From: a virus
Lineage: Duplodnaviria > Caudoviricetes
DNA: 64,000 nt
Reading direction: 5' to 3' (one strand)
Virus record (IMG/VR): IMGVR_UViG_3300034126_000020
Location: 1-64,000 of that record
A program made the translations under genes and the position numbers. Position 1 is the first letter of the stretch; each line of letters begins with the position of its first letter. The notes beneath the pieces are model-generated. The model searched no databases, was not told the origin of the DNA, and saw nothing but the letters and a program-made list of their open reading frames with translations. Shown piece after piece: positions 1-64,000 of the stretch.

Positions 1-45
1 AAAAGCGACCGGGTTCCTCAGGAAGTAGCCTGTGAGGAATACGTC

Positions 46-510
46 ATGCTCTTGTCTGACGTTATAAAGGTCTTGGGGAACACTCCCTTAAAAGCGTTCC
101 CCTGGGGTTGCGTCGTTAAAGATACGGTAAACTTGTTCGTGGATGAGTCGAACAAGATCACGGAAGATGCTACTGGCATGGATGTCACTACCGCCTTGGA
201 CTCTCTTTCTGCCGAGACACGCGATCTGGTCCTTCGAGCTAACCTCGATCCAGCTCGACAATGTGTAGCCACTCCCGCTGGGGGCGGGATGGTTATCGAG
301 CATGAAGGGGAGTCCGCGACTCTCGATGACACTGCCGCTTTGCGCAGTGCCATGCTCAATCCAGTATTCATGACATGTCTGGCCATGGTGTTTGTTCCAG
401 TGTCCATGGCGTCGTACATGATCTCCAACCTGTCTGTCCACAAAGGCTTCCATTGGGGCGAGCTGTTCTCAGCCGTCTTCAAAGTCTTTGGCTTTTCATT
501 TGGAGATTGA
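46..510 (+). CDS. Hypothetical membrane protein
   Basis: 154-aa ORF with hydrophobic C-terminal segments; followed directly by a second + ORF. Confidence 0.7.
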   Translation: MLLSDVIKVLGNTPLKAFPWGCVVKDTVNLFVDESNKITEDATGMDVTTALDSLSAETRDLVLRANLDPARQCVATPAGGGMVIEHEGESATLDDTAALRSAMLNPVFMTCLAMVFVPVSMASYMISNLSVHKGFHWGELFSAVFKVFGFSFGD

Positions 511-512
511 TC

Positions 513-725
513 ATGAGCGAAGAAAGCAACTCCGTAGCACGGGCCACCAAGAAGCCCAGCTTCACCTCCTACATCGCCATTGCCATTGTCGTTCTGGTAT
601 TGGGTTCCTTTGCGATCGAAGCTATCGCCGCGCTCAAGGAAGGCAGGAGCATCAATTTCGAGCTGGTTAATAAACTCCTCGATACGTTGATGTCGCTGAT
701 GAATACTCCGTCACCGACTGAGTAA
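513..725 (+). CDS. Small single-pass membrane protein (holin-like size; function unproven)
   Basis: ATG at 513 just after the previous stop; MSEESNS... with one hydrophobic stretch YIAIAIVVLVLGSFAIEAIAAL. The ORF-track start at 375 is probably spurious. Confidence 0.65.
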   Translation: MSEESNSVARATKKPSFTSYIAIAIVVLVLGSFAIEAIAALKEGRSINFELVNKLLDTLMSLMNTPSPTE

Positions 726-728
726 CAA

Positions 729-775
729 CATAGAGAGCCTCCCGCCCTTAAACAGGCGGGAGGCTCTCTATGCCG
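729..775. terminator. Bidirectional hairpin terminator ending in TATGCCG
   Basis: Perfect inverted repeat CATAGAGAGCCTCCCGCC / GGCGGGAGGCTCTCTATG between convergent genes. Confidence 0.85.
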
Positions 776-1432
776 TCATTTGCGTTTATGCTGCGGGTTC
801 GGGATCTCGTAGTGGTTGGTGAACAGGTCACGCACGTACTCCGAGTCTTCTGCCGACTTCTTGCCTGGTTTGATGACACGAGTGATCTCGATCTTGAAGG
901 GGATCTTGATCTCTGCCACCGAGACGCCCTCAGGGACCTCCAGGTCGATCTTCACGACGTTGCACTGCTTACCGTCGGCATCATTGAAGACGTCGACTTG
1001 CAGCTCATGCTCAGTGCCTTCCAGCGGGAAGAAGTAGCGAGTCTTCACCAAGCCATTGGGTACGAGGCGAGAGAAGATACGGAAGGTAGGTTCACCAATC
1101 TCGATCTCGTTCTCATCGCTACCATCAGGCTGCTTCTCCTTGATGGTCTGTTCGTACTTGACTGGTGCATCCTCGCCTTCCCCTTCACGGGTCATCCGCA
1201 CTCGGATGCTGCCGAAGATGCCAGCGTCCTTACCGAAGTCGCACGGCATGCCCCATTGTTCCTGGTACTCTTTACCACGAGCCCCTGCTTGCATCGCTGC
1301 AAGGTCGTCTACGCGTCCGTAGATCTCGTATTCACGTTCCTTGACAGTCTGCCCGTCTGTTGGTGCCAACGCCTCCAGAGAGGTGGTCACAGGAGGGTTG
1401 AGGACGGTTGCCAATACTGCTTTTGCATTCAT
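776..1432 (-). CDS. CYTH-like (triphosphate tunnel metalloenzyme) protein
   Basis: ExE motif EREYEIY, acidic ENEIEI, KTRY, and DVF..KIDLEV motifs typical of CYTH folds. Likely start MNAKAV at 1432; TSLE motif near the N-terminus. Confidence 0.6.
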   Translation of the reverse strand: MNAKAVLATVLNPPVTTSLEALAPTDGQTVKEREYEIYGRVDDLAAMQAGARGKEYQEQWGMPCDFGKDAGIFGSIRVRMTREGEGEDAPVKYEQTIKEKQPDGSDENEIEIGEPTFRIFSRLVPNGLVKTRYFFPLEGTEHELQVDVFNDADGKQCNVVKIDLEVPEGVSVAEIKIPFKIEITRVIKPGKKSAEDSEYVRDLFTNHYEIPNPQHKRK

Positions 1433-1482
1433 GATCGTTATCCTTGCTTCAAACAAAGAAAAAATGAAGAGAGTCATAATAA

Positions 1483-1505
1483 ATGGGAGCCCGAAGGCCC
1501 CCATC
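1483..1505 (-). terminator. Hairpin terminator with cUUCGg loop
   Basis: Minus strand GATGGGGGCC-TTCG-GGCTCCCAT followed by a T-rich tract. Confidence 0.75.
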
Positions 1506-1518
1506 TACTAAACGCTCA

Positions 1519-3447
1519 TCAAACGGCACGAATACCGATGATGTCGCGTGCGCCACTGATCGGCACCAGCTCGAACACGAGGTTGTCCGCTGTCACCAGG
1601 TAAACACGACCAGCACCGGCAGTCTTACGCCCAATAGCGTAGAGTCCGTTCAGGGTGTCGACCATGGTTGGGTCAGCGCCTTCGCCGGTACGACGAGGGA
1701 CACGCACTTCTGCATCGACGAAGCCCAGTTGCTCAGCCATCAGCTTGATGTGAACCATCGCCACTGGCTTGAACAGCACAACCATGTCCTTACGGAACTG
1801 GGTGTACGCTTCTGGGTCGCCTTCGCCCGGTTGCAGCAGGTCCGTGCACTCCAGGAACTCTTCACGCAAGTCTTCCTCGGTGAGGTACTGCATGGAAGCC
1901 AGGAGGATACGGGTACGGCTGAGGAACTGGCTGGCGTAAGCCTGGCCTTGTTTCTTGAACGTGTTGCAGTTGAGCAGGTCTTCGAAGTCTTCGATGAAGC
2001 TTTCGATACGCGGCTTGGCCAGACCGAACTGGTCGCCCAAGGCAGCGTTCACTTCAGTGGTGAAGTGCTTGTCGAGGTAGTTCATCACGTTTTCGGCCAG
2101 AGTGCCACGCAACGACTTGAAGCGCTTCTGCAATTGCAGCAGGTCGCCTTCGTTCACGCCGATGGACTTGATCGATTCCAGAGCCTTCAGGCTGGTAGCA
2201 TCACCGGCCAACTGGATGGACATGATGTTGTTGGTAGCAGTAACGTCACCTTCGTTCTTGGTCGCGTCACCCGCCACACGGACGGCTGCTTCTTCCAGAG
2301 TGGCAACCGAGATCGCCTGCTCAGAGATGTACGGGCTGGTGATGTCCAGCTCTTGCAGCAGTTCTTTGGCAGCGTAGGTACGGGTCGCGTTGAGCGCGTC
2401 CAGATCTACGACGTCCAGGTCCTGGCCTTCGAACACGGCATCGCCTTCGAAACGCTCGGTGCCGGTACGTGGGCGGTTAGGACGCTGATGTGCACGGATG
2501 GCGTGTGCTTCTTCGACAAGATCGTCGGTCATTGCGATGAACTCCTCTCGGATTTGACCGTCGACGCCCTTGACGAGGAACCGCACCTCGTTGTCCGGGT
2601 CATACGCACGGCGGGATTGTTGTTTAGGGGACCAGCTCCACACAAACTTGGAGCGGTGAGCGATCTGCCAGTTCTCGCCCTTCATCCAGAAGTCGTCGTA
2701 TGGACGTTCCTGGCTCATGTCTGGACCTTCCTGAGACGGTGCACGGGTTTCACGTGCTGGCTCAGTACGCGCAGGCTCTTCACGACGAGCCTGCTCAGGT
2801 GCAGGTGGACGTTCACGCGTGGCTGCAAACGCAGAGCGAGGCGCAGACTCTGGCCGACGCTCATCACGGTCACGATTGAAGACAGGGCTTGTGCCACCTA
2901 CGTCACGACCAGCGAACACACTGTTGCTGGCACGTTCTTCACGCGGCTGGTCACGGTCAAACGCAGTGCCACGGCGAGCGCCGTAGGATTCATTGCGGTC
3001 GAACACGCTACGGCTGGTACCACCACCCGAGCCCCACGAACGCGTCTGAGACTGACGCTGATCACGACCACCGCCACGGGTGTTGCCGGACAGACGATTG
3101 AGAATGTCGTTCCACTTGGCATCTGCACGCTTCATTTCGGTGTAGACGTCGTCCGGTACGGCATTCGCCAATGTACGGTCAGACAACCCGAAGGAGCCGC
3201 AGTTCGCATCGACGATAGTCGTGATGACATCTTTGATGCATGCGTCTTCCTCACGGGTAGAACGGCAGCTACGCAGCTCATCTTCGCAGACAAGTGCCGC
3301 TACCTCAACAACGTTTGCCATCTCGTTGTTGTTCCAGTTACCCTTGGACATGTAAGTTGCGTAAGCTTCACGCAGGTCATTATCCCGGGCACGGTTCTCG
3401 ATGTAATCGACCGTACGTTCGTAGATAAAGTTGACGAAATCGCTCAT
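1519..3447 (-). CDS. Conserved phiKZ-like hypothetical protein downstream of the nvRNAP beta subunit
   Basis: 642-aa ORF with phage-like codon usage; Arg/Glu/Ser-rich low-complexity linker between two globular regions. Product inferred from position only. Confidence 0.75.
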   Translation of the reverse strand: MSDFVNFIYERTVDYIENRARDNDLREAYATYMSKGNWNNNEMANVVEVAALVCEDELRSCRSTREEDACIKDVITTIVDANCGSFGLSDRTLANAVPDDVYTEMKRADAKWNDILNRLSGNTRGGGRDQRQSQTRSWGSGGGTSRSVFDRNESYGARRGTAFDRDQPREERASNSVFAGRDVGGTSPVFNRDRDERRPESAPRSAFAATRERPPAPEQARREEPARTEPARETRAPSQEGPDMSQERPYDDFWMKGENWQIAHRSKFVWSWSPKQQSRRAYDPDNEVRFLVKGVDGQIREEFIAMTDDLVEEAHAIRAHQRPNRPRTGTERFEGDAVFEGQDLDVVDLDALNATRTYAAKELLQELDITSPYISEQAISVATLEEAAVRVAGDATKNEGDVTATNNIMSIQLAGDATSLKALESIKSIGVNEGDLLQLQKRFKSLRGTLAENVMNYLDKHFTTEVNAALGDQFGLAKPRIESFIEDFEDLLNCNTFKKQGQAYASQFLSRTRILLASMQYLTEEDLREEFLECTDLLQPGEGDPEAYTQFRKDMVVLFKPVAMVHIKLMAEQLGFVDAEVRVPRRTGEGADPTMVDTLNGLYAIGRKTAGAGRVYLVTADNLVFELVPISGARDIIGIRAV

Positions 3448-3465
3448 GATGACTCCAGCTGGATA

Positions 3466-5118
3466 TTAAACGCGTTGAATAAGACGTTGTACACCGTCTA
3501 GGACTGGTTGGTGCTCGGGACTTGGCACGGTAGTGCGTGTCTCCGGGTCAAGCTTCACACATGGGTTAAACCGGTTGTTGCCAATCGGTGTCGACTTGGG
3601 CAACACACCAAAGCCGGTGACTTCGGCAAAGGACGAGTCCAAGTACATGGTGGGGCCAATAGGCTTGGCATCCTGGGACTTCCCACGACCGTGTGTATCG
3701 GTCTGCTGGACGATCACCGAGGTGACCTTGAAGAACATGTTGTCGCTCGGGTTGGATACCGAACTGACTTCGGGATGCTCAGCTGCTGAGCTGATGCCAT
3801 GAATCAGCCAAGGGTTGAAATACTTGCGCAGGATGTCCTCGTACTCTTTCGGTTGGAGAACCTTCTTGCTGTTGCCGGTGATCTTGAACAAGAACTCGAA
3901 CATGCTGTTGTTGATGTTACGAAGCAGATAACGCAGAACTTCCAGACGCTTGTTGTACAAGCTGGCTTCTTTGCCCCGGTTGTTCTCCAGCATCGTGCGC
4001 ATTTCTCGCATGATGTGGGCCATCAGATCGTACAGATCCTTACAGTTCACCTGGACCTCTTGCAAGGTCTTGACCGTCTCTTGGTCGACATAACTGTCGA
4101 GAGACTTGAGGTGAGTTTCGACATCCTCTACCAGACGACCGTAGTTGTTACCTTCACCCCACTGGATGAACGCCATGAAGACGCACCACCACCAGGTCTC
4201 TTCCAACTCGGAAGGTTCGGTCACGAACTCTGGGAAGTGGTCGATAACGTAGAAGAAGCCCGCAGCGAAAGACTTCGTCATGTCAGTCCACGCACCCCGG
4301 TCCACCAGCATGATCAGCTGAGTGGCAATGTTGTGGTAGCCTGACTTACGCCGTGGGTTGATCCCATCGGGTTCTTTGCCGTGAGACGAGACCACAACCC
4401 AATGCTCCGAAGGGAACTTGGCTTCGTCGTAGTCTTCTTTCTTCATGATGATTGGGCGTGTGCCGCAATACTTCTCGAACGCCCCGTACATCCCGTACTT
4501 GCAGAACAGGTAGTGAGCCAACGAAGATTGCACGTGACCCAAGCGAATCAGCTCGGAACGGTTGCGCGACTTCTTGCCACCCTTGTTGTGCAGTTGCGAG
4601 TAGACCACATCAGCCTTCTCACGAGTGCCGTCAATGACGATCGTGTGGCTTTCACGGTTGAACGAGATCGGCGCCCGAGGAATCCGGATGAACACACTGT
4701 TCTCATCGATCTCAAACGCTCTATCCCCCATCACCGGCGCCACAGCGAACTGCTTGCCAGAGATGTAGAGCATACCGGCCTGGTGAACAAACGGCAGGTA
4801 CATGTACATCGGGTGTAACTCTTTACCGTGCAACGAGAACCGATACTTAACCAAAAACACTGAGCTGCGCGCAATGTCGTAGATCCGGTTGTTCCCAGCC
4901 CGAGCACGGGTAATTACGTTGTACTCCTCCAATGGATTACAACGCTCACTCGTAATGAACACAAATCCCTCGGGATACTGCTTTTCCCCGCAACGGATGA
5001 TGCTCTCTACATAACGCTGAGCACCTGGAACATCCTTGCAAGCAATCCCTTTCACCACATCCTGATTGAAGACAGGTGCACGCTTGCGGTGTGAGAACTC
5101 GTGTAGTTTGTCGTCCAT
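3466..5118 (-). CDS. Non-virion RNA polymerase beta-like subunit, N-terminal part (phiKZ gp123-like)
   Basis: 550 aa; C-terminal SFAEVTGFGVLPKSTPIGNNRFNP resembles the beta fork-loop region; synteny downstream of the major capsid gene as in phiKZ. Confidence 0.75.
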   Translation of the reverse strand: MDDKLHEFSHRKRAPVFNQDVVKGIACKDVPGAQRYVESIIRCGEKQYPEGFVFITSERCNPLEEYNVITRARAGNNRIYDIARSSVFLVKYRFSLHGKELHPMYMYLPFVHQAGMLYISGKQFAVAPVMGDRAFEIDENSVFIRIPRAPISFNRESHTIVIDGTREKADVVYSQLHNKGGKKSRNRSELIRLGHVQSSLAHYLFCKYGMYGAFEKYCGTRPIIMKKEDYDEAKFPSEHWVVVSSHGKEPDGINPRRKSGYHNIATQLIMLVDRGAWTDMTKSFAAGFFYVIDHFPEFVTEPSELEETWWWCVFMAFIQWGEGNNYGRLVEDVETHLKSLDSYVDQETVKTLQEVQVNCKDLYDLMAHIMREMRTMLENNRGKEASLYNKRLEVLRYLLRNINNSMFEFLFKITGNSKKVLQPKEYEDILRKYFNPWLIHGISSAAEHPEVSSVSNPSDNMFFKVTSVIVQQTDTHGRGKSQDAKPIGPTMYLDSSFAEVTGFGVLPKSTPIGNNRFNPCVKLDPETRTTVPSPEHQPVLDGVQRLIQRV

Positions 5119-5128
5119 TGGAACGCCT

Positions 5129-6259
5129 TCACTTGTCGGATCGTAACTTTGACAATATCCCGTAAACGGTTATTGCCGCCCCTAGCAGAGCGACTGTTGT
5201 CTTGGCCCATTCGACATAGTTACGCCGCATGGCGGCTTCTCTATCTTGCTGAGCCTTCGTCAGTGCCCCATCATTACGCAGGCGCTGGAGTTCGGCATCA
5301 GCCCCGAGCTGCTCACTGCGTAACTTTACTTCTTCGACTTTCTTAACGGTCGTTTCCCGCTCGATGATGGTCTTCGCCATGTCCGCCAAGGAGCCTCCCG
5401 TGTGGGCATCCTCGATGGTCCGGTGAAGTGCCAGCTTTACATCGGCCTCTTCGAATGTGAATGACCTGTGGATAACATCAGACACTGCCTCCCCGTTCTT
5501 GATCGGTGACCGACTGACGATGTGAACGCCAGTCTGATACTTCAGGTCCCTTTCTATCGGGATCATAAAGACATCACCACCTAGGTTAATGTAGCGAGTC
5601 GCTCGCTGGACGTTTTGTGCATTGTCCACCGCCTTGATCATAAAGACGAAGGTGGCTTCCCCGACACCCGGTGCAATGGATTGCAGTGTGGCTTCATCGC
5701 GCTTGATCTTGTCAAACGGATGGATCGCCCCATGGTCTGCCAACCACTCCACCAGAAGATCGACATCCGGCATATAGCAACGCCCACCGGCGTCCTGAAT
5801 ATCCCGGAAATAAATGATGTATTCGACACTGGCAGCCACAACGTGATGCGACTTGTTGTTGTACAGCGCTGCCTCGTACGCACGTATCCAATACTGACAT
5901 TCTCTCTCATCAGGATTGGCACGATTCTTTAAAATGTCCAGCGCCCGTTCCATTGACTCCTTGGGCATGGTGTGGGTCACGCAAACAATGAACTCATCGG
6001 CCGAGTAGTTCGCAACAGGAGGCACCACAACGCTGGAGCCATCCCGACTGGTCACTATAATGTCGCGCTCCATGTAATTGAAGTACGACACCGTAACCAT
6101 CGGCGAACCTTTGATACCATTCTCATGTTGACGACTTGCCAACCGAATACGACTGGCTGCCTTATGTTGAAACGGCAGTGCCGTCTTCGCTAGGTGATGT
6201 CTCTGGGTGTCTATACGCTTCGGCTGATGTGCACTGTCGATACGTGAGAACTCGTCCAT
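5129..6259 (-). CDS. Conserved phiKZ-like protein (gp122-like position)
   Basis: 376-aa ORF between MCP and the RNAP subunit; C-terminal coiled coil and hydrophobic tail. The true start may be the later MVTVSY. Confidence 0.65.
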   Translation of the reverse strand: MDEFSRIDSAHQPKRIDTQRHHLAKTALPFQHKAASRIRLASRQHENGIKGSPMVTVSYFNYMERDIIVTSRDGSSVVVPPVANYSADEFIVCVTHTMPKESMERALDILKNRANPDERECQYWIRAYEAALYNNKSHHVVAASVEYIIYFRDIQDAGGRCYMPDVDLLVEWLADHGAIHPFDKIKRDEATLQSIAPGVGEATFVFMIKAVDNAQNVQRATRYINLGGDVFMIPIERDLKYQTGVHIVSRSPIKNGEAVSDVIHRSFTFEEADVKLALHRTIEDAHTGGSLADMAKTIIERETTVKKVEEVKLRSEQLGADAELQRLRNDGALTKAQQDREAAMRRNYVEWAKTTVALLGAAITVYGILSKLRSDK

Positions 6260-6322
6260 ATAGGTTGGCTCTTTATTAAAAATTTACACGTGTATTTTAT
6301 TACCCCGTGTTTGCTCAAGTAA

Positions 6323-6330
6323 ATAATGTA
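6323..6330 (-). promoter_or_regulatory. Putative phage promoter core TACATTAT
   Basis: CAATACATTAT on the minus strand in an AT-rich intergenic gap; the motif recurs at 9 intergenic sites. Confidence 0.55.
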
Positions 6331-6381
6331 TTGCCGAAAAGACGTTCAACGCAATAGCGCATAGCCACTATCTCGGAGACA

Positions 6382-6416
6382 CGGCAAAAAGGCGGAGCCG
6401 AAGCCCCGCCTTTTTG
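6382..6416 (-). terminator. Terminator after the major capsid gene
   Basis: AGGCGGGGC-TTCG-GCTCCGCCT followed by TTTTGCCG on the minus strand. Confidence 0.85.
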
Positions 6417-6468
6417 TTTAGACTACAGCGACTAGCGCTGACGCCACTTTACCTTTGGCCCTTACGGG

Positions 6469-8730
6469 TTAAGGCTGGGTGGTGCCATTGCCGGTATCAC
6501 CTGGGGCAACAGGCTGCTGAGTTCCACCTTCACCACCGGTATTGGTGTCGTCGGTGTCGCCGGGAAATGTGGCGACAGGGAAGTGCCAGCCCTCCGACAG
6601 AACCTCGTCCAGGCCGATCACGTTGATCTTGCCGAAGATCGGCAGGTGGTTAACGTGACGGTTACGCGGTTGCACCATGGCTTCGCGGATCTGGGTCTCG
6701 TCACGCGATACGTTCACGTGGGAGATCAGCTCTGGAATCCAGAAGTGAGTACCGCAGTTCAGAGGGTCCAGGCCTTCGGTTTGACGCTTGAAGGTCCAGA
6801 AGATCTGCTTGCGGATACGCTGGTCAACTGCCGACACTTTCTCGAAAGTGATGTCGTCGCCCAGGGTACGGCTGTCGCCGGTCTGGATGATGTACGAGGC
6901 AGTCTTCGGATCGGAACCGATCAGAACGTGGACCTTCTCACCGGTGTAGCCGGTGTAGGCATCGAGCGCGGTCTTGTAGTTCGATTCCAGGATTGCGTCC
7001 TGGATGTCGCTACGCAGCACGTTCGACAGAGCTGCCTGAACGTCTTGCACGCGGTCGAAGGAACGCAGGGACACAACCAGCTTGCGCAGGTCGAGATCGC
7101 GTTCACGGTACCATGGCTTAACCAGGAAGCGAGCGATACCTTCAACTTCTGGGAGCAGGTCGTCAGAGTTGATGGAGTCAGTCAGGAACTTCCAGCGGCT
7201 CAGGCCGTCGGTGAAGCGCAGCAGGGTGGTGATCGCCATGTTGTCGTTACGCAGACGAGCTGCGGTCACGAGCAGGTCGATGTCGGCCATGCCACGGGCT
7301 TCTTGCAGCGGGCTCGGGATCGAGAACGGGCTGCCCAGCATTACTGGGTAACGCTCGGTGTACTCGGAGCTGTTCAGTTGCAGACCGCGCAGACGACGGT
7401 TGGCGTTGGACAGACGAGCGTTCGGCTCCCAGCCGATGATGACGAGGTCAGCCAGGGCATCAGCGATGTCCTTACCAGGACCTGCTTTGTCCAGAGCCAG
7501 GACTTCGCCAGCGGCGTTCACGATCTTGTCGACAGTGATCGGCGCAGCGTTGACAGTGGCGTTGGCCTTCTCGGTGTCTACGTTACCAGTTACGGTAACA
7601 GCCAGGGTCACACGGTAGTCACCGTCGACGATCTGCTTCAGAACCGGGTTGGTCAGTGCCACGCCCTTGTAGTTCACGCTGTTGGCGTTCAGCTGCAAGG
7701 AGCTGGTACGGAAGTTCAGCTCGAGTTCGCGAGCCAGACCTTGGTTGCCTTTGATGAAGGCAGCACGAGGCAGGGTTTCAACGTCGAAAGCCAGAACGTC
7801 GCTATCGCCCTTACGGACGTAGAGGGTCTTCAGACCAACGGCACGGTCCAGAGCATCGGTTTGGTTCGCTTGACCAGCGATCTTCACCAGGCTGTTCTGA
7901 GCCAGGCCGACCAGGTTCACGCGCTTGCCGATCAGCAGGGCGGAAGTGGTAACGGTACGGTTGCCCAGTTCAACGGAACGTGGCTCAACGACGCTTTCAG
8001 CGACGAAGAGGTCTTTGTTGCCGTCGTGGATTTCAGGAACCAGAGTGGTCGACTGGTCAGCCAGGATCTTGTAGTTGATCGCAGCTTCAAGCAGACGGCG
8101 CTGTTTGAAATCGGCGTGGTCGCCGCGGGTGTTGTGCAGGAAGTGGTTCAGAACCAGGTGGCTACGGATGGTGACGTCAGCGCCGCCTTGTTCCGGAGTC
8201 AGGATCACAGTGCGGTAGAACGCTTCAGCGAACTCGCCCTGTTTGGCCGCTTTCTGGTTGTAAACCATCGACAGACCGATGAAGTCGGTCAGGTTCGAGT
8301 TGTCGAACGCTTCCATGGACGGGTTGGCTTTGTCCTGGAAGTCGAAGTCGCCCATGGATTCAACCGAAACCACGGTGCCGACTTTAGGAGCCGATACGTC
8401 GCTGGCGCCCAGAGCACGACGAGCATAGTTGCCCGGCTCGAGAGCGGCCATTGCGATAACGCCCATGGCGTCTTTCTGTGCACGGGTCAGATCGGCGGTG
8501 TTGAGGCCGAAGTCACCCAGGCTTTCGATCGAAACGGTTTCGCCGATCGACTGGACCGCTGTCTCCATGGAGACGAACAGGTTTTCGTGGTCCAGGGTGG
8601 TCAGGGATTCCATGGAGGCAATGGCGGTATTACCGACGATGCCGCCTTGGGCGAACTTTTCCTGAATGGCGGTCGCTTGGGCATTCAGCGTTTGCTGACT
8701 GGTGCGAGCCGATTTACCTACTACGCTCAT
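6469..8730 (-). CDS. Major capsid protein precursor (phiKZ gp120-like)
   Basis: 753 aa; N-terminal propeptide with repeated S-x-E sites (ASME, VSME, VSIE, VSVE, PSME); strong codon bias; next to a DnaB-like gene as in phiKZ. Confidence 0.88.
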   Translation of the reverse strand: MSVVGKSARTSQQTLNAQATAIQEKFAQGGIVGNTAIASMESLTTLDHENLFVSMETAVQSIGETVSIESLGDFGLNTADLTRAQKDAMGVIAMAALEPGNYARRALGASDVSAPKVGTVVSVESMGDFDFQDKANPSMEAFDNSNLTDFIGLSMVYNQKAAKQGEFAEAFYRTVILTPEQGGADVTIRSHLVLNHFLHNTRGDHADFKQRRLLEAAINYKILADQSTTLVPEIHDGNKDLFVAESVVEPRSVELGNRTVTTSALLIGKRVNLVGLAQNSLVKIAGQANQTDALDRAVGLKTLYVRKGDSDVLAFDVETLPRAAFIKGNQGLARELELNFRTSSLQLNANSVNYKGVALTNPVLKQIVDGDYRVTLAVTVTGNVDTEKANATVNAAPITVDKIVNAAGEVLALDKAGPGKDIADALADLVIIGWEPNARLSNANRRLRGLQLNSSEYTERYPVMLGSPFSIPSPLQEARGMADIDLLVTAARLRNDNMAITTLLRFTDGLSRWKFLTDSINSDDLLPEVEGIARFLVKPWYRERDLDLRKLVVSLRSFDRVQDVQAALSNVLRSDIQDAILESNYKTALDAYTGYTGEKVHVLIGSDPKTASYIIQTGDSRTLGDDITFEKVSAVDQRIRKQIFWTFKRQTEGLDPLNCGTHFWIPELISHVNVSRDETQIREAMVQPRNRHVNHLPIFGKINVIGLDEVLSEGWHFPVATFPGDTDDTNTGGEGGTQQPVAPGDTGNGTTQP

Positions 8731-8855
8731 TGTGTTTCTCCGCGGAAGATGCAGCGCGCGCTGCTATTTACTGCGAGGCATACTGAGGTCTCTTTATCAT
8801 CGCTCAGCGCATTCGCAAGTTTTGCATACCATTGCAGTTTTTTACTACATGGCTC

Positions 8856-9401
8856 TCAATACAATACCGGGTTAAAAGGAATTTCCTTTACATACTGTTT
8901 GAACGCCCCGGTCTCTGCTGCCGCTCGAAGGCCGATTCGAGAGTAGAGAATGTGGGCCAATTGCTCAGAGAGCGAGCGACCTTCATTCTTCAGTTCTTCC
9001 GAAGCACGGCTGAACGGGATCAGACGGACACACAATACCTCACTGTCCGACATGTACGCTTGGGCATACAGTTGCTGTTCTTTATCACGGACGCACGTTG
9101 CACCGTAAATAAGAACGTCAACGGATTGGTTAGCGCAGAACGCACGCTCTTCCAAAGTCGGGACAGGGGTGGCAATCGGAAGCTCGGAAATGAGCTTGCT
9201 GGCCACTTGTTCGTTGCAGCCTGGGAGTCTCGCGATCACCTCGCAAGCATTCCAATTGAGCATCTTGTAAATCAAAAGATCTCTAGGCGATAGTATGCCT
9301 GAAAGTTTCTCCCAATCAACAAGATCATCGTTCGTGATGCCCAGCTCCTTCATAATGAGGTCGAGCCATGCGGGCACAATGACCAGTTTGATGTTGTACA
9401 T
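8856..9401 (-). CDS. Conserved protein between MCP and DnaB (gp119-like position)
   Basis: 181-aa ORF divergent from the helicase gene; synteny only. Confidence 0.65.
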   Translation of the reverse strand: MYNIKLVIVPAWLDLIMKELGITNDDLVDWEKLSGILSPRDLLIYKMLNWNACEVIARLPGCNEQVASKLISELPIATPVPTLEERAFCANQSVDVLIYGATCVRDKEQQLYAQAYMSDSEVLCVRLIPFSRASEELKNEGRSLSEQLAHILYSRIGLRAAAETGAFKQYVKEIPFNPVLY

Positions 9402-9415
9402 CAGTATTCACCCTC

Positions 9416-11002
9416 TTGGGACAAAGAATGGACATCAAGTTATTCCTAGTCAAGTCTGTTACCCTGTTGTACCTCGAGAGTCAGATCGAAGGGTACAGTT
9501 CGAGTAACGCATCAGTGATCCGTTCAATGTTGAACGAGATCAAGCTACCCGAAAACATCGGCGACATCGGCGACGGGAGGAACATCCTGTCGAATTTGCG
9601 CTCCACTGTTCTGGAGATGTTGAACAGCGGTGGTTCACAGAGATATGAGCCGGATATGCTGATGCAGCGTATTCGGATGAATCTCCAGTCCGACGATGTA
9701 ACGTATAAAGCTTTGGATAAAGTCATCCGCAAGTACCCGGATGAGTCGGTTGTCCGTAAGCACATCAACGATATTTCGAGGGAGATGCGTCGCTACAAGA
9801 ACCGGGAAAAACTGCACGACATCGTTAAGAAAGCTTCCTACACCCTGTCATTCAACGAAGCCGAGGTTGAAGACTGGGACACCTTTGTACTACAGACTGC
9901 ACAGGACCTCCTGTCGGTCGATATGGAGACAGACGAGCGGGTAGACCCTGCATTCATCACCAGTGTCAACTTCAACGACCCAGCCTCTGTTACAGCCGCG
10001 TTCGCGGACATGAACAAGTCCTTGTCCACCGAAGGTATCATCAAGTTCCCCTTCAAAGCGTTGAACCGCATGATGGGTGTACAAGGTGGTGGTCGTCGGG
10101 GTGAGTTTGGCTTGGTTAACGCCTTGCCACACAACAACAAGTCAGGCACCTTGCTTGACCTGTTCATCGGCACTTGCCTGTTCAACGATCCGTTCCTGTT
10201 TGACCCGGACAAGAAACCACTCTGTCTGTTCTACAGCACGGAAGATGACATCCCAATCATCATCCAGAAGACCTACGTCATTCTCAAGCAGATGGAACTG
10301 GGCATGGCAGTCTCTGTCAAGGGTCTCGACCCGGCAGAAGCTTCCGCCTACGTCATTGAGAAGCTGCAAGCCCGTGGCTGGTACGTAGAGATTCACCGGA
10401 TCAAGGGTTCGTCGTTCACGTACGCTAAGTACATCAAGCACTTGGAGCAATACAAGGCCAAGGGCTTCGAAGTCTGTGCGTCGTACGTCGACTACCTGGC
10501 CATGTTCAGCAAGGATGGTTGCGTCCAAGGCTCCACTGGCGATGACCTGCAAGATCTGTACAAACGGACACGTGAATACACGTCTGCCGAAAAGATCCTG
10601 CAAGTCACGGCTCACCAACTCTCGACCCAAGCCAAGGAAGAGAAGCGGATGAACCCGACGAAGTTCATTCGGGACATGCCAGGCGGAGGTTACTACCAAG
10701 GGTGTAAGAAGCTGGACACCGAGGTGGACTGGGAGTTCTACGTCAACAAGCAAGTTGTCAACGATGGCGCGTACCTTGAGTACCTGTGGGGTAAACACCG
10801 TGGCGTGGTGGAACCGACTCCAGAGGCGCACAAGTACTTCGTCCTCAAGTTCAACGACAACCCAATGTACGGCGTGGCTTACGACTTCCATCTGGAAATC
10901 GATCTCAGCTACAAGATCGTGGGTGGCAGACCAAGTTCCCAAGGTGGTGGGATGGCTTGGAATGACATCGATGAGATGAACGATTCCCGCATGGCGGCAT
11001 AG
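9416..11002 (+). CDS. DnaB-like replicative helicase (phiKZ gp118-like)
   Basis: Walker A variant ALPHNNKSG, STEDD, Walker B YVDYL, TAHQLS and W(G)KHRG motifs. Confidence 0.88.
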   Translation: MGQRMDIKLFLVKSVTLLYLESQIEGYSSSNASVIRSMLNEIKLPENIGDIGDGRNILSNLRSTVLEMLNSGGSQRYEPDMLMQRIRMNLQSDDVTYKALDKVIRKYPDESVVRKHINDISREMRRYKNREKLHDIVKKASYTLSFNEAEVEDWDTFVLQTAQDLLSVDMETDERVDPAFITSVNFNDPASVTAAFADMNKSLSTEGIIKFPFKALNRMMGVQGGGRRGEFGLVNALPHNNKSGTLLDLFIGTCLFNDPFLFDPDKKPLCLFYSTEDDIPIIIQKTYVILKQMELGMAVSVKGLDPAEASAYVIEKLQARGWYVEIHRIKGSSFTYAKYIKHLEQYKAKGFEVCASYVDYLAMFSKDGCVQGSTGDDLQDLYKRTREYTSAEKILQVTAHQLSTQAKEEKRMNPTKFIRDMPGGGYYQGCKKLDTEVDWEFYVNKQVVNDGAYLEYLWGKHRGVVEPTPEAHKYFVLKFNDNPMYGVAYDFHLEIDLSYKIVGGRPSSQGGGMAWNDIDEMNDSRMAA

Positions 11003-11041
11003 CAGCATAGAGAGCGGACCACTGGTCCGCTCTCTATGCCG
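11003..11041. terminator. Bidirectional hairpin terminator flanked by TATG motifs
   Basis: CATAGAGAGCGGACC-ACT-GGTCCGCTCTCTATG followed by CCG, between convergent genes. Confidence 0.85.
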
Positions 11042-11045
11042 TGTG

Positions 11046-11666
11046 TCAGGGAGTCGTAGGTGCAGCCAGTGCTTCAATGAGCGTGGCCTGTTCAGCGATG
11101 GTGACGTCACGTGCAGCAATCTCATCACTCAGACGAATGATAGTGGCTGTCAGAGTCTCGTTGTTGGTCTTGGCTGCTTCACGGGCTGCCGTCAGCTGGA
11201 TGTGCTGTTCCTCGCTCACGGTGTTGGTTACAGAGCCCCGAGCCAAGGTGACTTCAACATCAACACCCAGGTTGGCCTTGCACGATTCCTTCATCGACGC
11301 CATGACGTCATCAAGGTCTCGGTAGTTGGCCCACATGCCCAGATCCACTACACCGATCAGTCGGCTGTAAGGAACACTGCCCAAGCCGGGGTAGCTGTCA
11401 ATGTAGGTGTCAGGCACGTACATGACGTTACCTGCACTGTCACGCAAGGCAATGACAATGGCACCTTCGATCTGGTCTTCAGCGTAGGCAGAAGCTGTCA
11501 GGCCCACCGGGGTGTAGACCAGCTTCATGATGTCTTGACCGCGGGTGATCAATTCACTGAACTGACGGTGAGCGGTAACGGTGTAACTCTTGGCAGGGTC
11601 GGCTACGAACGGAGACCGAAGCAGAAACGGACCCGAGAGGTTCATCGGCGGAGTAATGCGAGCCAT
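11046..11666 (-). CDS. Conserved phiKZ-like protein (probable virion component)
   Basis: MARITPPMNLSGPFLLRSPF...; C-terminal coiled coil; likely start 11666. Confidence 0.65.
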   Translation of the reverse strand: MARITPPMNLSGPFLLRSPFVADPAKSYTVTAHRQFSELITRGQDIMKLVYTPVGLTASAYAEDQIEGAIVIALRDSAGNVMYVPDTYIDSYPGLGSVPYSRLIGVVDLGMWANYRDLDDVMASMKESCKANLGVDVEVTLARGSVTNTVSEEQHIQLTAAREAAKTNNETLTATIIRLSDEIAARDVTIAEQATLIEALAAPTTP

Positions 11667-11677
11667 AGCGTCCTCGG

Positions 11678-11727
11678 ACAAAGAAAAAAGAAAAGGGTGG
11701 CTAGGAGGGCCGAAGCCCTCCTGCCTA
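11678..11727 (-). terminator. Hairpin terminator with UUCG loop and U-tract
   Basis: GGAGGGC-TTCG-GCCCTCC followed by CCCTTTTCTTTTTTTCTTTG on the minus strand. Confidence 0.8.
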
Positions 11728-11733
11728 GAGCTG

Positions 11734-12282
11734 TCACATGATACCGGGGATCTGCCAGGGCATGGCGTCCTTCAGTTTCACACGACGTTTCTTCGAGTAA
11801 CGCTTGACTGCACGATGGCGGTGATTGGTGACCAACTCCATTGCAGCTTCGAAGTAGTGCCCGTGGGTGTTCTCGTTGCCTGCATAAGCGATGCACCCAG
11901 GCTCCTCAGCGATCGGTGTAGCGATGATCGCGTAGTAGTCCAGGTTACCCCTGTGCTGACGACGTACACAGACACCCACCGTCCCTGTGAGCCATTGCTT
12001 GTCGCAACGCTCCTTCAGAATACGACGCTTACCTTGCTTGAAGAACTCACCGTGTTCATGCAGATGCCGAATGGCCGCTTTGTACGATTCATCAGCATCG
12101 CCGTACACGTTGTCGTGGAAATAGCCGCGTTCGGTTAAGGTGTTGTCGTTGGTAGGCGACACAACCCAGCGCTCACGCCCCTCTGACTGATCCCGATAAA
12201 TGCCCTTGATGCGTGGCACCAAACCGAGACCGTCAACGATGTAGCCAGATTCCAATACCAATACAGACATGTTAAACCCCAT
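11734..12282 (-). CDS. Hypothetical protein
   Basis: 182-aa ORF in the leftward gene run; alternative start at 12270. Confidence 0.65.
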   Translation of the reverse strand: MGFNMSVLVLESGYIVDGLGLVPRIKGIYRDQSEGRERWVVSPTNDNTLTERGYFHDNVYGDADESYKAAIRHLHEHGEFFKQGKRRILKERCDKQWLTGTVGVCVRRQHRGNLDYYAIIATPIAEEPGCIAYAGNENTHGHYFEAAMELVTNHRHRAVKRYSKKRRVKLKDAMPWQIPGIM

Positions 12283-12323
12283 GGTGGTCTAGGGGAGCAC
12301 AATGGCACTCCCCGTACAGTTGA

Positions 12324-12587
12324 TTATTCTTGAGACAGGTAGCCCAGCGGCTTGTCGTCCTTGTCGAAGCAGAGGATGGTTTCACAACCACCGCCCAACT
12401 GATCGACGTTGGACTCCGTCACCGAAGGCAGGTACTTGCCCAACTGGGCAATCGGTACCTTCTTGCCGTTGATGTAGCAGTCGTCATCGGCGCGTGGGTT
12501 GCACCAGGCAGACTTGACGTCAGGGTAGCTCGGCTGAGCACTGACGTTGCACGACAACAGCAGCAAAGCGATGAGTATCCGTTTCAT
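12324..12587 (-). CDS. Small exported protein or lipoprotein
   Basis: MKRILIALLLLSC signal/lipobox-like N-terminus; four further Cys; GAGG SD. Confidence 0.7.
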   Translation of the reverse strand: MKRILIALLLLSCNVSAQPSYPDVKSAWCNPRADDDCYINGKKVPIAQLGKYLPSVTESNVDQLGGGCETILCFDKDDKPLGYLSQE

Positions 12588-12598
12588 GTTATCCTCAC

Positions 12599-13423
12599 TT
12601 AACTTGCCTGACTGAGGACTCGGGCGTATTCATCGAACACGTCTTTCTCCTCATCGTTGTATTCGAACGGTCCCCGCTGGCTATTGCCTTTGAGAGACAT
12701 CATCCATTCCTTGTTGGTGCCGTAGTCTGAACTGAACGCGGCACTGGTCTTTCCGGTGATCAGGTGCTTGACAAGAATGTCCTCACCTCCTTCACCCATG
12801 AACTGGGCATTGATCACCTGCACGGCAGCAACTACGCGCGAGGTGGAACCCAGACGGTAAGCGATCTCAGGGAGATCCTTACGTGCAGCACGACCACCTG
12901 ACTTCAGGTACTCGATGAGCTTTGACGAGGCAATCATGCTGACGCTGTGCAGCACGTTGATGTCGTGTTCGGTCAGTTCATCACGCACCGAGCGACTGCC
13001 CCGACGATCCCTGTCATTGCGAGGCTTAGCAGCCGCTTCGCCTTCAACAGGGGTTGGTTTGACAACCATGGACTGGTCGAACTTGATGTACAGTTCGGCA
13101 CCGTCATTGAGGCGCAGGTACAGGTCATCTGGTGTGGACTGCACTTCGTTCTGATTAGGACCGTATGCCGTGACCTGGATCGTGAAGTCACCACGAGGAC
13201 GGTTCAGCTCCTCCAAGGTGATGTAGGTCTGGAACACACCCAGCGGATAATCATCGCCGCGGACGGTAGCAGCCAGCCCCACGATGGACTTGATGTTCTG
13301 GTTGAACAGGTAGCCGTAGTAGAACTGGGCGAAGTAGTCCACAACCAGTTGAGGGTTGATGGCCCACTTGTTGTCACGTACGACTTGGCTAGCGAATTCA
13401 TGGATGGCTTCTGGACGAATCAT
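12599..13423 (-). CDS. Hypothetical protein
   Basis: 274-aa ORF with GAGG SD and a coding-like codon pattern. Confidence 0.7.
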   Translation of the reverse strand: MIRPEAIHEFASQVVRDNKWAINPQLVVDYFAQFYYGYLFNQNIKSIVGLAATVRGDDYPLGVFQTYITLEELNRPRGDFTIQVTAYGPNQNEVQSTPDDLYLRLNDGAELYIKFDQSMVVKPTPVEGEAAAKPRNDRDRRGSRSVRDELTEHDINVLHSVSMIASSKLIEYLKSGGRAARKDLPEIAYRLGSTSRVVAAVQVINAQFMGEGGEDILVKHLITGKTSAAFSSDYGTNKEWMMSLKGNSQRGPFEYNDEEKDVFDEYARVLSQAS

Positions 13424-13491
13424 GGTGTTTCCTCGGAAAGGACTTCAATGGGTGAAGAGGCTGAGATGTCCCAGCCTCCAATGCAGGTGTG

Positions 13492-13890
13492 TTACGCGCC
13501 GAGCTTCTCGTACAGACGGAAGCACTTGGCGGTTTCTTCCTCAGTCAGGTCGATACGTTCGTTCATCGTGAGTTGTTGATCTGGACGGTACACCTTCCAG
13601 AAACCCGGGCCAGGCAGACCTTTGTCTTTACCCGACTTGCGCACCACCAAGACCGTCAGGTGAGGCAGGTTAGCTTCTACGCAGAAGTTGAACACGTCGT
13701 ACAGCACCGGCGAGATCGACGCAGCCAGGGCGTTACCAGAGGACGGCAGGCCCATCATGAGCGCCAGCGTCTCGTAGTTGATCGTCTGATTACGCGCTGC
13801 AAGCATTTGCAGGGTGTTCAGGCAACCGATGGCTTTCAGTTTACGCAGGGATGCAGCGTCTGTTGCAGGTGCAGTCATTACAGCTTCCAT
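13492..13890 (-). CDS. Hypothetical protein, possible winged-helix DNA-binding domain
   Basis: TINYETLA...LPHLTVLVVRKSGKDKGLPGPGFW pattern; GGAG SD. Confidence 0.65.
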   Translation of the reverse strand: MEAVMTAPATDAASLRKLKAIGCLNTLQMLAARNQTINYETLALMMGLPSSGNALAASISPVLYDVFNFCVEANLPHLTVLVVRKSGKDKGLPGPGFWKVYRPDQQLTMNERIDLTEEETAKCFRLYEKLGA

Positions 13891-13903
13891 GGGAAGTCTC
13901 CAG

Positions 13904-14482
13904 CTACATTGGTAGCGATGAGTGAGGGATTGAGTTTTGGAGCGTGGTTTGTGCCACGTCCATCAAGCGTTGAATCTCGAGCCGGTGGAACGGATAGAAC
14001 AGCTCATCTACCGCTTCCAGATCGAGTTGTTCGACAATGGCCTCATGGAGGTCACGGTCGTGGGCCCAGCACTGACGGACATAAACCGCCAGCATCTCCA
14101 TTGCGACCATGACGATAATCCGAAGGTACTTGACGTCACCTTTCAAACCAAAATCACGGATCGCCTTGGAGAGCCCGTGTCCACCGATGAGAAGAGCATT
14201 CGCATCGTTGGGGTCTGCTACGCCATCGCACATAAATGCTTGGCTCGCATTCTTGCCACAGAGGTTCAAGATCCGGATGGCGGCAATGGCGCCTTTAACA
14301 GCATCATCCGGATTAATGACCTGCTGCTTACCGTCGTTCCAGATCTTGCGATTCACGGTCAGCAAGTCTTGGTCTAGCGCGGACAGTCTGTGGACTTTGG
14401 ACAGATCAGAATGACCTTTTTGGTAAGTCTGATCATGAAGCTCGACACGGTACTGAAGCAGGTGAGACGACTTGCTGAACAT
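13904..14482 (-). CDS. Hypothetical protein
   Basis: 192-aa ORF with GGAGG SD. Confidence 0.65.
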   Translation of the reverse strand: MFSKSSHLLQYRVELHDQTYQKGHSDLSKVHRLSALDQDLLTVNRKIWNDGKQQVINPDDAVKGAIAAIRILNLCGKNASQAFMCDGVADPNDANALLIGGHGLSKAIRDFGLKGDVKYLRIIVMVAMEMLAVYVRQCWAHDRDLHEAIVEQLDLEAVDELFYPFHRLEIQRLMDVAQTTLQNSIPHSSLPM

Positions 14483-14511
14483 GACACCTCCGATTAAGAG
14501 GACTCTGGTCC

Positions 14512-14721
14512 TCAGGGCTTATAGGTGAAGTAGAACATGTACGCGATGTACAGTGCTCCGTAGATCAACAACGCGCCCAACGGGAAGTAGACCAGCACCA
14601 GCATGAACGGCCCAGGAGCCGGCTTGCGAGGTACCAGCCACAACCACAGGGGCGTCATGACCAGATGTACGACAGCAGACAACAAGCCTGCTGCGACGAT
14701 GAGTAACGAGTTGTCGGTCAC
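14512..14721 (-). CDS. Small two-helix membrane protein
   Basis: GTG at 14721 preceded by AAGGA; 69 aa, almost entirely hydrophobic. Confidence 0.55.
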   Translation of the reverse strand: MTDNSLLIVAAGLLSAVVHLVMTPLWLWLVPRKPAPGPFMLVLVYFPLGALLIYGALYIAYMFYFTYKP

Positions 14722-14731
14722 TTCGAATCCT

Positions 14732-15706
14732 TTACGGTGTGACTCCACGGAACAGACCCCACGCAGCGGAGAGGCGTTCGAGGAAGGTGGGTGGTTTGCC
14801 AAACAGCAGATGTGCAGGGCGTTGGCTGACAGGTCCATGTGCAATGGAGAACGCAGAGGCTTCTGCATGACCACCACCACCGAAAAGCTCGGAGATAGTA
14901 GACGTGTCGAAACCACCCTTGCGAGCCCGGAGGCTGTAGACGGTGCGTTCTTTACGACGGGTGTACAGAACCACGAAGTCGTACTTGCCACTCAGACGAT
15001 CACCGATCTCATTGCGGAGGTGGTGAGGCGCGTTAACCATGACGTAACGTTGACCAGCATCGGTCTCGAAGACTTCAAGGTATTCCTTGATGACACTGCG
15101 GATGATCTTGTCGTCGTACTTCATCAGCGCACTGCCCACGGCGAGATACTCGCTTGGGATGTTGTCGCCGTGAGACATCAACTCGTCCACACGCTCAATG
15201 GTCAACCCGCCATTGATCAGCCACGCATTGAGCGGCTTGGTGTCATCGTACTTGTGTTGCCACAGGTCGTAGTCCTGGATCAGGCGGATGGCCATTGGCA
15301 CATCTTCCATCACGATACTGGACTGGTTGTTGAAGAACGCGTACGCCAGCACAGCGCCGGAGTATTCGTTGTCGAACAGGATGAACGACTGCTCACCTTG
15401 CGAACGGTACTTCAGGTATTCGCTGTAGGTGCGCACTGGGCGCATGATGGTCGTCAGAGGTTTGGCCGTCTTGTGGTGGTCGATGATCAGGATCGACTCC
15501 ACTTCAGTGGCCATCTTCTCAAGCATCTCTTTCGGGAGGCTCAAGTCGACCATGATGACGTGAGCACCAAAGACTTCAGCAGGCAGTTCTTCGCCGTACT
15601 GGTAAGCCATGTACTTGGCCGACTTACCGTAATGTGCGAAGGCAGCCCATGCAGCCACGATGCCGTCATTACAGCCACGGTGGTAGAGCACGATAATTGG
15701 TTTCAT
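14732..15706 (-). CDS. DHH/DHHA1 family phosphoesterase (NrnB-like)
   Basis: YHRGCNDG, VDLS, IIDHHKT, DYDLW and GGGHAEASAF motifs. Confidence 0.88.
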   Translation of the reverse strand: MKPIIVLYHRGCNDGIVAAWAAFAHYGKSAKYMAYQYGEELPAEVFGAHVIMVDLSLPKEMLEKMATEVESILIIDHHKTAKPLTTIMRPVRTYSEYLKYRSQGEQSFILFDNEYSGAVLAYAFFNNQSSIVMEDVPMAIRLIQDYDLWQHKYDDTKPLNAWLINGGLTIERVDELMSHGDNIPSEYLAVGSALMKYDDKIIRSVIKEYLEVFETDAGQRYVMVNAPHHLRNEIGDRLSGKYDFVVLYTRRKERTVYSLRARKGGFDTSTISELFGGGGHAEASAFSIAHGPVSQRPAHLLFGKPPTFLERLSAAWGLFRGVTP

Positions 15707-15713
15707 GATGTTC

Positions 15714-16094
15714 TCAGAATTTGACCAGGTCGTAGGTGATGACGTCGGCCACAGAAGCCTTGGTCACGATTCGAGCACCGAAGAGCAGTTGGTCTGGCTG
15801 ACCGCTCTCGATGCGACGCTGTACAGGTTGAGCATGCGGACCGAACGGAACAACAGTGCCGTAGATGTGGCCATCATCACCACGGCGGATCGAAGTGATC
15901 TTGGCACACACGCGATCAGCCAAGATGGCGCGGTAACGATCAGCCTTCTCTTGAGCAGGTACATCACGCACGAAACGTGGAGCACCGAACTCACAGTAGA
16001 GCATGTCGTCTTCAGCCTTGGCTTGGAGTTTCGCCAGCGTGCCGTCGGTGATGGTCTGTTGACCGATGCCCAGTTTAACTTCCGCTTCTTTCAT
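15714..16094 (-). CDS. Hypothetical protein
   Basis: Likely start MKEAEV at 16094 with GAGG SD, which removes the overlap with the upstream ORF. Confidence 0.6.
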   Translation of the reverse strand: MKEAEVKLGIGQQTITDGTLAKLQAKAEDDMLYCEFGAPRFVRDVPAQEKADRYRAILADRVCAKITSIRRGDDGHIYGTVVPFGPHAQPVQRRIESGQPDQLLFGARIVTKASVADVITYDLVKF

Positions 16095-16101
16095 GTCCGC
16101 C

Positions 16102-16452
16102 TCAGTGCGTAGTTGTAATGTTGGCCGAGCAGTCCATGACTGTCCCGGCTGTGACGTCGATCGCAATGAACGCAGCGACATCGGTTGCTTTCCCGTCCTG
16201 ATCGACTTTCATCAGGTGGAAGAAGACACGCTCATGTCCATCGGGTTCGGTATCGGTGGCGTCGAAGATGAAATCAGTCTTCTTGGTCAACATGGAGCCC
16301 AAGTAGGTGATGTTGTAGCCGCCGTCACGCAGCACTTCGATGGAGGTGAAGATCATGTCCGTGAGTGGTTCAGCACACACGGGGTTCAGAGCCTTCACGA
16401 TAGCGATAGCACGTTCGATGTCGTTTGCAACCAAGAGATCTGCATTGTTCAT
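16102..16452 (-). CDS. Hypothetical protein
   Basis: Likely start MNNADL at 16452, just after the dcd stop. Confidence 0.55.
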   Translation of the reverse strand: MNNADLLVANDIERAIAIVKALNPVCAEPLTDMIFTSIEVLRDGGYNITYLGSMLTKKTDFIFDATDTEPDGHERVFFHLMKVDQDGKATDVAAFIAIDVTAGTVMDCSANITTTH

Positions 16453-16466
16453 GGTGTCTATGCTCG

Positions 16467-17300
16467 TTAGACGCGTGCCATGGTCAGGCCGCGTTGTCCT
16501 TGGTATTTGCCCATCTTGTCTTTGTACGAACGCAGGCACGCTTCATCGCCTTGGAAGAAGACGAATTGAGCGATACCTTCTTCGAGGTAGCAACGCACCG
16601 GGCTGTTGGTGACGTTAGCGACTTCGATGACCACCTCACCTTCAAACTCAGGCTCGATGGGCGTCACGTTGCAGATCAAGGCAGAGCGTGCGTAAGTGCT
16701 TTTGCCCAGCACGATCACGAGCACGTCACGCGGGATGCGGAAGTACTCCATGGTCGGTGCTTGGATGTAGCTGTGGGCAGGGATCAGAACGTAGCGCGCC
16801 CCGTCTTCATCAACGCGAATGAAGGGCGTAGCAAAGTTCTTCTCCGACATGCGCTTCGGATCTATCTCCGGCATGAACACATTGGTGAAGACCTTGATCT
16901 GATCTTCCTTGCCTGTGATGCGCACGTCGTAGCCGTAGGAGGACGTTCCGTAAGAGATGATCTTACGGGCAGTCTCTGGTGGCTCTTCGCCGTAGGGGAC
17001 GTCTACAGGCTCCCCAGTGGTACGATCCACGTAGCGGACGGGTTTGTCCACTGCGCCATCGATCATCGGCTTCCAATTGTCCAGCAACTTACGACCTTCC
17101 ACCGAATTATCAATGGGGATGGCGATGTGCTTTCGAGGAGGGCGTTTGACCCCTATCTCAGGGTAGTCGTTGATCGCTTGCTGTTCGTACTGCGAATATG
17201 GCGGACCCACCATCATGTCTCGAGCGCCGTGGCGGCCGTAGAAGTGATGGGTAGGCTTAGCGTTCTGCCGGATGATCCAACGATCACTTTTGAGCGACAT
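16467..17300 (-). CDS. dcd: dCTP deaminase with N-terminal insertions
   Basis: MSLKSDRWI, ISYGTSSYGYDVR, YFRIPRDVL, GKSTYAR, VTPIEPEFEG, EGIAQ and GKYQGQRG motifs. Confidence 0.95.
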   Translation of the reverse strand: MSLKSDRWIIRQNAKPTHHFYGRHGARDMMVGPPYSQYEQQAINDYPEIGVKRPPRKHIAIPIDNSVEGRKLLDNWKPMIDGAVDKPVRYVDRTTGEPVDVPYGEEPPETARKIISYGTSSYGYDVRITGKEDQIKVFTNVFMPEIDPKRMSEKNFATPFIRVDEDGARYVLIPAHSYIQAPTMEYFRIPRDVLVIVLGKSTYARSALICNVTPIEPEFEGEVVIEVANVTNSPVRCYLEEGIAQFVFFQGDEACLRSYKDKMGKYQGQRGLTMARV

Positions 17301-17631
17301 GTTCTTTCCTGCCGTGTTCCTGCTCTTGTGGCGAGAACATCATGTTTCTGATCTCGTCGTCGAGCTTCTTAATGACTGGCACCTGTTTACGCATTTCTTC
17401 GCCGTAGAACATGGTGTCGATGATGGTGATCTTCCCGACAATATCCGCAAAGCGACCCACTTGCTCGAGCATTTCGCGATAGAGCGCTCTGACTTCTTCA
17501 GAGTGCTTGCTGTAGCCAACGAAGATGTCGGTAACGACCAGTCTACGGATGGCCTTGTGACTGATCTTGATGCTCTCGTACAGCCTGCGGCGCTCTTCAT
17601 GGCGAGCACGCAACCGTTTAATCCAGCCCAT
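17284..17631 (-). CDS. Hypothetical protein
   Basis: 115-aa ORF overlapping the dcd start. Confidence 0.6.
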   Translation of the reverse strand: MGWIKRLRARHEERRRLYESIKISHKAIRRLVVTDIFVGYSKHSEEVRALYREMLEQVGRFADIVGKITIIDTMFYGEEMRKQVPVIKKLDDEIRNMMFSPQEQEHGRKEHVAQK

Positions 17632-17640
17632 GTAGTTCCC

Positions 17641-17958
17641 CTAAGCGATTTCTGGTAGGCGAGCGTTATGCCGCTCTCTTAATGTCAGTGACAGGTTCAT
17701 ACGTCCTGTAGAGACACCGTACCCATTCTTTACAGCATAGTTCCTGACCAGCTTGGTGACCTGGTTCCGGACCTTGTCAAACTCCCCTTCTTTGAGCTGT
17801 GTGCTGAAGTAATCCCCAGCGAAGTACACGGTCACACTACCGGACTTCAACCCCTGCTCATCCTTTACCGTGACCGTTCCGAGTTTGCGAAACCCCGGTA
17901 ATTCGATCAAGCTAACGACGAGCTCTTCATTAAGCTTGTGTATTGTTAGCGCTTCCAT
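17641..17958 (-). CDS. Hypothetical protein
   Basis: 105-aa ORF with GGGG SD; first gene after the 18021 promoter motif. Confidence 0.6.
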   Translation of the reverse strand: MEALTIHKLNEELVVSLIELPGFRKLGTVTVKDEQGLKSGSVTVYFAGDYFSTQLKEGEFDKVRNQVTKLVRNYAVKNGYGVSTGRMNLSLTLRERHNARLPEIA

Positions 17959-18020
17959 AAATCCCCCTGATGTACATATAACAGCCCTTCTCCTTTTTAT
18001 TTTACATGTCCATCTCCTTG

Positions 18021-18079
18021 GTAATGTAGGGTTATATAACGGTTCAATTTACAAAATAAATAGAGGCCCGATACATTAT
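18021..18079. promoter_or_regulatory. Divergent pair of TACATTAY promoter-like motifs
   Basis: CCCTACATTAC on the minus strand (18021-18028 core) and CGATACATTAT on the plus strand (18072-18079 core), between divergent genes. Confidence 0.55.
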
Positions 18080-18141
18080 GCATAGAGGACCAAACATTCT
18101 TCAAACTTGGTCTCAGAATCACTAGCTAAGGCACAGCACCC

Positions 18142-20640
18142 ATGATCAAAGAGTTCATCAAACGTGACGGACGCATCGCGCCGTTCAATGCGCCTAAAGC
18201 CCTCGGCTGGGGTAAGTGGGGAGCCAAAGGCTTCGCCAAGTACATCGACTGGCAGTCCATTGTGGTAGCTACTGTGGCTCAGATGCCTGAGCGCTGCACT
18301 GCCAAGGAATTCAACAACGGCCTGATCCGTAACGCACTGAACACCGATACCTGGGCTGGCCAACTGATGGCCGGACGTATCTACGCAACGGAGATCCACA
18401 AAGAAGTATTCGGCGGTAAGAAGAAGCTCTCCCTTAAAGAAGTTCACACGGTCATGCAGGCGGCTAACGTCCTGGTGCCTTTGAACTACTCTGATGAAGA
18501 ATACGCTCAGATCGAGAAGTGGGTTGACCACGAGCGTGACTTCCATTGCGCGCACTACCAGCTCAAGCAAGGCCGTGACAAGTACGCCCTGCGTAACCGC
18601 ATCACCGGTCGCATCTACGAGACCCGTCAGCATGCGTTGGCACGTGTGGCCATGGTCGTGGCAGAGCACCATGATCCAATCACCCGTATGGCCCGTCTGG
18701 AGTCCATCTACAGTGACTTGGTGAACGAGCGTCTGTCTGCTCCTACGCCGAACCACAACAACATGGGCACTGGCCACAACGGCTTCTTCTCATGCTGCCT
18801 GTTTACCTGTGACGACACCAAGGAATCCATCGCGGCTTCCAGTCACATCGCTGAAGTCATGACCTACATGTCGGCAGGCTTGGGCGAGAACATGCAGGTG
18901 CGTTCGCTGGGCGATCCGATCCGCGGTGGTTCTATTGTTCACTCGGGCAAGATCCCGTACATGAACAAACAGACCGGTATCGTGAAGTCGAACAAGCAAG
19001 GCCCGCGTGGCGGCAGCTTGAACGAGTTCTTCAGTGGCTACGACCCAGAAGTCGTGGACATCATGGTCCTGAAGAACCCACGGACCCCAATCAACAAGCG
19101 CAACCGTTCCATCGATTACACGATGATGCTGAACCGTTGGCTGTTGCATAAGTCCTCGCTGAACGAGAACATCTTCCTGTTCAACGTCTACACTGCACCG
19201 GACCTGTACCGTGCGCTGTACGGCAAAGACCTGAACGAGTTCATCGCGCTGTACGAGCAGTACGAGCAAGACGAGAAGTTCAAGAAGATCTGGATCTCTG
19301 CTCGTCAACTGGTTGTCAATGCCCGTTCCGAAGGCTTCGAGACTGGCCGCTTCTACCTGGCCATGATCGATGAGATCAACTATCACACGCCACACCGCGA
19401 TGCGATCCATTCGTCGAACCTGTGCGTTGAGATCACTCAGCCGACTTGGTACTACGACATGCTCCTCGAGTTGTACAGCGAGAAGTTCATCGGGTTCATC
19501 AAGTTCGACACCATGTCCACCAAGGGCGTCTTCCTGGACAGTAACGTCCCGGTTGAAATCCAAGGCATCGTGGGTGAAGTGGCTGCACTGGAACTCAAAG
19601 CCGGCACCATGTTCCGCAGGGCTGCGAAGGACCGTAAAGAAGGCGATGACCAATGGCACACTGTGGCCAAGGTCTTGGAATCGCGTAAAGAGCCTGAAGT
19701 GTCCCTCTGCGCTCTGGCTGCGTTGATTCCGACGAACATCCACAGCGAAGAGCAGTACGCAGAGACTGCCTACAACGCGCTGTACATGATCGACTACTGC
19801 ATCGACCACAACCACTACGCCCTGCCACACATGAAGCTCACGGCACAAGCTCGCCGTAACGCCGGTGTGGGCCTGATGGACGTCGCGCACTACATGGCAC
19901 AGCGTAAGCTCTCCTACACGTCCCAAGAGGGCATGCTGGAGCTGCACAAGATCGCCGAACGTCATGCGTACCACTTGATCAACGCTTCGATCCGTCTGGG
20001 TCAAGAGCGTGGTAACGCCGAGTGGATTCACAAGACCGACTGGCCACGTGGCTGGACGCCGCAATCGACCTACAACCGTAACGTCGACACACTGGCTCCG
20101 TTCACCAACCAGTACGATTGGGATGACGTCTCTCGTCGTCTGATCGCTCAAGGCGGTGGTCGCTTCAGTTCCCTGATCGCCCACATGCCAGGTGAATCGT
20201 CGTCCAAGTACAGCGCCTGCACCAACAGCCTGATGGACCTGCGTGAACTGTCGATCATCAAGACCGATGCCGACAACTCGATGTACTGGGTCGCTCCAGA
20301 AGCCGACACTCTGAAAGAATGGTATTCCATTGCTTGGAACCGTACTCGCCGCCAACACAGCGAGACGTACGCCATCTTCCAGAAGTGGGCTGACCAATCC
20401 ATCAGCGCTGACTGGTACGCCACCTTCAAGGGTGACGAGAAGATCAGTTCCAGTGACCTGATCGAAGAGACCAACTACATGTCCTGGCTGGGGCAGAAGA
20501 CGGTCTACTACACCAACACTGACTCCTCAGACAAAGACGCTTTGGCTGGGGTGATGCAACGTGTACGTCGCGAAGTCGCAGAAGACGACGGCCTTGACGT
20601 TAGCGGTCCTGCATGTACTTCCGGCGGTTGCTCCGTTTAA
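18142..20640 (+). CDS. nrdA: Ribonucleoside-diphosphate reductase class Ia, alpha subunit
   Basis: N-terminal ATP-cone-like KRDGR, PTPN, SCCL, KQGPRGGS, SNLCVEI, SLCAL, MPGESSS, VYYTN and C-terminal CTSGGCSV. Confidence 0.97.
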   Translation: MIKEFIKRDGRIAPFNAPKALGWGKWGAKGFAKYIDWQSIVVATVAQMPERCTAKEFNNGLIRNALNTDTWAGQLMAGRIYATEIHKEVFGGKKKLSLKEVHTVMQAANVLVPLNYSDEEYAQIEKWVDHERDFHCAHYQLKQGRDKYALRNRITGRIYETRQHALARVAMVVAEHHDPITRMARLESIYSDLVNERLSAPTPNHNNMGTGHNGFFSCCLFTCDDTKESIAASSHIAEVMTYMSAGLGENMQVRSLGDPIRGGSIVHSGKIPYMNKQTGIVKSNKQGPRGGSLNEFFSGYDPEVVDIMVLKNPRTPINKRNRSIDYTMMLNRWLLHKSSLNENIFLFNVYTAPDLYRALYGKDLNEFIALYEQYEQDEKFKKIWISARQLVVNARSEGFETGRFYLAMIDEINYHTPHRDAIHSSNLCVEITQPTWYYDMLLELYSEKFIGFIKFDTMSTKGVFLDSNVPVEIQGIVGEVAALELKAGTMFRRAAKDRKEGDDQWHTVAKVLESRKEPEVSLCALAALIPTNIHSEEQYAETAYNALYMIDYCIDHNHYALPHMKLTAQARRNAGVGLMDVAHYMAQRKLSYTSQEGMLELHKIAERHAYHLINASIRLGQERGNAEWIHKTDWPRGWTPQSTYNRNVDTLAPFTNQYDWDDVSRRLIAQGGGRFSSLIAHMPGESSSKYSACTNSLMDLRELSIIKTDADNSMYWVAPEADTLKEWYSIAWNRTRRQHSETYAIFQKWADQSISADWYATFKGDEKISSSDLIEETNYMSWLGQKTVYYTNTDSSDKDALAGVMQRVRREVAEDDGLDVSGPACTSGGCSV

Positions 20641-20705
20641 TCTGCTCGGCATGATGCCGGTGCTTCCGCCGGCATTACCTCCAACACTTAATAGACGGCA
20701 ACGAC

Positions 20706-21905
20706 ATGTCTAATCTGAAAGAAGCTTCACCGATCGCTGCACTGCAATCCATCGTCCAACCCGCTATGTTCGATGTGAACATCTTCAACGCCGAAAAGCA
20801 GAACTACGGTGACAGCCGTTTGTTCCTCGGCGAACCGGCAGGCTTGCTGGACACCGTGAACGATCCGCATCCGAAGCTGTGGGACTTCTGGCGCTCGCTC
20901 CGTGGTCTGGACTGGGACACCAACGAGTTCGACTTCAGTCCGTGCTTGTTGGAATTCAAGACCGGCGATAAGTTCGTCGCTCAAGCCATGATCCAGAACC
21001 TGGGCTGGCAGTGGGAAGGTGACACCCTCGCAGCCAACAGCATCATGGCCGTGGGTAACCACTTCGTGACCAGTTCTGCACTGAAGGTAGTGTGGGACCA
21101 AATCGTGGCTAACGAGAACCTGCACGCTACGACCTACTCCGAGATCGTGCGTTACAGCTTCGACACGCCGAACGAAGTACTGGCCAACGTACTGGGCATC
21201 AAAGAAGCCATGTCCCGCATGGAAGTCATTGGCCGCACCATGGGCGAATGCTATCGCGTGGGTCTGAAGGTCTCTCTGGGCCTCATTGACCGTAACTCCG
21301 ACGAAGCCTACCGTGCTGCGTTCATGTTCACGGTTGCACTGTTCCTGCTCGAGCGTGTGAACTTCATGGGTTCGTTCGCAGTGACTGGCGGTATCGCACA
21401 GACTGGCGCCTACATGCCAATCTGCAAAGCGGTACAGCGTATTGCTCAGGACGAAGCTGAGATCCACGTCAACGTCGGTAAGTACGTGCTCCAGTACGAG
21501 ATGTCCACTGAACGTGGCCGTGCTTGCTGGAAAGCGAACCGTCACCTGATCGACGACATGACCCTCGAAGTGCGTGCATCTGAAATGCGTTGGAGAAACT
21601 TCCAGCGTGATTCGGGTTCGATCGTACCGGGTGTGGGCTGGGATGAGATTGGTTCGTTCATCAACTTCAACGTGGCTGATGCCTGTGACGTCCTGGAACG
21701 TCCTGTGGACTTCAAAGCCCCGCTGGAGATGCCATTGCCGTACATGGCGAAATGGTTGGACGTGGCGGCCACTCAGGCCTCCCCACAAGAACAGGACAAC
21801 GGTCAATACCGCGTGAACGTCGTACGCCATGACGACCACGATAAGGTGTTCCCGTTCCAACTGCACCGTCCGCAGAACCCTTCGCGCATCCTGCTACCTG
21901 TCTAA
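20706..21905 (+). CDS. nrdB: Ribonucleoside-diphosphate reductase class Ia, beta subunit
   Basis: W..EFDFS, ENLHATTYSEI, ERVNFMGSF and IAQDEAEIH di-iron motifs; follows nrdA. Confidence 0.95.
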   Translation: MSNLKEASPIAALQSIVQPAMFDVNIFNAEKQNYGDSRLFLGEPAGLLDTVNDPHPKLWDFWRSLRGLDWDTNEFDFSPCLLEFKTGDKFVAQAMIQNLGWQWEGDTLAANSIMAVGNHFVTSSALKVVWDQIVANENLHATTYSEIVRYSFDTPNEVLANVLGIKEAMSRMEVIGRTMGECYRVGLKVSLGLIDRNSDEAYRAAFMFTVALFLLERVNFMGSFAVTGGIAQTGAYMPICKAVQRIAQDEAEIHVNVGKYVLQYEMSTERGRACWKANRHLIDDMTLEVRASEMRWRNFQRDSGSIVPGVGWDEIGSFINFNVADACDVLERPVDFKAPLEMPLPYMAKWLDVAATQASPQEQDNGQYRVNVVRHDDHDKVFPFQLHRPQNPSRILLPV

Positions 21906-21912
21906 GCATCTG

Positions 21913-21950
21913 CCCCCTACAGCTCGAAAGGCTGTAGGGGGTTTATGCCG
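21913..21950 (+). terminator. Hairpin terminator + TATGCCG
   Basis: CCCCCTACAGC-TCGAAAG-GCTGTAGGGGG then TTTATGCCG. Confidence 0.85.
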
Positions 21951-22004
21951 ACATCCTATGTACAGCAATTCCTTCGCTGTATTTGCTCACATGAGGATCT
22001 TCAT

Positions 22005-22529
22005 ATGAACGCTGCTCACGCTGGCCGTGCTTTGCTGCTGGCCGCTCTGAACGTCGCTGCTGCTGCTCAGGGCAAAACCCTGTTGGCCTCCGACTTCACC
22101 TTCGGCGCTGTCGCCGCCTCCACCAACCCGAACCGCGAAGTTCAGGTTGAACTGACCGCTGCTCCGGAGTCTCTGTTCTCCGGCGAACAGACCGTCTTCT
22201 TCGACCGTCTGGACGTGCAGGGCATCTTCACTACCGCTGGCATCACCGACGTGACCGTGCTGAAAGGCGCTGCCACTGTTGGCGAAGTTGTCGACGCGAT
22301 CAACACCCGTTACGGTCTGGGCTTCAACGCCGAAGACTTCGACCTGACTGCCGCCGTTGCTGAAGACGACACCGAAGTCGTTCTGACCGCTCTGGCCGGT
22401 TCTTACGCTTTCAAAGGCGACCTGCTGGTGACTTTGGCGGTAGCTAAAACCCCTTTGGCTGAAGCCGTCGTTAACCCAGAGCTCGGCGGCCTGGAAGTAA
22501 CTCCTGTTGACTCCGAAGCTCAAGGCTAA
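22005..22529 (+). CDS. Virion structural protein of the RLDL paralog family
   Basis: VFFDRLDV..AINTRYGLGF..ALAGSYAFKG aligns by eye with 57750-58265; ATG 22005 with GAGG SD. Confidence 0.75.
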   Translation: MNAAHAGRALLLAALNVAAAAQGKTLLASDFTFGAVAASTNPNREVQVELTAAPESLFSGEQTVFFDRLDVQGIFTTAGITDVTVLKGAATVGEVVDAINTRYGLGFNAEDFDLTAAVAEDDTEVVLTALAGSYAFKGDLLVTLAVAKTPLAEAVVNPELGGLEVTPVDSEAQG

Positions 22530-22559
22530 GGGTTGACCCGATAGGGTGAGGGAATAATC

Positions 22560-22982
22560 ATGGCAGAGCCAGAAGTGCCCCAAGGCTGGACCAGCACTAT
22601 TGGACAGTTGACGCCCATTGATCCCTCGCTGCTGTCTGGCGAAGAGAGCGTAGAACTCACCGTCACCACTCGTGAAGACGGTGGAGCGGGCATGGCTAAG
22701 AAAACTTACCGTGCCCGCATCTACGACCTCCTCTCTATCTACGCCGCAAGGCGAGATAACCCGAACCATGTCACTGCTGAGCAGACTGGTGCTTTCACCA
22801 AAGAGAAGACACAAGAGCTTCTCGATGGAAAGTTGGGTGCGGATGAAGTGGCGGTGGATGCTCTGAAGCTGGGCGGTAAGCTGGCTGAAGACTACCTGCT
22901 GGTTGCAGAGTTTCAACAGACGTTGCAAAACGTCACAAGTGACATTGACGACATTACTGATACGCTTGTTGCGGCTCCGTGA
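22560..22982 (+). CDS. Tail-fibre-associated protein
   Basis: RRDNPNHVTAEQTGA (NPHxVTxxQ-type fibre motif) and DALKLGGK. Confidence 0.65.
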   Translation: MAEPEVPQGWTSTIGQLTPIDPSLLSGEESVELTVTTREDGGAGMAKKTYRARIYDLLSIYAARRDNPNHVTAEQTGAFTKEKTQELLDGKLGADEVAVDALKLGGKLAEDYLLVAEFQQTLQNVTSDIDDITDTLVAAP

Positions 22983-23100
22983 TGATGTCCCTGGCGCGCG
23001 GTCCTGAGTCGTTTAAGGATCGTGCGTCAGACCTCGTCTATTTTATGTGACGACGCCACACCGGCTTCCTCACTAACCCTTCCCAAGAGAGGAATGTTCC

Positions 23101-24291
23101 ATGGCACTGTCCAACGCCGCACTTGAAGCCGCACTAAAAGCGGCGATTGCACGTCTTGTAGCCGCACTGGCCAACAAGGATGCACTCAACAGCCTGAAGC
23201 TTGAAGGCAAAACCCTCGCCGAGATCACCACCCTGATCCTGGCAGGCAAAGCAGCCACCGCTGGTGAAGCTGATAACGCCCTCAAACTTGGCGGGAAGGA
23301 CCTCGCTACTCTGCAAGCTGATTACGCTGCCGCTATCGAAGCTGCCGTAACAGCTGCGAAGACAGAACTCGAAGGCGTCATTGGCGCTATCGATAAAGCT
23401 TCCATCGGTCTGGGCAACGTCGAGAACTTCGGCGTCGCGACTGAAGCGGAAGCATTGGCAGGCGCGACTGACAAGTACGTCACCGCCTTCCTGGCCGATC
23501 TGATCGCTCAGAAGAAGATCGACGAACTGGTTGGTGCTGCTCCAGAAACCCTGGACACCATCAAAGAGATCGCCGACGCTCTGAACAACGATCCGGACAT
23601 CATCAACACGATGTTGAGCCAGATCGGCAGCAAAGAAACCCCTGAAGGCGCGCAAGCCAAGGCCGACGCTGCACAGACCGCTGCGGTCGCTGCTGCCAAG
23701 ACCTACGCTGACGAAACCTTCCTGGGCAAAGACGACAAAGCGGTCGACTCCGACAAGCTGGAAGGCAAGACTCTTGCTGAAATCCTGCAACTGTCCGGCG
23801 TTACCCCTGACGACTTCACCGTTGCTCCGCTGAACGTCTTCCTGGGCGTTGATTACGTGGCAATGGCTTCGTCCGTCACTGGCGAATGGTCCGGTCCTGC
23901 TGCCGTAGGCGCAATGGCTGCCGACACCACCCTGACCAAACACGGCGCCGCTACTGGCTTCCTGTCGGTCAGCGTTGTGGAAAGCGCTGTTAATGGCGTA
24001 GCGTCGAAAGTCGTTACCCGTCGCGTTGAACTGGCTGATAAAGACGGCGTGGGCAAAACCTACGTTGAAATCTTCAGCCTCAGCATCGCTGACGTTTCTG
24101 TTAAAGGCACCGGCTTCCAACTGCTGGTTTCCGCTGCTGAAGTTCAAGTGGCTGTTGATGCTGCTGTTGCTCCTGTCCTGACTCAGGTCGAGACCAACAC
24201 TGCCGACATCGACGCACTGGCTCAAGCCCTGATCGACGCTTTCAACGAAGCGTCTGATGGTCTGGAACCAGAAGAGCCGCCTGTAGTTTAA
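23101..24291 (+). CDS. Tail-fibre-like protein
   Basis: APETLDTIKEIADALNNDPD, IGLGNVENF and three KLEGK/KLGGK repeats, all typical of fibre proteins; Ala-rich. Confidence 0.75.
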   Translation: MALSNAALEAALKAAIARLVAALANKDALNSLKLEGKTLAEITTLILAGKAATAGEADNALKLGGKDLATLQADYAAAIEAAVTAAKTELEGVIGAIDKASIGLGNVENFGVATEAEALAGATDKYVTAFLADLIAQKKIDELVGAAPETLDTIKEIADALNNDPDIINTMLSQIGSKETPEGAQAKADAAQTAAVAAAKTYADETFLGKDDKAVDSDKLEGKTLAEILQLSGVTPDDFTVAPLNVFLGVDYVAMASSVTGEWSGPAAVGAMAADTTLTKHGAATGFLSVSVVESAVNGVASKVVTRRVELADKDGVGKTYVEIFSLSIADVSVKGTGFQLLVSAAEVQVAVDAAVAPVLTQVETNTADIDALAQALIDAFNEASDGLEPEEPPVV

Positions 24292-24298
24292 GGCGACG

Positions 24299-24338
24299 CG
24301 ACATAGAGCGAGGGCCTAGGCCCTCGCTCTTTATGCCG
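24299..24338. terminator. Bidirectional hairpin terminator + TATGCCG
   Basis: AGAGCGAGGGCC-TA-GGCCCTCGCTCT flanked by CGACATA and TTATGCCG. Confidence 0.85.
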
Positions 24339-24902
24339 TTAGTCGAGAGAACCGTTCTCAACGAACCGGATCTGTCCTTCGTCGGTAATGCGCAGACGCC
24401 CTTCATCAGTGATCCGACGGATACCGCCAGACCAGAACAAATGGATCTTCTTGTCCCCGATGTAGATGAGGGACTTCTCTTTAGCAAAGATGTCCACGTC
24501 CATGAACTGGAACAGGGAGTTGAATGGATCGTTGATGTCGACATCGAACTCACCGTCCACCAAGTTGAACTTGCCGTCAAGGTAAGCAATCAATGCCGCC
24601 TTGTCTGCAATGTCCTTCACCTCTTCCAAGTCAATGGTAAAGGTTGGGTAGTGGGTGTTGATGTCAGCACGGGCGTAGTACAGGTCTTCCTGTCCTTTGA
24701 ACGGCCCGCCTTTCTTGGCCTTGACCAAGATGACAGTGTTATCGCCGTCGTCGTCCTCACCGTCTTCCAGAGCACGAGGGAGTTCTACTTCCACCATGTT
24801 GGGATTCAGCTTAACGCGGTTGGTCCGATAGATCAGGGCGAAGAGGTTCTCCAGCGCTGTCTTGTCGGGGTCGAACTTGAAGTTGTCAGTCTTGCACGCC
24901 AT
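24339..24902 (-). CDS. Virion structural protein, distant member of the RLDL family
   Basis: NTVILVKA..FKGQEDLYYARADI..LDGKFNL..SLIYIG pattern. Confidence 0.65.
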   Translation of the reverse strand: MACKTDNFKFDPDKTALENLFALIYRTNRVKLNPNMVEVELPRALEDGEDDDGDNTVILVKAKKGGPFKGQEDLYYARADINTHYPTFTIDLEEVKDIADKAALIAYLDGKFNLVDGEFDVDINDPFNSLFQFMDVDIFAKEKSLIYIGDKKIHLFWSGGIRRITDEGRLRITDEGQIRFVENGSLD

Positions 24903-24926
24903 GAGATAGCCTCAGTAAAGCCCTAG

Positions 24927-25292
24927 TCATAGTATTTCGCCACGCACTACCAAACGGTATCCATTGTCCTCTGCCACATCCTTAATGAACTCAACAAAGA
25001 TGTGCCGGTGACAGAACTTTCCAGCTTTGCAGTAACAGGCAACACAGATAGGACCCTCTTGCTCGAGGAACTCTTGGAAGGCTTCAGGATGGAGCCTGAA
25101 CTGCTCCCTGAGGCGTTCTAGGTACAAGACCGTGTACTGCTCGTCTGAGACTTCATTACGCTTGTAAGCCCACAGTACGGACGGCTCAGGTGCAAAGACA
25201 GCGAGACCTGACTTGACAGTGATGTCGATCAGTGTGACTTGCTTCTCCTTAGCCTTGCGCCATTGGGAGAGAGCGATGGTGTAGAGTTCCAT
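24927..25292 (-). CDS. Small protein with C-x-C-x5-CHR motif (DUF488-like)
   Basis: VACYCKAGKFCHRH; AGGAGGG SD. Confidence 0.65.
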   Translation of the reverse strand: MELYTIALSQWRKAKEKQVTLIDITVKSGLAVFAPEPSVLWAYKRNEVSDEQYTVLYLERLREQFRLHPEAFQEFLEQEGPICVACYCKAGKFCHRHIFVEFIKDVAEDNGYRLVVRGEIL

Positions 25293-25320
25293 GATTCCCT
25301 CCTTCGTCTATACAGTGACA

Positions 25321-25755
25321 CGGCATAATAAAAATAAAAGCCATCCGCAGTGCATCCCCCAATGTTCTACCCGAAGACAGAATATTGGAGGCTGCACTAA
25401 AGATGGCATCACTCCGTGAGGAGTGGCACTTCGTGACGCCTGACGTCCCCTTTCAGCCGGATCGGGAGACATCATTGGCAGCGACGTGGAGCACACGCTC
25501 AGACGCGTCATCGTTTACCGTAACACACCACGGGTAGCGTTGGCGTGGGGCTACGGAACCGCAACAACCCTGACTATCACGACGAGTTCATCAGGGGCAA
25601 CGAAATAGTAGCTGAGGGCGCAATGCCCTCAGCTGTGTGGTCCGCCCAATGGGGGAGTGGGAGGGTGCCACGAGTGCGAGAGCAAACGCTCTCCTCTATT
25701 CTACGCAATCAAGCGCATCAGGATGCTGGATTATCTGTTAAAGAACAGGTCCTAC
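25321..25755 (-). ncRNA. Candidate ~430-nt structured ncRNA
   Basis: No credible ORF; at least 8 stems with G-U pairs favouring the minus strand; cUUCGg terminal hairpin + U-tract + TATGCCG; GTATGTA motif at the 5' end. Confidence 0.5.
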
Positions 25756-25778
25756 ATACTATACACGCTTTTTGCGTA

Positions 25779-27221
25779 TCAGAGGTCCATCAGCGCTTGC
25801 AGTGCACGGGTGTTGGTTTCCCCGTCACGGATGCAGGCCGCAACCCAGGTGTCGTAATGGCGAACCAGAACGTCACCGGCACGGTCAACAACCATGTTGG
25901 TGGTCAGGCAGAACTCATGGTTGACTTCGGCTTCAAGAGCAGCCTTGCCATCAGCGGTCAGGAGACCGTTGGAGTCCAGCCACGACATCAACTGACGCTG
26001 AATGCCAACAACGGCATCGACGTCTTGAACGCGAGTGGTGATGTTTTCGATGACGATCGGATCAGCAACCGATTCGGTCGAAACCTTTTTCTTCGGATTG
26101 CCTTCTTCATCCAGCTCGTCTTCTTCCGGATCGACTGGGTCGACCGGATCAGCATCAGGGTCCACTGGGTCCGCATCCGGATCTACTGGATCAGCATCGG
26201 CGTTGGCCGCTTCGATTTCAGCTTCCGGATCAACCGGATCTGCATCCGGGTCGACAGGGTCGACTGGATCAACAGGATCGGCGTCTGGGTCGATTGGATC
26301 GACCGGGTCAGCGTCAGGATCGACAGGGTCGATCGGATCTGCATCGGGGTCAACCGGATCAGTGCTATCGCCCAGCGCAGGATCTGCGTCAGGATCGGTA
26401 GGCACGTCGCCTTCGCCATTGTCCGGATTCGTCGGGGTGTCTTTCTCGATGGTGTTGGCAGTCACGCCGTCATCAAGTTTAGGACCCGACGGATTGTCGT
26501 CACGATGCTGCTCGATCAGATCACCGATACGGTCATCGCCTTCGCTACCAATAGAGGCAGCTTCAGCACGGGCCGATTCAGCGCTTTCTTCAGCAGCTTC
26601 TTTGGCAGTGGCAACCAACGCCTCGATACGGTCAACCGCATCAGACATCTCGCCCAGTACCTGAGTCTGCTCCAGGTCTTCCATGGAGACGCCCAGTGCA
26701 ACCAAGCCATCGCCCATGCGACGAGCGACGTTGAGCACCAGCGGACGGGCCGCTTCGATGGTCATGCCTTCCATGGAGATCACGGCGCGTACGGTGTCGA
26801 TGTTTTCCTTGAACAGACCCAGGGCTTCAGCCTTGAAGTTCAGGGATTCCAGCGATGCCGAGGTTTCGGAGTCACGGGTGGTGAACGGCACTGGCTCGTC
26901 GGAGTCGGCCTTGGCTTGCAGGGCTTGCTCGATGGCCTCGACTTCAGTCAGGCGTGGAGTGAGCACGTCCTGCATGATCAGTTCGACTTGAGCTTGAGGC
27001 TCAGTCACGCCATCGACGACCTGCAAGTCGGCTTGATGATCAGCTTGTTCGAGCACGTCTTCAGCCAACACCATGAAGGAAGAAGCGGAGTCGCTTTCCA
27101 ACGATGGAGTGAGCAGAAGTGCCCGGCCAACCGACATCAGGGCTTCGAGGCTGGTACGGTAGCCTTGAGCCTCATGGAGCATTTGAGCCGCGTTAGGTCG
27201 TGCGGTGGTATTGTGCGTCAT
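25779..27221 (-). CDS. Acidic internal head protein with S-x-E cleavage sites and a Pro-Asp repeat tract
   Basis: TSLE, PSLE, ASLE, ISME, VSME and VSTE sites; (DPVDPDA)n tract. Confidence 0.75.
   Translation of the reverse strand: MTHNTTARPNAAQMLHEAQGYRTSLEALMSVGRALLLTPSLESDSASSFMVLAEDVLEQADHQADLQVVDGVTEPQAQVELIMQDVLTPRLTEVEAIEQALQAKADSDEPVPFTTRDSETSASLESLNFKAEALGLFKENIDTVRAVISMEGMTIEAARPLVLNVARRMGDGLVALGVSMEDLEQTQVLGEMSDAVDRIEALVATAKEAAEESAESARAEAASIGSEGDDRIGDLIEQHRDDNPSGPKLDDGVTANTIEKDTPTNPDNGEGDVPTDPDADPALGDSTDPVDPDADPIDPVDPDADPVDPIDPDADPVDPVDPVDPDADPVDPEAEIEAANADADPVDPDADPVDPDADPVDPVDPEEDELDEEGNPKKKVSTESVADPIVIENITTRVQDVDAVVGIQRQLMSWLDSNGLLTADGKAALEAEVNHEFCLTTNMVVDRAGDVLVRHYDTWVAACIRDGETNTRALQALMDL
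26110..26410 (-). repeat. Coding tandem repeat (DP[V/I]DPDA units)
   Basis: Degenerate 9-21-nt in-frame units rich in GGATC/GGGTC on the plus strand; boundaries approximate. Confidence 0.85.
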
Positions 27222-27252
27222 GTTATGACCCTCTTCTCAGATATACTCCCCT

Positions 27253-30093
27253 TTGAGGAATATAGGAATGTACGCCAGCTTTTCGCGCATGTTGGGGATA
27301 ATCTCTGTCAAAGAGACTGACTCTCACATTATAGTGAACGGAATACCCGGTCTGCGCTTTTCAAAAGACATCTACAACTTTTGGAAAACCAGCAAGATCG
27401 CCAACAACATCTTTACTTCGGTGTCACGGTCCTCCGTTAAGTTTCCGAAGTTCTTCGCCATCGAAGTCCTGTACATCCTGGAGCAGTTACAGGATTCCCG
27501 ACGTACTTTCAGCGGACGACGGACATTGTCCAAGGTCGCCGAAGAGCTCGTCAAGTCCACATGGTTGCGCAACGTTGGCGTGACAGGCTTCAGCCCTCGC
27601 TTGAATTACAAGGCGTTGGATGACCTCAATGTCACATTATTTCAGCACCAACTTAATTTTTTACGGGAGTACGACCGGACTACGTTTGAATATGCCCTTA
27701 ACGGCATGCTCATGGACGTGGCAGCAGGTGGCGGTAAAACCATTACCAACTTTGCACTCGGTCATGTCCTCGGTGCGGATACGAAAGTGTTCATCGTACC
27801 GAAGAACTCTGTGTTCGACGTGTGGGTCAAGACGATCAAGATGCTCTTCAAGAAGGGCGTCCCGAACTATTGGCATAGTCTAAGTGGCGATGAGCCCAAG
27901 ATTGGTCAAGAGTACTACATCGTCCACTACGACTACATGGACAAGTTCCTCACTTTCGTGAAGCAGAACCGTGGCTCGTTCGGTAAGGTCTTTGTGGCCA
28001 TTGATGAATCGCACAACTTCAACGAACAGTCCGCTCGGACCCAGTTCTTGGTGGACATCTGCCATGGCCTTAAAGCACGCGATGTGGTGCACGCATCTGG
28101 TACGCCGTTCAAAGCAATGGGGTCTGAAGCGATCACCTTGCTCAAGACCGTGTGCTCGGACTTCACCGCTGAAGTAGAGAACTCCTTCCGTAAGCTGTTC
28201 GGTAAGGAAGCCAAGAAGGCGCTGGAGATCCTGGCCAACCGAATTGGTATCGTTTCCTTTAAGGTGCCCAAGCAGGACATCGAGACTCCGGGTGTGGATT
28301 ACCACGAAGTCAAGATCCCGCTCAAGAACGGTAACGACTACACCTTGGTGTCAGTGCGCGACAAGATGACTGGATTCATCGAGACCCGCCTGAAGTACTA
28401 CAAGGATGGCATGAAGGAGTACGAGGGTCTGTACGAACGCTGCCTGGCGATGCACGAGTCCAAACTCAAGTCGCCGTCTGAGCGTCAAGCGTTTACGCAG
28501 TACCAGACCTACGTCAAGACCATCCGTAAAGGCTACGACCCAGTCACCATGAAAGACATGGTGATGTACTGCAACCGGTACGAGCTGAAGAACATTGTTC
28601 CGTCACTGCCTGATACCTACCGTAAACCGTTCTTGAACGTGCGGGCGATCATCAAGTACGTGGAACTGAAGGTGATGGGTGAAGCGCTGTCCCAAGTACT
28701 GGGTCGGATGCGCATCCAGTGCCACCTCGACATGCTCCCTAACATGCCACTGGACACCATCATTGACAATGCCTTGTCGAAGACGGTGATCTTCACCAGT
28801 TACGTGGAAGTGGTCAAGGAATTGGAAGTCTTGCTCAAAGCCGCAGGGTACAAACCTCTGCTGGTGTACGGTGAGACCAACAAGGACCTGACGAATATCG
28901 TCAAGCAGTTCGAGAACGATCCTGATGCCAACCCATTGATCGCGACCTTCAAGTCGTTGTCGACGGCGGTGCCTCTGACCATGGCCAACACGGAGATCTT
29001 CACCAACTCCCCGTTCCGTGATTATGAGCGCACTCAGACCATCGCACGGGTAGACCGGATTGGTCAGAAGCATCGTTGCCATGTGCACGAGACCTTCCTC
29101 GATACCGGTCAAGAGCCGAACATCTCCACACGTTCCAAAGACATCATGCAGTGGTCCAAGCAGCAAGTCGAGGCGATCCTTGGCGTGCAGTCTCCGGACG
29201 ATCTGGAAGCGTCTCTGGAAGCGTTGGTTGAAGACCCACAAGCCAGTATCGACGACGGTGAGCAATTCATCGAGAAGCTGCGTGGGATGCTTCCTGTGGA
29301 CACCTTGCCTCAGGACGATGTTGCGTCCATGGAAGGGTTGTTCACCAGTGCCCCAACGGGCAACATCTATAAGCCGGCTGAACTCTTGAAGACGCTCAAG
29401 GAAACCTACCTGAACACTGGGTGGATGGCCAAGCGCAAATTCAAGGACGGCACGGTGCGGATGGAGAACGGTCATCTGGCCAACCTGAAGAACGCCGGGG
29501 AAACCAAACGGGTCCTCGACAAGTACGTCAGTGAGGCAAGAAACCGCAGCGCTACGTTGACCGGCATTGCCCGAGACTTCTTGGGTGGTGGGTGGAAAGA
29601 TGCTGGTAAGGTCGCCAAGTGGATGTCCCAGATCAAGAAGGACGACCGCTATGGCAAATACAGCAAGCAAGAGATTGACGTGATCGCCAAGTTTGGTGAA
29701 TTGCCCGGCATGACGAACTATCGTATCGGTGGTGTGGATACGGTGAACCGTCTGTCTGAGTCGTCTGATGTGACCGCACTGGCCAAACAGCTCGAAGCCC
29801 TTCTGGGTCACAGCGGGTCGTACATGTGGGGTCTGGTGGAAGAGAACTTCACTGAGAAGCGTCTCGGTGCTTTCCATGCTCAGTCCGATGATGACATCGA
29901 ATTGCAAGAAGACATCCGCACCAGTGGCCTGGCTCACGCTAAAGATGCACTGACGGTGTTCAAAGCCATTCGTAACACGGTCGAGAAGGTCGAGTCTGAT
30001 TTCCTCAACTCGCCTAAGGTACAAGTCTTCGAGCGTCACTTCGAAGCCACGTATCGTGCTTGCTGGGGTCTGTTGACCAAGTCCACCAAATAA
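27253..30093 (+). CDS. SF2 (SNF2/DEAD-like) helicase with a C-terminal head-protein-like extension
   Basis: DVAAGGGKT (motif I), IDESHNF (II), ASGTP (III) and QTIARVDRIGQ (VI); extra ~250 aa after ASLE/ASME. Confidence 0.88.
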   Translation: MRNIGMYASFSRMLGIISVKETDSHIIVNGIPGLRFSKDIYNFWKTSKIANNIFTSVSRSSVKFPKFFAIEVLYILEQLQDSRRTFSGRRTLSKVAEELVKSTWLRNVGVTGFSPRLNYKALDDLNVTLFQHQLNFLREYDRTTFEYALNGMLMDVAAGGGKTITNFALGHVLGADTKVFIVPKNSVFDVWVKTIKMLFKKGVPNYWHSLSGDEPKIGQEYYIVHYDYMDKFLTFVKQNRGSFGKVFVAIDESHNFNEQSARTQFLVDICHGLKARDVVHASGTPFKAMGSEAITLLKTVCSDFTAEVENSFRKLFGKEAKKALEILANRIGIVSFKVPKQDIETPGVDYHEVKIPLKNGNDYTLVSVRDKMTGFIETRLKYYKDGMKEYEGLYERCLAMHESKLKSPSERQAFTQYQTYVKTIRKGYDPVTMKDMVMYCNRYELKNIVPSLPDTYRKPFLNVRAIIKYVELKVMGEALSQVLGRMRIQCHLDMLPNMPLDTIIDNALSKTVIFTSYVEVVKELEVLLKAAGYKPLLVYGETNKDLTNIVKQFENDPDANPLIATFKSLSTAVPLTMANTEIFTNSPFRDYERTQTIARVDRIGQKHRCHVHETFLDTGQEPNISTRSKDIMQWSKQQVEAILGVQSPDDLEASLEALVEDPQASIDDGEQFIEKLRGMLPVDTLPQDDVASMEGLFTSAPTGNIYKPAELLKTLKETYLNTGWMAKRKFKDGTVRMENGHLANLKNAGETKRVLDKYVSEARNRSATLTGIARDFLGGGWKDAGKVAKWMSQIKKDDRYGKYSKQEIDVIAKFGELPGMTNYRIGGVDTVNRLSESSDVTALAKQLEALLGHSGSYMWGLVEENFTEKRLGAFHAQSDDDIELQEDIRTSGLAHAKDALTVFKAIRNTVEKVESDFLNSPKVQVFERHFEATYRACWGLLTKSTK

Positions 30094-30096
30094 CTA

Positions 30097-30124
30097 TCGG
30101 GGGCCTTCGGGTCCCCGCCTTTTA
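30097..30124 (+). terminator. Hairpin terminator
   Basis: GGGGGCC-TTCG-GGTCCCC followed by GCCTTTT. Confidence 0.7.
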
Positions 30125-30134
30125 AGGATCGACA

Positions 30135-31256
30135 ATGAAAAACGGTATTCTTGGTCAGTACATGATGTCTGACGCACGCGAAGCAGGTCGTAACCTGTTG
30201 GCCTCTCTGGAGTCCATTGAAGAGATGGAGATCGGCGAGGAGAAGAAAGCCGATGCGGTCGAGGAAGCCAGTTCTTTAGCATTGCGCGTTGGACGTGACT
30301 TCCCTGAAGACAGTGACATGCACCAGAGCATGTTCAAGGTTCTTGAGAACATGGGTGCAACTGAAGGCATCAATGTTTCCAATGAAGGACTGCTGTCTCT
30401 GGCATCTAAGCTGTCTGGGTTCTGGCGGAAACCGAAGCCTGACCCTACACAGATCTCCGATGAGGAGAAGACAGACTGGAGCAAACGCCAACAAGCGATC
30501 CTTCAGTTCATCAAAGACATGGAGAAGACTTACCTAAACTCTGTCTGGCTGGGTAAGCAGAAGTACGTTGAAGGTACGGTGCCTGCCAAAGACTTCTCGG
30601 GTGCGTTCCAACTCGACGGGAAACCTGTCACGGACCCACTGGCAAACATCGAACAGCACAAGAAGAACACGGGGGCGTTTGTCAAAGCATGGCATGGCGT
30701 ATTGGACAACTTGAACACTCAGGTGCAAGCGATCCATCAACGTACCGTGAAGGCCACTGCTGGTGCGGCAGAGGATGATGAAGCAGCAATCGAGATCGTT
30801 CGGAAAGCGGTTGATGAACTCAATGCGCTGCCGGACCCCACTGCCAAGTTCCCTTCGTTCTCCGGCACTGCGCTGTCCAACATGATCCCTGTCGTCAAGA
30901 CTCGCCTGAATGTGCCTTGGGTGAAGGTCGAAGCGAAGATGCCGATGACCCCAAGTGACACCCTGCCTGCGCTGGATAAAGACGGCGTGCTCAAGGTGGC
31001 TAAGTTGGTCGCTGAGATGATGAAGAACCCGAACTTCTGGCCATACATGGAATGGATCAAGTGGCTGGACTTCAAGGACGGTAGCAAGTTCAGCGATTGG
31101 ATCTACGACGCCGACAACAGCGTCTACATGGATTACTACCACCGCTTCTATTGGCAAGGTGCTAACGATGCGTGGTCGGATGACATCTTCGCATTGAACA
31201 GTCACTACCGTGTCATCATCGGCTTGATCAAGTGGATGGACCGCTCGATCAAGTAA
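30135..31256 (+). CDS. Internal head protein with S-x-E sites
   Basis: ASLE and VSNE|GLL propeptide-type sites; KTYLNSVWLGKQKYVEGTV resembles the helicase C-terminal extension. Confidence 0.7.
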   Translation: MKNGILGQYMMSDAREAGRNLLASLESIEEMEIGEEKKADAVEEASSLALRVGRDFPEDSDMHQSMFKVLENMGATEGINVSNEGLLSLASKLSGFWRKPKPDPTQISDEEKTDWSKRQQAILQFIKDMEKTYLNSVWLGKQKYVEGTVPAKDFSGAFQLDGKPVTDPLANIEQHKKNTGAFVKAWHGVLDNLNTQVQAIHQRTVKATAGAAEDDEAAIEIVRKAVDELNALPDPTAKFPSFSGTALSNMIPVVKTRLNVPWVKVEAKMPMTPSDTLPALDKDGVLKVAKLVAEMMKNPNFWPYMEWIKWLDFKDGSKFSDWIYDADNSVYMDYYHRFYWQGANDAWSDDIFALNSHYRVIIGLIKWMDRSIK

Positions 31257-31277
31257 ACAAAGAAAAAAGAAAGCACT

Positions 31278-31311
31278 GGAGAGCAGCCCTAGGGCTGCTC
31301 TCCTTATGCCG
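31278..31311. terminator. Bidirectional hairpin terminator + TATGCCG
   Basis: GGAGAGCAGCCC-TA-GGGCTGCTCTCC then TTATGCCG, between convergent genes. Confidence 0.85.
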
Positions 31312-31617
31312 TTAGTGCAGTATTGGAATGCCTTCACATTGCAGGTTGTCGAGGGTACGTTTTACCCAGTCTTCACTGGGTGGTCGTTTCTGATTGCGGA
31401 TGGCTACTTCTTCACGTTTGTCGGGGGTGACGAACAACAGGGACAGCGGGTAGTAACCGCACTGGCCTGTGAACGGGTTGCCATGACGGACCAACAGGCC
31501 CTTCGTGGTATCGGTCCACTTCAGTTCCTCAAGAGGAACGGAGATGTAGCTGATCCCCGTTTCGCCCTCGAGCTTCCGGAAGATCAGGCCGTTTTCTTCG
31601 TGATAAACTTGTGTCAT
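31312..31617 (-). CDS. Hypothetical protein
   Basis: Start MTQVYH at 31617 in an ATGA overlap with the upstream stop. Confidence 0.6.
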   Translation of the reverse strand: MTQVYHEENGLIFRKLEGETGISYISVPLEELKWTDTTKGLLVRHGNPFTGQCGYYPLSLLFVTPDKREEVAIRNQKRPPSEDWVKRTLDNLQCEGIPILH

Positions 31618-32267
31618 TTGGGATCTCCCAGGCTGTTGATGACTTCTTGATTCTTCTCGAGCCATTCGATTTCGGTGATAGCGTCGTTAAAGCTGACAGC
31701 CACGTCGACATCGTTGAACAGACGAGACATTGGTTGGTACACGTAACGACCGTTCACAACGAAGCGGACCATGTACGTATCAGGGATGAACACCCCAGTG
31801 CCTTTCTTAACGAATCGCTCGTTAAGGATGGACAGGGTGAGTTCGGTGACCGCAGCGTAAGTATCGCCACCACGGGTGAAGACAACGCCAGTGGTTTCGT
31901 GCTTCAGGGCACGGCCGCCGAGTACAGCCTCGTTGTAGTACACGCCGTTAGGCGCGTTAACGAGTACTTCGATGCGATGGATCTTCTTGCCCAGTTTGAT
32001 CTTGGTCACACCGTAGTGCAACTGCATGATCACACCGAAGATGCGTGGCAGGTGGTCGTGAAGCTCGTACGGCATTTGAGCGGTGATGTTCATACGACCA
32101 TCCTCGTTCTCTTCGTACTTGACCACCAGCATATCGTCGATACGCTCGTAGCCGACTTCTTCACACTCACTTGGGAGACGAGTGATGAACAGGTCTTTAA
32201 ACGGCTCACGGGTGTTAGCCTGAGCTTCTGCAACTTCGCGGGAATCAACGATGATAGTGTAAGTCAT
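31614..32267 (-). CDS. Hypothetical protein
   Basis: 217-aa ORF with AAGGAG SD. Confidence 0.7.
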   Translation of the reverse strand: MTYTIIVDSREVAEAQANTREPFKDLFITRLPSECEEVGYERIDDMLVVKYEENEDGRMNITAQMPYELHDHLPRIFGVIMQLHYGVTKIKLGKKIHRIEVLVNAPNGVYYNEAVLGGRALKHETTGVVFTRGGDTYAAVTELTLSILNERFVKKGTGVFIPDTYMVRFVVNGRYVYQPMSRLFNDVDVAVSFNDAITEIEWLEKNQEVINSLGDPK

Positions 32268-32299
32268 GACATGCTCCTTAGCATGGGGTAGGGGTAGGG

Positions 32300-32662
32300 T
32301 TAGTGCAAGTGTTGCTTTGTATCAGATACTTCCGCCCAATCAACCGACAGGATGATCTTGGCGCTTTCGATGACCACTTTGGCTCGGTACTCAGGTTGCA
32401 GTTCCTGCCGCATGGAGAAGATCGGTATCCCTTGCAACGTATCCGCTAAGGTACGCATGCTTTCAAAGGGGAAGTTGATCTGTTCTGTGTGGAGAACGCT
32501 GCCGTCGAAACCAAGGACGTTAATCGTGGTGAGGTAGCCTTGAATGATTTCAATGGCCACCGCGTAGGTGTGAGCGGAAACGAACCCGCTCAAAAGTGTA
32601 GAGTGTCCTGTCCAGATCCGAAGAGCTGGAGCAAAGATCGCGACAACAGCGTCGAGGTACAT
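32300..32662 (-). CDS. Hypothetical protein
   Basis: Likely start MYLDAV at 32662 with AAGGAG SD. Confidence 0.6.
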   Translation of the reverse strand: MYLDAVVAIFAPALRIWTGHSTLLSGFVSAHTYAVAIEIIQGYLTTINVLGFDGSVLHTEQINFPFESMRTLADTLQGIPIFSMRQELQPEYRAKVVIESAKIILSVDWAEVSDTKQHLH

Positions 32663-32672
32663 GGGGCTCTCC

Positions 32673-32837
32673 TTAGCGAGAGGGCTTGTTATAGCCAGGG
32701 ACATCCTTGATCAGGTGGCCCACGGTGGCACGGACTTGTGCCATCTTCTTTTCTTCTTTACGTTTGAGGTAATACGACATCCCCAAATAGCCGACAAGAA
32801 GACCACCGACAGCGCAAGCACCGTAAGTCTTAGACAT
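32673..32837 (-). CDS. Small membrane-anchored protein
   Basis: MSKTYGACAVGGLLVGYLGMSYYL...; AAGGAG SD. Confidence 0.6.
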   Translation of the reverse strand: MSKTYGACAVGGLLVGYLGMSYYLKRKEEKKMAQVRATVGHLIKDVPGYNKPSR

Positions 32838-32854
32838 GATGAAGCTCCTTACTA

Positions 32855-32960
32855 GGTTAGGTTGAGTACTGTATTCCTTACTCACCGCTATCATGTATTG
32901 TTGAAAAGAATTCGAATCGAATCGGCATAAAGGCCAGGAGCACTCGCTCCTGGCCTATGC
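32855..32960 (-). promoter_or_regulatory. Terminator-promoter cassette (copy 1)
   Basis: Hairpin + TTATGCCG followed by CAATACATGAT; near-duplicate at 37186-37278. Confidence 0.6.
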
Positions 32961-33209
32961 TTACTTGGGGGCTGCTTTGTTAGCGGCATTGATCAACCGA
33001 ATGTCAGCGTTGCAGTCAGTGAGCGACTGGGTCTGACGGATGTAGGCAGAGGTCATCTGCACCAACTTCTCATCCGGGGTGGCGTTGGTGTACCGTTCAC
33101 CTTTCGGTGGGGACGCAGAACTGCATTCAGGCACTGCTTGGTACTGACGAGTGTCACACCCTGCCAACAGCAGGAGAGCACCCACGAGGATCACTTGAAG
33201 GGCGCGCAT
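32961..33209 (-). CDS. Outer-membrane spanin (o-spanin, Rz1-like lipoprotein)
   Basis: Lipobox LLLAGC, 82 aa, two more Cys; overlaps the 3' end of the upstream TM coiled-coil gene. Confidence 0.75.
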   Translation of the reverse strand: MRALQVILVGALLLLAGCDTRQYQAVPECSSASPPKGERYTNATPDEKLVQMTSAYIRQTQSLTDCNADIRLINAANKAAPK

Positions 33210-33694
33210 GTCTCGTCCTCATTCTTGATGGAGATGCAATAGGCCTTCCATGCGTTGTTGAGTGACTGCAAGGCAATCTCCTCATTCACAGGGCGCAGTT
33301 CAGACACCTTAGGGTCAAAGGTCTCGGCCTTAGTGATGTCAGTGGTCGGGCAGTTGGATACACGGTCCCGATACTTGACCACTTCCACAATCTGAGGGGT
33401 CGACGCTGAAGGCGGGGCGAGTGGGGTGTTGTTACGGGCAGCACACACCAGATCGACTTGAGCATCCTCCAGTTCATCGAACCACATCTTGTTCTGTTTC
33501 TTGTTCGAGGTGTAAGTCTCGATCTCGGTACGGAGCGAAGCAATGGTGCCATCGCGATCACTGATAGCCGTCTTCTGATCTGCCACCTGAGTGTTCATGT
33601 CCAACGACCAATTGACCCAGTAGGCCAAGGCACCTAGGACGATTGCAATTGCCACAATCCACTTGAGATTGATGAGCGATAATAGCTTACTCAT
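33191..33694 (-). CDS. Inner-membrane spanin (i-spanin, Rz-like)
   Basis: N-terminal TM helix, coiled coil and periplasmic Cys; overlapping lipoprotein gene downstream. Confidence 0.75.
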   Translation of the reverse strand: MSKLLSLINLKWIVAIAIVLGALAYWVNWSLDMNTQVADQKTAISDRDGTIASLRTEIETYTSNKKQNKMWFDELEDAQVDLVCAARNNTPLAPPSASTPQIVEVVKYRDRVSNCPTTDITKAETFDPKVSELRPVNEEIALQSLNNAWKAYCISIKNEDETCAPFK

Positions 33695-33706
33695 GAGAAC
33701 TCCTCA

Positions 33707-33735
33707 TAAAGGGGAGAGCCGAAGCCCTCCCCTAG
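33707..33735 (-). terminator. Hairpin terminator
   Basis: AGGGGAGGGC-TTCG-GCTCTCCCCT followed by TTATGAG on the minus strand. Confidence 0.75.
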
Positions 33736-33741
33736 ATTCAC

Positions 33742-34113
33742 TTACTCGGCGCAGGTGTCGAGGAAGTTGATGACCAGTGCGGCCACCAATGCAGCAGGGG
33801 TAACGCCCATGCGGGCAGCTTCTTTGATCAGGACTTCTTTCTGCGCTTTGGTGATCTTGCCACCCAGCGATTCAGAACGAGTCAAGCCGCCTTTGGCGAA
33901 GCCTTCGAAGATCTTGGCCAGACGAGCTGGGATCTTGTAGACCTTCTTGGCGGGGATTGCGGTCTTCTTGATACCGTCAGCAGGCGCTACCTTGGCTTTC
34001 GGTTTAGCCTGAGCGGCAGGAGGAACGCTGATCGAAGCAACGCGCGCCTTCTTGGCAGCAGGTTTGGCGGCTGGTTTCTTCTTTGCTGGTTTGGTTTCGT
34101 CGATAACGGCCAT
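33742..34113 (-). CDS. Lys/Ala/Pro-rich (histone H1/AlgP-like) DNA-binding protein with a possible C-terminal RHH
   Basis: KPAKKKPAAKPAAKKA repeats; C-terminal ITKAQKEVLIKEAARMGVTPAALVAALV. Confidence 0.6.
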   Translation of the reverse strand: MAVIDETKPAKKKPAAKPAAKKARVASISVPPAAQAKPKAKVAPADGIKKTAIPAKKVYKIPARLAKIFEGFAKGGLTRSESLGGKITKAQKEVLIKEAARMGVTPAALVAALVINFLDTCAE

Positions 34114-34147
34114 GGTGATTCCCTAGATAGTTGGCAGAGGACTTTAA

Positions 34148-34726
34148 TCAGTCCTTCATACTATCCTCGTCATGGCCTTCTCGCAGGGTAAACAGGCTGA
34201 TGGTTCTACGTCCATCCGCGTGGATCACAGGCTCGACGCCAGCCTGACCCATCCGGTCAATCACATCGAACATGATGTTGCTCATCTCCATCTGTACCGC
34301 AGGACGGTCCGACAGTTTATTGAACAGGTGATCGCCGAACTGGAAGTAGAGTCGCTTAGCCTTGATGCCTTGCTCGTGAATGAACACGAACTTCTCCCGT
34401 TGAGGAGTGGGGCTGTACGTCCCCAGGATCATGATCTTTTCACTCCAGTCACACAGATCCCGTGCGATGTCTGTGTAGAACTGAAGCCCTAGATCCTTCT
34501 CGATGTACATGGCACGCACCATGTCGTACATGGAGTCACGTAACATGGCTCTGGCGTATTCAACACCGAGGCCCACACTGAGCCCGTAGAAGATGTAATA
34601 GGTGTGCTTGTCCAACAAGGTCGCGTGAATGCTGTCGCGCAGTACCTTACGATACTTCTTCTTTCTCCGCGGCAACAAGCAAAGGTCCAAGAGCATCCGC
34701 AGACGTTTCATAAGCGTACGTGCCAT
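34148..34726 (-). CDS. Hypothetical protein
   Basis: 192-aa ORF; start uncertain because of an 80-nt overlap with the upstream ORF. Confidence 0.55.
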   Translation of the reverse strand: MARTLMKRLRMLLDLCLLPRRKKKYRKVLRDSIHATLLDKHTYYIFYGLSVGLGVEYARAMLRDSMYDMVRAMYIEKDLGLQFYTDIARDLCDWSEKIMILGTYSPTPQREKFVFIHEQGIKAKRLYFQFGDHLFNKLSDRPAVQMEMSNIMFDVIDRMGQAGVEPVIHADGRRTISLFTLREGHDEDSMKD

Positions 34727-35147
34727 CCTTAAAACTCTCCAAACGCTGTTTGAGATCCATGTCCATCACTTCCGACACTGCTTTAGGTAGGCGCCAGATG
34801 CTGACCATGACATTGTTCTTGTGTACTACTGCTCGGCAATTAACCAACTTGCCTTTTCGCCATTCGGGCTTGAAGAATTCTGTTGAAGCGAGGTAAGCGG
34901 CTTCGGTGAATGCGTAGCCAGTCGTGCCCTCACAGACGATGTGCCAGAAGTCGTACTTGTCATCGTCTTTAAACGTCACGTCCCACGTCGAGGCGTGCAA
35001 GGACAGTGTACCGCTGTAGACCCCGAATTGATCACGCGCATCAAGGTCAAAGAAATCTCCACGAACAGCCTCGCTATCGTATAGGTAGTCATCCAACTCC
35101 CGAGAGTCAGGATGCAAGCCTTCACGGAATACCAACAACTTTTTCAT
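34647..35147 (-). CDS. Hypothetical protein
   Basis: 166-aa ORF with ATG start. Confidence 0.6.
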   Translation of the reverse strand: MKKLLVFREGLHPDSRELDDYLYDSEAVRGDFFDLDARDQFGVYSGTLSLHASTWDVTFKDDDKYDFWHIVCEGTTGYAFTEAAYLASTEFFKPEWRKGKLVNCRAVVHKNNVMVSIWRLPKAVSEVMDMDLKQRLESFKDGTYAYETSADALGPLLVAAEKEEVS

Positions 35148-35210
35148 GGTGTAAGGCCTTAGCTAGTTCTACACCATCTCATCACTTTTTCTTTATTAAC
35201 GGTGAACCTC

Positions 35211-35678
35211 ATGTCCCACCTGTACCATGGATCTGGCTACAAGCACCCGGAGCTTAAACCCGGCATCATGCACTCTGGTGAATTGCAGCAGTGGGACAAG
35301 ACCGAATCCAACGAGTACCTCTACGCCACCACGTTGATGGAAGAAGCCATTGCTCAGGGGCTGGCTTCAGTCATTGAGAAGCACTGGAACCTTGCTCGGT
35401 ACCAGTCGGCTGGCGATAGCATCACAGTCATCGTAGACGGGCCTCTGCCTACCCTCAGAGAGCTTCAAGCCCTCACGGTGTATCTGTATCGCATTCACTG
35501 GGACAAAGCCACCTGGGTCCTTGTAGACAACCTGCACAACGGGATGTCCAACGAGTACAAGACCAAGCAAGTCATCGGCCCCAAGATGATCGAAAGCTGT
35601 GAAGCAGTGAACTTGAGTGACTGGCTCAAAGGCAAGAAGATCGAGATCAAAGCCAAGTCAGCGTCGATGCGTTGGTAA
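35211..35678 (+). CDS. Hypothetical protein with an ADP-ribosyltransferase-like HGS...YxT signature
   Basis: LYHGS..ELKPG..YLYATT..VYLYRI; lone + gene within a minus-strand run. Confidence 0.55.
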   Translation: MSHLYHGSGYKHPELKPGIMHSGELQQWDKTESNEYLYATTLMEEAIAQGLASVIEKHWNLARYQSAGDSITVIVDGPLPTLRELQALTVYLYRIHWDKATWVLVDNLHNGMSNEYKTKQVIGPKMIESCEAVNLSDWLKGKKIEIKAKSASMRW

Positions 35679-35700
35679 CAAAGAAAAAAAGGATGGTAAA

Positions 35701-35733
35701 GACTGGGGACCCGAAGGTCCCCAGTCTATTCCG
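35701..35733. terminator. Bidirectional hairpin terminator
   Basis: GACTGGGGACC-CGAA-GGTCCCCAGTC followed by TATTCCG; A-tract upstream. Confidence 0.85.
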
Positions 35734-36102
35734 TTACGACATCAGCCAGATCGGCTTGATGTCTTTGAGTGGATATGCATCACCGTCAACAACGATCATG
35801 ACAGTGTCCGTTGAATCGCCCGAGTAGGTGACACCTTGGATAGACCCCATCCCAGCGGGAGTCTTGACCAACATGCCAACCGACGGGTTCCACATGACGC
35901 CTTCGCCATCGAACTCCACTGTGCCACCTTCAGCGTCCGGACTGGCCAGACTCTTCTCTAAGCGAGCGATGATCTCGCTGTTCATTGAGCGGTGGCTGCC
36001 ACGGGCCACTTCTGCGATACGTTCACGCATGCCATCAGGCAGACGGACAACGAACTTATCGGCAGTACGGCTGGAGTAGATTGCTTGTTTCAAAGGACGC
36101 AT
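35734..36102 (-). CDS. amrZ: AmrZ/AlgZ-like Arc-family ribbon-helix-helix regulator with a non-host C-terminal domain
   Basis: [52 protein letters not shown] matches my recollection of Pseudomonas AmrZ residues ~1-52 almost exactly. Confidence 0.88.
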
Positions 36103-36172
36103 GGTAAAGCCTCTTGCAAGTGGGACCCTAGAGTCCCGGGTTATGGTGGTGAAGTGCCATTATGGCGATGTA

Positions 36173-36826
36173 TCAACGACCGGTCAAGAAGTTCTTCGCT
36201 TGCTCGTGACTCAGGTTAACCAACCCCTTGCCATTGAAGCGACTACCCGAAGTACTGATCCCGGTGAACTCGTCTCCGCCCATGTGCAGCACGGCAGAGA
36301 CGTTGGACTTGGTCACGTGCAGAATCCCATCAACGCCATCCACGCGGCATTTATGGTACCCACGAGCCAAGTCACCATTGCGAGTCTCGAAGTCCTTCGA
36401 AGACATCTCGACGACTTCAGGACGGCGCAATTTGCTTTCGAACGAACTCCAGAACATCGGAGTCTGATCGGGTTGTACTGGAGTGGTCACCACCCGAGGA
36501 CGGGAGATGCTCACGACCTTTTCACCATGTACACCTTCGAGTACCTCGACGATGGCTGGTGGTACTTCTGCATGGAGGATGTCTTGAACGACGCTCTCCA
36601 TGCTTGGTGCTGGTTCTTGCACTTCGGTTTCCATGACCACCACCTCAACTTCTTGAGTGGTCACGGTTTGCAGGCGAGCGCGCAGAATAGCTTTACGCTC
36701 TTCCATTTGCTCAGCAGTGAGTTTGTCACCGCCAGTACGACCCTTGAGAGTCTTCCAGCCCAGACCGCCTACCAGAGCAGCGGCTACAGCACCAACACCT
36801 ACGATTACGGCTACTTGCTTTTCCAT
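36173..36826 (-). CDS. N-terminally membrane-anchored hypothetical protein
   Basis: VAVIVGVGAVAAALVGGLGW TM segment; AAGGAG SD. Confidence 0.7.
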   Translation of the reverse strand: MEKQVAVIVGVGAVAAALVGGLGWKTLKGRTGGDKLTAEQMEERKAILRARLQTVTTQEVEVVVMETEVQEPAPSMESVVQDILHAEVPPAIVEVLEGVHGEKVVSISRPRVVTTPVQPDQTPMFWSSFESKLRRPEVVEMSSKDFETRNGDLARGYHKCRVDGVDGILHVTKSNVSAVLHMGGDEFTGISTSGSRFNGKGLVNLSHEQAKNFLTGR

Positions 36827-36852
36827 GGTGAAACTCCTTCAGTTCCGGGGGA

Positions 36853-37167
36853 TTAGAATGCGTTACGCAGCAGTTCGGCTTGGAATGCTTTATCAGCAGC
36901 CTGCTCCAACAGCTCGTCCACTTTGACGCGGTCTTTCATGCCGATGGTCTTCATGACCAGTTCATCGGATTCTTTCATCAACTCATCAGCCTTGACAGAG
37001 TTGCTCTGAGCCAGTTGCGCTTTCTCTGCACGCTTGGCTTTTGCCACGGCTTGGAATTTACGTTTGCCTTTCCAGCTACGGATGGCATTCTTGATTGCGC
37101 CCCAGATAGAAACTTTCACTTCTACTTGTGGCTTGGATTCTTCGAGTTTACGGATGAGGTCGAACAT
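36853..37167 (-). CDS. Hypothetical helical protein
   Basis: Likely start MFDLIR at 37167 with GGAG SD, downstream of a promoter motif. Confidence 0.65.
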   Translation of the reverse strand: MFDLIRKLEESKPQVEVKVSIWGAIKNAIRSWKGKRKFQAVAKAKRAEKAQLAQSNSVKADELMKESDELVMKTIGMKDRVKVDELLEQAADKAFQAELLRNAF

Positions 37168-37185
37168 GTTGATCTCCATTGATCG

Positions 37186-37278
37186 GGTTAGGTTGTTACT
37201 CACTGCAATCATGTATTGTTTCAAAAAGTTTGAATCGAATCGGCATAAGAGCCAGGGCAGTTGCCCTGGCTCTATGTC
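37186..37278 (-). promoter_or_regulatory. Terminator-promoter cassette (copy 2)
   Basis: AGAGCCAGGGCA/TGCCCTGGCTCT hairpin + TTATGCCGATTCGATTC...CAATACATGAT. Confidence 0.6.
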
Positions 37279-37579
37279 AGCATTTCGTGCAGGCCATCTT
37301 GTAGAATTCGTTATTGATCTCGATGAGCTGATCAATCGATGTAGCGGTATGCAGTGCATCAATGAAGCATCCAGCCGCACCTTGGATGGTCTTCATCAAA
37401 TGCTTGGCGGCTTCGAACTCATCGCCCGAGAGTTTGTCATACGTGGTTCGTTTGACCAGTTGCAACATGACGTTCATGTGACTGGCAGTAATGCGCCCCG
37501 CCATCCAACGCTCAGGGATGTCTTTATGCCCGGGAGAACTGGTATTTGCAAAGGAAGTAGTAACGTGGACGAGTGACAT
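37277..37579 (-). CDS. Hypothetical protein
   Basis: Likely start MSLVHV at 37579 with GAGG SD. Confidence 0.55.
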   Translation of the reverse strand: MSLVHVTTSFANTSSPGHKDIPERWMAGRITASHMNVMLQLVKRTTYDKLSGDEFEAAKHLMKTIQGAAGCFIDALHTATSIDQLIEINNEFYKMACTKC

Positions 37580-37616
37580 GAGACACCTCAAATTCAAGAC
37601 TATAGGATTGGTATCT

Positions 37617-38498
37617 CGGCAAAACAAAAAAAGAAAGAAGTCTTGGGGCAATCGTTCGGACGCACCTCAATGGGAGATCAACCCCACCATAGGAACGACT
37701 ATCGACGATGCCCCGTAACCTTGTGTAGCGCTTGTCTTCCTCATCCCTCGAGCCCTTTCACCAAGTGCGTCATCGCGTAGTGCGAGGCCTTGCGTTAATC
37801 GGTCGTAGGTTTGGATCAGACTGGAGGCCATTGCCATCCAATTCAACCGAACTCAATCGGAATCAATAGTCATCAAATGTGTTCACTGACACGGACTATT
37901 GATTAGCTCTCGTGCACCTTAGGCACGCGCTGGATAGTCCGCTCAGACACTGCCGTGCGATGTCCCTCTGCTGGTTTCACAACGCACGCTTGCGACGCTC
38001 GTGCCATGAAGAGTACACCTTCTAAGCGAGCCATTTCTGGCACCGCCCTTGGGAGAAGACCTTTCCCCAAGTCCTGATGGTGTATCTTATCCGACGACGC
38101 AATTGCGCTCTTCTCTTGCTTAGCGAACGCACGATTGTGCTCTTCCGCTTGGGCAGACAAGGTGACAGCTAGGGCCAACGCCACGAGAGTGGAGAAGCCG
38201 CGGGTTCTGATCAGTAGCTCCTTAGAGGCTTAATTGAACGCTCATGAGTTATCAATGGTCTCCAGTGCTACGGTGCACCTACCGTTCCACGCGCCTTATG
38301 CGTGAGGTAGGGCACCGAAGTCACTGAAACGGATGAAACGGTACCGGTAATGCGCGGCGGGTCATCGGTCTCATTCGGCGGCGTCACGAGTGACACGGCC
38401 TTTAGAAGACGTTGTACTGACGACCAGACGCGGCGCACGGAACCTAAGATCGATCCGAACAATGGCACTATCCTTAGACGATGTCACAGTGCTACTAC
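37617..38498 (-). ncRNA. Candidate ~880-nt structured ncRNA (or long leader plus small ORF)
   Basis: About 970 bp between well-supported genes with only one weak ORF; several clear stems; GTATGTA at the 5' end; hairpin + long U-tract + TTTTGCCG at the 3' end. Confidence 0.4.
37903..38184 (-). CDS. Possible small exported protein (doubtful)
   Basis: Signal-peptide-like LVALALAVTLSAQA; no ATG start; lies inside the candidate ncRNA. Confidence 0.3.
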   Translation of the reverse strand: MALALAVTLSAQAEEHNRAFAKQEKSAIASSDKIHHQDLGKGLLPRAVPEMARLEGVLFMARASQACVVKPAEGHRTAVSERTIQRVPKVHES

Positions 38499-38550
38499 AT
38501 ACAACTCGAGCCAAACGTATTTATTTACCCGGAGTCCTTATGTCCTTGAT

Positions 38551-39147
38551 TTAACGGGGTAATCTTGGCCGGGGAATGTTACGACCACGACGATAACCCG
38601 ACGGGACTTCATCGTCAGCGGCAGGATCGGGATCGGGATAGTCTTTGTTGAGACGTTCAACGATCTCCTCAACCGACATCCAGACGATTGGGTAGTTAGC
38701 GCCCACCGCCATGCCGTTGGTGTCTTGCTGGAACTTCTCCTCATCCTTCCATGCAGCCAAAGCACCCAACAACGAATCACGTGTACTGATCTCAGAACAC
38801 ATGACGTAGGTCGATTGACCCGATGGCAACCCATGGAAGTCCAGCGTCCAGCGCTTTTCATCAGGACTGTTGTTGTTCTTGAAGAGGTCGACCTGTGTGA
38901 TCGCGCCCTGCTTGGTGATCATGAACGCCATCATGGTCATGGAGACACGGGGATGGCTGGCCAGTTTCAAGCGACCGCTCACCACGTCAGCGATGTTCGG
39001 GCCAGTGCCGGACAATGGGTAGATGAAGCCTTCTTTGCTGAAGTACGTGCCGATGTCAGCTTCGAGTACCTTGAAGTGTACGCCTTCGTTGGCCTCGTGG
39101 ACCTCAGGGAACCCGACCATGCCACGGCGGTAGATTAGGAAGTTCAC
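38551..39147 (-). CDS. Possible inactive paralogue of the upstream HslV-like peptidase
   Basis: MNFLIYRRGMVG parallels MTAIVYHDGKLIG; ATGA coupling to the upstream gene; no N-terminal Thr. Confidence 0.5.
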   Translation of the reverse strand: MNFLIYRRGMVGFPEVHEANEGVHFKVLEADIGTYFSKEGFIYPLSGTGPNIADVVSGRLKLASHPRVSMTMMAFMITKQGAITQVDLFKNNNSPDEKRWTLDFHGLPSGQSTYVMCSEISTRDSLLGALAAWKDEEKFQQDTNGMAVGANYPIVWMSVEEIVERLNKDYPDPDPAADDEVPSGYRRGRNIPRPRLPR

Positions 39148-39665
39148 AGAGTAGTCCCCTTGATAACAAATGGCTTCAGACGGCTGGCGTAAATCACATC
39201 GACCTTCGAGCCGGTCAACAGATCCAAACGCTCAACGACTGGCATCGCCGCTTTAATAGTCATGCCGCACTTCAACATGGCAGCGAGTAGCGTACCGCCC
39301 GTCCCACAGCCGTGTGTATGGCCCGCTAAGCGACGAAAGCGCGAACCGTACTGCATGATACCGAATTGCTGGTCACGGGTCATGAGGGTGCCGTGAGTGA
39401 AGCCTTCGATATTGTCTTCCAAGATGTCTTCCAGAGGGACGACGTCTCGTTTGTCGATGACTAGGCGTTCAAGAACAACGCGGAGTTTGAGTTCCAGTTC
39501 ATCACGAATGGACTCGTCGATGGCGGAGCCAGTGGCACCGTAAGCAAATTGCTTATCGCGGCTGATGAAGACTTTGGGACCGTCTTCGAATGTTGTAGGT
39601 ATTACCAAGGCTACCTGTTTACGGTCGCCGATCAGTTTCCCATCATGGTACACAATAGCAGTCAT
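39144..39665 (-). CDS. HslV/proteasome-beta-like Ntn peptidase
   Basis: N-terminal Thr after Met (MTAIV..GDRK), downstream K in PKVF, GATGS and GCGTGG motifs. Confidence 0.65.
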   Translation of the reverse strand: MTAIVYHDGKLIGDRKQVALVIPTTFEDGPKVFISRDKQFAYGATGSAIDESIRDELELKLRVVLERLVIDKRDVVPLEDILEDNIEGFTHGTLMTRDQQFGIMQYGSRFRRLAGHTHGCGTGGTLLAAMLKCGMTIKAAMPVVERLDLLTGSKVDVIYASRLKPFVIKGTTL

Positions 39666-39682
39666 ACGAACTCCAAAAATAA

Positions 39683-39712
39683 AGAGAGGACCCGAAGGTC
39701 CTCTCTATGCTG
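39683..39712. terminator. Hairpin terminator
   Basis: AGAGAGGACC-CGAA-GGTCCTCTCT with TATGCTG on one side and a minus-strand T-tract on the other. Confidence 0.8.
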
Positions 39713-39714
39713 GC

Positions 39715-40038
39715 TTAGTAGCCGCCGCGCGATTCACGCAGTTCGGCGTGCGAGCTGCAAGACTTGCGAGGGCTGGACTTTGGCAGTTCGCCCTGAGGGG
39801 CTACGCCGGTTTCGGAGACCAAGGTCACAACGCCAGTTTCGACGTCGATGGCGATGGTGCTGCCGGCCTTGATGGTCTTGTCGTAGTCTTCGACTTCCAC
39901 GGACATCTGGATAGTCTTGTCCACTTGGAACACCAGCTCTTTCTTGTCAGCCTTTGCTACGTAGGCTTCGAAAGGTTTCTTATCCTTGGCCAGGAAACCC
40001 AGGATTGCTTGGTGCTTCTCGATTTCTTTGATTTTCAT
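39715..40038 (-). CDS. Hypothetical protein
   Basis: 107-aa ORF with GAGGAG SD. Confidence 0.6.
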   Translation of the reverse strand: MKIKEIEKHQAILGFLAKDKKPFEAYVAKADKKELVFQVDKTIQMSVEVEDYDKTIKAGSTIAIDVETGVVTLVSETGVAPQGELPKSSPRKSCSSHAELRESRGGY

Positions 40039-40080
40039 GCAAGACTCCTCAGTCTTTGGGTTGGGTGTAGCAGGGATGGA

Positions 40081-41346
40081 TTAGTTGGCTTGGCCAGCGG
40101 CAGGGTGATGTTTGCTGGACAACATGGCTTCACGACCAGCGAACTCGGTAGCGTTATCACCAGTGGCAACGGGACCCTCGCTCAGGTAGCGACCGATCCC
40201 ACCCGGCTTCTTTTCGTCGTAAGTTTCCGTTGGGGACAACATGGTTGTCGAGCTGTTGTACTCGAAACCGTAGCTCAGCGTGATGTTGAGCTTACGATGG
40301 CCCTGGTAGGTGACGACACGAGTGCCTTCAGATTCTTCCAGGCCTTCGATGTGCAGCTGGGCTTCCTTCAACATCGGATCGGGAGTCTGACCCAGTGACA
40401 GGAAACTGTTGTTGCCAGACTTGCGGCTTTCGGTGATGCGGATGGTCAGGTCGCTACGACTGTGGCGGTTGGAGTAAACCTGATACCCGAAGCCTGCGAC
40501 TTCTTCCGGAGTGTCCAGCACTTCCACACGAGAGACGAACCACTGCATGCGCGGGAAGTCCGGCACGTTGAGGATCTCGCACATGTCGGCCACTTCGATG
40601 GCGTCTTTGCAACCCGCCGACTCACGGATGACGCAGAGCAGGGAGTCGAAGTTCAGCTTGCCGCTTTCACGCTTCACGTACGCTTCGAACGCCTTGTGCA
40701 GATGCTCGGAGACCTGCATTTTGGCCATGATGTCGTGCAGGGTGTCCAGGTCAATGCTGCTGCCAAACCCGATGTTGTAACGGAAGCGCTGAGGGCGGTT
40801 GACCAGGTAGTCAGAGAACTCTTCCGCCTCGTTGCCAGTGATGACGAACATCACGCCCAGGAACGACGTATCGCTGAACAGAGGCAGCAGACGCTCACGC
40901 TCGACCTTTTCACTGTAGGTCTTGCCGAACTCATCAAAGTAGACCATACATGGTCCGATGGCCTTGATGATGATGCTCAGTTCTTCAGCGCCCATGGCCT
41001 CAGTGACCATGATGACCGGCAGGTCTTGCGCGATCATCCAGTTGCCCAGTTCTTCTGCCAGCAGGCTCTTACCCGAACCCTTCATGCCGTGCAACAGAAC
41101 GCCATTGCTCTTACCGAAGCGGTCGTAGCTGGCAGTGATCTGCTTGACGCGGGAGTTGTGCTTACCAAAGCGCAGCTGAGGCAGCGTGAAGGTTGGACGG
41201 TCTTTGACCATGATAATGCCAGGACGACCGATGGACGCCTTGTACACCATGGCCGGCACGTGGTCGATGAGGTTGGACTCATCGTTCATGCGGATGACCA
41301 TGTGGTTGTCGAAGTTGTTGATGCTGATAGAAGCCTTGCGATCCAT
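40081..41346 (-). CDS. AAA+ ATPase
   Basis: Walker A LLHGMKGSGKS, Walker B VYFDEFGK, ITGN, and R-finger NRPQRF. Confidence 0.9.
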   Translation of the reverse strand: MDRKASISINNFDNHMVIRMNDESNLIDHVPAMVYKASIGRPGIIMVKDRPTFTLPQLRFGKHNSRVKQITASYDRFGKSNGVLLHGMKGSGKSLLAEELGNWMIAQDLPVIMVTEAMGAEELSIIIKAIGPCMVYFDEFGKTYSEKVERERLLPLFSDTSFLGVMFVITGNEAEEFSDYLVNRPQRFRYNIGFGSSIDLDTLHDIMAKMQVSEHLHKAFEAYVKRESGKLNFDSLLCVIRESAGCKDAIEVADMCEILNVPDFPRMQWFVSRVEVLDTPEEVAGFGYQVYSNRHSRSDLTIRITESRKSGNNSFLSLGQTPDPMLKEAQLHIEGLEESEGTRVVTYQGHRKLNITLSYGFEYNSSTTMLSPTETYDEKKPGGIGRYLSEGPVATGDNATEFAGREAMLSSKHHPAAGQAN

Positions 41347-41397
41347 GGGTAGTTCCTTGGTGAATTTCAGAATGAATGTACGAAGGTAAAGCGCCGA

Positions 41398-42180
41398 TTA
41401 CTCGGCGTTTACGCGGGCGGTCTCTGCGATGGATTCGGCAATCAGGAACGCGAGGTACACGCCCTTGAGTTGCAGCCAGCCGTGGTAGACAGAACCGCCG
41501 TGTTCGGTGAAGCCTGCTGCATCAACGATGTAGCCGATGAACAGCATGGCATTACCCAGCAAGCCTTTGTCGTACGTGGTCGAGTCCAGGGCTGCTTTAC
41601 GGGCTTCTTCAGTTACGATGATCGGGTGGTTACGCTGAGTGTCGATGAAACGACCCAGTGCCACAACAGCACCCGCGTTATCACCACAGCCACATGCACC
41701 ACCGCCGTCTTTCGGCATCACGAGGTTCAGGATCACGGAGTCAATATCGCCGTGCCAGCACTCGTCCTCAACCGGGGTCCAGTTCAGGCCATCATTGTCG
41801 CTGTAGGTCCCGCCTTCAATGCCCACAGTAGACCAGTCCAACATCAGGCCACAGAAGTGAGCCGTGGTTGGGTTGACGTAGAAGCGGTTGCACTTGTCAC
41901 GAGTGACGACCATCAGCTCGGAGTCGATGTAACCGAAAGCGTCTTGCGCCTTCTTGGTGTACAGGACTTCGAACTCGGTGAAGGACGCATCAGCCTTGTC
42001 GAACTTCTCTTTGTTCAGGTAGCCGAGCTTCCAGTCGCCGGGCATATCGAGGAACGTGAAGTTGTCGGACAACTGAGGAATGGTTTCGTCAGTCTTGTGC
42101 ATCAGGACGAACGCGGTGAGCAGTTTGCCCGGAGTTGCGGTTACGTCAGAAGAAGCAGACATGATAGCTTTGTTATCCAT
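41398..42180 (-). CDS. Hypothetical protein
   Basis: 260-aa ORF with strong phage codon bias. Confidence 0.7.
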   Translation of the reverse strand: MDNKAIMSASSDVTATPGKLLTAFVLMHKTDETIPQLSDNFTFLDMPGDWKLGYLNKEKFDKADASFTEFEVLYTKKAQDAFGYIDSELMVVTRDKCNRFYVNPTTAHFCGLMLDWSTVGIEGGTYSDNDGLNWTPVEDECWHGDIDSVILNLVMPKDGGGACGCGDNAGAVVALGRFIDTQRNHPIIVTEEARKAALDSTTYDKGLLGNAMLFIGYIVDAAGFTEHGGSVYHGWLQLKGVYLAFLIAESIAETARVNAE

Positions 42181-42207
42181 GGTGAGGTTCCTGGGTGTAT
42201 GTGCGGG

Positions 42208-42642
42208 TTAAGGGGTGGCGTTGTGCAGTGCTGCGAGGATGTCTAAGTAGGCTTCCATCGCATCGGCACAGATTTCAATCGGGATGTCTTGCAGGCCGTG
42301 ATAGTAAGGAGCTTCGTTGCGCCCCGCACTACCTAACTTGAAACCGTACAACGGCAGTACAAGAAGGAAACGGTTGATGCCATCGGGATTGGATTCCCAG
42401 TTGTGCATCAGACCAAATACCATCGGACCCACTTTCAGGTAGATGGTTTTACCACGAGCACCCATCATCTTGGTGCTGACTTCGATGACGGGGTTGTCAA
42501 TCACCCAACGCCAGTCCAACAAAAGCTTGCGGAGGTCTTCAACAGTCGGAGGTAACTTCTCAGTCCCCGGGCTTGCATGGCGTCGAATCATTTCGGATTC
42601 AATCAGCTGGACAATCTGTCCGGCCAGTTTACGCATCTTCAT
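42208..42642 (-). CDS. Hypothetical protein
   Basis: Likely start MKMRKL at 42642 with AGGGG SD, downstream of the promoter motif at 42673-42680. Confidence 0.6.
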   Translation of the reverse strand: MKMRKLAGQIVQLIESEMIRRHASPGTEKLPPTVEDLRKLLLDWRWVIDNPVIEVSTKMMGARGKTIYLKVGPMVFGLMHNWESNPDGINRFLLVLPLYGFKLGSAGRNEAPYYHGLQDIPIEICADAMEAYLDILAALHNATP

Positions 42643-42672
42643 AGTGTCCCCTAGGTAGGTGTATACACGTGA

Positions 42673-42750
42673 ATGATGTAGGGTCACAATCTTTTTGAAC
42701 GGCATAAAGGGCGAGGGGTTGGCCCCCTCACCTCTGGTGCCGCTTTTACT
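42673..42750 (-). promoter_or_regulatory. Terminator + TATGCCG followed by the promoter-like CCCTACATCAT
   Basis: Same architecture as the 32.9, 37.2 and 56.9 kb gaps. Confidence 0.55.
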
Positions 42751-42997
42751 CGGCTGCTGCTTCAGCAACCGGCTCGAACGACCAGCTTTCTGCCAATTGC
42801 TTGGCCAGATCGCGGGTGACGCTGTTCGGCGTGCCGTCAACGGTTTCGATGGCGGTGTCTACGATGGTCATGGTGCCTTGGATAGCGAAGTCGATGGCTT
42901 GAGCCTTGTCTTCGATAGCGTTGGCATCACGGCGGATGTCGTTCAGGCAGGTTACAGCGTCAGCACGGGCTTGTTCAGCGGATACAGTCGTGGACAT
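42746..42997 (-). CDS. Hypothetical protein
   Basis: 83-aa helical ORF. Confidence 0.65.
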   Translation of the reverse strand: MSTTVSAEQARADAVTCLNDIRRDANAIEDKAQAIDFAIQGTMTIVDTAIETVDGTPNSVTRDLAKQLAESWSFEPVAEAAAE

Positions 42998-43024
42998 CAG
43001 TGATGCTCCTAATGGGTGCAGCGA

Positions 43025-44152
43025 TTATTGTGGGAGTTCGGTGCTTTGAGCAGCAGCCAGTTCGGCCAACTGGTCAGCCAGGGAACCGCCTTGTGGGTCA
43101 GCCAGTTGAGGCTGCTCGGTGAAGCACTTGTCACGCAGGACAGCTTCCAGACCAGCCATGTGCTCGGTCAGGTAACGGGTCCATGGCTCGCAACGGGAAG
43201 CCATTTCGATCACTTCAGCGCTGGTCTTCCAGCCGACAGTGGTGTACTTCTCTTCCAGCACCTTGAACTCCATGTCTTCTTTGACACGGAACACGGCGAT
43301 CACGCCCAGGTGGGTGTTGCCAACGAAGCCTGGCTTCTTCATGTCACGGTCGGACACGAAACCGCACGGCACGACGTTGCTGTTCAGTTCAGCCGGAGCT
43401 TCTGGACGGATTGGCGCTTTGCCGGTGATCAGTTGGAACACCTGAGCCACGGTGGTGCCTTCCAGAACGAAGAAGGTGCCCACGCCTGGGTTGGTCGCAT
43501 CACGGCGCAGAACGAATTCAGGTGCCGGGATCATGGCATCTTTCTTCAGTTCGTCGGTGAGTTCAGCAACCACTTCCATGGTCAGGCCTTCAACCAGACC
43601 CAGACCTTGGCTCAGCACTGCCAGTGCTTCTTCATCGGTGAGCGGACGCTCTTTGTTTTCCGGTGCAGTGAATGCCACTTCTTCGGACAGTTCACGGATA
43701 CCGGAGGTCAGCGTGGTGTAGAAGCTGGACGGCACTTCGTCAACCTGCACGAGTTGACCTTCCTGTGGACCGGCCTCGTAGTGAGGAACCAGATCACGGA
43801 ATTCCAGGTGACCGCCGAAGCCGATGGAGAAACCGTCTTTCAACTGAGCTTCAGCACCTGCCGCACGCTGGTACATGGCCCAGTAAGCGGTATCGCCGAC
43901 GATCTTGCCAGCCAGGGTGTAGAGGATCAGTTGACGAACGTTTTCCAGCTTGTCGATGGTCGAACGACGCATGCCCACGAAACCAGCATCCATTTCCATC
44001 ATCAGGTCGTGGACTTCGTTTGGCTCGTACAGGCGGGCATCACCGGCCATGTTGCCGACCAGGTTGTTTGGAACGAACTCAGGCAGGATGCCGAAGGTCA
44101 TTTCGTCACGCTTGGTGCGGGTGTACAGTTTCGGCATTTGTGCTTCGGACAT
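43025..44152 (-). CDS. Nudix-family phosphoesterase (COG4112-like) with an internal insertion
   Basis: RQLILY, SIGFGGH, RELSEEV and VGNTHLGV motifs; likely start MSEAQ at 44152 with AGGAG SD. Confidence 0.7.
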   Translation of the reverse strand: MSEAQMPKLYTRTKRDEMTFGILPEFVPNNLVGNMAGDARLYEPNEVHDLMMEMDAGFVGMRRSTIDKLENVRQLILYTLAGKIVGDTAYWAMYQRAAGAEAQLKDGFSIGFGGHLEFRDLVPHYEAGPQEGQLVQVDEVPSSFYTTLTSGIRELSEEVAFTAPENKERPLTDEEALAVLSQGLGLVEGLTMEVVAELTDELKKDAMIPAPEFVLRRDATNPGVGTFFVLEGTTVAQVFQLITGKAPIRPEAPAELNSNVVPCGFVSDRDMKKPGFVGNTHLGVIAVFRVKEDMEFKVLEEKYTTVGWKTSAEVIEMASRCEPWTRYLTEHMAGLEAVLRDKCFTEQPQLADPQGGSLADQLAELAAAQSTELPQ

Positions 44153-44215
44153 GGTGTAACTCCTAATGGACAACGAATGGGATGGATGGGGTGAGCAAGA
44201 CTCACCCCTAACAGG

Positions 44216-46099
44216 TTAGACCGACAGTTGAGACATCGGTGCGGATTCTGCTGCTGGGGCCACTTCTGGCTCGGCAACAGCGTTACGATCACGGATGACC
44301 GGCAGACCAGCAGTCACTGGCTTGATCTTGTAACCGCAGCCATCCACAACGAAGCGGATGTCTTTGGCACCGAACAGCACTTGACCAGCTTCGTTCAGAC
44401 GAGCGTGCAGCGTGATCTTGACTTCACCTTGCTGGTTCGGGTGACGTGGGCCGAAGGTCAGGCCGATAGCCTGTTGTTCTTCAGCACGTGGCACCTGAGT
44501 TTCACGGGAGTAGTCTTCGATCGCACGACGGTGCTCGTACAGTTCGCCTTTGACAGCGTCTGCGAACAGAGCAGGGTGTGGAGCGTACGGCATGGTGATA
44601 CCGCCGAACCAAAGCATCAGAGCTTCGCTTTCAGTGCCTGGGGTGTGGTAGCCGACGATGGTCGACGACGACAGCGACAGGACTGGCAGGATAACGCGAC
44701 CGTTCTGAACGACCGACTTGTCCTTGACCAGCTCTTGAGCACGGAAGTTCTGGTTGTAGGTCCACGGCACGAACGGAGCACGGCGTTCATCAGTGTCCCA
44801 CTTGAAGATCGGCTTGGCGTTCAGATCAGCCATGATGTTCAGCAGCGAAGGTTTCCAGGTCATGTCAGTCATGTCCACGCCCAGGGCGTCCACATGCTTC
44901 AGCACTTCGTTGAAGAAGTAGCCGACGTCCATGACGATCGGTGCTTTGATCTGCTCCACTTCCACACCCTTGCGAGATGCGAACTCGGAGAAGTCAGTTT
45001 GCGCCGACATCTTCTTGCCTTCGATCCAGGTCCAACGCTCCTTGGCTTCCCACAGAGCAGGCACGTCTTTCTCAGACGCTTCACGCTGTTGGAAAGACGG
45101 CAGCCAGTCGTTCTCTTGCAGGAAGTTGGCAGTACGTTCCAGTTGACCCGACGAAGCCGGAGCAGTGGTACGACGGAACTTCACAGCCGAGGTCTGGGAT
45201 TTCCAGAACGACACCAGGCCCAGTTCGTGAGCTTTGGTGCGGTGTTCGTTGGCCATCAGCTTGGCAGCTTCTTTCAGCAGCGCGCCCAGCATGGAACCAC
45301 GCAGTGCAGCCAGCGCCCGGTGTTTCATAGCGAAGACCCAGATGCGGTTGACCAGCAGGGTTTCTTTCTGGTAATCGTTGGCCGAAGTGTACGACACCAA
45401 CGACTGAGCCACTTGCAGGTTCGCCAGCAGGTCAGCAAACGCCTTGATGGTCGCTTCGCTGTTTTCCAGATGGTCCAGGGTACGCGCTTGGAACAACTGC
45501 TCTACCCACATCACGGTCGGAAGGTCGATTTCCTTGGTGAGTTTGATCAGCGAGTTGACGCGGTCAGCCTGCTTGGCCACTTGATCGAAATCGATCTCGC
45601 GGTCCAGACCGGCGTAGCGGTGACGCAGGTAGTTCGGCTGGATGAAGTAGTGCTGCCAGGTATGAGTGCCGTCTTCGGACTTGGTGATGTTCTGGTAGTT
45701 CTTGTACGGACCTTCAGGGTTGAACAGCGTAGTGATACGCCCTTCTTCCACGAAGATCTTCATCAGCTTGACCACTTCCTTGAAGAAAGGATCGGTCACA
45801 GCCTCTGGGTTCCAGAACACCGATTCCAGGCCGTTAGCGCCGTCAGCCACCAGATGACCCACACGGGACATGAAGCGGGAGCACTGGGCGCAGTTGTAGT
45901 GCTGCACGATTTCACGGATGTGATCCGGGTACGCAGCCTTGGCTACCTTCTCGATGGAGAGCAGGTAGTGTTTCATCAACTTCTTGCGCTGCTGGGTTGC
46001 GAAGATCGCACCGACGCCTGGGGCCAGTTTCGATTGCGCAGCGATTTGCAGTTGGTCGAGCGATTCGTGGTACTTGAAAGCTTCAGCAACTTGAGACAT
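44216..46099 (-). CDS. Large hypothetical protein with a YNCxxC motif
   Basis: 627 aa; HYNCAQCSRF and WQHY; strong codon bias; AAGGA SD. Confidence 0.75.
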   Translation of the reverse strand: MSQVAEAFKYHESLDQLQIAAQSKLAPGVGAIFATQQRKKLMKHYLLSIEKVAKAAYPDHIREIVQHYNCAQCSRFMSRVGHLVADGANGLESVFWNPEAVTDPFFKEVVKLMKIFVEEGRITTLFNPEGPYKNYQNITKSEDGTHTWQHYFIQPNYLRHRYAGLDREIDFDQVAKQADRVNSLIKLTKEIDLPTVMWVEQLFQARTLDHLENSEATIKAFADLLANLQVAQSLVSYTSANDYQKETLLVNRIWVFAMKHRALAALRGSMLGALLKEAAKLMANEHRTKAHELGLVSFWKSQTSAVKFRRTTAPASSGQLERTANFLQENDWLPSFQQREASEKDVPALWEAKERWTWIEGKKMSAQTDFSEFASRKGVEVEQIKAPIVMDVGYFFNEVLKHVDALGVDMTDMTWKPSLLNIMADLNAKPIFKWDTDERRAPFVPWTYNQNFRAQELVKDKSVVQNGRVILPVLSLSSSTIVGYHTPGTESEALMLWFGGITMPYAPHPALFADAVKGELYEHRRAIEDYSRETQVPRAEEQQAIGLTFGPRHPNQQGEVKITLHARLNEAGQVLFGAKDIRFVVDGCGYKIKPVTAGLPVIRDRNAVAEPEVAPAAESAPMSQLSV

Positions 46100-46130
46100 G
46101 GGAACTTCCTTTGGTTACGAAATGGATGGA

Positions 46131-46490
46131 TTACTGAACGGATTCGAGAGTAGAGGTCTTGTCAACCAACGTACCGTCGTTGAAGTCGAGAACCCAGAAC
46201 ACCTGTACCACGGCGTGGGTCGCAATGTCAGCAACTGCTGCTTTGTCGCCCATGTCCAGGATGTTAAGGAGCCACACGCCTTCGGGAAGAGCTTGAGCAT
46301 CACTGCTCAGCAGCGACGCATCGTTGGACATGCGAGTAACCAGACCACGAGTCCGGCCGCGTTTAGCAACCAACTCATTGATGGTTTTATCCAGCTTCTC
46401 ACGGAACTCTGGATAAATCGCAGGACACTGTTTGCGCACCATTTCAAAGATGGCATAGATGTCGTACTGCGTAATGGGTGCTGTTGGCAT
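46131..46490 (-). CDS. Hypothetical protein
   Basis: 119-aa ORF in the leftward run. Confidence 0.6.
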   Translation of the reverse strand: MPTAPITQYDIYAIFEMVRKQCPAIYPEFREKLDKTINELVAKRGRTRGLVTRMSNDASLLSSDAQALPEGVWLLNILDMGDKAAVADIATHAVVQVFWVLDFNDGTLVDKTSTLESVQ

Positions 46491-46500
46491 GACGATGATC

Positions 46501-46773
46501 CTATTTGCCGTTTCCGGCGCGGTCGTAATAACGTTGAAGTTTGGCGTACAGTGAGGCTTTCTGGCGAGTCAGCCTTTTACTGATACCTTTCTGATTGTTG
46601 CACTGGGGGTTCCAGAGCACATCACGCAGGTTGGTGTGTGCCAGCAGGATCTGCACCATGTAGGTGTCGAACAGACGCCGCTTTGGGTTCCAGTGGGACT
46701 TGTCAGCCTTCAGTTGCTCAATGCCGTCAGTCCCAACGTACTGAGAATGTTTCTTGCCGAGTCGTCTGCACAT
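46501..46773 (-). CDS. Hypothetical protein
   Basis: 90-aa ORF, TGATG-coupled to the Nudix gene. Confidence 0.55.
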   Translation of the reverse strand: MCRRLGKKHSQYVGTDGIEQLKADKSHWNPKRRLFDTYMVQILLAHTNLRDVLWNPQCNNQKGISKRLTRQKASLYAKLQRYYDRAGNGK

Positions 46774-47249
46774 CAGTCAGACCTCAATCGGGTCATGCCT
46801 TCATTTACCTTGAGGCTGGTATAGACCTTTTCCATGTAGTTCTTGAACGGCAGGAACAGAGGTTCGGGCAGCTCAGCCAGATCGTACCAATCCCAGCCTT
46901 CGCACTTCTCAGGTTCGAGGTTCTGCGGTTCGCCTTCGTTGAAACGGGACGCCACAAAGAGGGTAGCGTAATGCTTGTTTTCCTCTTTGAAGTGATCGTT
47001 GGTGAACCCGGCCTGGAACAACGGGTCGTGCAGGACGATACCAGTCTCTTCCAACACTTCACGCTTGGCACAGGTGCCGACCGTTTCACCGAACTCCAGA
47101 TGGCCGCCGGGGACAGAGTAAGTGCCTGCACCATGACTGCCCTTGCGTTTACCCATGAGGATCTTGGTGCCACGCATGATGATGACACCAACACCCACAC
47201 GAACGTGCTGAGCTACATCTGAAACGCCTACATCCGACTTCTCAACCAT
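46773..47249 (-). CDS. Nudix hydrolase (MutT/NUDT15-like)
   Basis: RVGVGVII..RKGSHGAGTYSVPGGHLEFGET...AKREVLEETG Nudix box; EPEKCEGWDW. Confidence 0.93.
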   Translation of the reverse strand: MVEKSDVGVSDVAQHVRVGVGVIIMRGTKILMGKRKGSHGAGTYSVPGGHLEFGETVGTCAKREVLEETGIVLHDPLFQAGFTNDHFKEENKHYATLFVASRFNEGEPQNLEPEKCEGWDWYDLAELPEPLFLPFKNYMEKVYTSLKVNEGMTRLRSD

Positions 47250-47252
47250 TTG

Positions 47253-47540
47253 TTACGTCCTTTTGATATACGCCGCGCCATCGAGGAGGCTCTTGCACAC
47301 CAAACCATGAACTTTGATGCCGCGGGAGTTCTTGGCGGTGTACTGAGTGCGGTAGAAGTTGCGATCACAGCCGAAGTACTGACGGCCACCAACCTCGATG
47401 TCAGTGTAGCCTTCATCTTCCAGCACTTTCTTGGTACCGACTGGGTCTGCGTAACCCATGTTGCCGATAATTACAGCGGCAATGGTCAACAGGGTGATGA
47501 TCTCCGTGATCCCCACCTTGCTCTTACGTGTTCTACTCAT
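47253..47540 (-). CDS. Small membrane-anchored hypothetical protein
   Basis: One TM segment, then a short Cys-containing domain. Confidence 0.65.
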   Translation of the reverse strand: MSRTRKSKVGITEIITLLTIAAVIIGNMGYADPVGTKKVLEDEGYTDIEVGGRQYFGCDRNFYRTQYTAKNSRGIKVHGLVCKSLLDGAAYIKRT

Positions 47541-47546
47541 GCTTAC

Positions 47547-48686
47547 TTACTCGATTACGTTGCGGACTTGTTTCTTTGGGATCTGGACCGACGTCAGCAG
47601 GTCATAAGCGACGGTGGACGCATGGTCACCTTTCAGACCCAGACGGATCTTCGGGTAAGCCAGTACGATCACGCCGGCTTCGTCTTTGCTGATCTTGCCA
47701 CTGACTTCAATCGCCTGCTTCTTGAAGAAGCCACGCCATGCCTCTGGCAACTCGTGACGATTGATACGCAGGTCGAACATGTCACCGTCCGACGCCTTGG
47801 TCCAAAACGACTCGTACGCCTTCGAGAGAGACAAAGCAGCATCGGCTGTCTTCAACTGGATCTCGAGACCGTAATAGAAGTCGTTGGAGGATGGCTTACG
47901 CTCATTGAACGTCGGTGCAAAGTGCTTCTCTGCCTCGATTGGCGGATTGAGGTACGCTTGCAGTGTCAGGTGGTACGCCAGATCGGCACGACCTGCTTTG
48001 GTCAGGTGGCCTTTCTGTTCAGCGAACCATTGCGGCAGGTTCTTGCGAATCCATGGACGCAGTGCAATCTGGTCACGGATCGATTCAGCCTTGTGGTCAC
48101 CGAAGGTGTCGGAGTACAGCAGCAGACTGCGAGAGGCATCAACCATCTCTTCGGTCATGTTGTACGAGTCAGGTACGATGACGTGAGTCTTGCCGACCTG
48201 TTCCAAATCACGCAGGCACGGCGGTAAGGAATCAATCAGACACAGAATCGTCGGATCGTCATTCGCTGCGGACTTCAACTTGTCCAGCCATTCTTCAGCA
48301 TTGAAAGGGTTAGGTACAGCCGCGGCTTCTTCGACCCATGTCGGGACTGGGCGGTCCCATTCACCGGTGGTGTCCATCAGGTGCTCATCCAGAGGATAGA
48401 GGAGCATGCCCACAAGGACCTTGTTGTAGCGAACGAAGTACTTGCCACCATGTCCGGTGGCGTGCGCCAGCACTTCGATGTTGGCACGATCGGGTAACTG
48501 ACTCAGTGTCTCAGTCTTCATGATGACTTCGAGCAAAGCGTCCATATTACTTTCAAGTTTGATCCCGTCGCCAAACGAGGCTTGCGTGTCGCCGACAGAG
48601 ACGGCGGGATGAAACAGGTTTTGAAGTGCCATGGGTGAGTTCTCTTTGGTTGACATACTTGTTGAAGGGTTCGTTTCTTTTGACAT
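47547..48686 (-). CDS. Hypothetical protein
   Basis: 379-aa ORF; the start may be 48632 (MALQN). Confidence 0.7.
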   Translation of the reverse strand: MSKETNPSTSMSTKENSPMALQNLFHPAVSVGDTQASFGDGIKLESNMDALLEVIMKTETLSQLPDRANIEVLAHATGHGGKYFVRYNKVLVGMLLYPLDEHLMDTTGEWDRPVPTWVEEAAAVPNPFNAEEWLDKLKSAANDDPTILCLIDSLPPCLRDLEQVGKTHVIVPDSYNMTEEMVDASRSLLLYSDTFGDHKAESIRDQIALRPWIRKNLPQWFAEQKGHLTKAGRADLAYHLTLQAYLNPPIEAEKHFAPTFNERKPSSNDFYYGLEIQLKTADAALSLSKAYESFWTKASDGDMFDLRINRHELPEAWRGFFKKQAIEVSGKISKDEAGVIVLAYPKIRLGLKGDHASTVAYDLLTSVQIPKKQVRNVIE

Positions 48687-48721
48687 GCGGCATAAACGCC
48701 GCCCCGAAGGACGGCGACGAA

Positions 48722-49201
48722 TCAGCGGTAGGTGTCGTAACTCGGATGCGTGAAAGGCACGCTCTTACGAGAGAGACTACCCAGCAGTTCGGTGCGCTCC
48801 TTACGTTCCAGCAAGTTGATTGCGAAACGTGCAAGCTTCAGCGGAGTGAGATCACCCTGCCGTTCAAAGATGTACCAGTTGTTGAGCTCAACCGCACGGA
48901 AGGCTCCTGGCAATGTGTTGTTGATGTAGCCCTGTACGAGCGTGGCTTCTCGTTGGGTCACACCTTCAAGATCGACGTCAAGGACTTGGAGTTCCTTCAC
49001 TCGGGTTGGACGGTTCTTTGGTGAACCTGTCTTTTCCCACAGCCGTTCCAGTGCCTTCTCGTCTTTGATGCAGAGCCCCCGCTCTACACTGAATCTGACG
49101 AGTGCCATCCCTTGCTTAGCCGGAACTTCTCCCTTGACCAAAAACAGCTCATTACCCGGTTGCCCCAGAATCACCGGTACTACATATTTGCCTTTCGACA
49201 T
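48722..49201 (-). CDS. Hypothetical protein
   Basis: 159-aa ORF downstream of the promoter motif at 49278-49285. Confidence 0.65.
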   Translation of the reverse strand: MSKGKYVVPVILGQPGNELFLVKGEVPAKQGMALVRFSVERGLCIKDEKALERLWEKTGSPKNRPTRVKELQVLDVDLEGVTQREATLVQGYINNTLPGAFRAVELNNWYIFERQGDLTPLKLARFAINLLERKERTELLGSLSRKSVPFTHPSYDTYR

Positions 49202-49277
49202 GGAGAGTTATCCCTTAAAACTCAGCTCGACTCTTATTCTTCACGGTTATGTGTTGGCTTTATTGTCATGCTCGTGG

Positions 49278-49352
49278 ATAATGTAGGGTCATTTAATGAT
49301 TGAGTGGAATACCCAATCATACAATGATACGGAATAAGAGGAGGGCCGAAGC
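49278..49352 (-). promoter_or_regulatory. Terminator hairpin followed by the CCCTACATTAT promoter-like motif
   Basis: GAGGGC-TTCG-GCCCTC hairpin at ~49340-49355; TGACCCTACATTAT on the minus strand. Confidence 0.55.
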
Positions 49353-49359
49353 CCTCGCC

Positions 49360-50526
49360 TTATAAAACGGCAGGTGAACCCAGCGCAATGAAGTTACCTT
49401 CAAAGTCCAAGTAGTACGCCGTATAGTTCGGTCCTTCAGTGTTCTTGTACAGTCGACCCGGCGGCAACACAGCACTGTTGTTGGCCTTGCCTGCGTTGAC
49501 CCAAGTGCCGGAGGTGTTGTTCCAGCGCCAGACAGTCAGGTCACGGGTGTCGACGATGTCAGCCTTGGACGTAGGAAGTTTGTTGTTCTTCCAACTGGCC
49601 GCTGGCTGAGAGACCGATGCGTAACCGACAGCGCACTTGCTCAGGAAGAGAGCAGGCAGACTGCCCGACCATGCCACTGCGTTAGGCCATGCCGAACCAT
49701 CAGCACGTGTGCACGTGATCTCGATCAACCCCGAGACACTGCGCTTGGCGTTCAGCTTGATGCCCGGGGCAAGGTCTGCGCCATTGAAGCCCTGAGCAGG
49801 AATGCCCAGTTCTTTGACTGCCAGCACTTGCTGCCCTTGAGCAGTAGTCTGACCTTGGTTGACGATTACCAATAGCTTTGGAGTCTGCCCGTTAGCCACT
49901 TGTCCAAGGGCGTTCATGCCGCCGCCGCTCACCATGACAGTCACGGTGTGCTCTTTATCGCCGACCTTCTTGAAAGCCAAGACCATGCCGATGCCATCGT
50001 CGTCGTTGTTATTCGACTTCATGATGGTCTCGAACTCGTAGCTGTCAAAACGATCCTGACTGACAATGCCGATCACACTGACACTGTTGATGGTCGAAGC
50101 GATACTGTCAGTAGCGCTGTCGTACGACCATCCGTCCAGTTCAGCAGGTACGCTAGGAAAGAGTCCATTGGTGCCATGACTGAACCGAGACCATTTGTTG
50201 TAAACGGTGTCGAAAGAGACTGTACTGCTTTTGAGGTTGGCGATAGCGGTGTCATCCGCCGCCATGCGGATCTTGGTCAGTAGTTCGCCACTGACAAAAG
50301 ACATAGGTGTACCTTCTTCACCGAAGAATGGCAACTCACCTTTACGGCCGTTGATCTGACCGAGGTTCTCTTGCACGACTGCCGCTTGAACTTGAGCCAA
50401 CGTCTTACCGCCCAACATAGCCGCATCAGCAGCTTGTGCAGTGGCATCAAGCTTACTGGAAATCTTTGTACGAATTGCTTTAAGGATGCCATCAAATTTG
50501 ACAGCCAACTGCGATGGGGTAGCCAT
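49360..50526 (-). CDS. Tail-fibre/receptor-binding-like virion protein
   Basis: ADAAMLGGKTLAQV fibre motif; beta-rich C-terminal part with DDDGIGMVLAF; start MATPSQ at 50526, preceded by GTATGTA. Confidence 0.65.
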   Translation of the reverse strand: MATPSQLAVKFDGILKAIRTKISSKLDATAQAADAAMLGGKTLAQVQAAVVQENLGQINGRKGELPFFGEEGTPMSFVSGELLTKIRMAADDTAIANLKSSTVSFDTVYNKWSRFSHGTNGLFPSVPAELDGWSYDSATDSIASTINSVSVIGIVSQDRFDSYEFETIMKSNNNDDDGIGMVLAFKKVGDKEHTVTVMVSGGGMNALGQVANGQTPKLLVIVNQGQTTAQGQQVLAVKELGIPAQGFNGADLAPGIKLNAKRSVSGLIEITCTRADGSAWPNAVAWSGSLPALFLSKCAVGYASVSQPAASWKNNKLPTSKADIVDTRDLTVWRWNNTSGTWVNAGKANNSAVLPPGRLYKNTEGPNYTAYYLDFEGNFIALGSPAVL

Positions 50527-50575
50527 TTGTCTGTCCCTGTTGAAAGACGGAGATACATACAATTACAAAAAATAA

Positions 50576-50597
50576 AAGGAGGGCCGAAGCCCTCCCG
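50576..50597 (-). terminator. Hairpin terminator
   Basis: GGGAGGGC-TTCG-GCCCTCC followed by TTTTATTTTTTG on the minus strand. Confidence 0.8.
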
Positions 50598-50600
50598 TTA

Positions 50601-50951
50601 TTATCTTGCACCGCTCCCCACCCTTTCAAGGCAGTTATGCTCAATCACTTCCTCGTAAGGCGTGTTGGCATTGAAGTCGCTTTCGAAGTACTCGTACGCC
50701 ATGTCGAGGCTGTACGGAAGGATGTCCAGATAGAGCACCCGTTCCATTCCCGACAGTTTGGTGTACCCTTCAACCCGCTCACGCACGTACTGAGGGTAAT
50801 CGAGTCCCGCAGTCTTGGCAGTGATCGCCATGTAAGCGTGTTGCTTCAACAGAGCGCAGTGAGCTGCGGTCATGATGAATTGAGGTTTCTCTTTCTCTTC
50901 AGCAGCGGCGGAGAAGATGCACAGCGACAACAATACCAATAGCCATTTCAT
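50601..50951 (-). CDS. Exported hypothetical protein
   Basis: MKWLLVLLSLCIFSAAA signal peptide. Confidence 0.7.
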   Translation of the reverse strand: MKWLLVLLSLCIFSAAAEEKEKPQFIMTAAHCALLKQHAYMAITAKTAGLDYPQYVRERVEGYTKLSGMERVLYLDILPYSLDMAYEYFESDFNANTPYEEVIEHNCLERVGSGAR

Positions 50952-50958
50952 GATTGAG

Positions 50959-51477
50959 TTACCCTGGGTGTTTCTCGTAGGTGTTGAAGACCAGTCGGTT
51001 ATCGACGTAAGAGGTCTCTACACACTTGTAACCATTCCAGACAGGATCTTCATCCTCTGGTTTGAGTACACGTGCCAACTTGCCTTCAAGAGGATGGTTG
51101 AGGACCATGGTCCGATAGATGGTGTCAGCTTTACCGATGAGTTCATTGAAGATGCCAGCACCTCCGATGACAAAGATCTCTGTCATGTCGAGTTTACGGG
51201 CTTCAGCAAGAACCTGCTCGATGCTGTTCAGAAACTGTACGCTGTCCATACGGCCGAGACGAGGGAGACCTTTCCCGCGAGTCAGCACATAATGGAATCG
51301 ACCCGGCAACAGTCTAGGGAGGCTGTCGAAGGTGTCCATGCCCATGAGTAGCGGCTTGCCCTTCGTCAACTCCTTAAACCGTGCCAGGTCTTCGGGGTGA
51401 TGCCACGGAAGTGGATGGGGGCCGGCATAGCCGATCGCCCCATCTTCGTTCTGGGCATAGATCAGATTGATCTTCAT
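50959..51477 (-). CDS. folA: Dihydrofolate reductase
   Basis: GAIG..LPWHHPEDLARFKELT, LMGMDTFDSL..LPGR, and IFVIGGAGIF motifs. Confidence 0.95.
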   Translation of the reverse strand: MKINLIYAQNEDGAIGYAGPHPLPWHHPEDLARFKELTKGKPLLMGMDTFDSLPRLLPGRFHYVLTRGKGLPRLGRMDSVQFLNSIEQVLAEARKLDMTEIFVIGGAGIFNELIGKADTIYRTMVLNHPLEGKLARVLKPEDEDPVWNGYKCVETSYVDNRLVFNTYEKHPG

Positions 51478-51492
51478 GCCTAGTGCTGCTCC

Positions 51493-52101
51493 TTAAACGG
51501 TGGTTTCAACACCATCGACGACAACCTTGACATCAGGCGTCTTGACGTTGGCCTTCTCTTCGGCCTCTTTGCGCTCGCGCAGGATGCGGATCAGTTTCGA
51601 TGCATCCGGCTCGATGTAGAAGTTCAGCGAGGATTCGAAGATGGCGAACTGCTCGTCGTCTTTGAACACCACGATCACTTCCAGGCCGACGCCTTTACCA
51701 GCCGCTTGCCACTGACGCACGAAAGCATGAGTACGCTCGAACTTCTCGTACTCGCCGAGCACCACCTTGGAGACGGCAGTGGACTCTTTCAGGAACATGT
51801 CTTCGTCGATGCTGGCAGCGCGCAGGATGGCAGTCAGTTCCACCTGGCTACGACCGGGCAACGAAGTCCACGGCGATTGCTGGGGAGCGGTCAGACCGGC
51901 GAGGTACTGAGCCACGACTTCCGAATCAGCCCCGAGGGCCGACAGGTCACCGCGGTACAGGACCTTGGTCAGCAGGTTGTCGCGCTTGTAGTGAACGCGG
52001 ACGTTCTGGTTGCCATGGCCGGCTTTACCGGCGAGGGTCAGTTGAACGTCGTCGGTCGCCAGTGGCTTGAGCGCGTTTACGATGGTGTCAAAGATAGTCA
52101 T
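51493..52101 (-). CDS. Hypothetical protein
   Basis: 202-aa ORF, TGATG-coupled to the upstream gene. Confidence 0.7.
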   Translation of the reverse strand: MTIFDTIVNALKPLATDDVQLTLAGKAGHGNQNVRVHYKRDNLLTKVLYRGDLSALGADSEVVAQYLAGLTAPQQSPWTSLPGRSQVELTAILRAASIDEDMFLKESTAVSKVVLGEYEKFERTHAFVRQWQAAGKGVGLEVIVVFKDDEQFAIFESSLNFYIEPDASKLIRILRERKEAEEKANVKTPDVKVVVDGVETTV

Positions 52102-52556
52102 CAGTAGGTCTTCTTCGGCAGGATGTTGTTGACATTGATGTGGTCGCCGTACTCACGCAGTTGCGTGTAGATGTAGCCGACGGCTTTGTGGTCATCGTCG
52201 AGGATCAGGAGCATCAGGCCTTGTTGTTCCTCAGGCGTGAGTTCCTGGATGACGTGGACTTCGTGGTTGTCGAAGTGACCGATCAGGGAGTTGACTTGAT
52301 CAGTACGCTTGAAGTGATCCGGGTTGGTGATAGCGCCTTCAGGCAGGTCGTACAAGTACTGACCAATACCCGGTGTCACACCCAGAGCATAGCGGTAATG
52401 CTCCGAGCGTGCAGCGGCCAGCAACACCATCGAGCGGACCGTGTCGACCACCATGGACTGGATACCCCAGCCCAATGCCTTGTTGTGATCCGGAGCCTTG
52501 GCAACGGCTTCAGTCACGGTGAGGGGGTGATCGAACATGATCATTTCATTGCTCAT
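52101..52556 (-). CDS. Hypothetical protein
   Basis: 151-aa ORF overlapping the ligase stop. Confidence 0.65.
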   Translation of the reverse strand: MSNEMIMFDHPLTVTEAVAKAPDHNKALGWGIQSMVVDTVRSMVLLAAARSEHYRYALGVTPGIGQYLYDLPEGAITNPDHFKRTDQVNSLIGHFDNHEVHVIQELTPEEQQGLMLLILDDDHKAVGYIYTQLREYGDHINVNNILPKKTY

Positions 52557-54579
52557 TGGTTTCTCCAGTTGCGGTGAGACCGTTATCGGTCGTCAGGATC
52601 GTGGTAAGGGAGTTGGGGTTGGTGAACTTGATCCCATCTTGGATGAAATGAAGTTCTTTGGCCTTCTTGACTTTGTCAGGTCCGGCACCTACGCCCGCAT
52701 AGAGGATGTCGGTGTTCTTGCTGACAGACTTCGTCAACTTACCACCCCGTGAGATCACGTCATCTTCCATTGCGCGTCGTGTCAAACCATCGAAGTCCGA
52801 CCCACTGACGACAACTGTCTTGCCAGCCAGGTCTTGGATCTCAGCTTTCGGGATCACCACATCGGTGTACGTAAAGACGGAGTCCAGAGCGTGCAGGTCA
52901 ACGTCGTTAGCAACGTAGGTCAGCATGATGCTTGTTGCTACCGCTGGGCCAACGTCGTCCACTTCCTGCAACGTCTTGAAGCTAGCCTTACCCAAGTCAC
53001 GGAAAGATGGGAATCGAGCTGCCAGAGCCCTTGCAGTGCTGTCCCCGACATCCGGGATGCCTACCGCGCGCAGCGCTTTGTAGAACGGCAGCTTCTTGCA
53101 ACGGTTCAGACCGGCGATGATCTTGTCCGTCATGGCTTCACCCAAGCCAGCGGCGTAGAAGTCCTGCTCACCCAAGTAGAACAATGAGCTGAACGACCCC
53201 AAAGACCCGACAGCAATCAAGGACTCGACCGCAGCAGGGCCAAGGTTCTTGACATCGATGCCATCACGGCTCACGAAGTACGCCATCCGGTTGATAAGCT
53301 GGGCCGGACAGTTGATCAGGTTGGTGCAGAACAGCTTCACCCCTTCTTCTTTGCCCACATCCCGCTTGGTCACCTTGGAACCACAGCACGGACACTCGGT
53401 CGGTGTGTGAATCAGACCGTGTTGATCCGTGCGCAGTGCCAGCACCACGCTTTCGATCTTCGGAATCACGTCACCACGACGAGAAACCACAACGGTGTCA
53501 CCGATCCGCAGGCCTAGACGCTCGATCTCTTCGAAGTTGTGCAGTGTGACACTGGAGATCGTGACCCCACAGAGCTTCACTGGACGAATCTTCGCTACTG
53601 GAGTCAACACCCCAGTCCGACCCACCTGCACATCCACACTTTCCAGCACGGTTGTGGCTGTCTGAGCCTCGAACTTGTACGCTGTCGCCCAACGAGGGGA
53701 GGTAGAGCGCTGTCCAAGGGTCTGACGTTCAGCAGGTTTGATGAGTTTGATCACCAAGCCGTCGATGTCGTGCCCTAAGTTCGGTCTGTCTTCGGTCACT
53801 TCTTCGATTGTCTCGATGATGTTACCGATGTCACTGGTCAACCCTTCCCAAACCGGCAAAGAGATGAAGAACTGAGACTGAACTTCCTCGCTGAAGAAGG
53901 ACATGGGCACTGAGATCGGTCCGGCAGCAGTATGGATGACCGCATCGTAGGCAATGAAACGAATTCCCATGCCTTGAAGCTGCGCACCTTCCTTCTTCCG
54001 GGCCAAACCGGCCACCATGTTGCGTGGATTGGCGTACACCTTCTTGCCCTGCGCTTCACGCAGCTCACAAACACGTTTAAAGTGCTTGTGTGGCACTACG
54101 GCTTCACCGCGGATCTCCACTTTGCCATCGTAACCCTTGAGTTCTTCTGGCACACCTTCGAAGTACACGGCATTTTCAGTGATGTCATCACCAATGTCGC
54201 CATCGCCACGGGTAGCGGCGTACTTCAGCTTGGTTTTGTTGTACAGCAAGCCAATTGCAAGGCCATCGTGCTTGAGTTCCATCTGCGCATACGCAGCATA
54301 ACCCAAACCGAGGCACCAATCTGTCAACTCTTCCTCGTTATAGACGTTACCGAGGCTGAGCATGGGCGTCAGGTGTTTGATCTTCTCAAACCCACCGTCA
54401 GAAACGGCCCCGACTTGGTTCAACGGCGACAACGGGTCGTCGGTTTCCCCTTCCAGCTCACGCAACTCAGCTTTGAGGGAGTTGTAGACTTCATCATCAA
54501 CGTCTGACTCCCCCTCGTTGTAGTAGAGGTGGTTCAGACGACTGATCTCTGCTCGCAGAGCTTCGATACGGTTGTCCAT
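52546..54579 (-). CDS. ligA: NAD-dependent DNA ligase
   Basis: YY..D..YD/N, H..PMLSL, ELKHDG (KxDG), TRGDG, EIRGE, NPRN, DGLVIK, PRWATAYKF, VGRTG, TLHN, Zn finger CPCC..C..C, HhH and BRCT. Confidence 0.97.
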   Translation of the reverse strand: MDNRIEALRAEISRLNHLYYNEGESDVDDEVYNSLKAELRELEGETDDPLSPLNQVGAVSDGGFEKIKHLTPMLSLGNVYNEEELTDWCLGLGYAAYAQMELKHDGLAIGLLYNKTKLKYAATRGDGDIGDDITENAVYFEGVPEELKGYDGKVEIRGEAVVPHKHFKRVCELREAQGKKVYANPRNMVAGLARKKEGAQLQGMGIRFIAYDAVIHTAAGPISVPMSFFSEEVQSQFFISLPVWEGLTSDIGNIIETIEEVTEDRPNLGHDIDGLVIKLIKPAERQTLGQRSTSPRWATAYKFEAQTATTVLESVDVQVGRTGVLTPVAKIRPVKLCGVTISSVTLHNFEEIERLGLRIGDTVVVSRRGDVIPKIESVVLALRTDQHGLIHTPTECPCCGSKVTKRDVGKEEGVKLFCTNLINCPAQLINRMAYFVSRDGIDVKNLGPAAVESLIAVGSLGSFSSLFYLGEQDFYAAGLGEAMTDKIIAGLNRCKKLPFYKALRAVGIPDVGDSTARALAARFPSFRDLGKASFKTLQEVDDVGPAVATSIMLTYVANDVDLHALDSVFTYTDVVIPKAEIQDLAGKTVVVSGSDFDGLTRRAMEDDVISRGGKLTKSVSKNTDILYAGVGAGPDKVKKAKELHFIQDGIKFTNPNSLTTILTTDNGLTATGETNEQ

Positions 54580-54593
54580 GGTTGACTCCTAAC

Positions 54594-55046
54594 TTACTTC
54601 GGGCTTACCAGCAAGCGAGCCAGTTGGAATACGCGCCGACCCTTTGTAGGATCGCCACGCTCGATGTCGACACTGAGGGCTACCAGCCGCGGAGACGTTA
54701 ACAGGTCATTGTTGACATGGCGTCCACCGTTGTAGTGCACCCTCCCATGTAATACCCAATGTTCATTTTCCTTTACAAACTCGATCGGCTGGAAGAGACC
54801 GATCTGCTTGGACTTCAGGTAACTGTAGATGTCACCGACACCCGAATTGCCCCAGTTACGCTTAGGCCAAGAAGAAAAGATAGGCAGGAAGTCATCCGGC
54901 ATCAACCGGCGGACCTCCTCATCACTCAACGACTCACAGCCTGGCACAACGACGCAGGTAATACTGTCGTGAGCAGGTGCGCTGTTGAATCGATCATGGG
55001 CATCAAAGATGGTGATCTCCTCGAACAGCTTTATTTGTCCCGTCAT
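54594..55046 (-). CDS. Hypothetical protein
   Basis: Likely start MTGQIK at 55046 in an ATGA overlap. Confidence 0.6.
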   Translation of the reverse strand: MTGQIKLFEEITIFDAHDRFNSAPAHDSITCVVVPGCESLSDEEVRRLMPDDFLPIFSSWPKRNWGNSGVGDIYSYLKSKQIGLFQPIEFVKENEHWVLHGRVHYNGGRHVNNDLLTSPRLVALSVDIERGDPTKGRRVFQLARLLVSPK

Positions 55047-55393
55047 TTGATGTCTCTGGGGTTGAGGCACAGATAGTCCGTCTCACAACTCTCCTTGACT
55101 TGTTTCAGGAGCGCTGCACGGGCCTTCTTAGCTTTGATCGGATACTCGAACAACCGGATCTCAGCATCCTTGGCGTAAAGCCCGTTAAGGAGCTTACAGG
55201 GATGCTTACCGATGGCGAGCAAGGAAAGTTGTTTGTCTACTTCAGATGAAACGTTCTCGCTTTGGCCCAGATAGAAACGCCCAGTCGCTACATGCTCTAA
55301 CATGTAGCAACCTTGGTTAGTGGTATCGCTTCGTTTACTGCGGCCCGAGGAGGAGTGTAGCCATTTGACAACATTCACCAGGGCGTCAGTCAT
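55043..55393 (-). CDS. Stand-alone GIY-YIG-like nuclease
   Basis: GCYMLEHVATGRFYLGQS (GIY-x-YIG variant), later H and terminal LN. Confidence 0.7.
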   Translation of the reverse strand: MTDALVNVVKWLHSSSGRSKRSDTTNQGCYMLEHVATGRFYLGQSENVSSEVDKQLSLLAIGKHPCKLLNGLYAKDAEIRLFEYPIKAKKARAALLKQVKESCETDYLCLNPRDIK

Positions 55394-55394
55394 T

Positions 55395-55763
55395 TCAGGT
55401 CTCGGTTTTCATAAGGACGAAGGTCAGGCGTGGTTGGCCTTCCAGTGATTCGGTGATGAAGTCCACACTGCCATCAGGCTGAGTGAAGTTTTCACAACCA
55501 ACTGCCGTACGATAGGCGCCGTTCATGAAGAAGAATGTGCGCAGGAACTCCATCGCTACGTGATAGCAGTCGAAGTCAGGACCAGGACCCATCCAGCCTA
55601 CGTGGGAGCGGAACAGTTTGGCCTCACTGACATCGGTGGTGTACTCGAGCATTGGCTTACCGCCTTCACCGGCACCGAATGTCTTCATGTACTTCTTTTC
55701 TTCGCCTTTGGCTTGAAAGCACACGCGGGAGTTGTAGCAGGCTGGCAGATTGCTCTGTGTCAT
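55395..55763 (-). CDS. Hypothetical protein
   Basis: 122-aa ORF with AGGAG SD. Confidence 0.65.
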   Translation of the reverse strand: MTQSNLPACYNSRVCFQAKGEEKKYMKTFGAGEGGKPMLEYTTDVSEAKLFRSHVGWMGPGPDFDCYHVAMEFLRTFFFMNGAYRTAVGCENFTQPDGSVDFITESLEGQPRLTFVLMKTET

Positions 55764-55773
55764 GGTGATACTC

Positions 55774-55983
55774 CTAAGCCCACTTGTCGGTGATGGCTTT
55801 CAGTTTGGCGCCCTTCATCACTTCCTTGTACGTGTCGACCTGCTTGAGCTGATCGAACCCCTTACGACACTCCAAGAGCGTACGGGCTTCTTCCGTGGAC
55901 AGAACTTCCCCTTTATTGACGCGCTCCAGCAGGTTGTTCAGGCTGCGCTGGATGTTGGTGATGTTTGCGTCGATGTCTGCCAT
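55774..55983 (-). CDS. Small hypothetical protein
   Basis: 69-aa coiled-coil ORF. Confidence 0.6.
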   Translation of the reverse strand: MADIDANITNIQRSLNNLLERVNKGEVLSTEEARTLLECRKGFDQLKQVDTYKEVMKGAKLKAITDKWA

Positions 55984-56054
55984 GATAATCTCGATGATGG
56001 TGTACTGGTAGTTGTGCGGGAGGCACCCTGCCTCCCTGTTCTTGGTGTATTTGC

Positions 56055-56804
56055 TTAGCGGCAGAACTGCTCGTAACTGACCACTGGGGCTTTCTTCTTG
56101 GTGGCAAAGACGTACTGATCCGCTTGAGGCAAGATCATGACGCCACGTTCACCCATGTCGGCGAACTTGTTCCACCAGCTACCATCTTTGTTGATGCCCA
56201 CCACAGTGATCGGATCACCCTTGATGTCGATGATAGTCTTCTGTTCGATGTCCTTGTCCAGACGGAAGTGAACACCGAACAGCGAGCGTTCCAGATAGGA
56301 GAACTCACGTTTGCCAGTGATCTCGACGCCCAGCTTCTCGTCAACGAAAGAGCAGGTGCGGAAGTCCACCATACGTTTACCCGGCTTGGTAAATTCGTAA
56401 TAGCCGTACCCCGCAGCCCCCGCCACGAGTAACACGACTGCGCTGATGATCAGGATGTAAGTCCGGACCACGGCACGCTTTACCTTCTGCCCACGAGTGA
56501 GGACACGTTCACGAGCATTGGCACCTGGATCGCGCCGAACCATGAGTCGACGCAGATCAACGGAGTCAGTGCCTTCACGTTGCTCAGGTGGAAGAGTCGC
56601 AAGTAAACGCAACTTCTCCACATCAGACATCAACATCGCACCCGAGTTGGTCTGGGCGGTTGCTGGACAATCGTCAGTAGCATCGTGGTAGCTGTAAATC
56701 TCGATCAGGTTACCGTGTTCGTCTTTCAGTGTTTCCACCACAGGGCGACGTTCGGTCATGTCCAAAGAGTCACCTGGGTTAGAATCGTGGAGGTTGTTAC
56801 GCAT
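56055..56804 (-). CDS. Single-pass membrane protein
   Basis: Central TM TYILIISAVVLLVAGAAGYGYY; AAGGGG SD. Confidence 0.7.
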   Translation of the reverse strand: MRNNLHDSNPGDSLDMTERRPVVETLKDEHGNLIEIYSYHDATDDCPATAQTNSGAMLMSDVEKLRLLATLPPEQREGTDSVDLRRLMVRRDPGANARERVLTRGQKVKRAVVRTYILIISAVVLLVAGAAGYGYYEFTKPGKRMVDFRTCSFVDEKLGVEITGKREFSYLERSLFGVHFRLDKDIEQKTIIDIKGDPITVVGINKDGSWWNKFADMGERGVMILPQADQYVFATKKKAPVVSYEQFCR

Positions 56805-56848
56805 TACAGTTTCCCCTTACTTTCGGTTATGGTTGTAGTTCCACGATT

Positions 56849-56920
56849 ATAATGTATTGCCTTATAATTTTTAATTACAATCGGGAAAGCGGCATAAAGG
56901 CGGGACTAGCCCGCCTATGC
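56849..56920 (-). promoter_or_regulatory. Terminator + TATGCCG followed by the CAATACATTAT promoter-like motif
   Basis: AGGCGGG-ACTAG-CCCGCCT hairpin flanked by CGGCATA and TATGC; AT-rich spacer. Confidence 0.6.
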
Positions 56921-57331
56921 TCAACGACGATAGCCAAGATCGGCGTGTGGATCATCTTTCTCTGCCAAGCCTTCAAACACATTGCTGAAGCCTACTGGCA
57001 TGGAGGACTTCAACACCCGGACCTCGTCGTGACTGGGTTTAGGACGGGACATGAGCTTCTTCATCCAGTCCACGTTGAACCCGATGAACTCACGCTTGCC
57101 TTTGACCGAGAGTACGCCACGACGGACATTGAACCGGTTGGCGTAGCTCTTCATGTTTTCAACGGGACCGTTCAGGACAGCGATGAAGACCTCGTTCTCC
57201 AAGTCCGGCATGAGCAGATGAGGCAGGGCTTCGATCAGGTGGGTCTCGGTGATCCCTAACCCAGCAGCAATCGTTAACGCCTCGTCTTCAGAGTCGGCAA
57301 TGATGATACTGATACCGTTTTCATTACGCAT
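56921..57331 (-). CDS. Hypothetical protein
   Basis: Likely start MRNENG at 57331 with AGGAG SD. Confidence 0.65.
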   Translation of the reverse strand: MRNENGISIIIADSEDEALTIAAGLGITETHLIEALPHLLMPDLENEVFIAVLNGPVENMKSYANRFNVRRGVLSVKGKREFIGFNVDWMKKLMSRPKPSHDEVRVLKSSMPVGFSNVFEGLAEKDDPHADLGYRR

Positions 57332-57357
57332 TAGATTAACTCCTGAGAAATGTCTAT

Positions 57358-57507
57358 CGGCATAAATGGGCAGCATGAGTTTGAGCCCATGCTGCCCGGT
57401 ACAGGCGCCGTTGAAACGTATGCTACTGGCTCCCGCCGATGCTAAACCGTTTCGGGTTAAGCGTGTGCTGGATCACCCCCTCACTAGACAGAATCTACTG
57501 CCTGTAC
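57358..57507 (-). ncRNA. Candidate small RNA (~110-nt body plus terminator)
   Basis: 8-bp closing stem GTACAGGC/GCCTGTAC (57507-57500 with 57406-57399), two inner hairpins, a 10-bp terminator stem (57368-57397) and TATGCCG. Confidence 0.55.
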
Positions 57508-57587
57508 ATACAATAGGATCGCCCTTATTAGTTTTTGGTTACGAGGGTAATGTATCGTTTGAGTAAAATCAAATCCACTATAAACAG

Positions 57588-57613
57588 GGGATACAGGCCA
57601 AGGCCTGTATCCC
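57588..57613. other. Inverted repeat in the divergent promoter region
   Basis: GGGATACAGGCC-AA-GGCCTGTATCCC; role (terminator, insulator or operator) unknown. Confidence 0.6.
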
Positions 57614-57749
57614 TTCCTTATTTGCTTTGTATCTTTTATAGATACCCCTAGGTATCCGAGGCAGCCAAATGATGTGTAGCTGCTCTCTTTATCTCATCTT
57701 GATTTATTGAGTGTCAGCCGCTCTTTAAATCCACTTCGGGTACCAAGAC

Positions 57750-58265
57750 ATGTCTGACATTTCCCTGCTTTCCAAGGACCAAGTACTTGCCTTGGTCAAC
57801 GAGCAAAACCCGGGTCTCAACCTGACGCATGAGAAAGTCACTTTCGGTGATCCTGTCGCAGCGTCTGGTGAAAACCCGGAACGTAACACTGAACTGGTCC
57901 TGACCGGTATTCCAGGCAAGGGCTTCAAGAACACGTCCACCATCCTCTACAACCGGATCGATCTGGCCCAGTTCGAAGTCCAGATCCCGTCGCAGATCCA
58001 AGTAGAAGGTGACGTCACCATCCAATCCATTCTGGATGGTTTCAACCTGTTCTACGGGGCCAACCTGCAACTGAACGACGTGCGTAGCGACCTCACGTTG
58101 CCAGGCGATCTGACCAGCACTCCTGAAGACTTCACCTTGATCGCTGCGGCAGGCTCGTACGCTTATCGCGGTCAGGTGGTCATCAGCATCCAGATGGCTG
58201 ACCAAGATCTGAACGCTGCTATCACCAAGAAAGTCCTGGATGGCTTGACGCTCTCCCTGAGCTAA
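57750..58265 (+). CDS. Virion structural protein, RLDL paralog family
   Basis: LALVNEQNP..VTFGDP..NTELVL..YNRIDL..FNLFYGANL..GSYAYRG. Confidence 0.8.
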   Translation: MSDISLLSKDQVLALVNEQNPGLNLTHEKVTFGDPVAASGENPERNTELVLTGIPGKGFKNTSTILYNRIDLAQFEVQIPSQIQVEGDVTIQSILDGFNLFYGANLQLNDVRSDLTLPGDLTSTPEDFTLIAAAGSYAYRGQVVISIQMADQDLNAAITKKVLDGLTLSLS

Positions 58266-58343
58266 TGGTGCTGGTAGTTGACCAGAACGCGCACTGGGGC
58301 TCTCGGGTCCCAGTGGCATTAGTCTCTTAACCGGGAAAGAATC

Positions 58344-59183
58344 ATGTCAATCTACAGTCAGTCGCCCGACCAGATGGTGCGCGAACTGATCAACAATGCC
58401 AACACCCCACTCGTACCCTTTTCTCCTCAGAACTTGACCTTCGGTAAACCGGCCATCGTGACGGGCAACCCTTTGGTCAACGCTACGGTGAATGTACGAG
58501 GTATCCAGGGTGAGGTCTACGCTGGTCAGCTTGCAATTTCGTACAACCGACTGGACCTTAGCGTCCTGTTCCGCGGTAACTACCGCCCAGAATTCACGGC
58601 ATTGGGTCAGTCGACTCTCTACCGTCTATTGCCTGAGATCAACAAGGCCCTCGGCCTGAACTTGACACAAAACGACTTGACTGACGTTGACCTCAAGTTG
58701 TTGGAAGAAGGTGATCAGGTCAACCTTGAACTACGTGCTAAGCCTGAGTCGTTGGCATTCACGGGTCTGGCCACTATTCTGTTCAACCGTCGTCAACTGA
58801 TGCTGACAGACGTTGTAGCAGTTGAGGCGTATGACGAGTTCAAACATGCCGACCCAGTCCTTGAGGGTTACCTCAGTGCTGGCTTGCTGACGTGGGGCCA
58901 GGATTTCACGATCATCGCCCAGTACCTGAAAGTGAACCGTTACGGCAACAACTACAAAGGTAGCTGGATCGACGAAGCCGGGCTCAGAGCAGGCCTGGCT
59001 CAGTATTTCGGCATCGAGAATTGGCCGAGGATCGACACGAGTGCAAACTCCAAGATGACGATCAGGGATTACGCCACGAAAGATCACCCGGATGCCAACC
59101 GTAACTACCAGCGGGTGGTGGTTCAAACCAGCCTGCGCAGCGACGGTTACTCCGGTACTGCTTTCTTCCACTATAACGCCTGA
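58344..59183 (+). CDS. Virion structural protein, RLDL paralog family
   Basis: ELINNAN..YNRLDL..INKALGLNL; C-terminal ANRNYQRVVV..FFHYNA. Confidence 0.8.
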   Translation: MSIYSQSPDQMVRELINNANTPLVPFSPQNLTFGKPAIVTGNPLVNATVNVRGIQGEVYAGQLAISYNRLDLSVLFRGNYRPEFTALGQSTLYRLLPEINKALGLNLTQNDLTDVDLKLLEEGDQVNLELRAKPESLAFTGLATILFNRRQLMLTDVVAVEAYDEFKHADPVLEGYLSAGLLTWGQDFTIIAQYLKVNRYGNNYKGSWIDEAGLRAGLAQYFGIENWPRIDTSANSKMTIRDYATKDHPDANRNYQRVVVQTSLRSDGYSGTAFFHYNA

Positions 59184-59196
59184 TCGGAGATGACCC

Positions 59197-60045
59197 ATGT
59201 CTCTTTATAAGAACCCCGTCACGACGCTTTTGAACGTCGTCGGGAGTTACAACGGGATCACGCTTGATCCGGCTGACTTCGATTTCATTGATCCTCGGCC
59301 GAACACCAGCGGAAAGCATCCTGAGCAAAACTCCATCGTTACCATCAAGGCCAACAACGCCTTTGCCCCTTATCAGGGCGAGACGGAAGTCTACTACGTC
59401 CGTCTGGACTTGGCAGACCTTGAGAAGCTGGTCACGATGACCATGAAAGCCCCAAGCGTCACCAACTCCCATGACATCCTGCCTTTCCTGAATGACCGTT
59501 TCGGTCTGAACCTGGAAGAGTCGGATCTGGAACTGGTTGATGCCGTGGACCATGTCGACTACAAGACCGTCCAGTTGACGGCTGTGCCTGGTAGCCTGGG
59601 GTGGATCGGCACCGTGTCTGTTTCGGTGGCGCAGGGTGACATTCCTCTGACCACGTACCTGACAGTGACGGCCCTCAACGGTCTGAACTACCCAACGCCG
59701 TACGCTACGCTGCCGTTTGCGCAGATGTACAGCTACTGGCGTGACTTCTCAGCCCACGTGAATTACCTGAAGACCATCACGGTCGGTCAGGCGATCCCAC
59801 AAGAGCTGGCTGACATCCTCTCCAGCGTCACTGGTGATGCGTGGTTCCTTTCGGGCTACCATGAGTTCAGTCTGGGTAGAGCGCAGGTCATTTGGGCCGG
59901 TAAGGCGGTTGACAACGGCCTGATGAACCCATCGTACGGTTACGGTATTCAGGTTCGCCTGAACCATGACGATGCGTTCGGTATCACTGGCGACCTGATC
60001 ATCCACTTCAGCGATCCGGTAGACCCGTTCGCCGAACCTACGTGA
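59197..60045 (+). CDS. Virion structural protein, RLDL paralog family
   Basis: YVRLDL..LNDRFGLNL..SLGWIG; C-terminal NPSY..IIHFSD. Confidence 0.8.
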   Translation: MSLYKNPVTTLLNVVGSYNGITLDPADFDFIDPRPNTSGKHPEQNSIVTIKANNAFAPYQGETEVYYVRLDLADLEKLVTMTMKAPSVTNSHDILPFLNDRFGLNLEESDLELVDAVDHVDYKTVQLTAVPGSLGWIGTVSVSVAQGDIPLTTYLTVTALNGLNYPTPYATLPFAQMYSYWRDFSAHVNYLKTITVGQAIPQELADILSSVTGDAWFLSGYHEFSLGRAQVIWAGKAVDNGLMNPSYGYGIQVRLNHDDAFGITGDLIIHFSDPVDPFAEPT

Positions 60046-60053
60046 GGTGAGTC

Positions 60054-60857
60054 ATGGACGGACGTGATCTGATTATCCAGATGGTCAACGAACAGAACAC
60101 TCTGTATCGTCCGATTACTCTGGACAACGTGGCAATGTCGCTGCCTGTGAAGAAAGGGCAGAACGATCCCCGCAACACAGGGGTGACGCTCAACGGGGTG
60201 CACGGTAAAGGCTACAAAGGTCAGACGGAGATCTTCTACAACCGCCATGACCTGCCAGAGCTGTTTGATGAAGCGGGCATTACGCCTAACCTTCGTCACA
60301 ATGCCGAGATCACCCCGGCATGGATCATTGATAAGTTGAACAGCAAGTACGGCCTGTACCTTGAGGCCACCGACCTGAACAACATCGATGTCCCCATCTT
60401 CGACCAATTGGAAACCACCAAGCCCATCGAGATCGTCGTCAAAGACAACTCGTGGAACTGGGTCGGTACCATTACCCTCGAAATGACCTTCGGTAACCCA
60501 TTACTGGAAACCGTGGTCTTGGTACAGCTTCTTCCTGTGCTGGAACACCCAGTAGAGTTCAAGGAGCTTCGAGGTCGAAAGTCCGGGTACATGTGCACGT
60601 ACAACTTCGACTTCACAGCCTACAAAGCTGACCTGCAACGTGATCCAAAGAATGGCCGTTGGGCTAACTTCGACTTGGTCATGGCGGCAGGGGCTAAAGC
60701 AGGCTTGCCCGCATGGGGTAATGCAGGCGGGATCGTTGACCTTCCAACCAGTGCTGTGCCAAGTGCCAACCCCAAGTTCCAACGGGTGATGGTTCAGAGC
60801 TACGCCACAGGTTCTGTGATGGGTCCGATCTTATTCCACTACGACCTGGACTGGTGA
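60054..60857 (+). CDS. Virion structural protein, RLDL paralog family
   Basis: YNRHDL..LNSKYGLYL..SWNWVG; C-terminal ANPKFQRVMV..LFHYD. Confidence 0.8.
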   Translation: MDGRDLIIQMVNEQNTLYRPITLDNVAMSLPVKKGQNDPRNTGVTLNGVHGKGYKGQTEIFYNRHDLPELFDEAGITPNLRHNAEITPAWIIDKLNSKYGLYLEATDLNNIDVPIFDQLETTKPIEIVVKDNSWNWVGTITLEMTFGNPLLETVVLVQLLPVLEHPVEFKELRGRKSGYMCTYNFDFTAYKADLQRDPKNGRWANFDLVMAAGAKAGLPAWGNAGGIVDLPTSAVPSANPKFQRVMVQSYATGSVMGPILFHYDLDW

Positions 60858-60887
60858 TTCCTGTCCTTTCTTGAGAAGGTTTAGCTC

Positions 60888-61892
60888 ATGGCTATCTATA
60901 GCAAAACGACCAAGCAGATGATGGTCGATCTGATCAATGCGGGTAACCCGCAACTGCCATTCCCAGTCAACGAGATGGACTTCGAGTTTGGGCTACCTGA
61001 GGTCATCGCTGATCCAGGCAATGGTCACAACACCCGTATCCGTGTAACGGCCAAGCCAAACACCAACTACGTCGGCAACGTGCAACTCACGTACCGCCGT
61101 CTGGATGTGGGGCGCATCTTCCGCAACATGACGCTTGAAGTCTACCGTTGGATTGCCAACTCCGGCGCAAGCGGTGCAACGTTGCTCCAGCTCAACGATC
61201 TGTACCCATTGTACAGTGAGAAATACGGGTTCAACTTCACCGTGGGCGAATGGGTTAACCAAGCGCTGTCCGGTCTGAACGGTATCCGTGGTGACTTGTT
61301 CAACATCGCGCCAATCACCACCAACCTGGCTTTCGTCGGGAACGTCAGCGGCAAGTGGACCATCGGTGAACGTACGCTGGAATCCCTGCTGACTGTGGAC
61401 GTGGTTCCAGGTCGTCGCTACCCAGGCGGTAACGACTTCGTCACCCCAGGTCACAAGTACTGGGTCACCCCAGATGGCTTCGATACGGACTACTCGTTCG
61501 CCAAGGATGCTCTGGAAGCGAATACGGTTGCAACCGGCACCGCCGGTGCTATCCGCGGTAACGTCTACGTGGGCGACAACTACGGTGATGGGGCTCAGGT
61601 GACTCGTCAGTACATTGAGAACAACTGCCTCAAGACACTGAAGAACCGCAATGGCGATTTCTACACCGTGGCCACGGCCGGCGGACCTACTGGTATTACC
61701 GAAGGTCTGTCGATCCCGTTCCGCCTCAACGGCGCGTACTTCCGTCGCTACGCCCTGCCACACCCTGACGTTCCAGAAGCCAACTCTGAGTTCTACAACC
61801 GCTGCATGGTAATCAGCATGGCGGATTACTTCGGTGGCGGTGGTCCTCGTGAATGGGGCACTGGTCGCATCTTCCTCCACTACAACGTCTAA
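60888..61892 (+). CDS. Virion structural protein, RLDL paralog family
   Basis: YRRLDV..EKYGFNF..NLAFVG; C-terminal VPEANSEFYNR..FLHYNV. Confidence 0.8.
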   Translation: MAIYSKTTKQMMVDLINAGNPQLPFPVNEMDFEFGLPEVIADPGNGHNTRIRVTAKPNTNYVGNVQLTYRRLDVGRIFRNMTLEVYRWIANSGASGATLLQLNDLYPLYSEKYGFNFTVGEWVNQALSGLNGIRGDLFNIAPITTNLAFVGNVSGKWTIGERTLESLLTVDVVPGRRYPGGNDFVTPGHKYWVTPDGFDTDYSFAKDALEANTVATGTAGAIRGNVYVGDNYGDGAQVTRQYIENNCLKTLKNRNGDFYTVATAGGPTGITEGLSIPFRLNGAYFRRYALPHPDVPEANSEFYNRCMVISMADYFGGGGPREWGTGRIFLHYNV

Positions 61893-61903
61893 GGGCAGGT
61901 GCC

Positions 61904-62782
61904 ATGACTATTCATTTCAACTCCAAGCAGAGTTTGGTGAACTACATCAACGCTGCTAACAGTTCACCACTGACTGTGGACGAGCTGGACTTCGGTACAC
62001 CACAGCCGACGGCTGGTACGTGGCGCGAAGGGTTGGTCAATGCCAACACTGCAATCAAGATCACTGCTAAAGAAGCTTCGGTATTCCAAGGCTCTCGCGT
62101 GATCTGCTACGACCGCTTGAACCTGCCAGACCTTTCCACATTGGCGAATGGACTGTCGGTCAAGTGCTACCAACCCGCGACCAACTTCGACGTGCTGCCT
62201 GCGTTGTTCCGTCGTTACGGGATCGTGCTGAGCAAGGAAGACTTCATCGAAGAGCCGTTCGCTCACAATGGGGCCAACCCGACACCGTGTGTGTTCAAAG
62301 CCAAGCCGGGCGCTATTGGTTGGACGGGTCAACTGACCGTGATGTCGACCTCGGGTTCTGCTGTTCTGGGCCAACACTTGACAGTGGCAGCACTGCCGGG
62401 TCTGAACTACCCAGTGACCGGTGACGGTTCTCAGGGTTCGGCACTGACCTACCTCTACGGGTATGATTTCACAGCGTACAAGTCGACGCTTGAGAACTAC
62501 CAAGTGGGGACCAAGTTGGGTGCGTCCGATACAGCTCTTCTGGCTGCGATCAAGGCGATCGACACCAACGCCGGTAAGTCGCTGTGGAACTTGGACCCGG
62601 CAAGCACTGCGTGGTCTCTGGAAGGCGCTGAAGTCGTCTACAGCGGTATCAACAGCAACGTCCTGCCAACCAACCAGTCGTACAAGTACGCACTCGGTCT
62701 GTTGCTCAAGGCGACCAACATCACGCCTCCGGGTGTGTGCTACCTCCACTACGACGATCCGTTCGATCCGAACGAGGTGTGA
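61904..62782 (+). CDS. Virion structural protein, RLDL paralog family
   Basis: Start MTIHF at 61904; YDRLNL..RRYGIVL..AIGWTG; C-terminal YLHYDD. Confidence 0.8.
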   Translation: MTIHFNSKQSLVNYINAANSSPLTVDELDFGTPQPTAGTWREGLVNANTAIKITAKEASVFQGSRVICYDRLNLPDLSTLANGLSVKCYQPATNFDVLPALFRRYGIVLSKEDFIEEPFAHNGANPTPCVFKAKPGAIGWTGQLTVMSTSGSAVLGQHLTVAALPGLNYPVTGDGSQGSALTYLYGYDFTAYKSTLENYQVGTKLGASDTALLAAIKAIDTNAGKSLWNLDPASTAWSLEGAEVVYSGINSNVLPTNQSYKYALGLLLKATNITPPGVCYLHYDDPFDPNEV

Positions 62783-62828
62783 GTAAACGGCCCTGGGTAA
62801 CTGGGGCCATCATAAAGGAAGACTGAAG

Positions 62829-63692
62829 ATGTCGTCTTACTACTCAAAACCTCAGGTCGAATTGTTGCTGAAGCTGATTAACGAGTCCAACCCAGGGCTG
62901 CTAGAGCTTCGTGATTTGGTGAACACCCGTCTTGGTCCTCCGACTGTTCGGACACCGGGAGCAGGTGAGATCCAGAACACGTCGATTGAACTCTACGCAT
63001 TGCCTGGGTCGTTCTACATCGGCAAGAAGATCGTTACCTACCGACGAATCGATCTGGCTAAGCTGTTTGCCAACATGACGTTGGAGTTGGACACCTGGAC
63101 AGCGGGTAACCTGCCCCGGCCTACGTGGGTCGCACTGATCAACGAGAAGTACGGTCTTGCGCTGACTGAAGAGGACATGGGCATCTACGGGGCGATGTCG
63201 GAAACGACCAACACCCTCACGGTAGGTCCTTCATCCCTTGCCTACGTCGGTAACTTCCGAGTCCGGTACGTCAAAGGCAAACGTGCCATGGATCAGATCC
63301 TGACGCTAGATCGGTACGCCGGTCTGTATTGGGATAGTTCCTATGTGCAAGGTAAGCCTCTCCTCACTCCGGTGAACTTTGGATTGGACTACAGTCGGTT
63401 TTTCAACATCGACACGATCACGAACGGCATCACGTTGAACGACTCAGGTGCGTTCTACAGTGAGGTCCGGACATTGATTGACTGGTTCAACAAGTGCTCC
63501 GGCATGACGCTGAGTCTGGCCGTGGATAACGCTCTGCCTAACGGAGTGAAAGGCCTGACCATGTCTCGCTTCACGCTCCCGAACGCTAACGTCCCTGAGG
63601 CAAACAGCGCCAAGTACAACCGGGTGTTGGTAATCTCCAGTCGTACCACCAGTTGGTTCGGTGGCAAGATCCTCCTTCACTACAACGTCTAA
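62829..63692 (+). CDS. Virion structural protein, RLDL paralog family
   Basis: YRRIDL..INEKYGLAL..SLAYVG; C-terminal VPEANSAKYNR..LLHYNV. Confidence 0.8.
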   Translation: MSSYYSKPQVELLLKLINESNPGLLELRDLVNTRLGPPTVRTPGAGEIQNTSIELYALPGSFYIGKKIVTYRRIDLAKLFANMTLELDTWTAGNLPRPTWVALINEKYGLALTEEDMGIYGAMSETTNTLTVGPSSLAYVGNFRVRYVKGKRAMDQILTLDRYAGLYWDSSYVQGKPLLTPVNFGLDYSRFFNIDTITNGITLNDSGAFYSEVRTLIDWFNKCSGMTLSLAVDNALPNGVKGLTMSRFTLPNANVPEANSAKYNRVLVISSRTTSWFGGKILLHYNV

Positions 63693-63703
63693 CGAGGACG
63701 CCC

Positions 63704-64000
63704 ATGGCTCTTATTCAAGGTTCAAAAGTTGACCTCGTGTCAGCATTGAACCGGGAGACGCCAGTCGCATTGGACTACACTGGGTTGGTTTTCAGCCCAG
63801 TCGTACCGCTCCAGTCTGATCCGTCCGGCAAGTTGGTCAAGGTGCGTTTGTCGACGCTCCCTACCTACACGTACAGGGGCAGTGATGCTCTTGAATACAG
63901 CCGGCGTAATCTGGCCGATCTACCCGGTATCTTTCCGGTACTCCCACGCTGCGTCCCCGGTGCTACGTTGTACGCCATGTTGGCGGCCTTGGCCGATGGG
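63704..64000 (+). CDS. Virion structural protein (partial, runs off the window)
   Basis: ATG 63704 with GAGG SD; MALIQGSKVDLVSALNRE...YRGSDALEYSRRNL resembles the family N-terminus. Confidence 0.65.
   Translation, partial: MALIQGSKVDLVSALNRETPVALDYTGLVFSPVVPLQSDPSGKLVKVRLSTLPTYTYRGSDALEYSRRNLADLPGIFPVLPRCVPGATLYAMLAALADG

Follow-up and report, generated by a model that had tools for sequence, protein, structure and literature searches.

A structured RNA of phiKZ-like Pseudomonas jumbo phages with an invariant strand complementary to the 3' end of 16S rRNA: a candidate 30S-binding RNA

RESULTS

A predicted small RNA unit in a phiKZ-like jumbo phage

The stretch of DNA that we analysed (the window) is taken from a 276.8-kb phage genome, G000, of which it makes up the first 64 kb; the ends of this genome are direct terminal repeats. 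This genome encodes a homologue of chimallin, the nuclear shell protein PHIKZ054 (164771-166384, a 644-aa frame; E 2e-19, 24% identity over 540 aa), and has four genes matching PF12699, the phiKZ internal head protein family. Given the chimallin homologue and the four phiKZ-type internal head proteins, we therefore take the carrier to be a nucleus-forming, phiKZ-like jumbo phage; phiKZ is the model phage of this kind. The closest named relative at the locus described here is the Pseudomonas phage pPa_SNUABM_DT01 (DT01). Chimallin homologues were also found in DT01 and in genomes G004 and G005.

The locus consists of a predicted RNA and, beyond it on the same strand, a protein-coding gene:

57363..57507, minus strand: predicted whole RNA of about 145 nt (core plus terminator), placed by the covariance-model core match and the terminator
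56921..57331, minus strand: downstream gene of 136 aa, outside the RNA unit; its DT01 homologue is placed elsewhere

No Pfam family was found for the 136-aa gene. Two genes on the plus strand diverge from the RNA, and both match DUF7941 of Pfam (57750-58265, E 6e-30; 58344-59183, E 3e-44). About 80 nt upstream of the RNA lies a perfect GC hairpin of 11-13 bp (57588-57613, both strands; GGGATACAGGCC..GGCCTGTATCCC), and 3' of it on the minus strand is CTGTTTATAGTGG. Since L008 retains this hairpin and a TGTTTAT..AGTGG tail despite a changed stem sequence, the element resembles a real terminator. It looks like one that would shield the RNA unit from minus-strand transcription arriving from upstream.

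Homologues are confined to Pseudomonas jumbo phages in our searches

Relatives of the RNA were recovered by blastn and covariance models. With blastn, a 119-nt block (57399-57517) matched DT01 at 89% identity, the genes on either side not being alignable; megablast against phages gave no match. The covariance model matched the core in the window at 57399-57507 (131 bits, E 6e-29) and, over homologous loci, gave 26 matches, 23 of them distinct. Exactly one copy was found in each of five complete genomes (G000, DT01, PhiPA3, phiKZ and 201phi2-1). Second copies or paralogues, such as the phiKZ 5'UTR-p40 RNA, were considered and rejected, the model giving one copy per genome. The match in PhiPA3 was weak, and every helix there is rebuilt with different bases. 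Additional copies were obtained through IMG/VR pattern scans and BLAST with the PhiPA3 copy; these lie in phiKZ, PA1C, 201phi2-1, Viktualia and about 20 uncultivated phage contigs. The phiKZ copy, about 180 nt long, is located between PHIKZ203 and PHIKZ204 (AF399011, 212855-213034, plus strand). In 201phi2-1 the corresponding region is 229023-229200 of EU197055. BLAST detected the core in 60 GenBank records, all from Pseudomonas jumbo phages and almost always unannotated. A chimallin gene is present in every RNA-carrying phage that we checked.

The covariance model did not match any of five jumbo phages from other genera or hosts: Erwinia RAY, KpZh_LPS_45, Vibrio C-ZP2022, Pseudomonas HHBS47_1 and Salmonella SPLA5c. 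RAY contains a lone GGGGGTGATCC, which lies antisense within the head protease gene and was set aside as a chance match. Might the RNA have come from the host? A search of 101 Pseudomonas genomes gave no match, and three others gave only a weak one (E = 0.66). Rfam 15 had no match at gathering scores anywhere in the window; when 57200-57800 was searched at E up to 10, the sole match was due to chance and lay outside the RNA. The Rfam scan suggested in the initial annotation of this DNA hence matched no family at either gathering or permissive thresholds. ARAGORN detected neither a tRNA nor a tmRNA in the window, in agreement with the earlier remark that the RNA is not a tRNA cloverleaf.

The predicted transcript has putative phage-type ends

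A compact sRNA of about 145 nt had been proposed at this site, and the bounds of conservation match such a self-contained unit: among relatives, conservation extends from about 12 nt upstream of the G of TATG to the final base of the closing stem. The predicted ends are marked by three features:

57507..57517, minus strand: promoter-like block CCTATTGTATG, conserved, with the G at 57507 as presumed +1
57368..57397, minus strand: terminator hairpin of 10-12 bp, stem GGGCAGCAUG/CAUGCUGCCC
57358..57366, minus strand: terminator tail TTTATGCCG, in keeping with the terminator motif published for phiKZ

TATG is present at 57510-57507 on the minus strand, where it had been reported. In phiKZ, the late promoter is TATG and transcription starts at its G (PMC4666361). 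The block (A)TCCYATTRTATG is kept in all homologues of the window type, which diverge farther upstream. ATTRTATG has only three sites in the 277-kb genome, each in an apparent non-coding gap. The phiKZ-type copies carry TATAG instead, together with an AAanTTAC element that resembles a middle promoter and lies at about -27 to -19. From these sequences, the phage's own RNA polymerase would be the likely enzyme to transcribe the RNA, from the TATG-type start.

Two other motifs were observed in this context. ATTGTATG has only three copies in the 277-kb genome, all on the minus strand: one at the RNA, the others at 50556-50563 and 49318-49325. These last two come just after GC-rich hairpin-like sequence and a T-rich tail (..TTCGGCCCTCC TTTTATT..). 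The ATTGTATG sites may represent a small promoter subclass that includes the RNA's own. The second motif, TACATTACC, is located at 57547-57555 on the minus strand, 40-48 nt upstream of the presumed +1, and this 9-mer recurs at two further sites in G000 (98765 and 18027), in both cases with a gene start 20-30 nt downstream. Simple patterns disclosed no recurring early-type motif around 57547, and two further TACATTACC sites are too few to make one. TACATTACC could be the element that the initial annotation called early-type and could direct a second start site, placed about 17 nt 5' of the closing stem.

At the other end, the terminator stem GGGCAGCAUG/CAUGCUGCCC comprises 10 bp, extendable to 12. 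It starts at 57397, two nucleotides past the closing stem, and is followed by AUUUAUGCCG (57367-57358), as had been described. DT01, L010, L012 and PhiPA3 retain the hairpin with an altered stem sequence. The intrinsic terminator motif of phiKZ is a hairpin plus YTTATKYYGT (PMC10914365); the window RNA has a GC hairpin followed by this motif, and the tail comes after every homologue. Such a phage-type terminator (hairpin plus UUAUGCC) would be expected to end the transcript. In the phiKZ-type copies (L013, from phiKZ, 1329-1391; L004, from PhiPA3, 1585-1639; L014; L016), the closing stem and the terminator are separated by a further hairpin, variable in sequence, which brings the RNA to about 175-180 nt. 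This hairpin is absent from the window-type copies.

Covariation supports a three-way junction

The 154-nt stretch that spans the unit folds at -60.9 kcal/mol, compared to -47.3 +/- 3.9 for shuffles (z = -3.5). The fold is a three-way junction made of a closing stem (P1), a small hairpin (P2) and a long-range helix (P3) that carries a further hairpin (P4):

57500..57507, minus strand: P1 5' strand GUACAGGC, pairing with 57399-57406
57399..57406, minus strand: P1 3' strand GCCUGUAC, pairing with 57500-57507
57488..57501, minus strand: P2 hairpin GCAG-UAGAUU-CUGU, which has two bases in common with P1
57448..57453, minus strand: P3 5' strand GAAACG, forming a long-range helix with 57413-57418
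57413..57418, minus strand: P3 3' strand CGUUUC, pairing with 57448-57453
57428..57437, minus strand: P4 hairpin GGC-GGGA-GCC, enclosed by P3
57407..57412, minus strand: conserved junction AACGGC (consensus CNACGG), near-invariant in alignments

Across the 23 distinct homologues, 92% of the helix cells are paired, and 14 pairs show changes on both sides. None of 500 shuffles matched either the observed paired fraction or the covariation score, and slid controls were only 24-49% paired. The check on homologue covariation that had been suggested for this RNA was borne out: P1, P3 and P4 all covary strongly in these homologues.

P1 is the 8-nt stem that had been proposed to begin at the G of TATG, and GUACAGGC (57507-57500) does pair perfectly with GCCUGUAC (57406-57399). 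In the 23 sequences, 99.4% of its cells are paired and four of its eight pairs have both-side changes; PhiPA3 provides a compensatory example, GCCAAGGC/GCCUUGG. P2 occurs as GCAGU/ACUGC in the phiKZ type, as GCAGU/ACUGU in the window type and as the compensatory GUACU/AGUAC in L010 and L011. P3 has 91% of its cells paired. It covaried at four of six positions when nine sequences were compared and at all six with 23, its variants being GGAACG/CGUUCC, GAUAC/GUAUC, GGGG/CCCC and GGUAC/GUACC. P4 (GNC-GGGA-GNC) is paired in 100% of cells and covaries at all three pairs (GAC/GUC, UGC/GCA, GUC/GAC). We assigned the RNA to the minus strand because the G.U pairs in its helices would be A-C mismatches on the opposite strand.

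Two hairpins named in the initial annotation fared less well. The UAGA/UCUA hairpin is present in the sequence but is not conserved among homologues; the conserved one is GCAG(U)/(A)CUGY, directly 3' of the 5' strand of the closing stem. The GCUUAACC/GGUUUAGC hairpin is likewise present, but only 73% of its cells are paired and it excludes P3, which reaches 91% and covaries. Neither was kept as part of the conserved fold.

One further helix would affect the strand that links P2 and P3. A run of G's in this strand could pair with a CC(C) that is conserved immediately 5' of P3, and this sequestering GGG/CCC helix is pairable in 88% of cells. Covariation is no guide here, because its G's never vary. 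In thermodynamic folding, the motif complementary to 16S rRNA that is described below was only about 30-60% unpaired.

We conclude that covariation establishes the three-way-junction fold. By the same comparative evidence, this is a real RNA gene family of Pseudomonas chimalliviruses, phiKZ included. It is undescribed so far as our literature searches show: they turned up no paper on the RNA or its 16S complementarity, no report of a phage RNA that pairs with the 3' end of 16S rRNA, and no occurrence of 'PHIKZ204' in the searchable literature.

The invariant strand is complementary to the 3' end of 16S rRNA

The most informative element of the RNA lies in the junction:

57467..57483, minus strand: junction strand UGAGGGGGUGAUCCAGC, between P2 and P3, the complement of 16S nt 1526-1542 (anti-SD tail)

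Within it, the 14-nt block AGGGGGUGAUCCAG is the sole long invariant stretch in the RNA family: it is identical in 23/23 distinct homologues, though every helix changes sequence. The unpaired GAGGGGG noted earlier is indeed present. It is part of AGGGGGUGAUCCAG and so sits inside a 17-nt complement of the 16S rRNA 3' end, a context which the initial annotation missed.

All 23 homologues share this complementarity. The number of contiguous pairs with the 16S tail is 17 in nine sequences, 18 in twelve, 19 in one and 21 in one, and the pairing extends to the terminal A1542 in 20 of the 23. The position opposite U1541 is A or G in every sequence, and the one opposite G1526 is C or U; no other substitution would preserve pairing at these sites. 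The middle of the SD core is G in all sequences, and would form G.U with U1537; the perfect A was never found. The Pseudomonas 16S 3' end was checked by an Rfam SSU match in P. putida, where it ends ...GCGGCUGGAUCACCUCCUUA, a sequence that occurs in many Pseudomonas genomes. The 16S numbering and helix limits used here follow the E. coli structure. By these limits, pairing past nt 1530 would require opening the base of 16S helix 45.

We compared duplex energies with the 16S tail along the window. The strand 57483-57467 forms the strongest such duplex in the 64 kb on either strand, at -35.1 kcal/mol against a background mean of -11.4 (sd 3.2). Opening the RNA costs about 7-8 kcal/mol, and the net value after opening is about -13 kcal/mol with a 13-nt free tail and about -22 with 17 nt. 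By comparison, the CAGGAG of the neighbouring gene gives -6.2 and a perfect 9-nt SD -12.8 kcal/mol.

Does this super-SD serve a small reading frame? In 12 of the 23 sequences no start codon, near-cognate ones included, lies 3-15 nt downstream of the motif. No start codon or reading frame behind it is conserved in the 23 sequences, and linker indels break any common frame. We therefore rejected a small ORF translated from the super-SD, no ORF being conserved. Sequence comparison establishes the complementarity of the invariant strand to the 16S tail.

Gene order argues against a leader function

The initial annotation had allowed that the RNA might instead be an attenuator or riboswitch-like leader for the gene starting at 57331. 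The terminator in the window ends only 27 nt before that start codon, and the GCUUAACC/GGUUUAGC hairpin competes with P3 in window-type and PhiPA3-type sequences, as the two states of a switch might. However, this alternative hairpin is lost in 201phi2-1, L010 and L012, and Rfam yielded no riboswitch match. The neighbours, too, speak against a leader of this one gene. In DT01, the homologue of the 136-aa gene (42% identity) is two genes away from the RNA. The next gene is PHIKZ204 in phiKZ, a helicase in PhiPA3 and gp305 in 201phi2-1, and these are mutually unrelated. In PA1C, both flanking genes are on the strand opposite the RNA. Across the window, DT01, phiKZ, PhiPA3, 201phi2-1 and PA1C, we found no constant downstream gene or pathway. 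Since the neighbours differ and the PA1C flanks lie on the other strand, the RNA is not a gene-specific leader; synteny largely refutes that reading, and we consider it very improbable.

The PhiPA3 helicase, gp233 (L004 1699-3051), has a feature of its own. In tblastn searches with its N-terminal 451 aa, residues of about 150-450 matched terminases, helicases and polymerases from hundreds of unrelated phages. As judged from these matches, the helicase shows the signature of an insert, either an intein or a homing endonuclease.

A cis-acting role that is not tied to one gene has more in its favour. As a stabiliser or standby site, the super-SD would recruit 30S subunits to the 5' part of read-through transcripts, either to guard these against RNases or to supply the next gene with ribosomes, and partial termination would yield the short RNA as a by-product. 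A same-strand gene does follow the RNA at a distance of 27-90 nt in the window, DT01, phiKZ, PhiPA3 and 201phi2-1, and an SD-like site without a start codon is the defining trait of STAB-SD elements. Conditional termination yields many short 5'UTR RNAs in phiKZ (PMC10914365). Yet PA1C, with both neighbours on the opposite strand, has no downstream message to protect, and the downstream genes of the other phages are unrelated to each other. Moreover, a stabiliser has no need for a covarying three-way junction, and the terminator that closes the RNA has the full phage consensus. We regard a cis-acting stabiliser as rather unlikely.

A probable 30S-binding RNA acting in trans

We favour a different function for this RNA, namely that it is probably a trans-acting 30S-binding RNA encoded by a stand-alone gene for a structured ncRNA of about 145 nt in phiKZ-like Pseudomonas jumbo phages. 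Since the only invariant open stretch complements the 16S 3' end, the RNA most likely grips the small ribosomal subunit. The strand linking P2 and P3 would pair in trans with the anti-SD and the single-stranded 16S tail, up to the terminal A. Paired in this way, the RNA would fill the mRNA-docking site of 30S subunits and would itself go untranslated.

Four points speak against 30S binding. The G-run may pair with the conserved CC(C), which would partly hide the motif; pairing past nt 1530 would need helix 45 to open; the SD core has its central G.U pair rather than the perfect A; and the genes of the phage itself use SD sequences.

Two further rivals locate the constraint on the invariant strand elsewhere. 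The RNA could be an ordinary base-pairing sRNA directed at phage or host mRNAs that contain anti-SD-like CCUCC/GAUCACC, its likeness to a 16S ligand being incidental. Candidate sites exist: GCUGGAUCACCUCC occurs in the chimallin mRNA of G000 and G005, and a perfect 14-nt complement, GAUCACCCCCUCAC, lies at 52532-52519 on the minus strand, in codons 9-13 of the ORF 52556..52101 (151 aa). But neither site is conserved. Four close relatives and DT01 lack the second perfect site. As for the chimallin site, DT01 has a synonymous Ser codon that alters it, and neither G004 nor phiKZ carries it. A 14-mer that stays invariant from genus to genus demands an equally invariant target, and 16S rRNA is the only one found. 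In addition, the variation permitted in the flanks fits the 16S bases exactly. An ordinary sRNA is, to our judgment, improbable.

Some details of these two sites may be recorded. The chimallin GCUGGAUCACCUCC (G000 165329-165342, minus strand) is the same as 14 nt of the 16S 3' tail and encodes ..SWITSL..; the match is probably due to chance. For GAUCACCCCCUCAC, about 0.01 matches per genome would be expected by rough estimate.

Perhaps, alternatively, the invariant strand and the junction form the site for a phage or host protein, such as a nucleus-associated RNA-binding protein? The CNACGG junction and the GNRA-like P4 loop are conserved with no obvious pairing partner, and chimalliviruses encode RNA-binding proteins such as ChmC (PMC11077065). 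A protein site, however, would not be expected to match 16S rRNA over 17-21 nt, nor to vary only in ways that preserve wobble pairing, and we saw no protein gene that accompanies the RNA consistently. We judge a protein-binding role to be as improbable as that of an ordinary sRNA.

If the RNA does bind 30S subunits, several outcomes could follow. Competition with mRNAs might shut off or re-program translation late in infection; the 16S 3' end might be shielded from 3'-exonucleases or defence nucleases; or ribosomes might be tethered. Our more specific proposal is tentative: the RNA may be a 'ribosome decoy', a scaffolded mimic of a ribosome-binding site that would capture the anti-SD tails of host 30S subunits and so reprogram or shield translation mid-to-late in infection. 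Because phage genes themselves use SD sequences, a strong competitor would hit phage translation too, unless its dose or location is tuned.

DISCUSSION

To our knowledge, only proteins have so far been implicated in the takeover of host translation by phiKZ. A single-copy RNA that is kept in at least four phage genera, and whose only invariant stretch can pair with the mRNA-docking tail of the ribosome, is a concrete candidate for a part in translation takeover. If 30S binding is true, this would be the first known viral ncRNA to act on the ribosome through the anti-SD. If it is false, an undescribed and strongly covarying RNA family still stands, and it would be worth an Rfam entry.

Small RNAs are already known in phiKZ and 201phi2-1 from Grad-seq and ONT-cappable-seq, as set out in PMC8545117, PMC10914365 and PMC11512511. 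Those named in these texts share the architecture seen here: a phage promoter, a length of about 70-200 nt and a phiKZ-type terminator. They map to other loci, namely p40, PHIKZ297/298, PHIKZ221, PHIKZ302 and gp182 in phiKZ and gp277 in 201phi2-1. One of them, the 5'UTR-p40 RNA (about 180 nt), is found partly in 30S fractions (PMC8545117, PMC10914365, PMC11512511). The three texts mention neither the gap between PHIKZ203 and PHIKZ204 nor complementarity to 16S rRNA.

By analogy, the nearest precedent is rreB. The rreB/rreR transcripts are small mRNAs of Bradyrhizobiaceae and Rhodobacterales with an SD of 16-17 nt; rreB itself is 165 nt long with a 17-nt SD, co-sediments with and strongly binds 30S subunits, and is poorly translated (PMC5711450). 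It has in common with the phage RNA a short transcript in which at least 16 nt are complementary to the 16S 3' end (17-21 in the phage RNA). However, rreB lies on the chromosome and codes for a 14-aa peptide that starts at a properly spaced GTG, whereas the phage RNA has no conserved start or frame. Only in the phage RNA does the complementarity extend 3'-wards, into 16S 1526-1534, and only there is the site held within a covarying three-way junction encoded by a viral gene.

A second comparison is with the STAB-SD of Bacillus thuringiensis cry3A, reportedly described by Agaisse and Lereclus in 1996 as an SD-like site without a start codon. STAB-SD is thought to act via 30S binding and not via translation initiation. 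The two are alike in that no start codon follows their SD-like sequence. They differ in context: STAB-SD sits as a short element within the 5' UTR of a long mRNA, in a Gram-positive host, whereas the phage RNA is a terminated, structured unit with a full terminator before the next gene and, in the PA1C copy, no downstream gene on its strand.

The last parallel is one of principle. 6S RNA is an ncRNA that imitates the nucleic-acid ligand of a core machine, posing as an open promoter to RNA polymerase and so filling the site where the ligand binds; the phage RNA would likewise mimic the initiation site of an mRNA for the 30S subunit. The two RNAs are unrelated in sequence and structure, with no Rfam match between them, and the phage RNA would address rRNA by base pairing and not a protein active site. 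If the decoy reading is true, the phages would possess a ribosome-directed RNA counterpart to the role that 6S RNA plays for RNA polymerase.
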